The position numbers and the translations under genes are program-made. A stretch of 64,000 nucleotides of DNA from an uncultured delta proteobacterium (GTDB lineage Bacteria > Desulfobacterota > BSN033 > UBA1163). The stretch lies in contig CAVPSJ010000004.1 of assembly GCA_963708295.1 (NCBI GenBank), positions 96,001 to 160,000 on the forward strand, written 5' to 3'. The notes beneath the pieces were generated by a model, which was not told the origin of the DNA, made no database searches, and worked only from the letters and a program-made list of their open reading frames with translations. Positions 1 through 64,000 of this stretch are shown here, in pieces. Position 1 is the stretch's first letter. Each line of letters begins with the position of its first letter.

Positions 1-530
1 CGATTCCATATGCCAGAAGGCACAACATGGCCGGAAAACGCTTGCTATTGAGAAGGAGGAGGGTAATGATCACTCCTCCGACTGGCAATCACAGGGCCTT
101 CTCTCATCATGCTCAATCCCTCTACGACAAAGCTCAACCCCAAGCCCGAGCATGATGCCTCGAACGACAGGTTTCGTCGTGATCTTCTCAATCCAGGTGA
201 TGGCTCCGGTCAATCCCATCAGAAGCCAGAAAAGGCCGGTAAAGATTCCCGACCCCCAGATCATTCCATGGGTGATCGCCCGGCATGAGCGATGGCCATC
301 CCTCCAATTGCTTTCATGGGTTGAATAGGAACGGGGGTCCTGAAATAAAGTCCCACAAAAATTTTGAAGACGCCGAAGGCAACAAGAATACCCAAAGGGT
401 CCATCTTATTGAGCGTGATATATCCCACGACAAAAGGGATCAGCGTGCCCAGGTCGCCAAAGGCCCCGGCAAACTCCATCTTGTTGTAGTCATTCCCCCA
501 CAATCGCATGGATGATTTACTCTCCTCCAC
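1..530 (-). CDS. Putative molybdate/sulfate transporter (MOT1 family), runs off window, frameshifted
   Basis: N-terminal EFAGAFGDLGTLIP and PVPIQPMKAI motifs; ORFs 261..530 and 70..264 are consecutive fragments. Confidence 0.8.
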
Positions 531-575
531 GAAAAATGTTAGAAGAGATTTGTCATTTAAAGGGTATTTTCATGG

Positions 576-958
576 CTATTCGAGAATCTCCTTCTTTCTG
601 ACCGATTTCATGCTCCGCATGCACTCCACAGCATAATCGCAGGCTTCAAAGGCTTCCTTCCGATGAGGTGCAGGCGACTGCTGCGATGAGGATCAAGTCG
701 CCCAGGTCAAGTCTGCCCACTCCTGCGGTACAGGGCAATGTCCTGTATTTCCCACTTGGTCAGGATTTCGTTGGCTATATTCGATAATTCTCTCTCTGAT
801 GCATTTATGTCCGCTTCATATTCGATTGAAACAACCTTCCGACCGTTCGAATCAGGACGGACAATGCCAAGATGCGTCACGATTGATCCGGAGGAGTCAG
901 TTTTTAAACTGTCGAGCAAAAGCTGAGGAGAAACCAATGCTTCAGTAACTTTTACCAT
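576..958 (-). CDS. moaE: Molybdopterin synthase catalytic subunit, frameshifted
   Basis: GSIVTHLGIVRP..IEYEA in ORF 707..958; other frame continues PHRKEAFEACDYAV..KKEILE to TAG at 576. Confidence 0.8.
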
Positions 959-980
959 GCCAAACTCCTTACGTAATTTT

Positions 981-1322
981 TTACTTGGTTAGGAGTCTCT
1001 CGAATTTCTGCTTAAATCTTTTTTCTACGATTCCTTGAAGGTCCTTTATAAGAGAATCCACTTTCCCGATGAATTCCTTCCCTTTCGGTGTCAATTGCGC
1101 TCCACCATCTTTCCCGCCAAGTCTTGTATCTAATATCTTGAACCCCGCCCTTTGTTCGATCTTTCTGATCGCTCCCCAGGCATGCCGGTAAGACATCCCA
1201 AATTCCTCGGCTGCCCGCTGGATGGAACCTAACCGATCAACAGCCAGAAATAGTGCAGTTTTGCCTCCCCCAAGCACCACTTCCCCCTTGTTCTCGATCC
1301 AGAATTTCGCTTTGATCTCCAT
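981..1322 (-). CDS. modE: ModE-family regulator, DNA-binding domain only
   Basis: GSIQRAAEEFGMSYRHAW..GGKDGGAQLT; GGAGG RBS before ATG at 1322. Confidence 0.85.
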   Translation of the reverse strand: MEIKAKFWIENKGEVVLGGGKTALFLAVDRLGSIQRAAEEFGMSYRHAWGAIRKIEQRAGFKILDTRLGGKDGGAQLTPKGKEFIGKVDSLIKDLQGIVEKRFKQKFERLLTK

Positions 1323-1362
1323 AAAACCTCCTTGGAAAAATTTCACTTATAATATGCTAACT

Positions 1363-1387
1363 ACAATATGCTAAAAAAGCATATTGT
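1363..1387. promoter_or_regulatory. Perfect inverted repeat upstream of modE, candidate operator
   Basis: ACAATATGCT-N5-AGCATATTGT, with an extra half site AATATGCT at 1351. Confidence 0.5.
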
Positions 1388-1463
1388 CAAGATAAACTCG
1401 CTTTTCTGAAAGGGTCTTATACATTGAAGGATACCACATGGGTCTCGGTAATGTTGAAAGGAA

Positions 1464-2648
1464 TTAAAAGAGGAAACCATAAATAAGGATGGAAAGCAAT
1501 CCACCTGCCAGAAGGATGTAAGGAAGGCTGATCTTTTTATAAATGGCAAAGAAAGCCGCTGCAGCCATGAGAATCCTTGGAATATCTACAAGGGAGGTCC
1601 TTCCAAAATTATAAAGGACCAGGGCCAACATTCCGATAAATGACCCAAGGACACCCTGCTCCATCATCCGGACCTTTTCGACTCCCCGCAATCGATCGTG
1701 ATAAGGAATCAGAAGGACCAGGATGAAGAAAGAAGGGAAAAAGACTCCAAGCGTGGCCATGAATGCACCCAACAGATTGGCTACCTTGTAACCCACGAAA
1801 GTGGCTGTAATCAGAATGGGACCGGGAGTCACCTGACCCAGTGCAATCCCGTCCAAAAATTCTTTTGTGCTGAGCCACTGAAATCGGTCTACCATCTCAT
1901 ACTGGATCAAGAGGGATGGCGGTGAACCCGCCGCCGAAGGCCAGAGCTCCGATCTTGGAAAGATTGAGGGAGAGGCTCGTAATCCTGGGATCCACGAGAT
2001 AAGAGAGCACCAATGCCAGGCAAATAAAGGCCGCCAGGAAGAGCAACAATAAGATATTCCTTTTCTTCACCTCGTGAGGAACGCCTCCGGAGCGCTTCCA
2101 GCGGCCGCAGCTTTGGCTTGGAGGTATCTTAGGACGTAAAAGAAGACCGGCAAGCGGCAGCGAAGACAAAAATCAGAACAAAGTTCCACTGGAAAAAGAA
2201 GGCGAAGAAGGATAAAACTGCGATGAGAATCACCTTCCAGTCTTTGAGAATGGATCTGCCGAAGGTGATGCAGGCATTGAGGATGATGGCCACCACAATT
2301 GCCCCCAATCCCTTAAAAAGAGCCTGGATAAACCAGAGGCTATGAAATCTGAAATAGATGGCCGAAAGAATCAAGGAGGGCGATAAATGCCGGGAGAACA
2401 AAAGCCACTGCCGCTGTAAGGGCTCCCCAGATTCCCCTGACCCGATACCCGATGTAAGTAACGATCTGGACCATGGTAGCCCCCGGGATCAACTGGCAGA
2501 GGGCCACCCCTCGCATGAACTCTCCCTCTTTCACCCAGCCATATCGATTTACAGCCGTCTCCTTGATCTGACCGATCATCGCCGGGCCGCCATAGGCCGT
2601 GGCCCCAAGTTTGAAAACTCTTGTGAATAGAAGGCTGAGTGGAATCAT
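1464..2648 (-). CDS. chrA: Chromate transporter (long-chain CHR), frameshifted
   Basis: KLGATAYGGP, CQLIPG, KIGALAFGGG, GQVTPGP across four fragments. Confidence 0.85.
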
Positions 2649-2679
2649 ATGCAGTCTCCCTAAGAGAAAGGTCTACCCT

Positions 2680-3928
2680 CTAAAACATCGGCGTTGGAAC
2701 AGTGCCCCATCCGCTTCCTGCAGGGGTATCTTGCACTTGAAGAATCTCTCCAGTGTGAAGGTGAACATCAACGAAGAAAAGTGGCTTCCGTATGATGTTG
2801 ATGTCGAAATCATCAAAGGCGATTTAAGCTCTTCACTTATCGGCAGATACTTCGATGAAAATGATCCTTCGCTTCATCGCCGGACTATCGTGCATGCTTG
2901 GATTGTGAGCCTGCATTCCAGCATGGTGAGCATGTCCTTCTGTCAAATGGGCAAAGGGATGAAAAATATACTCTGTAATCATGCCAATGGTTTTGTGCTG
3001 TTCGAACAGTTTCCATTCCCCGCCTGTATCAGCAATCATTCCCTGCATCACATAATCAATCGGAATGAAATAGGCAAGAAGACGATGACCTTTGCTATTT
3101 TCGATGGATTGCAGCTTTGAGGCAATGGCAGGATCCTGAAGCACAGAGGGAAGAAGTTGTTTTGCCGCTGATCAGGTCTTCTTTTGTTATAGTGATCACA
3201 TCAACACGGTTCGACTTGCTCCAATGGAAGATGATGGACGGTATAGGCTCGTAAAATGAATCCGCTTCCGACAATGACTACAAGAAGCACCAGAAAGATG
3301 AGAATGGCTTTCCCGAAGCCGAGACGTTGTTGTGACTGGCTTTGAGCTTCCTACCAATACTTTCTCAATGAAACGGGGAAGGAACATTCCCGTTCGATTC
3401 ATGTAAGCAATGTAACTTTCCCCGAAACGATTGGTCATTCGGCGTTCCTCATCTTTGGCGAGAAGGTAATACAAAAAGAGCATGACTGCAAAGAGCGTGA
3501 GCGTCAGAAATCTGGGCCACATGATCGCCAGTCCCAGAGCTGCCAGCCCAAGGCCAAGATATTGAGGATGGCGAATAAAGGTATAAAATCCTTTTGTCGC
3601 AACACCCTTTTTCAACAACTTGCCCAATATAAACCTGTGCAGCACAGACGAGAAATATTAACGTTCCTGACGACAAAAAACACTGACCCCAAAATACGAA
3701 CGATTGCCAATGCCTCATTGGGCGGAACGACCATGTGAGGAAGAAAGAAGGCTGTCAGCCAGCGAGTCATCGACGATTGATTTAGGGCGAGCAAAAATGG
3801 GTTGAATGCCGCATAGAAAAAGAAGGCAAACGGGCTGATCATAATGGCAATTTCAAAGGCCGACAATGAATGATAGAAAAATAGCGCTTCTTGCCGCAAA
3901 CCTCTTACCTCATACCACGACTCGGCAT
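2680..3928 (-). CDS. Isoprenylcysteine/phospholipid methyltransferase-family membrane protein with His-rich C-terminal extension, frameshifted
   Basis: GFYTFIRHPQY and DEERRM..FGESY motifs; C-terminus ..GWGTVPTPMF ends at TAG 2680. Confidence 0.7.
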
Positions 3929-4012
3929 TTTCTCCTGGTCCATTTAAGAAAAAACTCCTTTATACTCTTCTTGTGAGAGCGTAAACCAGAGCCAACTTCC
4001 ATGGAGTTGTGT

Positions 4013-5008
4013 TCAGCGCTCAACGATAACGTGGATCGTGTAACGCGGGCCACCCTGAAGCTGTGCATCGATCTCGGCGAGCCCGGACACTGAGCCCCCT
4101 GTGACGTAAAAACGCACAATCCCCAAGCGGGCAAAGCCCGGACCGAACGGCTCCGGCTTGAGCGCCACAGGGACACCACGCCGCGTAACCATTCCGATTG
4201 GCACCCCATCGCTGAGGATCTCCAGGTTCCCCTCGGCGGTCGGACGGAGCGCCATGAAGGAGCGCGCCTTATCGGGTAGCGTAACCAATAGATCGACCGG
4301 CATGGACGCCATCTGGCCTGTCTTCACATGTTGCCAATCCTCATTGCGGCTTTCGTGGAGCTGATTGTAGGCAGCCACGTTCGGCACCGGCTTGGCGGTG
4401 ATATGAGCAATGGCCTGAGTGGTTCCAGACAATCGCCCAGCATCTGAGAGCTGAATCGAGATCGGATAATCGCCTGCCTGAATGGGATTGAGAGGCCCCC
4501 AACGAAGGTGGATCGCCTTTAAGCCGGGACGTTCAGGCGGACCGGCAGGTAAGGCCCCTGTGAGCTTGAGGACAATAGTGCGTGGATCCTGGGGGTCCAA
4601 CCCTATAGTAAAGGGCACGGATATAGGCCCTTGCGACCAGCCGTAGAGGAGAACGGCCTGCGGACGGCTATTTGGCTGCGGCGTAAAGGCTTGTGGAAAC
4701 GTGAAGCGGAAGGTAGCCCCTACGGGCAGGGCCAAGCCCTGTATGCTCGGGTCAGAGGATATATTGAAGACAACCCAGGACTCAAACGGATACCCGGCTG
4801 CAAGCCCATCGCTTGTCATCGGTTGGTACTCGATTGTCGCCCCAGGTGGGTTTGCTCCAACGATCGTCGTAAAGAATGCAATGACCAGTGCCGTTGAAGT
4901 GATTAGGCTAAGGGCGCTAAGCCATACTGTAGAACTCCGATCTCGCCACTTCTCTCGAATCCAGAGGAATCTATATTGAAGTTTTTGTTGCATGAGCCAC
5001 CTCCTCAA
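4013..5008 (-). CDS. Hypothetical membrane-anchored or secreted protein
   Basis: 331-aa ORF, one N-terminal hydrophobic segment followed by a Pro/Gly-rich domain. Confidence 0.65.
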   Translation of the reverse strand: MRRWLMQQKLQYRFLWIREKWRDRSSTVWLSALSLITSTALVIAFFTTIVGANPPGATIEYQPMTSDGLAAGYPFESWVVFNISSDPSIQGLALPVGATFRFTFPQAFTPQPNSRPQAVLLYGWSQGPISVPFTIGLDPQDPRTIVLKLTGALPAGPPERPGLKAIHLRWGPLNPIQAGDYPISIQLSDAGRLSGTTQAIAHITAKPVPNVAAYNQLHESRNEDWQHVKTGQMASMPVDLLVTLPDKARSFMALRPTAEGNLEILSDGVPIGMVTRRGVPVALKPEPFGPGFARLGIVRFYVTGGSVSGLAEIDAQLQGGPRYTIHVIVER

Positions 5009-5108
5009 AAATTGTACCTTCTTTCCTTTGCCACACAGGATATGGAAGGCTCTATGTATAATTTAAACATTCGAAGACAAAAAGGCCACCCAATGGGATT
5101 GACGCAGC

Positions 5109-6443
5109 CTATAGTTGCCTTAGTATCTCGGCAGGCTTCATTCTGCTTGTCCGTTTCCCCATGACATAACTCGCCATGCCACCGGCAACAAGGGAGAGTG
5201 CCAGAGAAATTGCTGTTAGCCCGGCGGAGATGCTAACTGGAAGCCGGACGGTTTGGGCAGCGGCTGCCGTATCTTTGGCGAAAGCAGGCAAAAGATTCAG
5301 CTCCCAGGAGGTTGATACGGGAATGGAGAGGAAACCCAGAAGATAAGAGAAGAAGTATCCCATCAGGATTCCCAAGACACCTCCGAGAAGAGATTGTAAA
5401 AAGACTTCGCCCATTAACTGTTTTTGAACATCTCTTTCGGTCCAGCCGACCGCCTTCAGAATGCCGATCTCTCGGGATCGCTCAACAAGATTGGAAAGCA
5501 TGGCCTTGACGATCAGAAAAACAGCGCCTCCAAGGGCGATGATGGAAACGATAAAAGAGAACTGGTCAGAAATCTTCGAGACCCCTCCCATCAGTTCAAG
5601 AGATGAATCGGAACTCGCGACAGAAACCCCATTGAGCTGCCTGGCAATGCTTGTCTTTACCTGGCTGAGAAGAGATGGGTTCTTCAGGCGAAGATAGACA
5701 ATATTTACCCCGTTAGAAATAATGCCCGCTGCTCTACGGTCCCGCCTATGGCGGGATTAGATTTTGGAATAATTCGGGCGGGATTGAGTGCCCCGTCTGG
5801 AATTTCTAACGGGGTGAACACCGCCCGATTCTCCGCCAAGCAAGCTCTGGGCATCTTGAAGGGGCAGGTATATATTCGCTGAGGCGATCTGGGATCCTTC
5901 TTTGATCTCCAGGAGTCCCACGACGCTGAAGGGACGGCCATTGATCTCCACTGTGTCTCCCATTTTTTTGTGCTGGAATTTTGCATAATGTTTTTCGAGA
6001 ACGACTTCCCCTTCTTTTTGGGGAAAACGCCCTTCTTTGAGCCACTCCTTGACCTTGACCGGCCCCAGACTCGGTTGCGTAAGATCGACTCCCATGATCG
6101 TCCTGAAACCGCCTTTATCAAACTCCCAGAGGAGGAGCGAAGAAGCCATCGAATCGACACCTTCAATCGTTTTGAGTTTTTCGAGATCCTCGGAGGGAAG
6201 AAGCTGATTCGAAAAAGGCAGGCGTATCCCGCGCATGGATGCGGGCGGCTGGCCTGAATCAACAGCCCGCTTTTCCGGTCGCTGCACAACGACGTCTGCC
6301 CCAAGGTTCTTGAAAGGCAGGCTCACCGCTTTCTGATAAGCCGTTGAAACGGCATTGATGGAAACAAAAAGGGCAATTCCGATCCCGATGCCCAGGATAT
6401 TGACCAGGGTACGGTTATGGTGATGGCGAAGTTCTTTCAACAC
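5109..6443 (-). pseudogene. MacB/FtsX-type ABC permease interrupted by a 111-nt in-frame insertion containing TAA
   Basis: ORFs 5757..6443 and 5109..5591 are in the same frame; ERSREIGILKAVGW motif; insert bounded by inverted repeats. Confidence 0.8.
5707..5815. mobile_element. MITE/REP-like palindromic element inside the permease gene
   Basis: Perfect 14-bp terminal inverted repeat ACCCCGTTAGAAAT / ATTTCTAACGGGGT; internal CCCGCC-TAT-GGCGGG hairpin. Confidence 0.8.
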
Positions 6444-6492
6444 GTAGTTGATAGTTCATGATGTCCTCACTTTCTTACTTCTGTTATTTGAT

Positions 6493-6879
6493 CTAGAGAG
6501 CGCTTCGGAGATCTTCCATGGTCCATTTCCCCTGGAAAGCGGCAGGGCCTGAACCTGTGGGAAAGCCGACAAATTTTATTTCTTTGCCATTTACTGGAAT
6601 GGCGAACTTGCCGTCCAGCCAGATGACCAGGGGGACATGCTGGGTTACCCCTTTTTTGGCCATGAACTGTTCGCCTTCTTTGGTCTCGAAGTCATACCAG
6701 GAAACGGCGACTTTGCTCCCGTACTGTGAGAAAACCTTTTTGATCTGCTCCAGCGAATCCAGAAGCGGACCGTGGTTCATGTAAAGGACTTCAACCTTGA
6801 CCTCTTTCGCAGCAAAAACTGTAAATGGAACAGAAAATAGAGCCAGGATTACCAAACAGGATAAAATTATCTTTTTCAT
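6493..6879 (-). CDS. Secreted thioredoxin-like hypothetical protein (NHGP in place of CxxC)
   Basis: Signal peptide; VEVLYMNHGP and HVPLVIWLDG segments; fold is inferred. Confidence 0.6.
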   Translation of the reverse strand: MKKIILSCLVILALFSVPFTVFAAKEVKVEVLYMNHGPLLDSLEQIKKVFSQYGSKVAVSWYDFETKEGEQFMAKKGVTQHVPLVIWLDGKFAIPVNGKEIKFVGFPTGSGPAAFQGKWTMEDLRSAL

Positions 6880-7544
6880 GACATGATCTCCCCATCTTTC
6901 ATTCGGATTAGCCGGTTGGCTGTTTTAGCAAGTTCATCTTCATGGGTGACCATTAAAATAGCCACCCCCTCTTCCTTATGCAATTTGTTCAAAATGCCCA
7001 TAATGGCCTCGCCGGTGCTTGAATCGAGGTTTCCGGTGGGCTCGTCGGCAAAGATGATTTTGGGGTTATTGATCAATGCCCTGGCAATGGCTACCCGCTG
7101 CTTCTCCCCTCCTGAGAGGGCCGAAGGCAGGTGCTCGATCCTGTGCCCCAACTCCATCTTGCCAAGGAGTTCCGTTGCACGCTTGCGACGCTCTTCATTG
7201 GTCATCTTTAAAGGAAAAAGAGGAAGGGCCACATTCTCCCATGCGGAGAGGGTCGGGATGAGGTTAAAGGACTGGAAAATAAATCCGACATTTTCCCGAC
7301 GAAACAGGGCCAGCACATCTTCAGATGCTCCGTTAATCTCTTTCCCATTTAGAATCACCCGCCCCTTCGTAGGTTTTTCCAGCCCTGACAAAAGAGAAAG
7401 GAGCGTTGTCTTGCCGCAGCCCGATTTTCCCACGAGGCAAACAAATTCCCCTGCGTCGATAGCCAGCGAAACCCCCTTGACCACTTCAAGATCACCATAT
7501 TTCTTGCTTAGATCCGTACCTGATAAAATAGTTGATTTAGTCAT
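6876..7544 (-). CDS. ABC transporter ATP-binding protein (LolD/MacB type)
   Basis: [33 protein letters not shown]. Confidence 0.95.
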   Translation of the reverse strand: MTKSTILSGTDLSKKYGDLEVVKGVSLAIDAGEFVCLVGKSGCGKTTLLSLLSGLEKPTKGRVILNGKEINGASEDVLALFRRENVGFIFQSFNLIPTLSAWENVALPLFPLKMTNEERRKRATELLGKMELGHRIEHLPSALSGGEKQRVAIARALINNPKIIFADEPTGNLDSSTGEAIMGILNKLHKEEGVAILMVTHEDELAKTANRLIRMKDGEIMS

Positions 7545-8790
7545 GTCTTAATACCTCCGAAGGTTTGATTTTTGAAATGTGTCTGCCCAGCAACCCGCCT
7601 GTCATTCCTCCTATGATGATTGATAAGAGGATAGCAAAGAAAGCCAGGTTCCAGGGGACATGGACGGGAAGCCGCAGGGTCTTAAATATCTGATCTCCCC
7701 CTCCCGGGAGAAAATGCGGATTTGGACTCATCTCCCACGGGATAGGGATATTGACCTTCATGAAACTTAAACCGAACGAGGCCACAAGGGCTATCAGAAG
7801 ACCCAGAATACCTGCCATAAAACATTGGATCACCGACTCTGACATCAGTTGAGAGACCACGTTTCGATTGGTCCAGCCAACTGCCTTGAGAACCCCGATC
7901 TCCCTGGCCCGCTCGGCAATGTTTCCTGCCATGGTCTTAAAAGCGATCAGGACGGCAACAATGATTGCGATCAGAGAGGCAGCCAGCGTGAATTTATCCG
8001 AAAGGGCAAAGAGGCTGCCGAGAAGTTTCAGGAAGGAGTCCGGCGTAGCCACCGTGGCCTTATTGCCAAGGATGCCTTTCATCTCGGATGCCAGGCCGGT
8101 GATCTTTTCCTGGTCTGCCTTAATAAAGAGGAGGTTCACATCGCCCGGTGCGTATGGAGAAACAGACTGTAATCCTTTCGACGAAGTGGCCAGATCCTCT
8201 GCCTCTTTTAGAGGTAGGTACACATTGGCTACGGCGATTTTAGCTGCACGGGAGGCATCTACAATACCCACGACAGGAAATTTGTCATCGGCCACCGATA
8301 TGGTGTCATTCAGTTTGATCCCAAATTGCCGGGCATAGGCCTGCTCAACAAGGGCCTCGGGTTTGCCGTCTTCGAGAAACCTTCCCTCTGTGACAGAAGA
8401 GCGAAGAAGGCTCGGTCCTATGGAGTTCTCTTTTTCAATCCCCAGGACGATCCAGGCCCGGTTCGGGTCGAAGACCCAGAGCAGCAGGCCTGTGCCTATT
8501 CCTCTTACGCCGGGAAGTTTCTGGATCTTCTCAACTTCCTCCTTGCGGATCGTCACTGCCGAACAGGGAAAGACCGCTCCTGCCAGGTCCTTGGGAACAT
8601 CGCCTGACCGCTGAACCGTTATGTCGGCTCCGATTTCCTGGAGGGGGACATGGGCTGCCTGGCGGTAAGCCGATGAGAGAGAGTTGAGGATGATGAGAAG
8701 GGCGATTCCGATCGAGAGTCCGAGAATTGACATCAGTGTCCTTCGTTTCTGGTAATAGAGTTCTTTCGTCATGTAACGTAGATTCATCAC
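7537..8790 (-). CDS. ABC transporter permease (MacB/FtsX type)
   Basis: 417 aa; ERAREIGVLKAVGW; C-terminal KPSEVLR. Confidence 0.9.
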   Translation of the reverse strand: MMNLRYMTKELYYQKRRTLMSILGLSIGIALLIILNSLSSAYRQAAHVPLQEIGADITVQRSGDVPKDLAGAVFPCSAVTIRKEEVEKIQKLPGVRGIGTGLLLWVFDPNRAWIVLGIEKENSIGPSLLRSSVTEGRFLEDGKPEALVEQAYARQFGIKLNDTISVADDKFPVVGIVDASRAAKIAVANVYLPLKEAEDLATSSKGLQSVSPYAPGDVNLLFIKADQEKITGLASEMKGILGNKATVATPDSFLKLLGSLFALSDKFTLAASLIAIIVAVLIAFKTMAGNIAERAREIGVLKAVGWTNRNVVSQLMSESVIQCFMAGILGLLIALVASFGLSFMKVNIPIPWEMSPNPHFLPGGGDQIFKTLRLPVHVPWNLAFFAILLSIIIGGMTGGLLGRHISKIKPSEVLRHD

Positions 8791-9268
8791 TTACCTCCAT
8801 TTGTGTGACCATGGACTTTGCGCACGGGTCATGCTCTGGCGCATAAGATTGAAGAAACGTTGTTGCTGATCGGGATCGAGGATCTTCTTTAACTCCGTGA
8901 TATGCGTGATGACTTCCTTTTGAATCTCATCCTGGATACCCGCCATCTCTTTCCGCAGATTCTCTATCTTCACAGGGTCGCTGTTTTTCTGAAGGAGAGT
9001 TACGAAAATCTCTTTTTTCTCCTCCATGAGCGCTCCCCAGTTCTGCAAGCCGCCCATGAAACTTCTGGGCCAAGGGATCCATTTTTGATAATTGAACATT
9101 CGAAAGGCCGAGGGACTGATAGAGATGACTGTCTCCCGGTGACATGGGACAGGGCGCTGAGGATGTAGTAGAGGCGTTAACGTAATAATGGTATCCCATG
9201 GAGACCAGGACACCTGCATTGATTGCTAATGACAGAACCAGAACGACTGTCAACCACTTAGATTTCAT
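8791..9268 (-). CDS. Periplasmic heavy-metal sensor (Spy/CpxP/CnrX-like), frameshifted
   Basis: LVLSLAINAG anchor, LGLSNVQ, ILDPDQQQRF. Confidence 0.75.
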
Positions 9269-9763
9269 CTGGATTCATTCTCCTTATAACTCACCATTTG
9301 GAGATATCCGTGTGCCAACGTGCCAGGAGGGGCAGGATCAAAAACCTTCAAGGAGTCAAAAAGGGCCTCCTGTGAATAGGTCGGTCGCTCAGGCTGAAAC
9401 GGAAAGAAATCAGATCGGGCCAGGATATTACCGAGATAGGTGCCAGCCAGGATTCCAATTACCAGCAGGATTGAAGCGATAGCAGGGGTCCGCAATAGCT
9501 GGAAAAATCGCTCGAAGATTGGCAACAAACCTTGTTCACGAGGTTCTTTAATTTTTCTAACAACTTGCCGGTAAAACCATGGATCCGGGTGGATTTCTTC
9601 CAACTCCCCCAGGGTTTGCCAGACCCGCTCAAGCTCCGCATACTGTTCACGACAGGCCCGGCAGCTCAGAAGGTGACTTCTGACCTGTTCCTGCTCCCGA
9701 GGCTTCAAGTTCTCTGTCCTGGTAAGCTGAAAATTTCTTTTGGACATTATGGCATTTCATCAT
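9265..9763 (-). CDS. zf-HC2 anti-sigma factor
   Basis: HLLSCRAC motif plus one TM helix; follows the ECF gene. Confidence 0.85.
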
Positions 9764-9910
9764 AAAATCCATTCAAAAATATGTGTCTCTAATCTAATTA
9801 AACAACTCTCAAGCCAAAAACCTGCGGTCATTTTTTAGAAATTTTTGCATCAGACTTAGCCTTTTGAGAAAACGAATTTCGAAATCCCAGAAATCAAGAA
9901 AATCACCGTA

Positions 9911-9990
9911 AAATCCCCCTTAATCCCCCTTTTCCTAAGGTGGAAAGCATCATCTCCTCCCTTTGTAAAAGGGAGGTGGGAGGGATTTTC
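9911..9990. repeat. REP-like palindromic element
   Basis: AAATCCCCCTTAATCCCCCTTTT..CTCCCTTTGTAAAAGGGAGG..GGAGGGATTTT. Confidence 0.55.
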
Positions 9991-10004
9991 AAAACGCTAA
10001 AGTT

Positions 10005-10581
10005 TTACAAATTTTTCAATTTTTCTTGAAGGGTTCTTTTGGCCCGGACAAGTAAGGATTCAACGGCAGAGACCGAACAGCCAATGATCTGGGCAATCTC
10101 CTGCATAGGAAAGGTCATCGTATCTTTTTAGAACCAATGCCATTCGCTGATTGTCAGGCAGGCTCTGAAGGGCATCGGAGATTTGGCGGCTGCGCTCCTT
10201 CTCGAGAAGAAGATCTTCAGCAGATGGCGAACCATCGGCGAGAGTCTCCTCAATAGCTGTGCTCACTCATCTTCATCAGACCGGTGAAATGGAAACCATT
10301 TCTTGCGGCGAGCGGATTTCAGCTCATTAAAACAAAGATTGGTCGTAATACGATAGATCCAGGTTGTGAATTTAGCCTCTGGGTTTATAGGTTTTGGCTG
10401 CCTGCCAAACCCGTATAAACACTTCCTGGGCCAGGTCTTTCGCCTGCGTCCTGTCCCCGATGAAACGATAAATAAGATTCAGGACGGAAGTCTGATGGCG
10501 ATTCACCAGGATTTCAAAGGCACTCTCGTCACCTTTGGCAATCCTGGCCATTAAATCTTCACTTGGTATTTCCTTATCCAT
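10005..10581 (-). CDS. ECF sigma-70 factor, frameshifted
   Basis: AKDLAQEVFIRVW (region 2); LPDNQRMALVLKRYDDLSY..AVESLLVRAK (region 4). Confidence 0.85.
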
Positions 10582-10628
10582 AGATTGAAAAAAGTTTACA
10601 GCTGGAAAGGAAGGCGGGGTAACCTGGA

Positions 10629-11944
10629 TCAGAAATAGTACCTCACCCTTAATTCAATCCTGTAGTCGTTCTGTTTTTCACCGAATTCGCTTCCTTTCTG
10701 CTCCCACCAGGGCGATTCCCTTTAACCGGAACTCCAAATTCTTAATCCCGGTATATAAGAGTTCCGGAGAAATGGAAAGGCTTCGATCATTGAGGTTCAT
10801 GATTGTTGTGATGGCGGGCGTAAAGTAAAGGATATTGAAAGGGTTCTTTCTGGCTGATCCGGAGGTAGAGGTAATCCTTGCATCGGATTGGGTCTTCCAT
10901 AATTGCCTTCGGTCACACTCGCCGCTTTCTTCAACAGGGAATCGTTCCCATTTAATAGAAACAGGTCGTAACCCCTGTCGATGAAGGTAAAGTAGTCTTT
11001 CATTTCAAGACGGCTAAATCCGGTTCCATTTCGGTAGTACTCAAAAATAAATGTCGTATCTGAAGCAGTCAGGTATCGGATTCCAAGGAGGTAACTCTTG
11101 GCATCAAATTTTGCTTCAGAAATGTTCCCCTGGCTGTCGATGACTCTGCTTCTTTTGATTATTGATAAAGGCAAACTCCCCGTGGATTTCGAGATTGGTG
11201 GTGATGTTTCTTGAAAAATCCATTCCCACCCGGTTCGTCTTGCTCTCTCCTGTCATGGCCATGAGATCGATGTCCGTATCATAAAGAAGAAGGTAGAGTT
11301 TTCCGGCGAAGTTGAGCCCGTTTATCTGTCCCGAAATCGTCGTTGACATCCTTATAAACAGGAAAGATCACGGGAGTGAACGAGACCGTTTTCAAGCGGA
11401 CCCTGGAAGCTCTTGATATAATCCGCCGAGGCCAGTGATATATCCTTCACGGGCAAGTTCGGGGTCATCAGGATCTTTGGGCCTGCTGACAAAGGCTACC
11501 GGATTCCAGGCATACCCCTTTCCCCAGAGCAGGGTCTGCTTTCCGAAGTTGAAGCTGAGAGAGGAGGAGGGTTTAAGGGAAAGATATCCTTCATAGATCA
11601 TACTCTTGGGCTCATTGTGGTCCCAGCCGAGATAGGAGTATTGCAAATCGAAATTGGTCCTGACGAAAAGACGGGCAATCCCTTTTTCGAGACTTCCTTC
11701 AACTGGAGCTTTCCATTGTATTCCTCGATCGTTTTCCCTTCGTCACGGTTATAAAATTTGAGCTTGTACAGGGCTGCATCCCTGTCCAGGCCAAAAAGGA
11801 CCGGCCTGAATTCCACATAGCCACCCACATGATAGGGTTTCTTCTCTATTTCGGAGAGATCAAATTTATACTCCTCTTCGGCGAAGGCGAAGGAGCCAGA
11901 AAGAGGGTCAGCGCTTGCAACAAGGATATGAGAAGCCTTTTCAT
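10629..11944 (-). CDS. Putative outer-membrane beta-barrel protein, frameshifted
   Basis: GKQTLLWGKGYAWNP segment; C-terminal RVRYYF; follows the LolA-like gene. Confidence 0.65.
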
Positions 11945-12056
11945 TCTCAACGATCTCATTGAATCGGTTAGCACGAACAAAATCACCTCCCCGCAAGGGG
12001 ATCCTGTTCATCAAGATCCTCGCTATCTTGGAATCCTTATTCTTCTGGCGATGATC

Positions 12057-12797
12057 CTATTTTCTCAACGACTCGATGTTCGGCATGAAGGTCAGGGTAA
12101 AGACCTCATCCTTGAAATCTTTCTGTTTGATCTTGGCAAAGATCATGATTGATTTATACCCCTTATAGAGAGGGCTATCCGTCTCGATGACCGAGGGTCT
12201 GACAATCCCACCTCCAAAATCTTTGATTTCCTTAAAATAGAGTGTCTTGATCAGCATCGAGGCCTCTGTCAGACATTCGATCTTTGTGGGTAGCTTCTTA
12301 TTCTTATCTGCCCATAGTTTGATCCTGATCGTAGGCAACCGTCTTTGTCTTTGCCTTGAGATAAAGGAGATATTCATTCCCTGTTTCTTCAACCTTTTCC
12401 ACATTATATTCTGCTGCATAATCCAGACTGCAGGATATCCGCATTGTTGAAAACTCCTCCGATCACGGACTGAAGGCTGGTGATCCGGACCGGTTTCCCC
12501 ACATTGGGAATATAAAGCCACATGTTATCTCCCAAGCCGCAAGGTGCTTCTTCCCTTTTCACTCGCCGGAGCAAGAAAGAGCGCCGCAACCTTGTCCACA
12601 CCTTTCTTGACCGAGAAGAGAGTATATTCCATCTTCCGGCCATTCGGCTCAACATTGATGAGCTTTCGATACATTTCATACGATTCGGGGTTGAGATTTC
12701 GGTCAATCTGCTTCAATAGCTGGGTGCCATCAATGGCATAGGCCGGAACGGCAATGAGCAGAGCAAACAAACAAATCAGAATTTTCTTCATATCCAA
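12057..12797 (-). CDS. LolA-like outer-membrane lipoprotein-sorting protein, frameshifted
   Basis: Signal peptide; FLAPASEKG; DNMWLYIP..VRI. Confidence 0.8.
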
Positions 12798-12811
12798 CCT
12801 CTCTTTCTGTG

Positions 12812-12897
12812 CTTTAGGTCTAAGGTTTAAGGTTCAAGGTGAAAGATTAAAACATAGTTCTTTGCCTTTGACCTTTCACCTTTAACCTTTCACCTTC
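12812..12897. repeat. Mirrored heptamer array
   Basis: (AAGGTNN)n, spacer, then (ACCTTTN)n. Confidence 0.7.
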
Positions 12898-12898
12898 T

Positions 12899-14141
12899 TT
12901 ATACATGTCTCAGGGCCTTAATCGGTTCCATTCTCGATGCCTTGAAGGCCGGCTGTAAACTGGCAACCACCGAGATGAAGATGACAATGAGAGAGATCAT
13001 CAGAACATCGCACGGAGCGATGGTGGCCGAAAGGACAAGCCCTGTTTCCCTCCCGAAATCAAAGGTGATCCCAACACGATTGAGGATGAGAATGATAATC
13101 AGCCCTATCAGGTCACCCGCCAGCGCTCCCATCGTTCCGAGAAATAATCCTTCCAGGACAAACATCGATAGAATTTTTCCCGGCAGCGTGCCGATGGCCG
13201 CGATCGTACCAATCTCCCTTATCCTCTCATAGACCGCCATGATCATCACATTCATGATACTGACCAGGACCACAGCGATCAGCATGAGCTTGATAAAGAA
13301 GGCCATGACATCGATCATTCTGGCAATATTGTAGAAAGGAGAGAGTTTTTCCCAGGTATGAACCTCGTAAATGGGTTTGCCCTGTTTGTTGACCTCCCCG
13401 GAAAGGAGTCTTTCAAGTTTGTCACTGAAGGCATGGAGCTGTCCGAAATTCTTCAACCGGATGGCCACCTCGCTCACTTCCATCTCCTCCATTCTCAAGA
13501 CTTCCATTGCATCTTCAATATGGATGTAACCATCTCTGCCGCCAGGCCCTGTGACGCTTTCGAGAACACCCGCAACTTTGAACTGTTTTCCATTGACAGA
13601 ACCATCCTTGTTCGTGGCGATAATGACTACCGTATCGCCTACATTCACTTTCATGCTTTTCGACATGAGGTCAGGAATCCAGATCTCTCCTTTTTCGAGA
13701 GTCTTTTTTGCGCCATTTGTAACCCTCGATGGAAGGAGGGGAACCGTCTTTAAATTCCCGGTCCGGATAGACCCCATTCAGTCTTATGTTGGTCGTCTCC
13801 ACAAAGGTGCTGAACATCCCCCCGAATTTTATCCGGGGAGAGAAGGCTTCAACTTCAGGCTGCTGTTTGAGAATCCCTTCCAATTTCTGATAAGCCTGCA
13901 GTTTGAGGTTGAGATTGAGGGGAAGGTTATCGATGGAGGCCAAATAACCCTTCCTGTGAACCTCCAGGTGCCCCAACATCGAATCGGTCATCTGTCCGAT
14001 CATCATGTTCTTGAAAGAACCGCTTATCGAAATGAAGAGAAGAACGAAAACAACCCCGATCGTCACAAGAGAGGCTGTAAGCAGCGTTCTTCTCTTGTAT
14101 CTTAGAAGATTTCTGATGGCGATTTTCAATAGATTACGCAT
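12899..14141 (-). CDS. ABC transporter permease (LolE/FtsX type), frameshifted
   Basis: RNLLRYKRRT; ERIREIGTIAAIG; EPIKALRHV. Confidence 0.9.
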
Positions 14142-14873
14142 TTTTCTTTCCTCCTTTGACCTGTTTTCCAACCAGTTCTCCATCCTCCAGAGTGTAGATA
14201 ATCTCCGCTTCACCCACGATCTTCTGGTCATGGGTGGAGAAGATGAAGGTTGTCTGAAACTCATCCCTCATCTTTTTCATCGACTCAAGGACCAGAAATG
14301 CCGTCTTATGATCGAGATTTGCGGTCGGCTCATCGGCCAGGACCAGTTTCGGATTTGTGACCAGGGCTCTCGCAATGGCCACCCTCTGCTTCTGCCCGCC
14401 GGAGATCTGGTCGGGGTATTTGTCCTTTTGATCAATCATCCCAACCGCCTCCAGCAGTGGTCAGAATTCTCTTTTTCCTTTCTCCTCCGGGAACATTCTG
14501 GACCATGAGAAGAGGGTATTCGATATTTTCATAAACCGTAAGAACAGGGATGAGGTTGAAGTCCTGAAAGATGAACCCGATGATTGTTTCCCCGGAACGA
14601 AGCGCTCTGTTTCCGGTCAAGATGCAACACATCGGTGCCCGCAACCTCCAGTTTGCCTTCCGTGGGCTTATCGAGACACCCGATCAAATTGAGAAGCGTT
14701 GTCTTGCCGCTTCCCGAGGGTCCGACAAAGGAGACAAAGGAGGCAGGTTCGATTTCAAAACTCACCTCATTCAATGCCCTGATCGCAATCTCCCCTGCCG
14801 TGTAGTCTTTGCTTACCTTTGTTGCCACGACACTGTAAATCTTGGTGATATTCTCTGCCACTACAAGTCCCAT
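14134..14873 (-). CDS. ABC transporter ATP-binding protein, frameshifted
   Basis: [33 protein letters not shown]. Confidence 0.9.
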
Positions 14874-15006
14874 AATTTCTCCTTTCTTAATAGAATGTGA
14901 TCAGGCCCCGCTATCTCTAGATTATCTCGGATTCTTGGGGTTTCCTAAGTCATGTCCCGGAGTCATTTCTTTGCAACTACATATATGATAGCATTTGTCT
15001 CTTTTT

Positions 15007-15810
15007 TCAGGGAAGAGTTTTTTTGAAAGGCTTTCTACTGTTCCTCCGGACAAAATGGGCATGGAAGATACTGAAGACAGTGAAAGGGGGATAGAGGATG
15101 ACGACCATCTGAAACAGGTAGACGAGAGCTTGCGTTTTTGAGAACTGACCAAAAAGACTGAAGACCCCGTAGAGTCCAAAGACAATGGGCATGAGGGTCC
15201 CCACATATTTTCCAACCATTTTGATTTCATAATCCTTTCGGTTAAAGTACCTAATCCCCAGATCATCCAAGGTCCAGAGAGTGGATAGAAGAAGGGAGAC
15301 AAGAACCGTGATGCCCGTGACAATCAAGAGTCGCCCGGTCTGAAATTGTCCTCGGGGCAAAAAAATAGAGGCTGATGGCTGCCGATCCTGTAACGATCTG
15401 AAGAACACAGAGGAGTTTTGTGGCAAAGAGAAGTCCGATGCCAATCCCTTGAAACGGTCGGAAGAGCCAATGCTTTATAGGATCGAATTTCTAATTCCTG
15501 TTTTCCCTCTACTTGAATAAGGACCCCTTTCATTCTTCGGAAAACAAGATCGAGTTTGCCGTAGATAGGCAACAGCATATAGAGAGGGAGGCAGAGGAGA
15601 AGGGTGAAATCGAAAAAACCGGAGAAACCCCAGATAGATTGACTCCCATCCTCTTGAGAAGGTGAAATCCCCCAAAAAGATGGAGACGACGATGCTGAAA
15701 ATTAAGATCAGAAGTGCGGGCCAGGCATTTTTAGACCAGCGATGGAAATTATTTGAAGGGGTTAAGTAGATCATCATCATTACCCGAAATAGTTTATCGT
15801 TGAATATCAA
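15007..15810 (-). CDS. Hypothetical multi-pass membrane protein, frameshifted
   Basis: Consecutive hydrophobic fragments within the operon. Confidence 0.5.
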
Positions 15811-15992
15811 AAAAAAGCAGAAGTAGATTGAAACTGCTTCTCGATGATCTGGAAAACATGGTCCAATTCATCCAAATATCCACGGCATTTCTCACATTGA
15901 GAGAGGTGCTTTTGAAGGGCACCGGCTCTCCCCCTTAATTCCTGATGGGAAAAAAGGGTTAACGGAACTTCGTATCTTCCGCAGGGATTCAT
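15807..15992 (-). CDS. Small zf-HC2 domain protein
   Basis: C..HLSQCEKC motif; GAGGAG RBS. Confidence 0.6.
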   Translation of the reverse strand: MNPCGRYEVPLTLFSHQELRGRAGALQKHLSQCEKCRGYLDELDHVFQIIEKQFQSTSAFF

Positions 15993-16003
15993 CTTCCTCT
16001 CCT

Positions 16004-16345
16004 CTATTTAGACTTTTCAGATCGGATGGCCTCAGCGGATACCTCTGATATTGGTTCGGGTCGCCGAAGGTCATTCCCGCAGAATGGACAGAAGGGCCAT
16101 TTTCCTTCTTTTGAAACGGTTGATCCTTTTGATCGGAAAAGGAAATTGAAAAACAGGAATCCGATGGCAAACATGGCTGCCAGCGCCAAGAAGGGAAAGA
16201 AAGGAAAGAGCCTTGGGCCGAAATAATGGAATCTCCAGCCAAAAGAGGGATGCAACGGCCAGAAGGGAAAGAAAGAATAATAGATAAATAAGAAAAGAAT
16301 ACCTATCCCTGCAAAAAAGAATCCCCAACGCATTGTATTTTTCAT
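16004..16345 (-). CDS. Small membrane protein with C-terminal CxxC (CPFCG)
   Basis: Two hydrophobic segments; GGAGG RBS. Confidence 0.6.
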   Translation of the reverse strand: MKNTMRWGFFFAGIGILFLFIYYSFFPFWPLHPSFGWRFHYFGPRLFPFFPFLALAAMFAIGFLFFNFLFRSKGSTVSKEGKWPFCPFCGNDLRRPEPISEVSAEAIRSEKSK

Positions 16346-16379
16346 CGATTGTTCCTCCTTTATAAACGTATTATTCTTT

Positions 16380-16904
16380 CTACCAACGTGCTCCTCTTCG
16401 AGGGCCTCTCCCTACTCCCATCCTCGTTTCGTATCCCGTATCCATGCCCAATAAGCAGTCCTGAGGAAGTCGATCCAATTGGTCCTTCGTAAAGATAGAT
16501 CGAGCTTTAATCTGATATGAAAGCGAGAGATTATCAAGTTTTGCTCTGAAGTTCTGAAATCCTTCTTCTGTCGATCCAACAGGATGCTTGGATTGAACAT
16601 TCGGGTCTCGAATTAAATGGCACAATTCAAACCTTAAGGACATAAGCTCCCTTCTCAGTGGTAAGGCCTCTGCTCCATAGTCACGCTGAAGGGTTTCGAG
16701 TGCTTTTATCTGCTCCTCGCTGAGGACCAAATCAGAAGATTCCCAACAAGCTCCCGTGGCTGTCCCGTCTCAGCATAGGCTCATTCTGAGGATGGAAAGG
16801 AGGTTGGGCCTTCGATAGCTGGACGCCAAATATGATCGATATAAAAAGTATAATTGCGAGAAGAATTCTTTCAGGCCGATATAGCCCTATTCCCTTCCTA
16901 GCAT
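16380..16904 (-). CDS. Spy/CpxP-family periplasmic protein, frameshifted
   Basis: LSEEQ..IFTKDQ (LTxxQ-like motifs); Gly/Arg-rich tail. Confidence 0.65.
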
Positions 16905-17283
16905 ATTTGAACCCTTTCTGATCCTGACAGGGTATCCAATAAGGTGTGTAGTTCATCCCAATTGACCGGTTTCGAGAAGAAACCATCCAATTTTTCTTGC
17001 TTGGCCTTGCATTTTAACTTCTTCAGCCGGAAAACCGGTGATCATAATCGTAAGAAGCCTTGGCTGGATCATTCTGGCATTCCGAATCAATTCAAAGCCG
17101 TCCATCCCCGGCATGCTGAAGGTCAGTGATGAGAATAGTGAAAGATTCCTGTTTAAGTCGGGCGATTGCCTCTTCTGCCAGAGCACAGGAGAAGGTTTCG
17201 TAATTGTAACTTTGAAGAAGCTTTTCCATTGCTCCTCTTGAGAAGGCGTCATCCTCTACAATCAGAATCTTTTGGGTTTTCAT
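16898..17283 (-). CDS. Stand-alone response regulator receiver, frameshifted
   Basis: ILIVEDD, ITDL.MPGMDG, IMITG, EKP. Confidence 0.8.
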
Positions 17284-17311
17284 TTTTCTCCCCTTTTCTG
17301 AATGGAAAGGG

Positions 17312-17341
17312 AGCAGGGCGGAGAAATCTCTCCGCCCTGCT
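17312..17341 (-). terminator. GC-rich hairpin after the Spy-like gene
   Basis: AGCAGGGCGGAGA-N4-TCTCCGCCCTGCT; weak U-tract. Confidence 0.45.
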
Positions 17342-17349
17342 GTTCGAGT

Positions 17350-17855
17350 TTACCAGCGGCCCATGGGGCCCATCATCCCCATTCTTGGACCAAAGCCTCT
17401 GGGACCGAAACCTGCACCAGGGCCAAATCCCGCGCCTTGATTGAAAGCAGGCATCTGAGCCAGTTGCTCCGGTGTGAGCACTTTCCTGATTTCGAGCCCA
17501 AGATTAGTGGCCTTCTCCTGGAGCTGAGACCGGAGATCAAACATCTCCTTCTGCTTTGCTGCAATTGTAGCCTGGTCAGGATTCGGACTCTGCCAGAGGT
17601 TCCGGAGCTCTGTGCCCCTTTGTGTAAAGCTCTTTCTGAAGAGGTTCAATCTCTTTCAGAAAGCCATCCCTCAAAGCCTGGATCTGAGCAGATTGCTCAG
17701 CCGTCAAGTTCGGAATGGGTGGGGAACCGATACGCCGGTCCTCCAAAACCCCGACCGAACCCGGGCCCGAAGCCAGGACCCCAGGCCAGAGCAACAGTAG
17801 CCACCAATGCCAGCACTAAAATCAGACCTAAACCAATGATTGTGGTCTTCTTCAT
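17350..17855 (-). CDS. Spy/CpxP/ZraP-family periplasmic chaperone, frameshifted
   Basis: Signal peptide, NLTAEQ, VLTPEQ, GPG/GMM-rich termini. Confidence 0.8.
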
Positions 17856-17998
17856 GGAAATCACCTCCTTTCTTTGCGATTTTCAGCATCCTCAGTGTGT
17901 GTTTCTTGACCTCTGAGGAGAAAATGGTCGATAGAATTTCTTACGTAGTAATCTTACGAATGAGATGAATTAAATAGACGAGTTACTTTTGATGGAAA

Positions 17999-18307
17999 TT
18001 AACAGCGAAGGGGAACAGAATTGAAGGTTACATTGGAATGAATGGAGTCAGGATCCAAAACCTGGATATCGAAAGTAGGTGTTGATTCCTGATCCAGTGA
18101 AGTTGAATTTAAATTTACGATGGTGGGATCGTCATGAGAGACGATGGAATGGAAAGGACAGTGATTGCTCCATTGGACTTGCTTGCAGTGAGTGAAAGGA
18201 CCCCCGCTCGCTAATTTGTGAGCCATGTTTAAGGGGGTCATCCCAAGAAGAATGGGAATGAGAAGGATTGCAGGGATAAGAATTAATAATTTGTGTCTAC
18301 TTAACAT
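17999..18307 (-). CDS. Hypothetical secreted His/Cys-motif protein, first gene of the operon
   Basis: Hydrophobic N-terminus, HC..HCPFH, C-terminal PLRC. Confidence 0.6.
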   Translation of the reverse strand: MLSRHKLLILIPAILLIPILLGMTPLNMAHKLASGGPFTHCKQVQWSNHCPFHSIVSHDDPTIVNLNSTSLDQESTPTFDIQVLDPDSIHSNVTFNSVPLRC

Positions 18308-18344
18308 CGGAACCTCTATGAGTTAAACCTGACTCTGTAAGTAA

Positions 18345-18360
18345 AGCAACTTTGATGCCA
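18345..18360 (-). promoter_or_regulatory. Sigma54 promoter
   Basis: TGGCATCAAAGTTGCT (GG-N10-GC). Confidence 0.75.
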
Positions 18361-18460
18361 GAATCTGAAACATCTTTGGAAGGAGGTTGAATGTTCAGGA
18401 ATCACAAGGAGTTGGTAGATTTTTGGAAGGTTCGAAATCTATTCGAAGAATTAAGTTCTC

Positions 18461-18567
18461 TCGACAATGATGTCGATTGCAGTTTGCGCCAAATCGCCAA
18501 TTTTCATTTTAATATCAAGCATTCAAATCTTTCGACAAAGCTTTTCACGATCTCGACAAAATCGTCG
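18461..18567. promoter_or_regulatory. Candidate enhancer-binding-protein sites
   Basis: TCGACA-N4-TGTCGA at 18461; related TCGACAAA sites at 18532 and 18553, 100-200 bp upstream of the sigma54 site. Confidence 0.45.
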
Positions 18568-18601
18568 CAGATCTCCTTCACTCCACGTTTAGGAAGAATA
18601 C

Positions 18602-19656
18602 TTAATCCATTGAAGGGAGCAACGGAACCTTCAGGACGTCTTCCGGAATCTTTCCTGTTAAGGATTTCAAAAATGTGACGATCTCTTCGACCTGAGACTT
18701 GTTAAGGTCTTTCCCAGCTGAATTTTCCCCATGATCCAAACCGCATCCTCAAGCTTGTCCACGGAGCCGTCGTGGAAATAAGGGGCGGTCTTTGCAACAT
18801 TTCTGTGGATCGGCACTTTAAAGACGTATTTATCGGCCTCGTTTTTCGTGACGACATATCTTCCTTCATCTATCGGTTCACTCTTCGTATATTTCCAGTA
18901 GGGCTCAAATATTCCAGATTTTTGATACACCTGTCCGCCAACATAGGGGCCGGAATGGCACATGATGCACCCTGCTTCCATATATGTTTTTAATCCCCTT
19001 TTCTCTTGTCCATTCAATGCGGCGATATCGCCTTTTAAAAAGGAATCAAAGGGGGAAGGAGTAACGAGTGTCCTCTCAAAAGCACCAATTGCTTTTGCAA
19101 GATTATCTACCGTTACTGGATCGGTTTCTCCCGGGAATGCCTTCTTAAACAGGTCCATATATCCTTTGATCTCTTTAAGCTTTTTTTCTACGGCCTCATT
19201 CGACGGCATCCCAAAGGAAGGCGGACCGATCACCGATTGCCTTGCCTGGTCTTCCACATCTGTTCGGTTTCCTATCCAATGGGCGGAAATCTGTCCTGCT
19301 GCATTAAAAAGGGTGGGGGCATTTCTTGGATTGACTTTGCAATTATTCCCGATCGACTTCTTTAGCCCATCCGCCGCATATAAACCGATCGGATGGCATC
19401 TCGCACAGCTGACTGTTCCGTCTACGGAGATCCGCGTTTCATAAAAAAGTATTTTCCCTAATTTCGACCTTTTCAGGGGTGATCGGATTTTTATCAGACG
19501 ACATCACCTGCGGCAAAGGACCGAAAATCTGTTTTGCCTGTTTTAGCAAGTCTTCATCTCCGTTGTCAGCCAGCGACGACCCTGCAAAGCATACGATTAA
19601 GAAAGATAGAATCATTCTCAAAATAGGATGATGATCCAATCTCTTTTCCTTCCCAT
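18602..19656 (-). CDS. Di-heme cytochrome c peroxidase (CcpA/MauG family), frameshifted
   Basis: CARCH and CIMCH heme motifs, NAPT, FKVP..RN..TAPYFHDGS. Confidence 0.85.
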
Positions 19657-19699
19657 GAGATCCTCCTTTACTGACATACTTCCTCCTCGATCATGAAAC

Positions 19700-20927
19700 T
19701 TAAACATAACCCAATACGGATAGTACCCAGCCGACGGCAGCTCCTCCAAGAATCAACCAGGTGGCGTTGACCTTCCAGCGAAAACTCACCCCGAGAGCGG
19801 CCAGAGCGATTAGCCATGCAGGGAAACCCGTGAGCGTCGTTTGACCCAATTTCACGATGACTGCCAACATGAGAGCAACCGAGCTCACATTCACTGCATC
19901 GAGGAAAGCAGAAGTCCAAGAGGAGCGGCGTAGGCGGGGGACAATAGGGTTGAGAGCGGCAACGAAGAAAAATGAAGGGAGAAAAATAGCAACGGTCGAG
20001 ACGACAGCACCCGGTATGCCCGATATCACATAACCGATAAAAGTAGCAGCCGAAAGCACAGGGCCAGGCGTGAATTGTCCAATGGCGATAGCGTCAAGCA
20101 GTTGTTGCTGAGAAAGCCAGCCGTAGTCGTGGACGAGCCCACCTTCTAAGAACGCCACCAACACATAACCGCTGCCAAAAAGAACTGCGCCGACCTTGAG
20201 AAAGAAGAGCTCCCAGTTTCAATAACGAAAAACCAATCGGCCCGCTGAAACCAACTGCCATCATTGCCACCGTCCCCGCCACCGACCCCCATGATATCCG
20301 CACATTATGAAGAAGTGCGCCTATGGCGGTACTGATCCCTGCAGTTATCTCAAGGACCGAGGGAGTTCCTCTCCGAGGAGGCAGCCGCAGCCAGAACATG
20401 CCGATAACTCCACCCAGGAGGAGCACAGCGATCTCGTTCATCTTGAGAAGAGAGGCAAGGGTCACGAACAAACCAATCACCAGAAGCCGCCAGCTTTTGA
20501 CGGCAGTTCTCCCCAGCCTCCAGACGGCGAAAAAAATAACGGCAAGAACAGCCGGCTTAATCCCGTAAAAGAATGGGATGACGTTTGGAAGTGACCCAAA
20601 CTTCACGTAAGCCCAGGCAAAAGCCGCTGTAATCACAACTGCAGGAAGAATGAAGGAAATGCCGGCAACGGCAAGCCCTGACCATCCTGCTCGTATATAC
20701 CCTATATGAATGGCCATCTCGGTGGAATTCGGCCCAGGGATTAGATTGGTTGCACCCACTAAATCCAGGAAATACTCTCGCGTGATCCACTTACGTCGCC
20801 GCACAATCTCCTCTTCCATCATCGCAATGTGGGCCGCCGGTCCGCCGAATCCAATCGTGCCAAGTTTGAGAAAAATACCTGCCAGTTCTTTCAATCGGGT
20901 GTTTTTCTTCGGATCTGGATCAACCAT
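19700..20927 (-). CDS. chrA: Chromate transporter, frameshifted
   Basis: KLGTIGFGGPAAH, NLIPGPNSTE, GQFTPGP. Confidence 0.9.
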
Positions 20928-20993
20928 TCTGCTTCGACCACTCCTTCAAGAACCTCTTCGAGTGTGCATTGCCTAATCGTCATGGGTTCTCGT

Positions 20994-21728
20994 TTATATG
21001 TTTGCCGTGAATTGCGACAGGTCGTAAATGCCCACTCTCTTTTCCAATTTTTCCACCTCGTCCACGATCTTCTCAAATCCATTCTTTCCGAAAAGCTTCT
21101 GTTCTTCATCCTCGAAGATGTCCCCCAGGCGATCATATTCCTCCGGGGAAACAATGGTGTGAAGGGCTGGAAATAGGACCGTATCTTCGCGGGCTTTGTG
21201 GGGACGATACATTCGAGTGAAGAGGCCCAAATATTTGGCCAGTCTCCCTTTCTCCCCGGGAGCCTTCAGTGAGGGGAGCATAGACAAGTCTCTGATACAA
21301 TCCGTCAAGCGCCGACCGGCTTGATGCTGTAGGAGCAATATTTTTACAAGATCGACAAACATCCCTGCCTTTTCAAATCTTGGGAAGAGGTAATTCTCCT
21401 CAAGTTTTTCATGGTAGTCTTCCACGAACCTGCGAATGAGCCCGGTTGAATTGACAAGAACTTCTGCAGGAACTTCCTTTCCGCTGTTTACACGTATGAT
21501 AATCTCATCGTAGACGAGGAGGATCCGGGCAAGCGCCCCATGTTCGCGCATCAGGTCTTCCACGGGAGAAATTTCTATCTCTTTCTGCTCCTGAGACCCC
21601 TTTTCCGGATTCGATTTTGCCGTTTCTTGAGCAATTAAATGAGCAGGTTGGATCACGGCTGCTGTGGCAATCAGGATTCCACTCTTTTTTATAAACTCTC
21701 TCCGTTGGGAATGGACCCCCTCTCTCAT
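20994..21728 (-). CDS. Tat-signal hemerythrin/HHE-domain protein
   Basis: QRREFIK; LMREH, YHEKLEE..LFP, HKAREDTVLFP. Confidence 0.8.
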   Translation of the reverse strand: MREGVHSQRREFIKKSGILIATAAVIQPAHLIAQETAKSNPEKGSQEQKEIEISPVEDLMREHGALARILLVYDEIIIRVNSGKEVPAEVLVNSTGLIRRFVEDYHEKLEENYLFPRFEKAGMFVDLVKILLLQHQAGRRLTDCIRDLSMLPSLKAPGEKGRLAKYLGLFTRMYRPHKAREDTVLFPALHTIVSPEEYDRLGDIFEDEEQKLFGKNGFEKIVDEVEKLEKRVGIYDLSQFTANI

Positions 21729-21874
21729 AAAAACCTCCTCTCCGGGATTTCATGTAAAGAAGCCTTTACATTATAAAGCTATTCGAATGACTCTGAAAAA
21801 TAAATAAGGTGAATCTTGTATTTTCTGACAAACTGTTGCGTATTTTGGGTGCGAGGCGTACAAAGGGAGCCTCC

Positions 21875-22016
21875 TTGATACTTCGACGGCGCCAAACCCC
21901 CTCCTCTTTAATACAGGGTGAAAAACGCCGCTTAGTATCAACCCTGAGCTCTCGACCCGAGCTCAGGCCGAAGGGCAAACCCCCGTGCTTTAGACCGGGG
22001 AAAGTCGAAGGGTTGA
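21875..22016. repeat. Composite REP-like palindromes
   Basis: TTGATACT..CGGCG / CGCCG..AGTATCAA overlapping TCAACCCT..AGGGTTGA, with internal hairpins. Confidence 0.6.
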
Positions 22017-22049
22017 TTTAACTCTCCAATTTCATTTAATATAGGGGTA

Positions 22050-23778
22050 ATGAAAGGATTTTTTAATCAGCTTCTCCGAATCAATCTCTCTCATCAGAAA
22101 TCCACGGTCGAACCCATTCCCGAATCCGTCCTTCGATCCTATCTGGGTGGAAAGGGATTAGGTTCTTACCTTCTTCTTAAAGAAAATCCACCCCATATCG
22201 ATCCCTTTTCACCTGAAAATCGCCTCATCTTCACATTGGGCCCCTTGGCGGATACTCCCTTTTATGGCTCCAGTCGTTACGCCGTCTTCACCAAATCGCC
22301 TCAGACCGGAATCTATTCCGAATCCTATTCCGGAGGAAAGATTACCCTCTCCCTCAGCCGAACGGGTTATGATGCCATCATCATTGAAGGAAAATCAAAA
22401 CATCCCATCTTTCTCGAGATCAGCGATCAAGAAGTCGTTTTCCATTCTGCATCAAGCCTCTGGGGAAAAGAGACCTATGAGGCAGAAGAGGCCATTCTCA
22501 AAAAGGTTGGCAAAGATTCCCGCGCTTTGGTCATCGGTCCGGCGGGAGAAAATTTGGTCAAATTTGCAGTGATCGAGAGTGAGCACGGGCGTTCTCTTGG
22601 AAGGGCCGGAATCGGAGCGGTGATGGGATCGAAGAAGTTGAAGGGGATTGTCTTCCACGGGAAGAAGCGCCGGGAGATTGCCGATCCCTCTTCTTTGAAA
22701 AGGTTGTCTCAGGAATTTAAAGAGCGAGTCAAGGGCAATGAGATCATTTACATGTATAAAAAATATGGAACCCCCATGCTGGTTTCCATCATGAACACCA
22801 TCGGCGCCTTTCCGACCCAATATTGGTCCAAAGGGACATTGGAGGGGTGGGAAGGGATCAGTGCGGAGAGCCTGATGGAACGTTGCCAGGTGAGTTCCAT
22901 CGCCTGCCCTTCTTGTTTCATGGCCTGTGGGAAAATCTCTGAGGTCAAACAGGGGAGGCACCGAGGCCTTCGCATCATGGGACCGGAATACGAAACGATT
23001 TATGCCTTCGGGGGACTCTGTATGGTCAATTCCATTGAGGAAATCATCTATCTCAACGATCTCTGTGATCGCCTGGGAATCGATACGATTACCGCGGGAA
23101 ACTTAGCCGCCTTTGCCATCGAGGCCTCAAAAAGAAGAAGATTAAAGACAACCTCGACTATGGAGAGGTGGATGGGATTGCTGAGATCTTAACGAAGATC
23201 GCTTACAGAAAGGGAGTGGGCCGGATCTTATCGGAAGGGGTTCGCCATGCCGCAAAGGTCTGGGGGATGGAGGAGGAGGCAATCCATGTGAAGGGCCTGG
23301 AGCCTGCGGGCTTTGATCCCAGGGTATTGAAGGGAATGGGGCTTGCTTATGCCACATCGGATCGGGGCGCCTGCCATCTCAGGGCCACCTTTTATAAATC
23401 TGAACTCTCCGGTCAGATTCACCCCAACCAGATTAAAGGAAAGGCCAAGCTTTTTGTCGATTATGAGGACAAGATGACCCTTTTCGACGCCCTGATCCTC
23501 TGCCGGTTTTATCGGGATCTCATCACCTGGAAGGATCTTCAGGAGATCATCAAATCCAGTTGTGGTTTCTCATCAGATAGAAAGATCTCAAGACCATGGC
23601 CTCCGGAATTATCAATCTCGCCAGAGCTTTCAATCAACAAGAAGGGGTGACAAAAAAAGAGGACAAACTGCCCCGCCGATTCTTTCGAGAGGTCCTCCAG
23701 GACACGGGGAAAACGATCCAGCCCCAGGATCTGAAGGTGATGCTAAAGGAGTATTATCAATTAAGGGGTTGGAAGTAG
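22050..23778 (+). CDS. aor: Aldehyde:ferredoxin oxidoreductase (W/Mo-bisPT family), frameshifted
   Basis: YLGGKGLG, KSPQTG, GRAGIGAVMGSKKLK, CPSCFMAC, GPEYET, DRLGIDTI, RGACH. Confidence 0.9.
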
Positions 23779-23833
23779 ACCTTTTACCTGCGATTCTCAA
23801 CATGGTAAAATTCATTAACGGTAAGGAAAGGAC

Positions 23834-25421
23834 ATGGTTTTAGAAGTCTAAAGACAAAGATTCTTCTCAGCGTCATCATCGTTGTGGTGGTGATCGAAGG
23901 ACTTTTCCTTTACCTCAATATCCACTCCCTCTCCCAGCAGATGATCGACAAAACGGAAGAGGAGGCCTTCAACCTCAGCGAGACGATCCGTCTGAGCATT
24001 CGGAATGCCATGATCAAGGACCGAAGGGACGAATATCAGAGGATCATCGATGATGTTGCCCAGAGAAAAGGAATTGCCGAGGTCAGAATCTTCAACAAGC
24101 AGGGCGAGATCACCGTCTCTTCCGATAAGACCAAGGTCGGAACGGTGGTCGATAAGCAGGCAGAGGCCTGTTATGGGTGCCATCGGGAAGGAGAGACAAA
24201 GGTTCTCCTCCCATCCGATAGCAAAACCCGCATCTATCATACGGAAAAGAGAAGCCTTCTTGGATTGATCAACCCGATCTACAATGAATCCTCCTGTTAC
24301 CCCTGCCATCCCAAAACGACAAATGTCCTCGGGGTTTTAGACACCACGATCAGCCTCGAGGATTTTGAAAAGGAGAAAGCCCAGATCTACAACCGGATGA
24401 TGATCTCAGGAATCATCAGTGTCATCGTTCTCAGGTTTCTGCTCAGTCTCTTGCTCACCCGATTTGTCAACCGGCCCATCGATAAACTCCTCGCTGCCAC
24501 GAAAGAGGCTGCTCACGGAAATCTCGATCAGATGGTGTCGGCATTCGAATCCCATGACGAACTGGGGGAGCTTTCCGACTCCTTCAACAACATGATCTCC
24601 GAATTGAAACGGTCTCGAGATGCCATCGAGGAATGGACCCAAACTCTGGAGCATCGCGTTCAGGAGAGAACCCAGGAGCTTCAGCAGGTTCAGGATCAAC
24701 TCATCCGTGCCGGCAAGATGGCTGCCCTTGGAGAACTGGCAGCAGGTGTGGCCCATGAGATCAACAACCCCCTCACCGGGGTCCTCACCTTCAGTTCCCT
24801 GATGCTCAAGAAGGTGGATGAAAACCATCCCTGGAGAAAAGACCTGGAGAACATTGTTCAGCAGACCACTCGATGCCGGAACATCGTCAAGGGGCTTTTA
24901 GACTTTGCCCGGCAGAGGAAGCCGGATAAGAGAGAGTGGGATATCCATCTCTTAATCGACAAGACGCTCACCCTGGTTGAAAAACAGGCTCCTTTCCAGA
25001 ATATCAAGATTGTCAAGGAATTTAAGACCGGGATCCCCATGCTCTTTGTGGATGGAGACCAGATCCAGCAGGTCTTCATGAACATCCTGCTCAATGCAGC
25101 CGATGCCATGGCAGGAAAGGGTGGCATCTGACCATTAAAACGGACTTAAAAGATGGATTGGCAGAGGTCTCTTTTACCGACACGGGGTGCGGGATTTCCA
25201 AAGAACATCTTTCGAAACTCTTCGATCCCTTCTTTACGACGAAAGAAACTGGCAAAGGAACCGGATTGGGGCTTGCCATCAGTTACGGAATCGTTCAAAG
25301 CCACGGGGGCGATATCGAGGTCGAAAGCGAGGTGGGAAAGGGATCGACCTTCCGGATTAAACTTCCCATTGAAAAGTCGAATCGGGAGCCGCGGAGAGGC
25401 TCGGATGCAGGGAAGGGGTAG
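23834..25421 (+). CDS. Sensor histidine kinase with two CxxCH motifs and HAMP domain, frameshifted
   Basis: CYGCH, CYPCH; AHEINNPL; NAADAM; DTGCG; GTGLGL. Confidence 0.9.
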
Positions 25422-25447
25422 CTGTGTTACCCTGATCCTCGTCCTTT

Positions 25448-26150
25448 CTACAACGCTCTTGGCGGCAGGTCAGCGCTCCGCACGACCGCGCCAGCCGCGA
25501 TGGGCGTAGCAGTGTACCGGAGCGCCGAGCGCCTCCAGCGTCCCATCGGGGGAAACGCACAGCCCGGCTCCCTGTTGGAATCCCGTAACCCAGCGTGCCT
25601 TCCGGGCGTCAACCGCAACAGGGCGCGCAGTTCCTCCCACCCCTCTGCTTCGCCGTGCGTATCACAGACGATCGGCGCAAACCCCATGCAGGGGAAGAGA
25701 TTCGCTGTCGCGTCGTCGTCAGGGTCCTCCCACCGCACCCACTGACGCCCGAGCATGATGCTCCCCGCCGAACTGCCGAAGAAAGGCTTGCCCCTCTCGA
25801 ATAGCTCGCGGAGGAAGGGCAGGATCTGCCTCTCTTCCAGGACTTCCATTCCTGCCTCGACGTCGCCGCCGCTGATAAAGACCATGTCGGCCGACTCCAG
25901 GATGGCTCGAGCCTTTTCGAGCTTGCTCCGCTTGCCGGCCAGCGGGGCAAGGGTGACGCGCCCTGCACCGCACCTGACGCAAATAGCGCGAGATCATCGA
26001 GAAGAACGGCTGGCTGTCACCGCTGGCAGCACCGACATAGGCAATCGACGGGTGAGGCACGCCGCAGCTCGCCAGAACCCGCGTCAGCAGCGGATCTCTG
26101 TCCGTGCGGAGCGAACCTCGTCCGCCTGCCAGGAGATAAATGGACACTGG
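25448..26150 (-). CDS. Peptidase E / S51-family protein, frameshifted
   Basis: IAYVGAASGD, VFISGGD, GSSAGS nucleophile elbow, CDTHGE. Confidence 0.7.
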
Positions 26151-26184
26151 CCCCGGAGTTTCTGTCCAATCCGTCGTCTTCCTC

Positions 26185-27549
26185 AGATTCCCTGGGTGCA
26201 AACTGGTCGTCGAGCAAGACGTCGGGATCGATGGGATCGAGCCTCTTCGAGAGGCAGTATTTACCCGGCGGGTCAGGAGCAATCGCTTCGACGGGATCTG
26301 TTGTGATGACCGCCGCTGGCCCGTACACTGTCCGGAGTGCGTCGCGGGCTTCATTCGCCACGCCGCTCCACCGCAGCTTCCTCGGCCACGAAGCGAAGAT
26401 GGTAGGCCGAGGAGCCTGTCTGGAGGATCTGGTATTCCACCAACCCCGCAACAGAGCCCAGGGCGCGATCCACGGCTGCCTTGCGTCACCGCTCGACCCT
26501 CCGGCGTCAGCGTGAGGTTCACCGTGCGTCCCTCCACCGACATCAAGAGTCAGTCCTTCACGGCGGCCGCAGGGACAGGGAGTATGTCCGTCCAGCCGCA
26601 CCACATCACCGATGTCGAAGCGCACCAGGGAGCGCCAGGGGTTGCCAAAGGTGGTGACCAGGATGCGTCCCACATCCGGCCCGCCATGCTCAGGGCGCAA
26701 AGGGCAGAAAGTCCACGTGGCAGGTGGTGGTCACCTGGTGCAGACGCCCGGCTTCGCACTCCATAAACACATAACCTGCTTCGGTTGCGCCATAAGAACT
26801 GGCGATGGGCGCATCGAAGGCCCGACCGATCTGGCGCCGGTGCAGGACCGAGGGATTCTCGTACGTCAGGACAATGAGGGCCGGCGAGTGCACGGGCAGC
26901 CGGCGCCTGACAATATGGCGTGAGAGCCTGGCCAGAAATGACGGGTTTGCCTCCAGGATGACCGGTTCGAAGATATTGAGCTCTTCCACCATGCGATCCA
27001 TCAGGTCGCTGCTCCAGGAACTCGGGTCGGAGCGCTCGCTCAGGAAGAGAAAGCGGCCCAAGGTGCGCTGTTCCATCGTCAGATAACCGTCTTCACACGG
27101 AAACCCGGCACACCAGGGGCTCGTGAGGATTGCCTCACGATGGGCCCCGGTGGCCACGGCGCGAGCGTGAGCATTCAGTTGCCAGGATGCCGCTTCAGAT
27201 GCGTTCCACCAGGGTTGATACCAGACGTTGGTGACGCTGATCCCCCGTTGCGCCGCTCGTTGCGACCAACTCAATCTCATGCGCGTCCAATCCCTCGGCG
27301 ATATCACGGCCATGGGGCACGAACCCTTGCGGACCGCCCGCACGCAGCTCCCGTTTGGTCAACGCCGGTAACGCCGCAAAGCGAGAGAACACGGGCGAAG
27401 CGCGCCCAGGGTCCAACGTGCGCCATGAATCATACGCCTCCGTAGAGTACAATGCCTCGTCAAGCGTCTCGCTACAGCGCTGCTGGATAGTGCGCTTTGT
27501 ACCGCGAAGCCAAAGCAAAAGAGTGTTTGATGGGTGTATCGATGCTCAT
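26185..27549 (-). CDS. PaaK-like (phenylacetate-CoA ligase family) adenylate-forming enzyme, frameshifted
   Basis: LPALTKREL, ATSGAT P-loop, SSYGATEAG, VRFDIGD, CPCGR. Confidence 0.75.
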
Positions 27550-27668
27550 GAAAGTAGTCTCTCTCCTTCCTTAGTTTCCTCCGTCTCCAGCCTTTTCTCC
27601 GCCCCCTCCATGTCAGTTTCCCTCTTTCTCCTGAAGGCACTGCGAGATCCTCATGAGCGTGACCGAGA

Positions 27669-28711
27669 TCAGCCTTTCTCACCTGCGATCTCCTTCAGAT
27701 TGACGTGCTTCCGAACCAATTGCTCAAGAAGAGTAATCTTTTGTGCTGTCCTCTTTGGCGATGAGAGATTCGATCGCATCGATCTGGGTGGCCACCCGGT
27801 AGGTGTCCTGAGACACGAGAAGCAAGGGAATGTTTCGTTCTTCGGCCTTCGAGATGATGCTCGACGAAGGCAAGATATTGTTCGTAATCACCAGACAGGC
27901 GGCGTCGCTTTCGATCGCAGCCAGGATCATATCCGCCCGGTCCCCGGGCGTGATCACCAGCTTTCCTTCCTGTTTAAACAGCGGCGTCTGATACAGGGCG
28001 TTGATCGACATGGCCCCCACCAGAATATTCTTCACCACCCGGCTCAACCCTTTCTCCCCGGTCACCACCTTTGCAAACAGCCGCTTTGCCAGGAAATCGG
28101 CCGTCACATAGGTCAGTTCCTTCTCATACGGGAGTATCCCCAAAACGGGTATCCCTTGTTTCGTCGATCTCTCGAAGATAAACCGTTTCAAAATCCTCCG
28201 GGTTCTGCACGCTGTTGAAGATGACACCCTTGAAGGCCACATGGGTCATATCCAGGTAGTTCTTCACAAAGATCGTATCATCCAGCAGGACATCTCCATG
28301 GCCATCGATCAAGACCAAAAGCTTCCCTCCAATGTCACGGGTAATCGAAAGAGGATCCAGGCCCAACGAGATCCCGTAACGCAGATTTTCGGCCCCTTCC
28401 ACAAAAAGCAACTCCTTGCCCGCGTGAGACACCATCTCCAGGAGCTTCCGCCTTCTTCCCTCCTCGTCATACATGTACCGAAGTTTCGAATGTTCGAACC
28501 CAATCGTCATATCTTCCGGATTTTCCTTCATCCCGAAAACGGACGCGATCAGCTCCGCATCATAATCCCACACTTTCTTTTCCCGGTACACCATCCGGTC
28601 TCCCAAAGGCTTCATATAACCGAATGACTTCCCCAAGGCCTTTGCCATCCCCATGATCAGGCTGGTCTTGCCCGCCCCCTTCCCCGTTGATGCAATGACT
28701 AATTTTTCCAT
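27669..28711 (-). CDS. BioD-like/DRTGG protein (phosphotransacetylase N-terminal type), frameshifted
   Basis: STGKGAGKT, GYMKPLG, ITPGDRAD. Confidence 0.8.
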
Positions 28712-28724
28712 CGATCTCTCCTCT

Positions 28725-30853
28725 TCAATAAGCTGAAAGCAGGATCCGAACATCCACGGCCTTCGCACCCCGATCATCCACCACAAGGGGATTGATCTCG
28801 ATATCGGAAATACTCGGGTTCCGCTCAAGGCGGGACTGAAGGATGGCACCCACTTTCAAAATCGTATTCACTAGGCTCTCAATGTCTTTCTTTTTCTCAC
28901 CTCTCACACCCAGGAGGATGGGATAGGATTTGATCTCTTTGATCATGGTGATGACTTCTCTGCGGTCCAGAGGGAACCCCCTGAAAGAGACATCCTTCAT
29001 CACCTCCACGTAGATGCCCCCCAGTCCGCACATCACAATGGGACCGAAGGAAGGATCGTTCCTGGCGCCGACAATCAACTCGACGCCCGGATTTGACCAT
29101 CTCGGAAACCTCAACCCCTTCCAGCCTGGCACGGGGACTGGCTTTTCTGCAATTATGGATGATGGCTTCGTAGGCTTCGATCACCTCTTTCCTGTCCGTG
29201 AGATCCAGGGCAACTCCGCCGACGTCGCTTTTGTGAAGAATGTCCTTGGAAACGATTTTCATCACCACCGGATACCCGATCTTCTCCGCCGCCGACACCG
29301 CCTCTTCAAGATGATGGGCGATGAAACTGGAGGGGACGGGAATGCCCGCGGCCTTCATGACCTTCTGCCCTTCGTCGGCGAGGAGGAAGTGCCGCTTCTC
29401 TTCCTTCACTTTCTGGATCACCCTCTCGATCTCAGCGGTGTCGAGTAAGACCGGATCGATCCTGACGGGCGGATCCTTGAGGTAGCGGGTAATAGGTATA
29501 CATCGCTCCCATGCAGGAAACCGCTTCATAAGGATCGGTGAAGACAGGCACATCCCGTTTCTTCAGAGACTCGACACAGTTTTCTGTTTTCTCTCCTCCC
29601 ACCAGGCAGAAGACCGTCGGTTTCTTCGCCTCTCTAAAATTTCTATAGTTTTCTTCGATGATGGGGGATAGATTCTCGATGTCGAAAACCGCCGTTTCGC
29701 AATACATGGAAATCACCGCATGAATGTCCGGATCTTCAAAAGAGGCCTTAAAGGCACTCTGATAAAGTGAAGAGGTGGCTTCCCCGGTCAGGTCGATCGG
29801 ATTCTTCGTCGACCCAAAATAAGGCATCATCCCTGAGAAGGTCTCTTTCAGACGCTCATAGTCATCATAGAGTTTCACCCCATACTTTTCGCAGGCATCG
29901 GTCGCCAGGACACCGATCCCTCCTCCGTTCGTAACGATCACGGCGTTTTCTTCCTGAGGAAGGGGGCTATTCGCAAAGAACTTGCACCATTCCAGGGCCT
30001 CGTTAAGGCTTTCGGCCCTGATCGCATGGGACTGCCTCATCAGATAATCGAAGATCTCATCCGAGCCTGCCAGGGCACCGGTATGAGAGGCCGCGGCCAT
30101 GGCTCCTTTCTTGGATCGGCCTGCTTTCAAGACGACGACGGGTTTCTGCCTTGGCCGTCTTCTGAAGAACACTGGACAAACCGCTCGCCCGCTTTCAGCC
30201 CTTCGATGTAAATCAGGATCACCTGGGTCGCCTCATGATGAAGAAAATACTCCAGAAGGTCTGTCTCATTGATATCGGATTTATTCCCTACCGAGACAAT
30301 CGCCGAGAGACCGATGTTTTCAACGGCGGTCTTACCGATCATGGCGATGCCCAGGGCTCCGCTCTGCGTGATGATCGCGATATTTCCCGGCTTGATGTTC
30401 TTGGGGCCAAAGGTTGCATTGAGGGAACTGGAGGCCGAAAAGATCCCAAAGATGTTCGGGCCGAGGACGCGCATGCCGTGCTCCCGGGCACAGGCCGACG
30501 ATCTTTTTCTCTTCCTCCCGGTTTCCGATCTCAGAGAATCCTGAAGAGATGATCGGAGCGAACTTCACTCCCTTTTCGGCACAGCCTTTCACCACATCGA
30601 AGACGAATTTCGCAGGGACGACGATGACCCCGATATCCACCTCGTCTTCGACCTCCCGGACGTCTTTGTATCCCCGAAGTCCGAGGATCTCCTCCCCCCT
30701 GGAGTTGACAGGATAGATTCTTCCCGGATACCCTCCCGAAACGATATTGTCCAGGATCTTATACCCGATCTTGCGGGTATCCCGCGATGCTCCGATGACC
30801 GCAATGCTTTTTGGTTTAAAAAGAAATCGGATATCGGGTTCATCCGTTCTCAT
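28725..30853 (-). CDS. ADP-forming acetate/acyl-CoA ligase (fused alpha-beta), frameshifted
   Basis: PKSIAVIGAS, LGPN, TQSGA, ASHTGAL (phospho-His), TNGGG, HKSDVGGV, EINPL. Confidence 0.9.
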
Positions 30854-30854
30854 C

Positions 30855-32762
30855 CTATGCCTCTCGAAATGCCATCTTCAGCTCATACACGCCTGTCGTG
30901 CTCCTTTTCTCAATATCAAATCCCATCTTTTCAAACAGGTGAAGCATCGGCTGGTTTTCCATCAGAACCTCCGCCGTAAAACCGAGAAGCCCCTGCCGTT
31001 TTGCCAGAAACGTCAGATAAGCCAGGATTTCCGACCCGACGCCTTTATTCTGGTATTCATCCCGGATGGCAAATGCCACTTCGGCGGTATGGGTGGCTTC
31101 ATCAATACCATACTGTCCCATTCCGATGACCTCCTCTTTCTCCCCCTTCTTCAAAACGGCAAGGATCACCATCTCTTTGGTGTAGTCGATGATCACAAAT
31201 TCCTGAAGTCGCTCGTGGGGCATATCCTTCCGCTCGGAGATAAATCTGCGGTGAAGGCTACTATCCGAGAGGGAATAAAAGAAATCTTTCAATAAAGGTT
31301 CGTCGTTGATTTTCACAGGCCGCAAAAAGATTTCTAACCTTTCTTCCGTCGTGCGATACGTCTCAAGGTTCTCCGGGTATTCCCCCCTCTTTCCGGGGAT
31401 GAAGGCCTGGTCGCGATAGATCATGTCCAACCGTTTGGCCTCCTCGATCAGCCAGGGACGAAAGTTCGGATGGGCAATGGCAATCAAATCCATGGCCCGC
31501 TCCCGGATATTTTTCCCGTGGAGATAAGCGATGCCCCATTCCGTGATGACATAATGGACATCTCCTCTCATGAGACTGACGCCCGCCCCTACATCCAGGG
31601 AAGGGACGATTCGTGAGATCTTTCCGTCTTCGGCGGTGGACTGGAGCGCCAGGATGGTCTTCCCTTCCGGTGACAGCACGGCGCCGCGCATGAAATCAGC
31701 CTGCCCACCGATGCCGCTGTAGAGCCTCCAGCCGATCGATTCGGCTGTGGCCTGGCCCGTCAGATCAATCTGCAGGGCGCTGTTGATGGCGGTCATCCGC
31801 CTGTTCCTGGCGATCACCAGTGGGTCGTTGGTATAGTCGATGGACCTGAACTCAATGCCGGGGTGGTCATGGATGGCATCATACGTCCCCGCTTTCCCCA
31901 TGCAAAAGGTGGCAATGCTCTTCCCACGGTGAATATCCTTCTGGCTGTTATCGATGACCCCAGCCTTCATCAATTCCACAATGCCGTCGGTCAACAGCTC
32001 GGTATGAACGCCCAGGTGTTTTTTACCGCCTAGATTGGACAGGATGGCGTTTGGAAGGCTTCCATACCCGACTTGAATGGTGTCCCCGTCTTCGATCAGC
32101 TGCGAAACATACTTGCCGATGTTTTGAGCCACCTCATCCGGCACCTGTGATTCATACTCCAGTAGAGGCTCGTCGTGGGGGATGATAAAATCGACCTCAT
32201 CCAGGTGAATGAACGTATCCCCGTGCACCCTCGGCATGTAGGCGTTCACCTGAGCGATGACCAGGGTCGCATTCTCTGTAGCCGCCTTCGTGATGTCGAC
32301 GCTGACACCCAGACTCATATAGCCGTGCTGATCCGGGGGAGAGGTTTGGATCAGAGCGACATCAATGGGAACCAGTTTGCGATAAAACAATCGAGGAACC
32401 TGGGACAGAAAGATCGGGGTGAAATCCGCAATGCCTTTATTGATCGCCTCCCTGACCGTATCGTTCCCGATGAAGAAGGAGTTTTGGCGAAAATTGCTTT
32501 TGTACGTTTCGTTGGCGTAAGGCGCAATGCCCATCGTCCAGACATGGAGGACCTCTGCATCAAAGAAAGCCTTCGGGTGCTTTTCGACGTAGTTGACCAG
32601 GGCATGGACGAGATACTGAGGCTCCCCGCACCCCGTGCCGATGAAGATTCGGTCCCCACGGTTGATCTGTCCAAAAACCTTCTCCTCCGGCGCAAACTTC
32701 TCGGGATATTTCTCCTTCATCTCTTCCAGTATCTTGCGCCTCTCCTCAAACCCCCTCTTCAT
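30855..32762 (-). CDS. Acetyl-CoA hydrolase/transferase fused to a GNAT acetyltransferase
   Basis: HTELLTDG, SGIGGQADF, TEWGIA, LIAIAHP; C-terminal YQNKGVGS GNAT motif. Confidence 0.9.
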   Translation of the reverse strand: MKRGFEERRKILEEMKEKYPEKFAPEEKVFGQINRGDRIFIGTGCGEPQYLVHALVNYVEKHPKAFFDAEVLHVWTMGIAPYANETYKSNFRQNSFFIGNDTVREAINKGIADFTPIFLSQVPRLFYRKLVPIDVALIQTSPPDQHGYMSLGVSVDITKAATENATLVIAQVNAYMPRVHGDTFIHLDEVDFIIPHDEPLLEYESQVPDEVAQNIGKYVSQLIEDGDTIQVGYGSLPNAILSNLGGKKHLGVHTELLTDGIVELMKAGVIDNSQKDIHRGKSIATFCMGKAGTYDAIHDHPGIEFRSIDYTNDPLVIARNRRMTAINSALQIDLTGQATAESIGWRLYSGIGGQADFMRGAVLSPEGKTILALQSTAEDGKISRIVPSLDVGAGVSLMRGDVHYVITEWGIAYLHGKNIRERAMDLIAIAHPNFRPWLIEEAKRLDMIYRDQAFIPGKRGEYPENLETYRTTEERLEIFLRPVKINDEPLLKDFFYSLSDSSLHRRFISERKDMPHERLQEFVIIDYTKEMVILAVLKKGEKEEVIGMGQYGIDEATHTAEVAFAIRDEYQNKGVGSEILAYLTFLAKRQGLLGFTAEVLMENQPMLHLFEKMGFDIEKRSTTGVYELKMAFREA

Positions 32763-32839
32763 GTGCCCCCCTCCTCACCCGCGATCATTTCAAAAACAAA
32801 TCGCTCAGCGTTGACCCCGCACCTCCCGAGAGCCCCCAT

Positions 32840-32917
32840 TTAAGCCCGGGAAAACTTCCGACGATAGACAAACCAGTAAACCAGGCCTACCATGACGGTA
32901 CCGCCGATGATGTTTCC
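32840..32917 (-). pseudogene. 3' remnant of a formate/nitrite transporter (FNT/FocA family)
   Basis: Translates as GNIIGGTVMVGLVYWFVYRRKFSRA*, typical of the last FNT helix. Confidence 0.7.
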
Positions 32918-33078
32918 CGTCCGGCCAAAGCGGGATAGGCGGGCTTAAGGGGCACAATAGGAACGAAACTTCCTTTGCTCGCATCCCGCTCGCCACTGCG
33001 TGCCCGGGAAGCTCTTCGACAAGCTCAGAGCCGCGAGCCTTGTCGAACGGCCCCGCTCTGTGCGGCGGGGAGCTTCAC
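32918..33078. mobile_element. Composite palindromic MITE/REP-like element
   Basis: CCCCGCTCTGTGCGGCGGGG hairpin; nested CTTCGACAAGCTCAG..TTGTCGAA unit; abuts the FNT truncation. Confidence 0.5.
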
Positions 33079-34038
33079 ATTTCTCATGAATTCAGCCAGA
33101 CGATTCTCACCGTCCCCTTCCGTTTCAAACCCCACCACGCCCAGAAGATAAAACCCTTTCTGAACCACCATGACCTTTCCCCGATAAGGGTCTTCCCCTT
33201 TCAAGGCCCGGGCCCCCAATCCAATGGAGCCTCCGGATAGGGCTTTTCCTTTTTTAGAAAGCTCTTCTCTATAAACCTTTAAGGCGCTCGACGCTTCCTG
33301 AGGATTTTTGAAAATGGCCAGGAAAAGTTTGAATTCTTTCTGCCCGGTTTTTGTTACCGCTTTATCCTCAACCTCAGTCTTGACCTCAACCTCGCCTTTT
33401 TTCTCATCCTCAGCCCTTTCCACATAGGTCGCCTGGAAGCCTCTCTTCAGGAATCGATATCCCAAGAGACCCTCTGGGAAATATTGGATAAGGCCCGGGT
33501 TGAGTCCCTCTCTTGGAAAGTAGCGAATTTCCCTGGGAGGAGGCGAAGGGTCGGATATTTTTGACGAAATAAGCTCAGAGAATTGTCTTAAGGTTTCTCG
33601 ATTGGGTTCTGGAGCATGGAGCATCACAAAATACCTGCCCTGATAGAAAAAAGCGGAATGCTCGTCAAGAAAGGAATCCAATCCGAATCCCCCGGGACGA
33701 TCTTCATTTCTGAATCTCGAGAAGATCCCGAAGGCTTGAAGGACATTCCCCAGATCATAAATGTCGAGTTCGATTTGGTTCTGACGGTCCTCCCTGTTCT
33801 GATAGACGGCAAAAACCGAATTTTGAAATCCGTATTTAAGAAAAAGTTCGGCTTCCCCGTCGATGTGCTCGAAGAGAGTCTTCTTCGTAAAGATTTGAGG
33901 GCCTTCGACCCTTGCCCATTCTTTGGGAAGGCCTTTCATTGGGAGAAGAGACTCCAAGGTCGCCGCTCCTAAAGGTCCCTCGACCCCTAGAAAGATCCCT
34001 GTCAAAACCAGAAGGATGATCCACTTTCGATAAACCAT
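33025..34038 (-). CDS. Secreted hypothetical protein (DUF6599-like)
   Basis: Signal peptide; LFEHIDGEAELFLKYGF; DIYDLG..AFGIFS. Confidence 0.7.
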   Translation of the reverse strand: MVYRKWIILLVLTGIFLGVEGPLGAATLESLLPMKGLPKEWARVEGPQIFTKKTLFEHIDGEAELFLKYGFQNSVFAVYQNREDRQNQIELDIYDLGNVLQAFGIFSRFRNEDRPGGFGLDSFLDEHSAFFYQGRYFVMLHAPEPNRETLRQFSELISSKISDPSPPPREIRYFPREGLNPGLIQYFPEGLLGYRFLKRGFQATYVERAEDEKKGEVEVKTEVEDKAVTKTGQKEFKLFLAIFKNPQEASSALKVYREELSKKGKALSGGSIGLGARALKGEDPYRGKVMVVQKGFYLLGVVGFETEGDGENRLAEFMRNVKLPAAQSGAVRQGSRL

Positions 34039-34059
34039 AACTTCACTCTCTCGCCTCTT

Positions 34060-35244
34060 CTAACCCTCAACGACCCACCCCGGGCTCCGAACCACTAACT
34101 CTTGCGCCACCTTGACCTGTGCTTTCATATCAATTCCATTCCTGCAGATGACGGAACAGGATGAGCACCCTGAGCAACGTTCCATGTCGTTCCCGGTAAT
34201 CATTTGCAGCGAATCTCTGACAAGAGAATCATTCTCATACCCTTCGTGATACATCACAGCCCTCAACAAATCACCGCGAAGCACCCCGTAAGGACATTCC
34301 CCCCGACACCCCCCGCACAAGGTGCAGATTCTTCCTTGGAGGAAGGATTGATATTGTTTCAGCTCGTCCAAATCACTTTTTGAAAGCGAAGCCCCCATGA
34401 CCGCCGCACACTCCTCGATCTGTTCAACCGTGGTCACCCCCGGGACCGCTGCGGAAACATTCGGATCCCTCAGAATGTATTTGAGTGCGGCCTGATGAGG
34501 GTTGAGGCCTCCCATCTTCTCTTTCTTGTATCCCCCTGACTGAGTCTTCATGGCTATAATCCCCATCCCGGATTGGGCTGCCAGGGCTACGGCCTCCTTC
34601 AAATTCTTTGCATGAGTGAAATTATAGGAGACCAAAGCGACATCGTGAAGATTCGATTTCGCCGCCTCCCTTAAAAGGGAAGCCATGCGGCTGTGGGCGG
34701 AAAATCCACTAAAACGAATCTTCCCTTCCTTCTTCATCTTTGACATGAATTCAAAGAGTGTGGGATCGGAAACTTCATCCGGTTTGGAGTGGCCGTGCCA
34801 CACCAAAACATCAATGTAATCCGTTCTCAGTCGCTGAAGGCTCCTCTCCACGGAGGCTCGCATCTTCTTCTCATCATGAGCATGAACCTTCGTCTGAATG
34901 ACAACCTTTTGCCGTTTTCCTTCGAAGGCTTTGCCCACCATTTCTTCGTTCCGGCCGTGCATATAGCAGTCGGCGGTATCGTAGAAATTGATCCCGAGAT
35001 CAAAGGCCCGAAGCAGCACCGCCGGATCGCTGCAATTCATCACGCCCATACTCACCGCGGTGACTTTCAACCCTGTCTTGCCCAGGGTTCGATATTCAAC
35101 GGCCGGTGTCTTCTCGGTCTTTTCCGAAGCAGGACTGGCCTTCCATACGGGAACGGTCGCAATTCCCAAAAGAGCTGACGAGACTCGCTTCAAGAATTTT
35201 CTTCTTCCTATCTTTTCTGAAAACATAGGATCCTCCCGATTCAT
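34060..35244 (-). CDS. Aldo/keto reductase with twin-arginine leader and 4Fe-4S dicluster
   Basis: GRRKFLK; YRTLGKTG; DTADCY; CTLCGGC..CP; CSGCSSC..C. Confidence 0.9.
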   Translation of the reverse strand: MNREDPMFSEKIGRRKFLKRVSSALLGIATVPVWKASPASEKTEKTPAVEYRTLGKTGLKVTAVSMGVMNCSDPAVLLRAFDLGINFYDTADCYMHGRNEEMVGKAFEGKRQKVVIQTKVHAHDEKKMRASVERSLQRLRTDYIDVLVWHGHSKPDEVSDPTLFEFMSKMKKEGKIRFSGFSAHSRMASLLREAAKSNLHDVALVSYNFTHAKNLKEAVALAAQSGMGIIAMKTQSGGYKKEKMGGLNPHQAALKYILRDPNVSAAVPGVTTVEQIEECAAVMGASLSKSDLDELKQYQSFLQGRICTLCGGCRGECPYGVLRGDLLRAVMYHEGYENDSLVRDSLQMITGNDMERCSGCSSCSVICRNGIDMKAQVKVAQELVVRSPGWVVEG

Positions 35245-35382
35245 TCAAATATCTTGAATTATAGCCTACCGAAGTGATTTATCAATCCTTTTCATGTTAA
35301 TAAATAGCGCGGAGTTGCAAGCCAAGCCGCTGCTATGGTAATAATGATTTAAGGAATCCCACATCCCGAAGGGAGGTCACTT

Positions 35383-36075
35383 ATGAAGAAACATTTTCCA
35401 TTACTCAATCTCATGCTGATTTTTGGGCTGGCGATTCTCACGCTGCTTTCGATTTGCGTGATGGACCGTTCGGCTCTTGCCCAAGGGAAGAGTGGTGGGG
35501 AGACCTTAAAATTGCCTCCTCCAAGATTCGAGAGTGAGGTATCTATTGAAAAAGCCCTGCTGGAGAGAAGGTCCATCCGGAGTTATAAGGAAGAGCCGTT
35601 AACCCTCAACGAGCTTTCTCAGATCCTCTGGGCAGCCCAGGGCATTACAGAGCCCAAGAAAGGCTTGAGGACGGCCCCTTCGCCAAGGGCGATCTATCTT
35701 TTGGAGGTTTATGTCCTTCCTGGAAATGTGATGAATCTTCCGATGGGAATCTATAAATACCAGCCCCAGGGCCATGAGCTGATCAAAATAGCGGACGGGG
35801 ACAAGAAGGCTGAATTGTTTAAAGCCGCGGGCCAAGCCCCGATCAAAAATGCGCCCGTTGCCCTGGTGATCACCGGTTTATCCGAAAAAACCCAAAACCC
35901 GGCATGGATGTATCTTGAGGCTGGCCATGCGGCAGAGAATATTTATCTGCAAGCGGTCTCGCTGAAACTGGGCACGGTTGCCATGGGAGGGTTTAAAGAG
36001 GATGAGGTGCGCAAAGTCCTGAGCCTTCCGGAAAAAGAGCGCGTGATCTATATCATGCCCATTGGAAAAAAATAG
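35383..36075 (+). CDS. SagB/ThcOx-type nitroreductase-family protein
   Basis: RRSIRSY, LSQILWAAQG, RTAPS, EAGHAAENIYL. Confidence 0.9.
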   Translation: MKKHFPLLNLMLIFGLAILTLLSICVMDRSALAQGKSGGETLKLPPPRFESEVSIEKALLERRSIRSYKEEPLTLNELSQILWAAQGITEPKKGLRTAPSPRAIYLLEVYVLPGNVMNLPMGIYKYQPQGHELIKIADGDKKAELFKAAGQAPIKNAPVALVITGLSEKTQNPAWMYLEAGHAAENIYLQAVSLKLGTVAMGGFKEDEVRKVLSLPEKERVIYIMPIGKK

Positions 36076-36124
36076 GACAATAACACAGAAATATATCCTA
36101 ATTTATTGCATAGGAGGAAAGAAC

Positions 36125-36268
36125 ACGGCAAATCTGAAGTTTGACAAAGAGATCACTGCACTTCTCGTCATCGATCCGTACAACGATTTCATTTCCGAGG
36201 GAGGCAAAGTATGGGATCGCTTGAAGACTGTTGCAGAAGCAAATGATTGTATTCCTCATATGTTGCAC
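36125..36268 (+). pseudogene. 5' remnant of an isochorismatase/cysteine hydrolase
   Basis: TALLVIDPYNDFISEGGK; GGAGG RBS before an ACG in the start position; similarity ends near 36268. Confidence 0.7.
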
Positions 36269-36365
36269 AAAGGAACAGGCACTAGAGGACCGCACGCACC
36301 TCAACTACCTTTAGGAGAGGCGGCTCGGCCGGATATTAGTATATTAGCACGGATGGGAGCAACCG

Positions 36366-37115
36366 ATGGTCAAAAGCACGTACTGCAGCCGTTGCCACAT
36401 GCACGTATCGCTTTGCCTTTGCGCAGACATACCGCCGATCAACACGCGCACACAAGTCGCGATTATCATGCACGAAACCGAGCAGTGGCGCACGTCGAAC
36501 ACGGGCTATCTGGCCACGCTCATGCTGCCCAACAGCGTCCTGCGCATCCACGGCGAGCGGGGTAGGATGCTCGATGTGCACGATTGGTTCGAGCCCACGC
36601 ACAGGGCCTTCGTCCTGTTCCCTGACGCCCATGCCCGCGTACTCGATCCACAGTTGGCCGAAGAAGACGATCGCCCGATCCGGTTGATCGTGCCAGATGG
36701 CACCTGGCGACAAGCGCGCCGCATGGTGCGCCGGGTGGCCGGCCTGGCAAAAGTACCGAGGGTCACTTTGCCGGAAGGGCTGGTCTCAAAGTACCGTCTG
36801 CGCAAGAGGCAGTCGACAGGTGGCCTGTGCACCTTTGAAGCGATCGGTGAAGCCCTGTGCCTGCTGGAGGGAGCGCACCTCCACGTGCCCCTTGTTCACG
36901 TGCTCAGCCGTTTCGTCGAGCGCTTACTCTGGTACCGGGGGTTGCTCCCCGCCGAAAAAGTTACGGGCGGCATCTCGGAGAGCGCTTTTCAGCTTCGCAG
37001 CGACATCAGTCGTGGCATTCCGGCCGAAAGCTTCAGTCCTGTGAGAAAAGGCCCCGGACCTAAGCCCCGGCCCCCGGGGGATAGACCTGAACCTCCTCGC
37101 CAACCTTACGATTAA
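36366..37115 (+). CDS. DTW-domain tRNA-uridine aminocarboxypropyltransferase
   Basis: CxxC..CxC, SNTG, DGTWRQARRM, LCTFEA. Confidence 0.85.
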   Translation: MVKSTYCSRCHMHVSLCLCADIPPINTRTQVAIIMHETEQWRTSNTGYLATLMLPNSVLRIHGERGRMLDVHDWFEPTHRAFVLFPDAHARVLDPQLAEEDDRPIRLIVPDGTWRQARRMVRRVAGLAKVPRVTLPEGLVSKYRLRKRQSTGGLCTFEAIGEALCLLEGAHLHVPLVHVLSRFVERLLWYRGLLPAEKVTGGISESAFQLRSDISRGIPAESFSPVRKGPGPKPRPPGDRPEPPRQPYD

Positions 37116-37403
37116 ATGAAAGTTGCAATCGAGGCGGCTACAAGAACTGTTATCGGTGTACCCTCAGTGTGTTCTTCAGAGTTAACGATACCTGCTATAG
37201 ACCTTCAGTTTTTCAGCCATCGAAAATGTTTGGATTTGATTTTTTTCTCTCGGCGGGGACTCTTCAGGAAGGGTATTGAGAACCAGTTTCGCGGTGTTGT
37301 GGATCAATTGAGACGGCCTTGAACAAGAATCACTCCTCGCCCAGAGCTTCCAAGTCGGCGAGATCTTTCCTTCTCCCCAATGCCCCTTATTAGGTATCAC
37401 TAA

Positions 37404-37727
37404 TCAAGATTGGGCGAGGGCGTAGCCTGCTTTTCTCCATGCCTCTACGCCGCCGGCGAGGCATGCCACATTCTTGTAACCCATTGCCATATACTTCTCT
37501 GCCTGACCGGCAGATGTCTTCTCATCGTGTCAGCCTCAGTAAAAAACGATCTCCTGATCCCTTGACAGCGAAGAAAGTTTGGACTTGAACTCGCTCAGGG
37601 AAATCGCTCCTTCCAATTGCATTGCTTTGAACCTCATCTCATCCTCGTATGCGCAGACGAGCAAAGCTTTCCCGGATTTCAATTTGTCATAAACTTCCTC
37701 TGCGGTAACGCGTTCAGGTTCCGACAT
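37404..37727 (-). CDS. Rhodanese-domain protein with two in-frame UGA codons, putative UxU selenoprotein (107 aa)
   Basis: EIVFY-TGA-G-TGA-HDEKTSAGQA..GYKNVACLAGGVEAWRKAGY in one frame; GGAGG RBS. Confidence 0.8.
37498..37514 (-). promoter_or_regulatory. Putative bacterial SECIS hairpin
   Basis: UCUGCC-GGUCA-GGCAGA; loop starts 21 nt after the second UGA and 27 nt after the first. Confidence 0.65.
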
Positions 37728-37861
37728 GATTTGCCTCCTTTTCCCCAATCCAATTTTCTCCACCATTGTAAATCTCAGTTGGTCAAATAATCAACACTTT
37801 TCCGGAACAACGATGATTCCAAGGTTTAACTTAGCAGTTAACATGGAAAAAACATTTTTCG

Positions 37862-38127
37862 CAGGCTGCTCAAAAATGCCCAGATGCAAGGCGCCCAAAA
37901 TCCTGAGAGTGGCGCCGCGACGAATAAGGAGCGACATCTTGCCACGCCGACGAGTTGGTGAGTCGGCCGGAGGCGTACTTGAATGTACGCTGCAACGACG
38001 AAGGATGAGGGGTGGCGTCGCGACGAATAAGGAGCGACTTATTGCCACGCCCCCGAGCCGGTGAGGGGGCCGGATACCGCCGCAGATGCCTGCCTGCCGG
38101 TAGGCAGGGGCGTTTTTCAGCAGCCTG
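37862..38127. mobile_element. MITE copy A with nested insertions
   Basis: Termini CAGGCTGCTCAAAAA / TTTTTCAGCAGCCTG; core shared with 40929..41079. Confidence 0.8.
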
Positions 38128-38514
38128 TCAGATTGATCTGATAGGTATCCTCCTTGTCGTAGACCTGGGGACTGTATTCGATCACAAGCGTATCTTCCAA
38201 CCCGTAGAAGCGATGGCCGCAGCGGGTTTCACTCTTATCTTATCTCCTTTTTCAAGAATCCTTTCTTCCTTTTGAAGCGTGTCTATATCGATCAACGATA
38301 CTTTGACCTTTCCCTGAAAGATGTAGAAGATTTCTTCCTTTTTTTCATGGTAATGATCACCCCTGGAGTGCCCTTTTTTAATCTCAAACGCAGCTAAATG
38401 GCGCATCGATTCCTGATACGCAATCTGAACGAATTCCCCCCTTTCCTCCTCCCACCTTTTGGGTCCGGGGATTTCTTTTGTGTTGGGCAGTTTTTCAACG
38501 GTCACTTTATTCAT
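38117..38514 (-). CDS. Cupin-domain protein, frameshifted
   Basis: RGDHYHEKKEEIFY motif; stop codon lies in the MITE terminus. Confidence 0.75.
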
Positions 38515-38535
38515 AATATCCTCATCTCTAATATA

Positions 38536-38693
38536 GTGTGGTGAATCTAACACTTCTTTACATCCCGAGGTCGTCACTCCCACCCCGTACAGAGTACGGG
38601 GTAAACTCCGGCGGGAATCCAGCTTGGAAACACTGGATTCCGGGTCAAGCCCGGAATGACAAATAAAAGAAAGAGGTTTCTGACTTACCACAC
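38536..38693. repeat. Composite palindromic element
   Basis: Imperfect termini GTGTGGTGAATC / GACTTACCACAC around ACCCCGTAC..GTACGGGGT and CTGGATTCCGGGTCAAGCCCGGAATGAC. Confidence 0.6.
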
Positions 38694-38741
38694 CTAATAT
38701 GTTGGGTTGTCTTCATTGCTTTGGTGATTTTCAATGTTCCC

Positions 38742-39797
38742 CTAATCTTCTCTGGGCTTTGACTCTTCAGGAATGATACTGAGATTCAACTTCTCGGTTT
38801 GGCGTATGATCGTCAGCGTCGTTTTCACTCCCACTTTCTCTTCCGTCAACATCCGATGCAAATCATCAATACCTGCAACGGGTTGACTATCCAAACCGAC
38901 AATGATATCCCCCTCGGAAAGGCCAGCCCTCTTTGCCGGGCTATTTTCCTCGAGAGACACCACCAGGACACCGCTTTCAACGGGCAAATGATAGAATCGT
39001 ACGATGCGGCGAAGAAGTGGGACATTCTGGCCTCCGAGCCCAATATAGCTCCGCCTTATTTTCCCTTCTTTGATCAGCCGTCCCGCGACAAATTTCGCGG
39101 TATTAATTCCAATAGCAAAGCAGATCCCCTGGGCGGCCAGAATCATAGCGGTATTGACCCCGATCACGTCTCCCCGCGAAGTAACCAGGGGTCCTCCCGA
39201 ATTTCCCGGATTCAGGGCTGCGTCTGTCTGGATGATGTTATCTATTAAACGGCCCGAAATAGACCTGAGGGAGCGTCCTAGTGCGCTGACCACTCCTGAC
39301 GTAACCGTACACTGAAAACCGTAAGGGTTGCCAATAGCGATGACCAATTGCCCTACTCGAATTCTCTGCGAGTCACCCAGGGGGGTGGCCAAGAAATTTG
39401 CTCCGTTGATCCTGACCACCGCCAGATCCGTATCAGGGTCCTCTCCTACCAAATCTCCTTCAAAACGGCGACCATCCGGCAGTGTGACCGAAATCTTGTC
39501 GGCGTGATGAACGACGTGACTGTTCGTCAGAATGAAACCGTCCGGTGTGAAGATGAAACCTGAACCCGTGCCCCGCAACTCTTCGGGCGGACCGTAACGC
39601 GTGCTCCGGTTTGCTCGTGGATTCGCCCGAACGTCCAGATTGACTACGGATGGACTCACTCGCTCGGCTGCACTGACGACTGCCCGTGAATACGCATCAA
39701 GGAGATCGTCATCTGAAGGGTGGGTGGCCTCAAGAATCCGCGCTTCCCCTCCTTCGACTCCTTCATCCGATACAAGTCGCAAGATTTTCTTAGACAT
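38742..39797 (-). CDS. HtrA/DegS-family serine protease (trypsin + PDZ)
   Basis: GSGF, TNSHVV, DLAVV, NPGNSGGPL, PDZ domain. Confidence 0.95.
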   Translation of the reverse strand: MSKKILRLVSDEGVEGGEARILEATHPSDDDLLDAYSRAVVSAAERVSPSVVNLDVRANPRANRSTRYGPPEELRGTGSGFIFTPDGFILTNSHVVHHADKISVTLPDGRRFEGDLVGEDPDTDLAVVRINGANFLATPLGDSQRIRVGQLVIAIGNPYGFQCTVTSGVVSALGRSLRSISGRLIDNIIQTDAALNPGNSGGPLVTSRGDVIGVNTAMILAAQGICFAIGINTAKFVAGRLIKEGKIRRSYIGLGGQNVPLLRRIVRFYHLPVESGVLVVSLEENSPAKRAGLSEGDIIVGLDSQPVAGIDDLHRMLTEEKVGVKTTLTIIRQTEKLNLSIIPEESKPRED

Positions 39798-39965
39798 CTT
39801 TACCTCTCCTCTCTCATATTTTCCCTGGGTCAACCGACCTTAAGCTTTCTGTTCAATTTAATCATTCAACGTCGATTTTTCAAATAGATCTCCTACTTCG
39901 GAAATAGGTTAATGATTGATTATCCGGCTATTTTCAATTATGATGTTTTTGTAAACAGGAAAAAT

Positions 39966-40394
39966 ATGAAAGAATACACAGACAAACATGCCCGTTCGGG
40001 AATCGATGCTCCCCTCCCAATACTCGAATGTTTCGAAAATCAGTTCAAGAATTATGAGATCGCCATCTCCATCCCGGAGTACACCTCCATCTGCCCTCGA
40101 TCAGGACTGCCTGATTTCGGAACGATCACGATCCGATACACTCCTGATCAATGGTGCGTGGAATTGAAATCTCTTAAGACGTACATCCTTGCCTACCGGA
40201 ACCTGGGGATTTTCTATGAAAACGCAGTGAACCGGATTCTCAGAGATTTCGTCAAGGCATCCAAACCGATTCAAGCGGTGGTCACGGGTGAATTTAATGT
40301 CCGGGGAGGGATGAAAAGTATCATCGAAGCCCGTTATCCCGCAAAAGGAATACGGAAAAAGGTTCACCCCATTAAAAAGTCTTCTGCTTTCTGA
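39966..40394 (+). CDS. queF: PreQ1 synthase
   Basis: PEYTSICPRSGLPDFG, VELKSLK, FNVRGG. Confidence 0.95.
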   Translation: MKEYTDKHARSGIDAPLPILECFENQFKNYEIAISIPEYTSICPRSGLPDFGTITIRYTPDQWCVELKSLKTYILAYRNLGIFYENAVNRILRDFVKASKPIQAVVTGEFNVRGGMKSIIEARYPAKGIRKKVHPIKKSSAF

Positions 40395-40466
40395 CGGGAA
40401 CGCTCGCAGCGGACTATTAACCCCCTGGTCCGCCCCGTTTAGAGACAAATTCTAACAGGGTAAACG

Positions 40467-40928
40467 ATGACAGAGATTAAAAAAAAGGTCCTTTTCGTCT
40501 GCACGGGAAATTCTGTCAGGAGCCAGATGGCCGAGGGGCTATTGAAGGCTCTCGGTTCCGGGCAGTGGGACGTCCAGAGTGCCGGGATCATTCAGTCCTA
40601 TATTCATCCCTTGGCCATTCTGGTAATGAAAGAGATCAGCATTGACATTTCTAAACAAACCTCAAAATCCTTGGATCAATTCCTCAACGAGAAATTTAAT
40701 TACATCATCACCCTTTGTGATCATGCGGCTCAATTCTGTCCTGCCTTCGGCGGCCTCGGAAAACGGCTTCACTGGCCCTTTGAAGACCCTGCGGGGGCCA
40801 CTGGAACCACGGAGGAGAGATTGGCCGTATTCCGAAGGATAAGAGACGGGATTAAGAAGAAGATTGAAGAGTTCTTAAAGTCTGAATCCTCCGAAATTCC
40901 CGATGCGATTGCTTCATTCAAGTTTTAA
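40467..40928 (+). CDS. arsC: Arsenate reductase / LMW-PTP family protein
   Basis: CTGNSVRSQMAEG, TLC..CP, HWPFEDP. Confidence 0.9.
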   Translation: MTEIKKKVLFVCTGNSVRSQMAEGLLKALGSGQWDVQSAGIIQSYIHPLAILVMKEISIDISKQTSKSLDQFLNEKFNYIITLCDHAAQFCPAFGGLGKRLHWPFEDPAGATGTTEERLAVFRRIRDGIKKKIEEFLKSESSEIPDAIASFKF

Positions 40929-41079
40929 CAGCTTGCTGAAAAAGTAATTTTTTGCGGGCTGGTCAAAAATGCCCGGATGCAAGGCACCCGAAATACTGAG
41001 GAGTGAGGCGTACTGGGATGTACGCTGCAACGACGAAGGGTGAGGGCAACGCCGCAGACGGGGATTTTTCAGCAGCCTG
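40929..41079. mobile_element. MITE copy B (uninterrupted)
   Basis: CAGCTTGCTGAAAAA / TTTTTCAGCAGCCTG between two convergent stop codons. Confidence 0.8.
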
Positions 41080-41958
41080 CTAGGCCTCAGCCCTTCTCAA
41101 CAGCCTCGCCCAAGTTCTCTCTACGTTTTCTTGAATCACTTCCACTTCCGCGTCAGTCACGTGGCCGAAGCGGCCTTGAAGCTTCAGATAATCTTTCACG
41201 GGAACGACACGGGATTCTTCTTGAAGGGTATAGGATACCCCATTCTCAATTTCATAGAGAGGAAAGATCCTCGACCGAACGGCAAGCCTTGAAATTTTGA
41301 CCGTGAGTTCTGAAGGAATCTTCCAACCCGGAGGACAGGGAGAAAGAAGATGAATAAATCGGGTTCCCCGGATTCGCTTTGCCTTCTCCAATTTTCTTAA
41401 CAAGTCTTCCGGATAAGCAATCGTTGCCGTCGCGGCATAAGGAATCTGATGATCGGCCATGATCGCCATGATATCTTTTTTCGGGTTCTCTTTGGGCTTC
41501 GTCACCGGGGTGGTCGTCGTCCAGGCAAACCTGGGTGTCGCGGAGCTCCGCTGGGTACCCGTATTCATGTACCCTTCGTTGTCGTTGCAAATATAAATGA
41601 AATCCTCATTCCGCTCTGCAGCACCCGAGAGGGCCTGGAGGCCAATGTCGAAGGTTCCGCCGTCTCCGGCCCATACGGCGACGACAGCCTCATGGTCTCC
41701 CCGGATATCCAAGGCGGCCCTCACCCCCGAGGCGGTGGCTCCTCCCGTGACAAACCCCGCATGAACCACCGGAATCCGGAAACTGGAATAGGGCCAAAAT
41801 CCCGGAATGATCGACCAGCAGGAGGCAGGAAAGACCATCACCGTCTTCTCACCGAGGGCCTTCAGGGTGAGCCGCATGCTGACGGCTGCTCCGCATCCGG
41901 CACAGGCAAGATGGCCGTGGCCAAGATTCTCACTTGAAGGTATCTCTATTTTTCTCAT
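41080..41958 (-). CDS. porB: 2-oxoacid:ferredoxin oxidoreductase beta subunit
   Basis: GHLACAGCG, GDGGTFDIG, DNEGYMNTG, SPCPPGW. Confidence 0.9.
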   Translation of the reverse strand: MRKIEIPSSENLGHGHLACAGCGAAVSMRLTLKALGEKTVMVFPASCWSIIPGFWPYSSFRIPVVHAGFVTGGATASGVRAALDIRGDHEAVVAVWAGDGGTFDIGLQALSGAAERNEDFIYICNDNEGYMNTGTQRSSATPRFAWTTTTPVTKPKENPKKDIMAIMADHQIPYAATATIAYPEDLLRKLEKAKRIRGTRFIHLLSPCPPGWKIPSELTVKISRLAVRSRIFPLYEIENGVSYTLQEESRVVPVKDYLKLQGRFGHVTDAEVEVIQENVERTWARLLRRAEA

Positions 41959-42000
41959 CGACCCTCCTAAAACCTTTTGCTACTTTTTGATTCTCCTCTT

Positions 42001-42130
42001 GAAAATTCGAAATCCTAATATCGAAGCTCGAAACAAATTCTAATCTCAAATTTTCAAAACAAGATGTTTCGAATTTTGTATTTTGATCATTTGAGATTGT
42101 TTCGAATTTCGCATTTCGTGCTTCGAGCTT
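42001..42130. repeat. Mirrored degenerate heptamer array
   Basis: TCGAAAT-like units followed by ATTTCG-like units. Confidence 0.65.
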
Positions 42131-43283
42131 ATTTCTTCAGACCCAGCCAGAGAATCTCTTCTTCAGGTTGCGGGTGGTCCACTGTGTATTGGATCGCTTC
42201 TTCGATGAGCTCCGGAGTGATGTCCCTTCCCCCCAACCCTGAGATGAATCCAAAGACCTGGGGTCTCTTCTCTCTGGAGTATAAGGAGGCTCTCAATTCG
42301 TGGGCAAAGATGCCTCCCACTCCGGCCGAGAGATTTCTATCGATCACCGCCACCTTCTTTGCCGCTTTGATTTCCTCACAAATCTCTTGCGAGGGGAAGG
42401 GTCGAAACCTCTTGATCTTTAATCCGGCGACGCTGACTCCTCTCTCATTCATTTTCTGGATAACGATCCTTGAGGTGCTCGTCACGGTGCCAGAGGTCAT
42501 CAGAAGAACCTCGGCTTCTTCCTTTCCATACCTCTCGATGGCGCCGTAACCGCGTTGAAATCGGGATCTGAACTCATCGTTCACCTTTTTGGCGATCTCC
42601 GGAACCTGTTCCATTGCCTTCTGCAATTTGTACCGAAACTCCAAAAAAAAGTCCGGCGTGGCGATCATTGAGAAGGTCACGGGTTCCTGAGTATCGATTG
42701 CATATTCGGGACAATAGGGCAGCAGGAAGGAGTCCACCTCCTCCATGGTGGGAATCTCCACGGGCTCGGAGGTATGGGAGAGGACGTAAGCATCGAGGAC
42801 AACCATCACCGGAAGCTTGACCGATTCTGCAATTCGATAAGCCTGGAGGACGGTATCGAGGACTTCTTGATTATTTTCGCAATAGAGCTGAATCCATCCG
42901 GTATCGCGTTGAGAAAGGGAGTCACTCTGATCACTCCAGATATTCCACGGTGGGGCAATGGCTCGATTGACGTTCACGAGCACAATCGGAAGGCGAGCTC
43001 CGGAGGCCCAATGGAGCATCTCGTGCATATAGGCCAATCCATGAGAGGAAGTGGCCGTAAAGCATCTCACCCCTCCCGTGGAGGCTCCGATCAAAGCAGC
43101 CATGGCAGAATGCTCCGATTCTACTTTCAGGAATCGCGTGTTCAACCGGCCGTCCGCGATGAGTTCGGATAGCTCTTCAACGATCGTCGTCTGCGGGGTG
43201 ATGGGATAGGCGGAGATGACATCGACACGGCTCAAGATCACCCCGTAGGCCACCGCTTGATTCCCTGTGATGACCTTTCTCAT
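42129..43283 (-). CDS. porA: 2-oxoacid:ferredoxin oxidoreductase alpha subunit
   Basis: AYPITPQT, VESEHSA, TATSSHGL, GLGGRD. Confidence 0.9.
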   Translation of the reverse strand: MRKVITGNQAVAYGVILSRVDVISAYPITPQTTIVEELSELIADGRLNTRFLKVESEHSAMAALIGASTGGVRCFTATSSHGLAYMHEMLHWASGARLPIVLVNVNRAIAPPWNIWSDQSDSLSQRDTGWIQLYCENNQEVLDTVLQAYRIAESVKLPVMVVLDAYVLSHTSEPVEIPTMEEVDSFLLPYCPEYAIDTQEPVTFSMIATPDFFLEFRYKLQKAMEQVPEIAKKVNDEFRSRFQRGYGAIERYGKEEAEVLLMTSGTVTSTSRIVIQKMNERGVSVAGLKIKRFRPFPSQEICEEIKAAKKVAVIDRNLSAGVGGIFAHELRASLYSREKRPQVFGFISGLGGRDITPELIEEAIQYTVDHPQPEEEILWLGLKK

Positions 43284-45025
43284 CTCGCCTCCTCTTTCAG
43301 AGAAATGGCCCCCCGGGGACATTCGGAAAAGCAAATCCCGCAGCCTTTACAAAAATCATAATCCACCTGATGGGAGAAAATTTCTTCTGTTTTCATGACG
43401 GACGCATCGGGGCAGAAGACATAACAGTTCTCACATCCGTTACAGGTCCCGCAGCTGAAACATCTCTCCGCCTCTCTCAATGCTTTGTCTTCTTCGAAGG
43501 CGGACGTTACCTCTTCAAACCCTTTGATTCTTTTCTTCGCCAGCTCCCTGTGTTCTTCATTTCTTTTTGAGGTTTGAAAGTAGTCTGTATTCAATTCTTC
43601 AAAAGTGACCACATGGGAATTCATCGGTCTCTCTTCAGGATGGAGATGTCTGAAGATCGAGAGTGATGGGCCTTCTCCTATCAGGATTTGGCGGATTGCT
43701 TCCTCCGAATCCTTTCCTTGCAGATAACAATTAATAGCCAAGGCCGCCTTTTTGCCCGAGCCGATGGCATGGGCTACTGTTCGCTGGGTTGAAGTAAGAT
43801 CTCCTCCTGCGAAGATTCCTTTTAAACCTGTGCTTCCATCTCTCTGTGTGAGAATGATCCCGTCCCTATTCTCTATTCCTTTTGGAAGAAAGGAGACCTC
43901 AATCTCCTCTCCGGCTGCAATGATCACGGTATCTACTTCGATCACAAAACTGGAATTGGGGATGGCAACCGGTCTTCTCCGACCACTCTCATCCTTCTCG
44001 CCCAGCTCCATCCGCAGACACTCCAATCGTTTCATGTCGTCCTTTTCTCGGATGCGAATGGGGTTGACCAGATATCTTATCTTGACTCCCTCTTCCATCG
44101 CCTCCACGATCTCATCCTCAAAAGCAGGCATCTCTTCCTTTGAGCGGCGGTAAAGAATGGTCGCCTTCTTTCCCATACGGAGCACCGATCGCGCCGCGTC
44201 AATGGCTGTATTTCCTCCACCGATGATTGCCACCTTATCGCCTAATTTTACTCTATTCCCGAAGTTGATTCTTTTCAGGAAATCAAGGCCACCCAAGGCA
44301 CTCTTTCCCTTCTCGCCTGGAATGTTCAGGCCTCTGCCCCGATAAGCTCCGGTGGCGATAAAGATGGCCTGATAATCCCTCAAGTCATTTCGCCCCAAAT
44401 TTTCTCCGAATGGAATGCCTGTTCGAATCTCGACACCTAATGCCTGAATCTCTGAAATTTCCCTATCCAAGACATCCTTCGGCAACCGGTAGGAGGGAAT
44501 TCCGATTCTCAACATGCCTCCTGCCGAGGGCGAAGATTCAAACACGGTGACTTCATAGTGAAGCTTTGCCAGGTGATAAGCGCAGCTCATCCCGGCAGGT
44601 CCGGATCCGATAATGGCGATCTTTCCCTTCCTCGCTCCCGGTGCCCCTACCGTTTTTTTATTCAGAGTTGAAGCATAATCCGAAACAAACCTCTCCAGCG
44701 CGTGGATGGCAATCGGCTCATCATAGACCCCGCGATTACATTTCGATTCGCAGGGGTGAAAGCAGACCCTGCCGCAAACTCCCGGGAAAGGATTTTCCTC
44801 CTTGATCAAACTCCAGGCCCTTTCAAAATCTCCCTCTGCTGTTCTCTGTATAAATGCGACGATATCATTCCCCACCGGGCAGGCTGCACTGCAGGGCGGT
44901 GTCTTGTCTTCATAAAAAGGACGTTGCGCCCTCCACGCTCCTGTCTTATTCCACTCCATGTTCCCGAACGAAACGGAGATCATCGGCATTTCAGAAGCGC
45001 CTTTGAAATTGAGCAGTTTGGACAT
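43280..45025 (-). CDS. GltD-like FAD/NAD(P) oxidoreductase fused to a delta-type 2x4Fe-4S domain
   Basis: CSAACP, CGRVCFHPCE, GSGPAG, GGGNTAID, RCFSCGTCNGCENC, CKGCGICFSECP. Confidence 0.9.
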   Translation of the reverse strand: MSKLLNFKGASEMPMISVSFGNMEWNKTGAWRAQRPFYEDKTPPCSAACPVGNDIVAFIQRTAEGDFERAWSLIKEENPFPGVCGRVCFHPCESKCNRGVYDEPIAIHALERFVSDYASTLNKKTVGAPGARKGKIAIIGSGPAGMSCAYHLAKLHYEVTVFESSPSAGGMLRIGIPSYRLPKDVLDREISEIQALGVEIRTGIPFGENLGRNDLRDYQAIFIATGAYRGRGLNIPGEKGKSALGGLDFLKRINFGNRVKLGDKVAIIGGGNTAIDAARSVLRMGKKATILYRRSKEEMPAFEDEIVEAMEEGVKIRYLVNPIRIREKDDMKRLECLRMELGEKDESGRRRPVAIPNSSFVIEVDTVIIAAGEEIEVSFLPKGIENRDGIILTQRDGSTGLKGIFAGGDLTSTQRTVAHAIGSGKKAALAINCYLQGKDSEEAIRQILIGEGPSLSIFRHLHPEERPMNSHVVTFEELNTDYFQTSKRNEEHRELAKKRIKGFEEVTSAFEEDKALREAERCFSCGTCNGCENCYVFCPDASVMKTEEIFSHQVDYDFCKGCGICFSECPRGAISLKEEAR

Positions 45026-45069
45026 CTTCTTCCTTTAACTATGAATGGAGTGCTATAGTATCTGTTATA

Positions 45070-45271
45070 AAACTTGAAATCCGAATACCGAGATCGGATG
45101 TTGCTCAATCTGGGTATCTCAACAATTGAACCAAATATTTTCTAACTCATACGATTTTGAGTTTTGTCCTTTGCACATTTGAGTTTGTTTAGAGTTTAGG
45201 GTTTTGGCTTTAGGATTTAACATCTTTGTTTCGGGTCGATCCCTACGGGATGCTTCGCCCGTGCTTCGAAT
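45070..45271. repeat. Degenerate heptamer-rich intergenic element
   Basis: AAATCCGAATACCGA..TTTAGAGTTTAGGGTTTTGGCTTTAGGATTT. Confidence 0.5.
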
Positions 45272-45820
45272 TTAGAGTTTGACTTCATTATAGGCTTCTC
45301 TCGCAGCCTTTACGTTCTCGTCCCTCTTTCCCGGAACCTCTTCACGAATGGCCAATGCGATGGAATCGATTCCCACGAGGCCCGTCGCCTTTGAAAAGGC
45401 TCCTAAAATTGCCGTACTGACGATTGGATTCGTTCGTGAACCTAAGCCATTCTGGATGGCAATCGAGGTGGCGTCGACGGTAGCCGTTCGAAAGCTTTTC
45501 AGATCGCTAAACACCCCAGGAGGTTGGTGGGAATTGATGAGGATCCATCCCTCCTGCTTCAGCCCCGCCGTCACATCGATTGCTCCAATCAGGGTTGGAT
45601 CAAGAACAACAATATGATCGGGTTGATAAATATTGACCCTTAAATTGATGGGCTGCCGATCCACTCTCAGGAAGGCCATGACAGGTGCCCCTCGCCTTTC
45701 AACTCCAAACGCGGGGAAGGACTGGACATAGAGGCTTTCATGGAAAAAGGCGACGGCAAGCACTTTGGATGCCACCACAGCTCCCTGACCACCTCTTCCA
45801 TGAAATCGAATCTCAATCAT
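45272..45820 (-). CDS. porC: 2-oxoacid:ferredoxin oxidoreductase gamma subunit
   Basis: [23 protein letters not shown]. Confidence 0.9.
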
Positions 45821-45832
45821 CGGTCGCAGCCA

Positions 45833-45929
45833 AATGGAGGATTGGATTATTGGAGTAATGGAATGTTAGATTTGCTAATTCAAATCATGATCTTTCTTAC
45901 TCAATACTCCAGTACTCCATTACTCCATT
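45833..45929. repeat. Mirrored octamer array
   Basis: (TGGAGTAA-like)n followed by (TACTCCAN)n. Confidence 0.7.
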
Positions 45930-45959
45930 GATTACTATTTTAACCTGGATTTTGATTCA

Positions 45960-46598
45960 TCAAAAGTCAACTCTCTGCCTCTGCTCTCTCAACGGTTTTA
46001 GATGGCAGGTTTCATTCAATAGCGATAGAATATATTTTCCATCTCTGTGTTGAATAAGGTTGATGGCCGTCGTATCTTGAGTGATCTGCCAGAAATGGGA
46101 GTTGTCTAAGCCCAAAATGCCGCAGATCAGTACTTTGTTGACCACACGGTGCGTAACGAGGACAAGGGTCTTCCCGGGATGGTTTCGGATCACCTGTTCC
46201 ACTGCAGCCATCGCCCTCATTCTGACATCATCCAAACTTTCGCCGCCCGGAAGCCTTACCAGATGGGGCGTTTCCACCCATTGGCGATAGGTCTTATTGT
46301 CACTCTCCCGAATCTCTTGATGCGGACGTCCCTCCCAATTTCCAAAACTCATATCGAGTATTCCTTGGAGTGGCTGAACCTTTAGATTGTGAAGTTCCGC
46401 AACCTTCTCGGCGGTCTGCCACGCCCTGGATAAGGAGCTTGAGAAAACCCCGTGGACCTCCATCCCCTTGAAAAATTGCCCTACCAGCTCTGCTTGCTTC
46501 AGGCCGGTTTCATCAAGGGGAATATCCGTTCTCCCCCGAAAGATCTCTTCTTTGTTCCACGCGGTTTGTCCATGACGGACAAGGTAGATAGAAGTCAT
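45960..46598 (-). CDS. Histidine phosphatase family protein
   Basis: LVRHGQT, GGES, LVTH. Confidence 0.9.
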   Translation of the reverse strand: MTSIYLVRHGQTAWNKEEIFRGRTDIPLDETGLKQAELVGQFFKGMEVHGVFSSSLSRAWQTAEKVAELHNLKVQPLQGILDMSFGNWEGRPHQEIRESDNKTYRQWVETPHLVRLPGGESLDDVRMRAMAAVEQVIRNHPGKTLVLVTHRVVNKVLICGILGLDNSHFWQITQDTTAINLIQHRDGKYILSLLNETCHLKPLREQRQRVDF

Positions 46599-46774
46599 AC
46601 GGCCACATTATCACCCATATGGAACAAATTCTCAAAGAAAAGTTTTTAGTAAAATTTTTCAAAATTCTTCATGACACTACTGGAAGGCAAAGATAGATAA
46701 TGAGTATTTCCTGTAATAGAGTCCTAGCGTGTTTCGTTTTTAATACGATATTTCACATCGAAAGTAACACGCTT

Positions 46775-47629
46775 TCAAATTGGAAGTACCCTCTCTTCTC
46801 CCACCTCCATCGCGTTTAAAATATTTTCTGTTGAACGTATGATTTCTTTCTTGAGATCCTTTTGCGATTGAATAGGAAAAAGCAAGCATTTCATTTTTAG
46901 AAATTCACTGCTGTCCGAGAGGCGTCTCAGTACCCTCTGGACTTCTGAAGGAGATATTTCCCTTAAGTGGGTTAAAGCCCCACGGAACTCTTCTTTCGTA
47001 TATCGCTCGACGATATCGTACTCTCGCAATCGCATGCGGGATTGGAGGTCATCCATCAATGTGACCTCTCCTGACAAGGCAAAGAGGGAAATGCTTCGCA
47101 TTCCACTCTGAATTAAGTCTCGTCTCCGCTCAAATCCCAATCCAAATGTGGTTTTATAGTCCAGCTCGCTTAGCGTCTCTAGATTTCTTAAAAGGACAAT
47201 CTGATTTCCCGCAGATTGAAACCAAGGGAAAGGGATACGTGGATGGGACACTTCGAAATGTTCTCCCCCATCTTTTAGCTTGTGTTTTGCTTCTATCTCC
47301 TGCAATGTATATTCGAATGTCAGGTAGAGATTCTTAGACAAGAATCCAATTTCCATGATTTCTCTATCGCGCTGATAGTCTCGGCGATAATACTGCCTGT
47401 ATTTTCCTTCGAGGAGTTGCTTGGCTCCGCTGATCTTTGTGAGCAGATCCTGAATTTTTTTATAGGTTTGGCGGGTCTCGGTAATGATATCTACTGGAAC
47501 ATTCCTCTCTGCGGTAATCATCAAGCATAGCCCCTGAAATTGGTCCATCGTCTCTCTAAGGTCGAAATGGGTATTCTCCATGATTCGTTCTAAGCCTGCC
47601 GCAATTCCTTGAAAACTTCCTCGCTCCAT
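46775..47629 (-). CDS. Hypothetical protein
   Basis: 284-aa ORF, GGAGG RBS, sigma54 site upstream. Confidence 0.7.
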   Translation of the reverse strand: MERGSFQGIAAGLERIMENTHFDLRETMDQFQGLCLMITAERNVPVDIITETRQTYKKIQDLLTKISGAKQLLEGKYRQYYRRDYQRDREIMEIGFLSKNLYLTFEYTLQEIEAKHKLKDGGEHFEVSHPRIPFPWFQSAGNQIVLLRNLETLSELDYKTTFGLGFERRRDLIQSGMRSISLFALSGEVTLMDDLQSRMRLREYDIVERYTKEEFRGALTHLREISPSEVQRVLRRLSDSSEFLKMKCLLFPIQSQKDLKKEIIRSTENILNAMEVGEERVLPI

Positions 47630-47728
47630 AATCTACCTCCAACTTGGTCTGCTCAGATACACCCGCCACAGCGGGCCCCACCGATTACTCGCCGTTTGGT
47701 TTTGTTCGGACCCTTTTCTTCTATATTG

Positions 47729-47744
47729 AGCAAGAATGATGCCA
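47729..47744 (-). promoter_or_regulatory. Sigma54 promoter
   Basis: TGGCATCATTCTTGCT. Confidence 0.7.
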
Positions 47745-48031
47745 GGTAGTCAAGAACATCTATAACCAGTTGAAAGTTAATATATCTTTAAGAATCATTT
47801 CTGAATCGGGAGACTTGTTTGCATAACAAAATTGGTAATTCCTTTCCTTAAGGATTGTTAGAGAACTGGGTACGGTTGATACAAACGGCCAGATACTTGG
47901 GGGAATTTGCCATTGCTTAATTCTATTTTCCATTTGATAGTCAAAAAAGGTCATCATTCATCAGTCGCTTTAAGATTCCATGTTTTCTAAAAACCAATAA
48001 ACATTAATGTGTTGCATGAATTCATTGCTCT

Positions 48032-48047
48032 TGGCATTGAAATTGCT
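48032..48047 (+). promoter_or_regulatory. Sigma54 promoter
   Basis: TGGCATTGAAATTGCT directly upstream of the riboswitch. Confidence 0.75.
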
Positions 48048-48085
48048 CTATCTCAGATTAAAGAAAAAACTTTAAACCATAGTTA

Positions 48086-48160
48086 ACGATAAAGCCAAAC
48101 CACGAGCAATCGTGGGACGGAAAGCCACGGGTCCCCTGGGGATAGCCGGGTTGCCTAGAT
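48086..48160 (+). ncRNA. Cyclic dinucleotide riboswitch (c-di-GMP-I / GEMM-I)
   Basis: GCCAAACCACGA-GCAA-TCGTGGGACGGAAAGCCACGGGTCCC..GGGATAGCCGGGTTGCC fits the GEMM P2/P3 layout. Confidence 0.9.
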
Positions 48161-48172
48161 AAGGTCAAAGCG

Positions 48173-48219
48173 ACCGGATTACCGTGGCTTCATCAAAGCG
48201 GTAATCCGGTTTTTATTTT
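48173..48219 (+). terminator. Intrinsic terminator (riboswitch expression platform)
   Basis: ACCGGATTACCG..CGGTAATCCGGT followed by TTTTATTTT. Confidence 0.85.
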
Positions 48220-48288
48220 AAGGGATATTCCTTATGAGTGATGATCTAAATGAAAAATTGGTTTCCATATTAGGAAAGGAGGCACAGC

Positions 48289-48585
48289 ATGTTGACTGAG
48301 ATCGATCTGATGCAGTGGATAGAACATTTTGGCCGGTGGAACGTACAAGAACTCGTAGCTCAAAGGCAAGACATGTGGGATGTGATCACTTATCTCAGGG
48401 CGGAGAGGAGCCTTGAATTGGCCAAGGGCATGGCATTTGTGACCTCAGACTCGGTTCGTTTCGAAAGGGAAGAAGCTTTCAAGCCTGTCGCTAAGAGGTC
48501 TGAATTATGTGCAGAAGACCGATTGAAACACAAATCTGGTGATAGAAAGCGGGAGGCCGGAAGAGATAGTGGAAGGATCACTTAA
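48289..48585 (+). CDS. Hypothetical protein, first gene after the riboswitch
   Basis: AAGGAGG RBS plus ATG; 98 aa. Confidence 0.55.
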   Translation: MLTEIDLMQWIEHFGRWNVQELVAQRQDMWDVITYLRAERSLELAKGMAFVTSDSVRFEREEAFKPVAKRSELCAEDRLKHKSGDRKREAGRDSGRIT

Positions 48586-48984
48586 CAACAGAGAGAAAAG
48601 AAGATATCCCCGGATGCTTATTAATTTGCCCCTTGAATATCAGGATATGGGTGACTCCTGTTTACGCGGAGCAATGGTTGTCAATGCAGGCGACGGAGGT
48701 TTTCTTATCGAGTCCACCAGAAACATCCCTGTGGGTACGAGATTAAAAGTCACTCTCCTGTTCTCAAAGGGGTTTGAATTGGATGACTTCAAAGCGGTGG
48801 CCCAGGTTGTACGGAAGGAGCGTTATCGTAAGGAAGACTCGGAAGGAAACCGGTCTGGGAGGGATATCAGTATGGGTTGGAATTTATTCAGGTTTTAGAG
48901 GAGGATCGTTGGAAACTGAACTACCTTCTTGGTGGACGATTTGAATCCGAGGAGCTTCTCACAAATCTATTTTCTCAACTTTAG
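48569..48984 (+). CDS. PilZ-domain protein, frameshifted near the C-terminus
   Basis: EKRRYPR, NAGDGG, YGLEF. Confidence 0.8.
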
Positions 48985-49023
48985 ATGAAGAGGCTTAGAT
49001 GAATCAACTCCTTCAAACAAAGA

Positions 49024-49976
49024 TTGAAAGGTCTCCTGAAGAAAGTCCCGGCGCAAATTGGGTGCTCCATAAACAAGCAGGAACCCACAACCGATTCGTT
49101 CCTTGAATTAATCGTGGATTATCTGTCGAAGCTACCTCCATCCGTTTTGATATCCGTTGGATCTGTAATGGTACTCTTGGTGGGAATCCTTAACCACATG
49201 GCAGGTCCTGAGATTTCTACTACCATATTCTATCTGATCCCCATCGTACTGGTTACCTGGTTTACGAGGAGATCGATTGGATTCATCTTCTCAATCCTCA
49301 GTGCTCTCACGTGGCTGATCGCTGATCTCACATCGGGGACTACTCACCTCAATTCAGACATCCCTTATTGGAACGGCGTTGCACGGTTGGGTTCTTTTTT
49401 TATCCTCACTTTCATTCTCTCGACGTTGAAAAACACCTTAAGCAAGAAAAGGAATATTCCAGAACCGATTTTTTGACCGGCACTCGAAACCGAAGGTACT
49501 TTATCGAACTTCTCAATATGGAGATCAACAGAGCCCGCAGGTATGATCGCCCTTTCACGGTGGTTTGCATTGACCTGGACAATTTCAAGACGGTGAATGA
49601 TTGCTTTGGGCACAGCACCGGAGATATGATCCTGCGTTCAGTCGCACGTACCCTGCAGGAAAACATCCGGGTCACAGATACGTTGGCACGGCTGGGGGGT
49701 GATGAATTTGCCATCCTGTTGCCGGAGACCGGACGGAGCGTGGCGGAAACGATCTTGCGCAAAGTTCGGAAGATCAATCTGGACATCATGCGGAGGCATG
49801 GGTGGCCTGTCACATTGAGCATCGGCGTCGTGACCTTCGCCCGTCCACCTTCCACGGTTGACGAGACGCTACGGAAAGCTGATCAACTCATGTACGCTGC
49901 CAAAAACAGTGGCAAGAACAGCATTCGCTATGAAATTTGTGGAGTGAAGGATTGGCCGGCAATGCCAGCAGCTTAA
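49024..49976 (+). CDS. Membrane-bound diguanylate cyclase, frameshifted
   Basis: N-terminal TM helices; DLDNFKTVND.FGH..GD; RLGGDEF. Confidence 0.9.
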
Positions 49977-50039
49977 CGGTCTTTTCATTGCGTGCTTAGC
50001 CTTAAGGCATTAGAAAAAATCGAAAGGAGTATTCGGTAT

Positions 50040-50262
50040 ATGATCGTTTATAAATTCTATTTGCGTGATCGCAATAAAGGGCGACATATTTCTTGGCGCA
50101 TTACCGGAGAGGAGAAAAAATCCACAAAGGATTACTGATGAATTCATTATTAACTGGGGAAGAACATACTTTGGTAAGTATGCCGAGGGTAAGGATATCT
50201 ATTTCATCAAAACTGTTTTGGAGGAAAGCGAGAAACGACACCCAAACCTCTCTTCACCATAA
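50040..50262 (+). CDS. Small hypothetical protein, frameshifted
   Basis: AAGGAG RBS; MIVYKFY..LGALPERRKNPQRIT. Confidence 0.5.
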
Positions 50263-50314
50263 GATGGCTCAGGGAGAAGATACCAGTAAAAGTAAGCTAA
50301 AAGCAGTGACAATT

Positions 50315-50515
50315 ATGCCAGAAAAGTGTGAATTTCTTGATACGTGTGGATTCTTTCTAAATTTCAGAGGAAATTCGGAGATCGTCGAGCGAGGTTGGAT
50401 CAGGTTGTTCTGCACAAGCCAAGAGAGGTCAGAAAACTGCGAGAGAAAGAAAATAAGAAAACAAACGGGCGAACCACCTCCAGATAATATGACACCAACG
50501 GGCATAATCTTGTGA
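50315..50515 (+). CDS. Small Cys-rich hypothetical protein
   Basis: CEFLDTCGFF..FC..CER..PPDNMTPTG. Confidence 0.55.
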   Translation: MPEKCEFLDTCGFFLNFRGNSEIVERGWIRLFCTSQERSENCERKKIRKQTGEPPPDNMTPTGIIL

Positions 50516-50594
50516 TGCGTGGACGATTTTCTGGGAGAGTGTAAACAGGTGAAATACTAGTGATAGCAAAGTAATTTTTGGAAGCGCAAAAACA

Positions 50595-50942
50595 ATGAAC
50601 ATGATTGAAGAAATAAAGAGAGCTCTGTGGATAGAAATCAGACTCAACTCGAGAGGATTGGAGTATCTTGAAGGAGTCATTAACAAAAAGGATCTTGAAT
50701 TGCTTCATTCTTTATTAAAAAAATATTTAGGCCCAGCAGTTAAGGAATCCGGAAAAGAAGCCTATCTGCCGAAAGAAATTCAGAAAATAGTTGATGCCTT
50801 CGGTGGTTTGCGAAATGACCAATCCTTTTTCTATAGGCAAGAGGATAACATAGTTATATACGCTTCTACTTGGCCCTGGACGTCCAACCCTGACAAGATA
50901 ACGTTAAAGTGTGGTGTAAGAAAATTTGTCTTATCGGGCTAA
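50595..50942 (+). CDS. Hypothetical protein
   Basis: 115-aa ORF; GGLRNDQ..WPW. Confidence 0.65.
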   Translation: MNMIEEIKRALWIEIRLNSRGLEYLEGVINKKDLELLHSLLKKYLGPAVKESGKEAYLPKEIQKIVDAFGGLRNDQSFFYRQEDNIVIYASTWPWTSNPDKITLKCGVRKFVLSG

Positions 50943-51038
50943 CGATCTCTTTGGGGATGGTTCTATCTTAAGTGGACGAGTTGAATTTGAGAAGATTCTC
51001 CCAAGCCTATTTTGGCAACTTCAGGGATTTAGGCGGAG

Positions 51039-51440
51039 ATGGAAAAGGTTAAAGTTGTTGTACGATATAGCTGTGGTAGGATAATCAAGGGTTTCACTCA
51101 GGACTTTTTCCCGACCAAGAAACTTTTTCATCTTACTCCGGCTGATAACCTCTCTGGCAAGCCAATCGAAGTATCTATAGCAGACCTAAAAGCTATTTTC
51201 ATGGTTGGGGATTTCGCTGGGCATCCCCTGTATAAGGAGCGAAAGAAGTATGATCCAGGAGAAAAGCCATCGGGCAAAAAAGTGGAAGTGACTTTTGTAG
51301 ATGGTGAAGTGTTAGTTGGGTCAACCTTGGGCTATGATCCTAAACGACAAGGTTTTTTTATCTCTCCGGCAGATCCCAAGAGCAACAACATAAGGGTATA
51401 TGTAGTCTCCTCTTTTGTAGAAAAGGTCCGCTGTCTATAA
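51039..51440 (+). CDS. Hypothetical protein (DUF6982-like)
   Basis: KVVVRY..IKG, LKAIF, VTFVDGEVLVG, FF..PADPKSNN. Confidence 0.7.
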   Translation: MEKVKVVVRYSCGRIIKGFTQDFFPTKKLFHLTPADNLSGKPIEVSIADLKAIFMVGDFAGHPLYKERKKYDPGEKPSGKKVEVTFVDGEVLVGSTLGYDPKRQGFFISPADPKSNNIRVYVVSSFVEKVRCL

Positions 51441-51577
51441 TTTCACTTCACATGTTTCTGTAATCGATTCCTTAGCAGGTCTTGATTTTAGCTCCTCGCT
51501 CTCTTACTGGAGTCAACAACCCGACTTTTTCATAAGCGTGCTCGATTCCAATCGGTAATCATCGGGCTCGATTTTCC

Positions 51578-51606
51578 TTGACCTACTATTCCCTTCCTTG
51601 TATATT
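51578..51606 (+). promoter_or_regulatory. Candidate sigma70 promoter
   Basis: TTGACC-N17-TATATT. Confidence 0.45.
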
Positions 51607-51828
51607 CAACTCATCCCAAACCAAGTTCTTATCATTTTAACAAAATTTGAATGGGGAGGGCCGTTTTGATCTTCGGCCAGATGGGGAATATCTGTATCTC
51701 GGTGCAAGTACACTACCAAATTTAGGAGCAATGTTGTCCGACTTTGCCACTCCAGCCTAAACGGGCCAAACCCTGGTACAATTAGGAACGAGTTATCTGC
51801 TCATTGCGGGAAGTAGAAGGAAGAGGAA

Positions 51829-52713
51829 ATGGGAAATAAACTTTTTGCTCTATTGACGATTTTAGTTATGGCCGTTTCTTTAATCGTTGGCTGTCAGACT
51901 GTCCCTAAAGAAGCAGAACCAACGACCCTTGAGATCAGCCCGAGGATCGCTGAGGCCCACAACAATCGGGGCGTTGCCTATTACAGCAAAGGCCAATTTG
52001 ACCAGGCCATCGCTGATTACAATAATGCCCTGGAAATCAACCCAAGATTTACTGTGGCCTACTACAATCGGGGCAATGCCTATAGCAGCAAAGGCCAATA
52101 TGACCAGGCCATTGCTGATTACAATAATGCCCTGGAAATCAACCCGAGGTATGCTGAGGCCTACAACAATCGGGGCGTTGCCTATTACAGCAAAGGCCAA
52201 TTTGATCTGTCCATCGCTGATTACAATAATGCCCTGGAGATCAACCCAAGATTTGCTATGGCCTACTACAATCGGGGCATTACCTATTACAGCAAAGGTC
52301 AATTTGACCAGGCCGTCGCTGATTACAACAATGCCCTGGAGATCAACCCGAGGTATGCTGAGGCCTACAACAATCGGGGGAATGCCTATCGCAGCAAAGG
52401 CCAATATGACCAGGCCATCGCTGATTACAATAATGCCCTGGAGATCAACCCGAGGTATGCTGAGGCCTATAACAATCGGGGCATTGCCTATCGCAGCAAA
52501 GGCCAATATGACGAAGCCATCGCTGATTACAACAATGCCCTGGAGATCAACCCGAGGTATGCTATGGCCTACTACAATCGGGGCATTGCCTACTACTTCA
52601 AGAAAGAATATGACAAATCTTTGGAAAATGTTAAAAAGGCACAGGAGTTAGGTTACAAAATTCATCCTAAATTTCTTGAAGACCTTAGTAAGGCTTCGGG
52701 AAGAGAGAGGTGA
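51829..52713 (+). CDS. TPR-repeat lipoprotein
   Basis: IVGC lipobox; seven 34-aa TPRs. Confidence 0.9.
   Translation: MGNKLFALLTILVMAVSLIVGCQTVPKEAEPTTLEISPRIAEAHNNRGVAYYSKGQFDQAIADYNNALEINPRFTVAYYNRGNAYSSKGQYDQAIADYNNALEINPRYAEAYNNRGVAYYSKGQFDLSIADYNNALEINPRFAMAYYNRGITYYSKGQFDQAVADYNNALEINPRYAEAYNNRGNAYRSKGQYDQAIADYNNALEINPRYAEAYNNRGIAYRSKGQYDEAIADYNNALEINPRYAMAYYNRGIAYYFKKEYDKSLENVKKAQELGYKIHPKFLEDLSKASGRER
51930..52590 (+). repeat. Near-identical 102-bp coding tandem repeats
   Basis: Recurring GCTGATTACAAYAATGCCCTGGARATCAACCC units. Confidence 0.9.
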
Positions 52714-52790
52714 AGATTTCGAATAATCATCAATCCAATCAATTCCTCAGAATGAAGATTAGTCGGTGAAGTGCCCAAAACAATGCTTCA

Positions 52791-54467
52791 TCAGACGATG
52801 GAAGGACGACTTTTCAGGATGGCCCTGCCCCAAGCCTTTTCAAGAAAATAATCCAGGACCTTTTTTGAACTCTTTTCTTTCTCAGCCAATATCCTTCCCC
52901 CAGAATCCTTTCTCAGACTGAAGAAAGACCTTTCGCTATCAAGCAGCAAAACCAAATCGACCCAAGTCATCGTATCGCCATCAACCTTAGGATCAGACCT
53001 CCTTTTCTCTTTCAAGATCTTGAAGAGTTCCTTCCATGTCATTCCCTCTTCTAATTCTTTTTCATCCATCTCCCCCTTGATAAAATTAATGACCCTTGCC
53101 AGGCGAAAGAGGGTTAATAAATCCAGCCGATTAAATCCCTTTGTCTCGATGGGAAAGGCGCTGGAACGCCACTGGACGGGGTGAGGGGGAAGGATACCCT
53201 CCTTGCTACATCTCTCAAAGAGAGGAGTCCCCGGCGTAGGGTAATAGATACTCGGGCCGATGAGGACTTTTTCCCCCATCAAATAAATCAACGTATCCGC
53301 CATCTCCTCGACGGCTTGGCCAGGCATACCCAGGATGGCATAGGCAATCACGTGAAGACCAATCTGTGCTGCCCTTTCCACGATTCTATCGAATTCAGTC
53401 GATGGCTTAGGTCTTCCCATCCTTTCTTTGGTTGAAGGATCTGTGCTGACATAGGAAAGATTAATCGTATGGAAACCTGCGGTTTTCATCAGCCTGAGGA
53501 GTTCTCCATCGAGAGAAGCAAAAGAGATTCCGTTCATCGCAGAAAACTCCATTTTCCGTTCTCCAAAGGTTTCGATCATGAGGCTCATCAACCGCTTTGC
53601 CCGTTCCTGATCAAAGGTGAAATTGTCGTCTTCAATGTCAAAATTCTCGATTCCATACTGCTCCTGGCAGGTCATCATCTCTTCGAGAATGGCTTCTGGA
53701 GATCGAGTTCTGAAAGAAGTGCCCATCACAAGATGGGCTGAACAGTAGGCGCATCGATGAGGGCAACCCCTGCTCGTGATGATCATGGTGGATCGTTTCT
53801 TTCTCATCCGATATCGATCCAGATCGAGCAATGCCCGGGCAGGATGAGGAAGGGAATCGAGATCCCGGATGAAATTCTGAAGAGTGTTGATCCGTATTTC
53901 TCCATCCTTCCGATACCCGATCCCGTCGATCTTTTTGATGCTTCCCGGTTTTCCCCTTTCAATCTGTTCCAGAAGAAGAGCAAAGCGAACCTCTCCTTCC
54001 CCTAAGACGACATAATCAACAGAAGGGCTCCGCAGGACGCCTTCCGGATCGCAACTGGCATGGGCCCCTCCCATGACAACAATGTTCCTTTTGTCCCTTT
54101 CTTTTATGATCCGGGCAATCTCCAGGGCTTCACCATGATAGGGGGTAAAAGAAGAAGAGATTCCAAAGACATCGGCATTCGAGGCTCCAACCTTCTTCCG
54201 TATGTCGTGCCAATCCATTCCGAAATGGTAAAAACCGGAATAGAGCTTGAAAGGACTTCGATCATTGAAAGGATAGAAATCTTTAAGATAGGAAAGTTCC
54301 GAAGGCAGGGGAATCGACTTTTTCTTCTCTGTCTGGCAGTCGAGAATCTCCAGCTCGTGGCCGTTTCTCTTCAGTGAGGCAGCAAGATAAGCCAAACCAA
54401 TGGGCTGGGTCCGAATGGAGGTTTGATAAAAATCCCGGACGGGCGGTTGAATGAGAAGGATTTTCAT
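52791..54467 (-). CDS. B12-binding radical SAM protein
   Basis: PIGLAYLAA, GGAHAS, GEGE, SRGCPHRCAYC. Confidence 0.9.
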   Translation of the reverse strand: MKILLIQPPVRDFYQTSIRTQPIGLAYLAASLKRNGHELEILDCQTEKKKSIPLPSELSYLKDFYPFNDRSPFKLYSGFYHFGMDWHDIRKKVGASNADVFGISSSFTPYHGEALEIARIIKERDKRNIVVMGGAHASCDPEGVLRSPSVDYVVLGEGEVRFALLLEQIERGKPGSIKKIDGIGYRKDGEIRINTLQNFIRDLDSLPHPARALLDLDRYRMRKKRSTMIITSRGCPHRCAYCSAHLVMGTSFRTRSPEAILEEMMTCQEQYGIENFDIEDDNFTFDQERAKRLMSLMIETFGERKMEFSAMNGISFASLDGELLRLMKTAGFHTINLSYVSTDPSTKERMGRPKPSTEFDRIVERAAQIGLHVIAYAILGMPGQAVEEMADTLIYLMGEKVLIGPSIYYPTPGTPLFERCSKEGILPPHPVQWRSSAFPIETKGFNRLDLLTLFRLARVINFIKGEMDEKELEEGMTWKELFKILKEKRRSDPKVDGDTMTWVDLVLLLDSERSFFSLRKDSGGRILAEKEKSSKKVLDYFLEKAWGRAILKSRPSIV

Positions 54468-54548
54468 ATTCCTTAGGTAACTAAGAATGAGTATAGTTGC
54501 TTGGATCGGAACTGTCCATTCTATGAATAGACAGGCAGGGGGGGAGAA

Positions 54549-55469
54549 TTAATCTTTGGGGTCTGTTTCCTCTGCGATCATGCCGTAGACATTATACGAA
54601 GGAGGGGTCCCTCTTTTCTCCGCGGAGATGGTTATTTCCTTGTAGTGAGGATTGGACTTGCGATTACGGGCAATCATTGCCTTCACCACATCCCACCCTA
54701 TCTTATTTTGTTTTCCCATTTCGGTAATTTCTTCCAGGGCTGTTCGATTATCGTAGGCTCCCGATCGATAGGGTCTGGGCATGATCAGCGCGTCGTAAAC
54801 ATCACAAGCCGCGATGATTTCTACCATTGGATCTTCGAGCAGGATGCCTCGAGGATATCCCGACTGATCTCTCCTTTCATGATGTTCAAGAGCCACCTTG
54901 CAGCCAAGGTGCTGGTGATCCTTGTAGTAATAACTGAGAAGAACATAGCCCGCTGCGCTGTGATGTTCGAGAAATCCCCGTTCCCTCTTGGTGAGGGGGG
55001 TCGTCTTTTTCAGGATCTGCAGGGGCACACAGAGCTTTCCGGCATCGTGGGTCGGACCGGTGGCGGACAACCGGATGCGCTCCTGGTAGTCGGGTAGCAG
55101 ATCCTTGGTTAAAATCGTAGACAAAAAAAACACCATGAGCACATGGGAATAGGTGTAAAAGTCATGCTCCCTGAAATAATCCAGCGATTGCAAGATGGGA
55201 ACGGGATACTGGACGGTCTCTAAAAGGCTCAGGATATGGTTGATTTCCTTCTGGTCCGAAAAAATGGTCACAAAGGGAGGGGCGCCAAGAAAATCTAAGA
55301 GATCCTGTTTGACTGACCCATAAAAAAGGAGGGAAGATGTCTGATAGGAAGAAGGCCCGTGAGAATGGATAAGTGCATCCAGGGTCTCTCCCGTCAGAAG
55401 GACCCGCTGAGGAAACAATAACTGGTGATCCAGTGTACGTACCGGATATTGAAGTATTAATCCAGGCAT
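54549..55469 (-). CDS. HD-GYP domain phosphodiesterase
   Basis: HDAGK, HHERRDQSGYP, DVYDAL..RPYR. Confidence 0.85.
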   Translation of the reverse strand: MPGLILQYPVRTLDHQLLFPQRVLLTGETLDALIHSHGPSSYQTSSLLFYGSVKQDLLDFLGAPPFVTIFSDQKEINHILSLLETVQYPVPILQSLDYFREHDFYTYSHVLMVFFLSTILTKDLLPDYQERIRLSATGPTHDAGKLCVPLQILKKTTPLTKRERGFLEHHSAAGYVLLSYYYKDHQHLGCKVALEHHERRDQSGYPRGILLEDPMVEIIAACDVYDALIMPRPYRSGAYDNRTALEEITEMGKQNKIGWDVVKAMIARNRKSNPHYKEITISAEKRGTPPSYNVYGMIAEETDPKD

Positions 55470-55652
55470 ATTGGAACACTTTTGCCGGTTAAGTTATCAT
55501 TTTGAATGAATGAATGTCAACACATTTTAGAAATTTTTGAAATTGTGCCCCAAGCCAACTCAGGGGTGTCCCATGTTTTGGGAATTGCAGAAGCGATGAT
55601 TGCAGGGGAATGATCCTATTACGAAAAAAAGATGGTTTTTCTTACGGGCTCG

Positions 55653-56048
55653 CTAGGCAGTGTACACTGTTTTTTGTCCAATGTCGATTAAGAAATTCTT
55701 CAGAACGGTCATATCTTCTGTGCAGATATTCACGAATCTCACTCCAGTCTGATAATCCCATGACCAATCCTTCCTCATATGAAGATCCATCCAGACCACC
55801 TCGACGGACGCCATGATGGTATTGAGTTCGGACGGAGAGGAAAGGAATAGTTTCAGGGCGATATGTTGACCAACCTGCATCTCCTCTGGAAGGCGAAGCA
55901 GTAATCCCCCCTCGCTGGCGTTCACCGCCCGAGCGTATTTGAGGAACAATTGGCTTCTACCATACTTAATCGGCAAATCACAACTAAATCTCGGATACTT
56001 TCTTTTTTCTGAAGTCGCTGAGGCAACACTTTTTTCCGTTGACTCCAT
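55653..56048 (-). CDS. PilZ-domain protein
   Basis: EKRKYPR, NASEGG. Confidence 0.85.
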   Translation of the reverse strand: MESTEKSVASATSEKRKYPRFSCDLPIKYGRSQLFLKYARAVNASEGGLLLRLPEEMQVGQHIALKLFLSSPSELNTIMASVEVVWMDLHMRKDWSWDYQTGVRFVNICTEDMTVLKNFLIDIGQKTVYTA

Positions 56049-56084
56049 CGGATTGCTCCTGTTTGAATTTCTTAACGAACTGTG

Positions 56085-56100
56085 AGCAAGAACTATACCA
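56085..56100 (-). promoter_or_regulatory. Sigma54 promoter
   Basis: TGGTATAGTTCTTGCT upstream of the PilZ gene. Confidence 0.65.
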
Positions 56101-56358
56101 GAATGAGATTAACCGATTTAGCCTCATAACTATCTAAAACTTAAGGCTTTATTTAAGAATTGTGCAAAGATTTCCCCTGCCGGGGAGTGACATATTGTCG
56201 GAAATAGAACGATTTTGGGCAAATATTTGTTTTGACTTGCGAATGCGATAGGATAAGATGTATAAGAGAATCCCAAGGTGGGATTGCTATCAAAAGGGGC
56301 GCCTTGAATTCTTGAGTTTAGTTGCTAGATTTAAAATGGGAAGGAAAGGAGAAAAAAG

Positions 56359-56862
56359 ATGATTCCAAAGATCAGGAAGATCCTGTACGCCACCGACCTC
56401 AGTAAGAATTCTGCTTATGCGTTTTTGTTTGCGACGGATGTTGCAAGAAGGCACGACGCAAAGATTGTCATGTTGCATGCGATTGAACCCGTCCCCGCTT
56501 ACGCAGCAGCTTATACAGGGATTACAGATGAATTGAAACGGAAGCAGCAGGAGGAGACCGTCGCTGAAATTAGAAATCGCCTGGGAGAATTCTGCCAAAA
56601 AGCAGAGGCCCAAATTGGCCCCCCCTGCACGGACCTTGTATCCAAAATCCTTGTTCCCCGGGGCCATCCCCCCGAGGAGATCTTGAATGCTGCGGATGAA
56701 GAAGGATGCGACTTGATTGTCCTTGGAACCCATGGAAAGGGATTCTTGGCGCATACGTTCCTTGGAAGTGTCTCGAGTGCCATATTGAATCGAACCAAAA
56801 AACCGGTTTTTATCATTCCTTTGCCGCCTGAAACAACAACTCTGGAGTGGGATGGAGCGTGA
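56359..56862 (+). CDS. Universal stress protein
   Basis: KILYATDLS, DLIVLGTHGKG..LGSVS. Confidence 0.95.
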   Translation: MIPKIRKILYATDLSKNSAYAFLFATDVARRHDAKIVMLHAIEPVPAYAAAYTGITDELKRKQQEETVAEIRNRLGEFCQKAEAQIGPPCTDLVSKILVPRGHPPEEILNAADEEGCDLIVLGTHGKGFLAHTFLGSVSSAILNRTKKPVFIIPLPPETTTLEWDGA

Positions 56863-57037
56863 TGGAATTTCATTCAATTTCAAAACACCAAGGCAGTGTC
56901 AGAGATGGCTCTGCCTTGCCCTGGCAAACAGAACCACTTTTTTTCCTAAAGGTCTCCAAATTCTTCAACGGATTTCGTTTCCGGTTTCGGTACCTCCCCA
57001 CCCCCCCCATCTCCCTATCTCCGCAAATCCTTAGAAG

Positions 57038-57769
57038 TCAACTCAGGTCACCCAGTTCATACTGGAGAATTCCTACCAACGTGATGGCTGCGGTCTCCGT
57101 CCTCAAAATACGCTGCCCCAATTTGATGGGGATAAATCTCTTCTCTTTTGCCCACGCGACTTCGCCCTCGGTGAACCCCCCCTCCGGCCCAACCATCACA
57201 TAAATCCTTTGAGTGGGATGTTGCCTCACAACACTCTTCAGATTCTCGCCCTCCCTTTCCCAAAGAAGTATCCTCAACCCATCTTGATTCCAATCCTCCA
57301 ACACCTGTTGAAAGGATCGGCATTCTCCCACATAAGGAACCTTTGCTCTTCTCGATTGCTGGACCGCCTTAACAGCGACGAATTGCCACCGGTGGGCTTT
57401 CTTCTGTTTTCCCTCCCTCTCCTTCAGGGAGGCGGATCTTTCCGATTCAAAGGGAAGGATGGCCGAGACCCCTAGTTCCGTGGCCTTCTGGATGATCATC
57501 TCCATTCTCTCTTTTTCCGGGAGGGCCTGAAGAAGAATGATCTCCAGAGAGGATTCGGTCGGTGAAGGAAATGCCTCAAAGATAAAGATGGAAGCCTCTG
57601 TCTCGGAGAGACGAAGGACCCTTCCTCTGAAGTCATTTCCTCCGGCATCTGTCAGGGTGATGAGACTTCCCTCCCGGCCCCCCTGAAAGCGAAGGGCCTC
57701 CCAAGGAGGCCCTTTCACCACAATTTCTTTTCCGGTATCAACCTTCCGGTCGACAACAATTCTATCCAT
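57038..57769 (-). CDS. rsmE: 16S rRNA m3U1498 methyltransferase
   Basis: QKATELGV, VGPEGGF, LGQRILRTETA. Confidence 0.9.
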   Translation of the reverse strand: MDRIVVDRKVDTGKEIVVKGPPWEALRFQGGREGSLITLTDAGGNDFRGRVLRLSETEASIFIFEAFPSPTESSLEIILLQALPEKERMEMIIQKATELGVSAILPFESERSASLKEREGKQKKAHRWQFVAVKAVQQSRRAKVPYVGECRSFQQVLEDWNQDGLRILLWEREGENLKSVVRQHPTQRIYVMVGPEGGFTEGEVAWAKEKRFIPIKLGQRILRTETAAITLVGILQYELGDLS

Positions 57770-60242
57770 CGCAAGAAGGCTTCCCTTTTTTCTTCTTTTT
57801 CCCCCCGTTGCCTTCTTCCCCTCCTTCAAATTCCTTGATCTTGGCCCCCAATTCTCTCAGCTTATTATCGACCCGGTCATTCACTGTTCCTTCTTTGAAG
57901 CGTCCGTTTTCCAAACTCTCCCCTGCCTCCATCCCTGTAAGAATCTCAATTCCCTGGTCAATGGTCTTCACCGGATAGACACGGAATTTGCCCTCCTTCA
58001 CCGCCTGCACAACATCCTTTCGCAACATCAAATCATCGACATTGAGATGAGGAATCATCACCCCTTGCTTGCCGGTCAATCCCTTTGCCTTGCACACATC
58101 AAAGAATCCCTCGACCTTTTCGTTGACCCCGCCAATAGGCTGAATCTCTCCTTTTTGATTGACCGAACCGGTCACGGCGATGTCTTGCCGTAGGGGGAGG
58201 CCGGAGATGCTTGAGAGCAACGCATAGATCTCTGTGGACGAAGCGCTGTCTCCTTCCACCCCGCTATAAGACTGCTCAAAACAGAGGCTGGCACTCATGG
58301 TAATCGGTTTGTCCTGGGCGTATTTCCCCCGGAGGTATCCGTTGAGAATATAGACTCCCTTGTTATGAATGGGGCCGCTCATCTCCGCTTCTCTCTCGAT
58401 ATTGATAATCCCCGCCTTCCCCAACGAAGTTTTTGCCGTGATCCGGGATGGCTTTCCGAACATGTAATCTCCAAGATTATAAACGGAGAGGCCATTGACC
58501 TGCCCCACGACCATCCCATCGGAGTCAATCAGGATGGTTCCGTTATCGATCATTTCCTGAATCTTTTCCTCAATCAGGTTCACCCGGTAATTCCTCCGTT
58601 CAATTGCCTGATCCACCTGTTTTTCTGTAATCACCTCACTTCCGTCCTTCTCTGCCCAGTAGTTCGCCTCCCTCAAGAGGTCGGCAATGAGGTGAAACCG
58701 AGTTGAAAGCTTTTTCTGCCTTCCCGTGATCCTCACCCCGTGCTCCACCACCGCTGCAATCCCCGTCTTATCGAGGGGTCTCAATTTATCCTCATCGCAG
58801 ATTTTCCGAATAAAGGAGGCGTACTGCCCGATCTTGTCATTGTCGTTGTTCATCACGGAATCGAAGTCTGCCTTGATTTTGAAAATTTTCTTGAAATCAT
58901 CGTCCAGGCTGTAAAGAAGATAATAGATTTGAGTATCTCCGATCAGGATGACTTTTGTATTACACTCCGTAGGCTCCGGTTTGAGGGCGGATGTGGAAAA
59001 GAAGTAAAAGGGGTCATAGGTCTGGATCTCGATGACCTGGTTCTTCAATGTCCTTTTCAACGCAGGCCAAACCCCCGGCTCCATGAGGGCATCCAGGGCA
59101 TTGAAGATCAGATAACCTCCGTTGGCCCTTAAGAAGGAGCCCGCTTTGATATGGAGAAAGTCGGTCTTCCAAATCCCTGAACGCTCAACGACCCTTTCGA
59201 TGGTGCCGAAAAGATTCCGGTAGTTGGGAGTCGTCTCGACAATGGTGGGAGCTCCTTTTGTCTCCGAATTGTCCACCAACACGTTCACCTGGTATTCACT
59301 GAAAGAATCCACTGTTTGAGGCAAGACCAACCCCGGGATAGGAGGAGGCGTTTCTTCTTTTTCTCTGAAACGGCCAAGATTCGTCAAGATATCTTCCTGA
59401 ACTTCGTCCAGATATTGATGAACCCTTTCGTGGTCAAACTTTTCCTTAATATCGGAAATGGAGTCCTTGACCGCTGGAGAGATGACCTCGTTGTCCAAGG
59501 AAGTCAGCACCTCTTTGATCTCCTTCTCCGATTTCCGGGTCTCTTTGAAGATATCCTCCAATTCATTGACCAGATGGGTTTGCTTCTCTTTAAGCTTCTC
59601 GAGTTCCTCTCTAGAGAATTTATTCTCCTCCACCATGGACTCCAATTGTTCCATGTTGACAGGGTTTCCCTCGACGAGGGGGAAGATGCCAGGACGGGAG
59701 TAAGGGCCCATTTGAATCTGAACTAGGGCAAAACCCTCTTTATTCACCTTCTTTTCAAACTCCCGGAACATCTCCGCCTGCTTGTTCCGAAATTTTTCAA
59801 CCACCTCTTTCTTCTTATTGAGGTAGGTCTCGTTCTCAAACAACAGGGGGATCTTCTTTTTCAGAGTTTCGATCAAGTTCTCCATCTCTTTTTTGAAGGC
59901 ATTCCCCTGCCCTGGAGGAAGGCTGAGCATATGGGGCATATCCTGGTTCTTGAAGTTATTGACGTAACAAAAATCGTTAGGGATCTTGCTCTCTATGTTT
60001 AGTTCTTCCAAAATGCATTTGATCGTGGTAAAGCGTCCCGTTCCGGTCAAGCCCGTGACAAAGATATTGTACCCAACATTATGGATGTTCAATCCTAATC
60101 GGATCGCCTCCTGGGCCCTCTCCTGACCGATAACCTCCTCGCAGGCTTTGACTGTCTGAGTGGTCTCAAATGGCAATGCCTCTGGATCACAACGCCACCT
60201 TAATTTTTCAACGGGAACTTCTTCGTAAGGTCGATTTGACAT
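57762..60242 (-). CDS. Lon-like protease (LonC type, S16)
   Basis: IGQERA, GQVNGL, FEQSY..GDSASS, IGGVNEK; atypical Walker A GTGRFT. Confidence 0.9.
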   Translation of the reverse strand: MSNRPYEEVPVEKLRWRCDPEALPFETTQTVKACEEVIGQERAQEAIRLGLNIHNVGYNIFVTGLTGTGRFTTIKCILEELNIESKIPNDFCYVNNFKNQDMPHMLSLPPGQGNAFKKEMENLIETLKKKIPLLFENETYLNKKKEVVEKFRNKQAEMFREFEKKVNKEGFALVQIQMGPYSRPGIFPLVEGNPVNMEQLESMVEENKFSREELEKLKEKQTHLVNELEDIFKETRKSEKEIKEVLTSLDNEVISPAVKDSISDIKEKFDHERVHQYLDEVQEDILTNLGRFREKEETPPPIPGLVLPQTVDSFSEYQVNVLVDNSETKGAPTIVETTPNYRNLFGTIERVVERSGIWKTDFLHIKAGSFLRANGGYLIFNALDALMEPGVWPALKRTLKNQVIEIQTYDPFYFFSTSALKPEPTECNTKVILIGDTQIYYLLYSLDDDFKKIFKIKADFDSVMNNDNDKIGQYASFIRKICDEDKLRPLDKTGIAAVVEHGVRITGRQKKLSTRFHLIADLLREANYWAEKDGSEVITEKQVDQAIERRNYRVNLIEEKIQEMIDNGTILIDSDGMVVGQVNGLSVYNLGDYMFGKPSRITAKTSLGKAGIINIEREAEMSGPIHNKGVYILNGYLRGKYAQDKPITMSASLCFEQSYSGVEGDSASSTEIYALLSSISGLPLRQDIAVTGSVNQKGEIQPIGGVNEKVEGFFDVCKAKGLTGKQGVMIPHLNVDDLMLRKDVVQAVKEGKFRVYPVKTIDQGIEILTGMEAGESLENGRFKEGTVNDRVDNKLRELGAKIKEFEGGEEGNGGKKKKKGKPSCDG

Positions 60243-60334
60243 AGACTCCCCCCTCTTGATTTGAGTTGCGCCTTGTATCATTTCTAATTTACTACCAGAA
60301 CGAGCGAAAAGTCAACGTGGTTTTCGTGGTTTTC

Positions 60335-60466
60335 AAATGTGACACGGGAAGCTCAAATGACAAAATATCAAAATCCAAATGCTCAGCTAGCCTCGGATTT
60401 GATTTGATCGTTGAGCTTCGGACATTGAATATTTCTTTGAGGTTTGAAAATTGGATCTCAGACTTT
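60335..60466. repeat. Degenerate mirrored heptamer-like element
   Basis: CAAATGACAAAATATCAAAATCCAAAT..TTTGATTTGA..TTTGAGGTTTGAAAATTGGA. Confidence 0.45.
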
Positions 60467-61384
60467 TTAGATACCCTCTTTGGCGAGCTCCTGGATTAAC
60501 TCTCTGTTCTTTTCCGATACCTTCTTGGGGATCCTGACAATCACCTTCACATATTCGTCCCCTCTCCCTTCCCCCTGGAAATGAGGTATCCCAAGACCCT
60601 TCAACCGCATCTTCGTATGGCTCTGGGTCCCCGAGGGAATCTTCACTTTCTTCACTCCCTCCAGAGTGGGAACTTCGACAGTCGTCCCCAGGACAGCATC
60701 TGAGAAATTGATTTCTTTCTCCACGATGAGGTCATCTCCCTCCCGGCTGAAGACGGGATGCTCTCGGATGGAGACTTGAAGATAGAGATCACCCGGAGGA
60801 CCTCCGTTTCTCCCTCCCATCCCCTTTCCAGAGAGCCTGAGCTTCTTTCCCGAAGGGATACCCTGTGGAATTTTCACGGAAACTTCCTCAATCTTGCCGT
60901 TTTTCCGGTATGAAATTCTCTTTTCTCCTCCAAACGCGGCTTCTTCCAAAGAAATGGACATCTCGTAAACGATATCTTCTCCCCGCTGGGGCATTCGACC
61001 CGCGTCCTGATAGCCCCCTTGTTTGCCGAAGAGATCTCCAAAATCAAAGCCACCCCGGCCCCCATATCGGAACTCCCGTCTTCCCCTTGACCCAAAAAGG
61101 CCGGACAAGATCTCATCAAAGTCAAATCCCCTGAAAATGTCTTCTTGAGTGAACCGCTGCTGGAACCCTTCGGCGCCGAAGGTGTCGTACTGCTTCCGCT
61201 TCTCCTTATCGCTCAGGACGGCATAAGCCTCATTGATCTCTTTAAACCGTTCTTCGGCCTCTTTCTTGTTCGGGTTTCGGTCGGGATGATATTTCATCGC
61301 CAGCTTCCGATAGGCCTTTTTTATTTCTTCGTCGCTCGCGTTCTTGGCCACGCCCAAAATGCTGTAGTAATCTTTCGCTGCCAT
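60467..61384 (-). CDS. DnaJ-class chaperone without zinc finger (CbpA-like)
   Basis: HPD J-domain, G/F region, DnaJ C-terminal domain. Confidence 0.95.
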
Positions 61385-63180
61385 TATTCCTTATCCTCAA
61401 CCCTTTGGTCTGACTGTCGTCTGTAGATCTCGCGAATCGCCCGGTTGAGGTATCCCTCCGGATCATCGACTGTTTCCTTGGTTACAATGAACTCTCTTTG
61501 ACCCGTCTTATCCCGGATCAGCTCGAACCCGTACTCAAAATCTTTTGAAAGCTTGGAGAAGAGGGCTGTCCCCTTGCCTTCCTCCTTCAGGATGATCTCC
61601 GTGACCCGATGAATGGCCTCCTCGCTAAATTGGAGGTCAATTCCGGTCCGGCGCTGAAAATCCCTCTCAAACTCTTCCACCTTTCGTTGAATCTCCACCA
61701 CTTCTTCGGAAACGGTGTTGACATCAAACCCTCTTTCAATCATCCGATTGACGATGAGGTCGATCCGGCCCTCCCGGAAAACAATCCCGTAACGTTTCTT
61801 AAATTCTGCCTCTCTGCCCACGATCGATTCTTTTAAGACCGCCTTCTCCCTTGAAAGAAGGGTTTCAAATTTCTCCAGCACCTCCGGATCGGTAGGATTC
61901 TCCAGCAATCGTCCTAATGCCCGTTCCGGATCTTCCACTACCGCTCGTGTAACGACAAACTTCGGGATATCGGTGGAGGGCAGCCGCTTTTCGAATTTGA
62001 TGAGAATTTTCTCAACCGCACTGACCAAGCCTCTGGCACCCGTCTTTTCTTCGTAAGCCTTGACAGCCAGTTCATAGAGGGCTTCCTCTTCAAACTGAAT
62101 GTCGATGCCATAGGATTTGAAATCTTTCTTTTTTCCGAGGATGATGGGGTTATTGGGATTCTTCAGAATCGCGTAGAGGTCATCCACCTCCAGTTTTTCA
62201 AAAACCGTCGTCACCGGTAGCCGCCCGATGAATTCCGATTCGAACCCATAAGCGATCAAATCCTCTGCCTTTACCTGTCTCAGATAATCCGCGCGTTCGT
62301 CCTTCGAACGGATCTCGGCCCCGAAACCAATCTCTTCTCGATTCAAGCGCTTCTTGGCGATCTCCTCCAGGCCATTGAAGGCCCCGCTCATAATAAACAG
62401 GATATTCTTGGTATTGATGGCCCGTTTTTCCCTTTTTCCCGTCTTCCGGTAATGTTCGATCGCCTCCAGCTGGGAGATCGGGTCATGGGGAACTTTTAGA
62501 TCCACCTCGGTCTCTTCCATGGGCTTGAGCAGAGCCCGTTGAACTCCCGTCCTAGACACATCCGGACCGATCAGATTGTTCGAGGAGGCAATCTTATCGA
62601 TTTCATCTACATAAATGATTCCATACTGTGCCAGATCCATGTCTCCGTTGGCTTCATAAACGAGATCCCTGACGAGATCTTCCACGTCGCCACCGACATA
62701 ACCGGTCTCGCTGAACTTGGTTGCATCCCCTTTCACAAAAGGGACTCCAATCTTGTTGGCAATCAACTTGATCAGGTAGGTTTTCCCCACTCCGGTGGGG
62801 CCAATCATCAAGATGTTATTCTTGATATGGCCTACCCCTTCGTATCGATTTCGCCCTCGGGTCATTTCAGTGAACTTGATCCGATTGAAGTGGGTACAGA
62901 TTTTGGTGGACAGGATCTCTTTGGCTCCATCCTGTCGAATGATGTAATCATTCAGAAAGGCTTCCAGCTCCTCCGGTTTCAGGTCGAAATGAATCTTCTT
63001 TTTCCCCTCGCCCTGTTCCTTTTCCTCTTTCGAAACCTCTTCGGTCTCGGGTTTCGGGAAAAGCATCGGCACGACCAGTCGAATCCGGTCTCCGTACTTC
63101 TTCCCCAGGTATTCGTTCAGTTCCTTTTCCAGGTCTTTCTGATCCGGAACTTTCGAGTCAGAATCTTTCATCGATATCAA
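61384..63180 (-). CDS. ClpX-like AAA+ ATPase with C-terminal extension
   Basis: [35 protein letters not shown]. Confidence 0.9.
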
Positions 63181-63291
63181 ACTCCTTTTTCCGCGCCATT
63201 TACTCCAGTTAATATAACCATTACTTCCTTATTTTTCAACTCACCGATGGGAGGTGGGGGGTGAACCGAGAATGGGATGAAGAAGATAGGG

Positions 63292-64000
63292 TTAAATGAA
63301 CTGGATGGACTTCAGTCTATCTTCCTCCCAAAGGAAACGGCGTCTCCTTCTTTTCCGATAGCCTTTCCGGTACTGTATGATAGCCCCGACCACGAGGGGA
63401 AGGGCCACCGTCGCGTCCATATAGACGACCGCATAGCTTGACCTTTTCTCAATTTTCCCCCAAGACTTCGCTTCTTCGAAGGTACAGCCGGAGAGCCCCC
63501 CCCATTTGGGATCATCCGTGGTGACCTGGAAGGCATACCGATGGCCACTTCCCTTTTGGAACAGGAGGTCACTGACGGGTCCCAATTGTTGAATATAATT
63601 CTTGGGAACCCCTCCTCCAATATAGATCGCCCCGGTGACGGAAGCCATTTTCTTCAATTGGGCGATCTCGAAGCTGTCTCGAATCTGGTCGATGATGAAT
63701 CCTTCCGAGGAGATCTTCTCTTGGAGATGGAGAAAGGTAAGACCGATTCCAATGGAACTGTCGCTCAGGGCAGGAATAAAGATGGGAACCCCGTATCGGG
63801 ATGCGGTGCGGAGGATCGATCCCTCATCTTTGAGGGCGCTCCCTAGAACCTCTAGAATATCGCCTGGAGGAAATCACCCTCTCCTCCAACTTCTCCGGGA
63901 CGTTTGAGAGAAGGCGTATCACCCGGTTGATTTCATGGTCATCCATCAGAGCATCATAAACTCGCACGATACGATGTTTGCGCAGGACATCGTCACTGAC
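63292..64000 (-). CDS. Deoxyhypusine/homospermidine synthase-like protein (partial, frameshifted)
   Basis: PIFIPALSDSSIG, GGGVPKN, GGLSGCTFEEAKSWGK, DATVALP. Confidence 0.85.

Follow-up and report, generated by a model that had tools for sequence, protein, structure and literature searches.

A rhodanese-family gene with two in-frame UGA codons and one candidate SECIS hairpin in an uncultured delta proteobacterium

Described rhodanese selenoproteins and bacterial SECIS elements

The closest system described to date is a rhodanese-related sulfurtransferase in which, as Zhang and Gladyshev put it in the part of their 2007 paper available to us (PMC1976440), "a second Sec evolved ... resulting in a UxU motif"; this form was drawn from the Olavius algarvensis symbiont metagenomes, that is, from deltaproteobacterial symbionts. 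The protein apparently encoded in the window (the whole 64,000-nt stretch of DNA analysed here) is likewise a rhodanese-family selenoprotein with U-x-U, though the likeness is one of description and not of compared sequences, and the 2007 form may belong either to the window's subfamily or to the one modelled as NF041203. Since a U-x-U rhodanese was already reported in 2007, the window gene is a new example and not a new kind. The same part of PMC1976440 makes no mention of a shared SECIS, of the number of origins of U-x-U or of its frequency. The remaining interest of the gene lies in the apparently shared hairpin, in the repeated replacement of Cys by Sec at the catalytic position and in widespread mis-annotation.

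In the available parts of a 2022 review (PMC9312934) and a 2026 paper (PMC13188914), the rhodanese family is listed as C-x-U, with one Sec, under NF041203. That model, rhodanese_LYCAU, is the best NCBIfam match to the window protein, and shows the subfamily's C-x-U-P-x-E loop together with, as seen in the paralogs of the window's own genome, a SECIS hairpin that keeps the same register relative to the codons. Within the C-x-U motif the window protein has U at the second position and U in place of C at the first, where 40 of the 53 orthologs discussed below have C. Its score on the model, 63.9 bits, stays below the cut-off of 115, and three orthologs score 64.3, 49.2 and 67.7 (49-68 for the orthologs overall), so that the window's subfamily is to be seen as a sister of NF041203 and not as a member; no NCBIfam model reaches its cut-off on proteins of this subfamily. 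Three C-x-U paralogs lie in the same genome, on contigs 16, 11 and 19 (C16:50758-51063, C11:311723-312028 and C19:103968-104180; L081, L082 and L083, respectively); in all three the hairpin loop starts the same 21 nt after the UGA, and the stem sequences differ. The contig-16 paralog, L081, passes NF041203 at 184.6 bits and has an N-terminal extension, which looks like a lipoprotein signal and has no counterpart in the window's subfamily.

Two close selenocysteines in a redox-type motif occur also in proteins that differ from the window protein in fold and in the spacing of the two residues. Eukaryotic SelL has UxxU and uses a 3'-UTR SECIS. The others are the bacterial Prx-like proteins with UxxU and TsoB with UxxxxU, as given in the available parts of PMC9312934 and PMC13188914, respectively.

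According to the available part of PMC8659212, the UGA and the upper SECIS stem-loop of E. coli are 11 nt apart. The hairpin in the window resembles this fdhF SECIS/SelB system in lying inside the coding region just 3' of the UGA and in having G and then U in its loop (GGUC here), but its stem stands 15 and 21 nt after the two UGAs instead of 11, there is no evident bulged U in the 6-bp stem, and the hairpin would serve two UGAs. With the stem at these two distances, a single hairpin would need to function in two registers that differ by 6 nt. No case of SelB working in two such registers was found in the literature searched, nor is the question of a bacterial SECIS shared by two close UGAs taken up there, as judged partly from titles and the beginnings of abstracts in a search confined to openly available main texts.

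The gene, its active site and the Sec machinery

The features of the gene are collected in Table 1. The table-11 list of open reading frames holds an ORF at 37536..37766 that ends at the codon-64 TGA, and the preliminary description of this DNA had noticed that a rhodanese frame continues beyond that stop. Translation with TGA as U bears this out: the minus strand reads TAC TGA GGC TGA CAC at 37541-37527 (motif Y-U-G-U), and the frame from ATG 37727 passes U64 and U66 into 41 more sense codons with a rhodanese C-terminus. The observation of two in-frame TGAs within a real rhodanese gene is confirmed, and there is support for the view that the ORF call conceals a selenoprotein gene. That Sec, and not some other residue, enters at both UGAs is what we infer from the sequence. 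The promoter listed in the table is of a kind to be expected by chance, shuffles averaging 1.5 sigma-70-like sites.

Table 1. Features of the rhodanese gene, in window coordinates
Feature	Position	Strand	Remarks
Predicted coding sequence, single-domain rhodanese selenoprotein, 107 residues	37407..37727	minus	TGA read as Sec at codons 64 and 66
Start codon ATG	37727-37725	minus	orthologs share the same Met
UGA codon 64	37536..37538	minus	canonical rhodanese catalytic Cys position
UGA codon 66	37530..37532	minus	Sec in nearly all orthologs
Terminal UGA stop	37404..37406	minus	orthologs end within a few codons, many with TAA/TAG
Cys25 codon	37653..37655	minus	invariant column C25 in the 23-sequence ortholog alignment
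Putative ribosome-binding site AGGAGG	37734..37739	minus	6 nt before the ATG, read from the sequence
Sigma-70-like promoter match TTGATT-18-TACAAT	37765..37794	minus	consensus match only, 9/12 positions
SECIS-type hairpin UCUGCC-GGUCA-GGCAGA	37498..37514	minus	centroid fold, -10.2 kcal/mol
Hairpin, 5' arm	37514-37509	minus	
Hairpin, loop GGUCA	37508-37504	minus	
Hairpin, 3' arm	37503-37498	minus	

The Pfam Rhodanese model PF00581 matches residues 8-99, thus flanking both TGAs, with an E value of 1.7e-11 and 44.8 bits (cut-off 22.2), and the match covers positions 1-101 of the 102 in the profile. An AF2 model built on 23 orthologs (pLDDT 91.1) has a strand at residues 59-63, a loop at 64-69 and a helix at 70-81, residue 64 being the first after the central strand. 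The top Foldseek matches are all rhodanese domains, the best of those in the PDB being single rhodanese domains. GlpE (1gmx) and the Francisella rhodanese-like protein 6mxv share the fold (TM 0.77-0.79, query-normalised), but their loops are 1-2 residues shorter than that of the window protein and they have Cys only. In every printed alignment to a solved structure that spans the loop, residue 64 falls on the catalytic Cys (both domains of 6mxv, 3gk5, BH2092 and the second YnjE domain). Residue 66 lies within a 1-2-residue loop insertion relative to the solved rhodaneses or, in the case of BH2092 (3nhv), which is ungapped across the loop and has its Cys in the position-64 column, on a Gly. These alignments, together with the strand at 59-63, bear out the earlier placing of the first UGA at the rhodanese catalytic Cys. 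The emphasis of that description has nevertheless to be shifted, in that the nearly universal Sec of the subfamily is the one at codon 66, and codon 64 varies between Cys and Sec. Positions 64 and 66 form a family signature together with Cys25, which sits in an LLVCAYEDE-like strand and, to judge from the fold, would come to lie near the active-site loop.

The components of Sec decoding that the preliminary description had named (selA, selB, selC and selD) are all found in the window's genome, which is 91% complete and consists of 20 contigs. They comprise tRNA-Sec (81.4 bits), selB (353 bits) and selA (625 bits), the latter two matched without an in-frame stop, and two selD genes (C17:66608-67531 and C4:371872-372792; L018 and L019, respectively), each of which has one in-frame TGA near its N-terminus. 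The matches to tRNA-Sec, SelA, SelB and SelD are all above the family cut-offs. About 900 nt upstream of the contig-17 selD copy there is a rhodanese-like ORF (C17:65517-65687).

Orthologs, the hairpin and the history of codon 64

The read-through protein, with stops counted, was the query for the ortholog search. An ortholog was found in 23 of 61 related genomes (E <= 1.5e-31), eight of them having two TGAs and 15 having one; the 68 genomes of the class had 28 places in 27 genomes at E <= 1e-20; and among 401 genomes drawn from the phylum there were 37 places in 35 genomes. The resulting read-through set comprises 53 different genes from 52 genomes (L057 is a duplicate of L054). Outside the 53 stand further places from the phylum search (G132:C379, G195, G257, G434:C122, G229, G228 and G216), each with one TGA and two of them with TAA stops as well.

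Among the 53 orthologs, 12 have the motif [YN]-U-x-U, 40 have [YF]-C-x-U, a single one has Y-C-x-S and none has C-x-C. Codon 66 is TGA in 52 and TCC (Ser) in the remaining one; codon 64 is TGA in 12 and TGC or TGT in 41. By family within the phylum, nine of the U-x-U genes belong to the window's own, two to f39 and one to f111. The C-x-U relatives named in the preliminary description do exist. Its further suggestion, that U-x-U would be unusual, is contradicted by the 12 orthologs, by 56 of the best 120 database clusters and by the 2007 report.

For the wider family we took the best 150 of 6846 matches in a 50%-identity library and analysed 149, leaving out P0060; 103 of these domains keep Cys25. 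They include 46 C-x-C, 22 cut at codon 66, 14 C-x-S and four C-x-D forms, two each of W-x-W, C-x-W, C-x-G and C-x-T, seven single other cases, and two in which both columns are empty, as would fit a cut at codon 64. Through the C-x-C members, both UGA positions have Cys counterparts. A Sec-free C-x-S branch, in which Cys64 and Cys25 are retained, is made up of L063 (G434 C13), P0018, P0019, P0024, P0031, P0098 and P0101.

The preliminary description had assigned one hairpin to the two UGAs, with its loop 21 and 27 nt after them. Both values stand, but their order has to be exchanged: the loop begins 27 nt past UGA-64 and 21 nt past UGA-66, the stem 21 and 15 nt past them, respectively. Folded as a single sequence, the 76-nt stretch is no better than shuffles (z 0.10), and the case for a hairpin beyond chance therefore comes from comparative data, namely the TGA frames of other genomes, pairing and covariation. 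In a gap-free 75-nt alignment of the 53 genes, 94.0% of the 318 cells that make up the six hairpin pairs are paired, as against 16-52.5% with the partners slid; the covariation of the pairs is 0.195, as against 0.100 ± 0.014 in shuffles, with 0 of 500 shuffles as high; and RNAalifold gives exactly the same six pairs. The pair of columns 30-42, both of them third codon positions, is UA in 32 genes, CG in 8, UG in 4, AU in 1 and unpaired in 8. G-U pairs, compatible with the mRNA strand only, occur in four of the six pairs. The third base of the loop, U36 (the T of GGT), is a synonymous site and is T in at least 90% of cases. Consensus folds yield the same hairpin in the same register for the 12 U-x-U genes and for the 40 C-x-U genes. 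As had been claimed, a single conserved hairpin lies downstream of both UGAs in the 53-gene comparison. No second hairpin for UGA-64 was found within the 75 nt after the UGAs in the consensus folds of the 12 and the 40 genes, the U-x-U subset adding small weak stems only, one 5' of the UGAs and one ~50 nt past the hairpin. The comparison suggests that one hairpin serves both UGAs.

The bSECIS model quoted in the available part of PMC13188914 has a loop of 3-9 nt, a stem of 4-16 bp, G within the first two loop bases, a distance of 16-37 nt from the UGA and an MFE <= -7.5. The corresponding values here (5 nt, 6 bp, GG, 21 and 27 nt, and -10.2) fall inside these constraints for both UGAs.

There is also an alternative helix, excluding the SECIS hairpin, in which the hairpin loop is paired to the UGA-66 region (columns 9-14 with 34-39, or ~37533-37528 with 37508-37503); one side of it runs from the third base of codon 65 through UGA-66 to the second base of the codon that follows, and the other takes in the loop and the first base of the 3' arm. 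It wins several single-sequence folds and is paired in 80.8% of cells, with weak covariation (0.093 vs. 0.065 in shuffles). Since most of its columns are conserved for other reasons, this helix, possible though it is, is not adopted here. A stem similar to the SECIS hairpin, at the same position, is retained in the Ser form L063 (C-x-S), from which it appears that the Ala and Gly codons of a GC-rich gene can form part of the stem unaided. A scan lists the hairpin as a terminator on the plus strand, a reading that was rejected: its T-run is a poor one, there is no gene on that strand ending at this place, and the G-U pairs are compatible with the minus strand only.

In the maximum-likelihood tree, which ignores U, comprises 103 columns and has a bootstrap that is not settled, there are six changes between U-x-U and C-x-U, at least three of them forced by well-supported branches. 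The sister of the window gene is a C-x-U gene (support 91/89), and the clade to which the window gene belongs contains seven U-x-U genes and one C-x-U gene (support 95/96). A tree constrained to a single clade of the 12 U-x-U genes is worse by 55.7 log-likelihood units and is rejected (p-AU 0.0257). Codon 64 has switched between Cys and Sec repeatedly, at least three times, on a p-AU of only 0.026 and a short alignment. In one genome (L054; G072 C127:7849-8163 and 8900-9208) a U-x-U and a C-x-U copy lie on the same strand ~740 nt apart, and these two copies fall in different clades of the tree.

The best explanation of the locus, to which we give a probability of roughly three in four, is that of a U-x-U rhodanese in which both UGAs are recoded from one hairpin, the first of them having arisen by a change from TGY to TGA that took place repeatedly. 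SelB and Sec-tRNA(Sec) would recode both codons by way of the single hairpin that follows them at a distance of 15 to 21 nt. This hairpin would originally have served UGA-66, and a single-base change at codon 64 would then have put a second UGA within its reach, more than once. The product would be a cytoplasmic single-domain rhodanese of ~107 residues with an enlarged active-site loop and two selenocysteines, Sec64 at the position of the canonical catalytic Cys and Sec66, the Sec of nearly all orthologs, two residues on. Residues 64 and 66 and Cys25 may cooperate, for example via a selenylsulfide or a diselenide, in a protein acting as a carrier of sulfur or selenium (persulfide or perselenide) or as a redox protein. 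The function can be put in general terms, as presumably one of sulfur or selenium transfer or of redox chemistry; the diselenide centre or selenium-carrier role offered in the preliminary description is a guess.

A rhodanese in which the Sec of the catalytic position is followed by another at +2 is a candidate perselenide, persulfide or diselenide centre. Ortholog pairs of C-x-U and U-x-U genes with an identical hairpin constitute a natural test of how much freedom there is in SelB-SECIS spacing, and bear also on whether one hairpin reloads SelB fast enough for UGAs one codon apart. The broader proposition is that one short SECIS programmes two Sec two codons apart, with SelB acting in two registers 6 nt apart, that this tolerance has been exploited at least three times, and that a catalytic Cys has become Sec beside an existing Sec; the nucleophile of the rhodanese would then be selenium, and the Sec-x-Sec pair, with Cys25, could carry a perselenide or close into a diselenide. 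This proposition seems to us somewhat better than an even bet.

Alternative readings, database records and surroundings

The evidence from other samples consists of contigs; the best run has a 0.33 share of the sampled words, and none has half or more. All but five rows of the table of contig differences were considered. Two contigs of independent runs keep both TGAs unchanged: record 23 of X8 spans 37527-37677 with no differing letter, and record 4 of X1 spans 37498-37559 with one differing letter, position 37515 being the sole X1 difference listed there. The two UGAs and the hairpin are also covered by a contig from a metatranscriptome (X15 record 9, 37422-37643), for which the listed differences include none at 37530-37538; the sequence is thus present in an RNA library, which can contain DNA, and may be transcribed.

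Among the 406 database proteins at E <= 1e-10, the best 120 clusters were classified. Translations that end at codon 63 (51 clusters) and at codon 65 (43 clusters) account for 94 of these 120, and where such fragments have a name it is mostly "hypothetical protein"; ten C-x-W and five W-x-W forms, in which TGA was called as Trp, ten C-x-S forms and one that is frameshift-like make up the others. One fragment (P0099) is filed as an "ArsR family transcriptional regulator", and P0069 is among the fragments in public sources. Gene callers cut the gene at codon 64 or 66, the usual public call being a 63-residue "hypothetical protein", and a subfamily profile allowing C or U at position 64 and U at position 66 would mend many records.

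UGA-64 could be read through by something other than Sec, either a near-cognate tRNA (Trp or Cys) or a mis-charged tRNA-Sec, so that only codon 66 would give Sec and the protein would be C/W-x-U. It does sit 6 nt farther from the hairpin than UGA-66, for which the hairpin evolved, and the E. coli model has a fixed spacing of 11 nt; the 27 nt from UGA-64 to the loop are, however, within the published bacterial range of 16-37 nt, and a position with Cys in 41 of the 53 orthologs and a Sec codon in the other 12 makes a classic Cys/Sec pair. Moreover, at least three lineages either gained U-x-U or retained it, and leaky read-through would be costly at a catalytic residue. We regard this reading as improbable, and the same low weight goes to the possibility that translation of the U-x-U genes mostly ends at codon 64, whether because these genes are decaying or because the first UGA, as a selenium-dependent gate, holds the full-length protein to a very low level. 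Two successive UGAs would indeed multiply the chance of termination, and 63-residue calls are the commonest type among the best 120 clusters, but those entries are the output of gene callers and carry no evidence on the protein. Against termination there is the hairpin itself, which is kept in the U-x-U genes, and the pattern of substitution on either side of the UGAs. In the seven U-x-U genes of the main clade (21 pairs), pN/pS is 0.20 over codons 9-63 and 0.28 over codons 67-101, or 0.25 downstream without the hairpin codons; in all 12 U-x-U genes (66 pairs) it is 0.26 upstream and 0.36 downstream, or 0.31 without the hairpin codons. Neither stops nor indels are present in the 35 downstream codons compared. 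This purifying selection past the UGAs argues, on comparative evidence, that the downstream part is translated in the U-x-U genes.

Far less credible than either of these is that the TGAs are errors of sequencing or assembly, or that TGA is a sense codon throughout the organism. Some metagenome callers do print W at TGA (P0002-P0014), but both TGAs are found in 12 genomes and in contigs from independent runs, and the window gene and 11 of 23 orthologs terminate in TGA where the rest have TAA or TAG. The selA and selB matches without in-frame stops, in a genome with a complete Sec system, speak likewise against a sense TGA.

The surroundings of the gene give no functional hint: there is no conserved gene neighbourhood, no neighbour recurring in more than 7 of 52 loci. 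By eye, the neighbours are what we take to be cupin-like, HtrA-like, QueF-like and LMW-PTP/ArsC-like proteins, an aldo-keto reductase, an OYE and an MsrAB. Just upstream of the putative rhodanese promoter lies a dispersed repeat of ~270 nt (37850-38130), parts of which match up to ~48 places in the window's own genome; it holds internal repeats, and ORF translations show a recurring RRIRSD-LPR-like peptide. At 37846-37900 the summed contig depth in wetland metagenome runs is up to ~47,000, with loose ends on both sides. ARAGORN finds no tRNA within the window. Rfam at the gathering threshold has no SECIS-type family at the locus; in the whole window it matches just one element, a c-di-GMP-I-GGC riboswitch aptamer (RF03167) at 48085-48159 on the plus strand, with 65.2 bits vs. 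a gathering score of 59.
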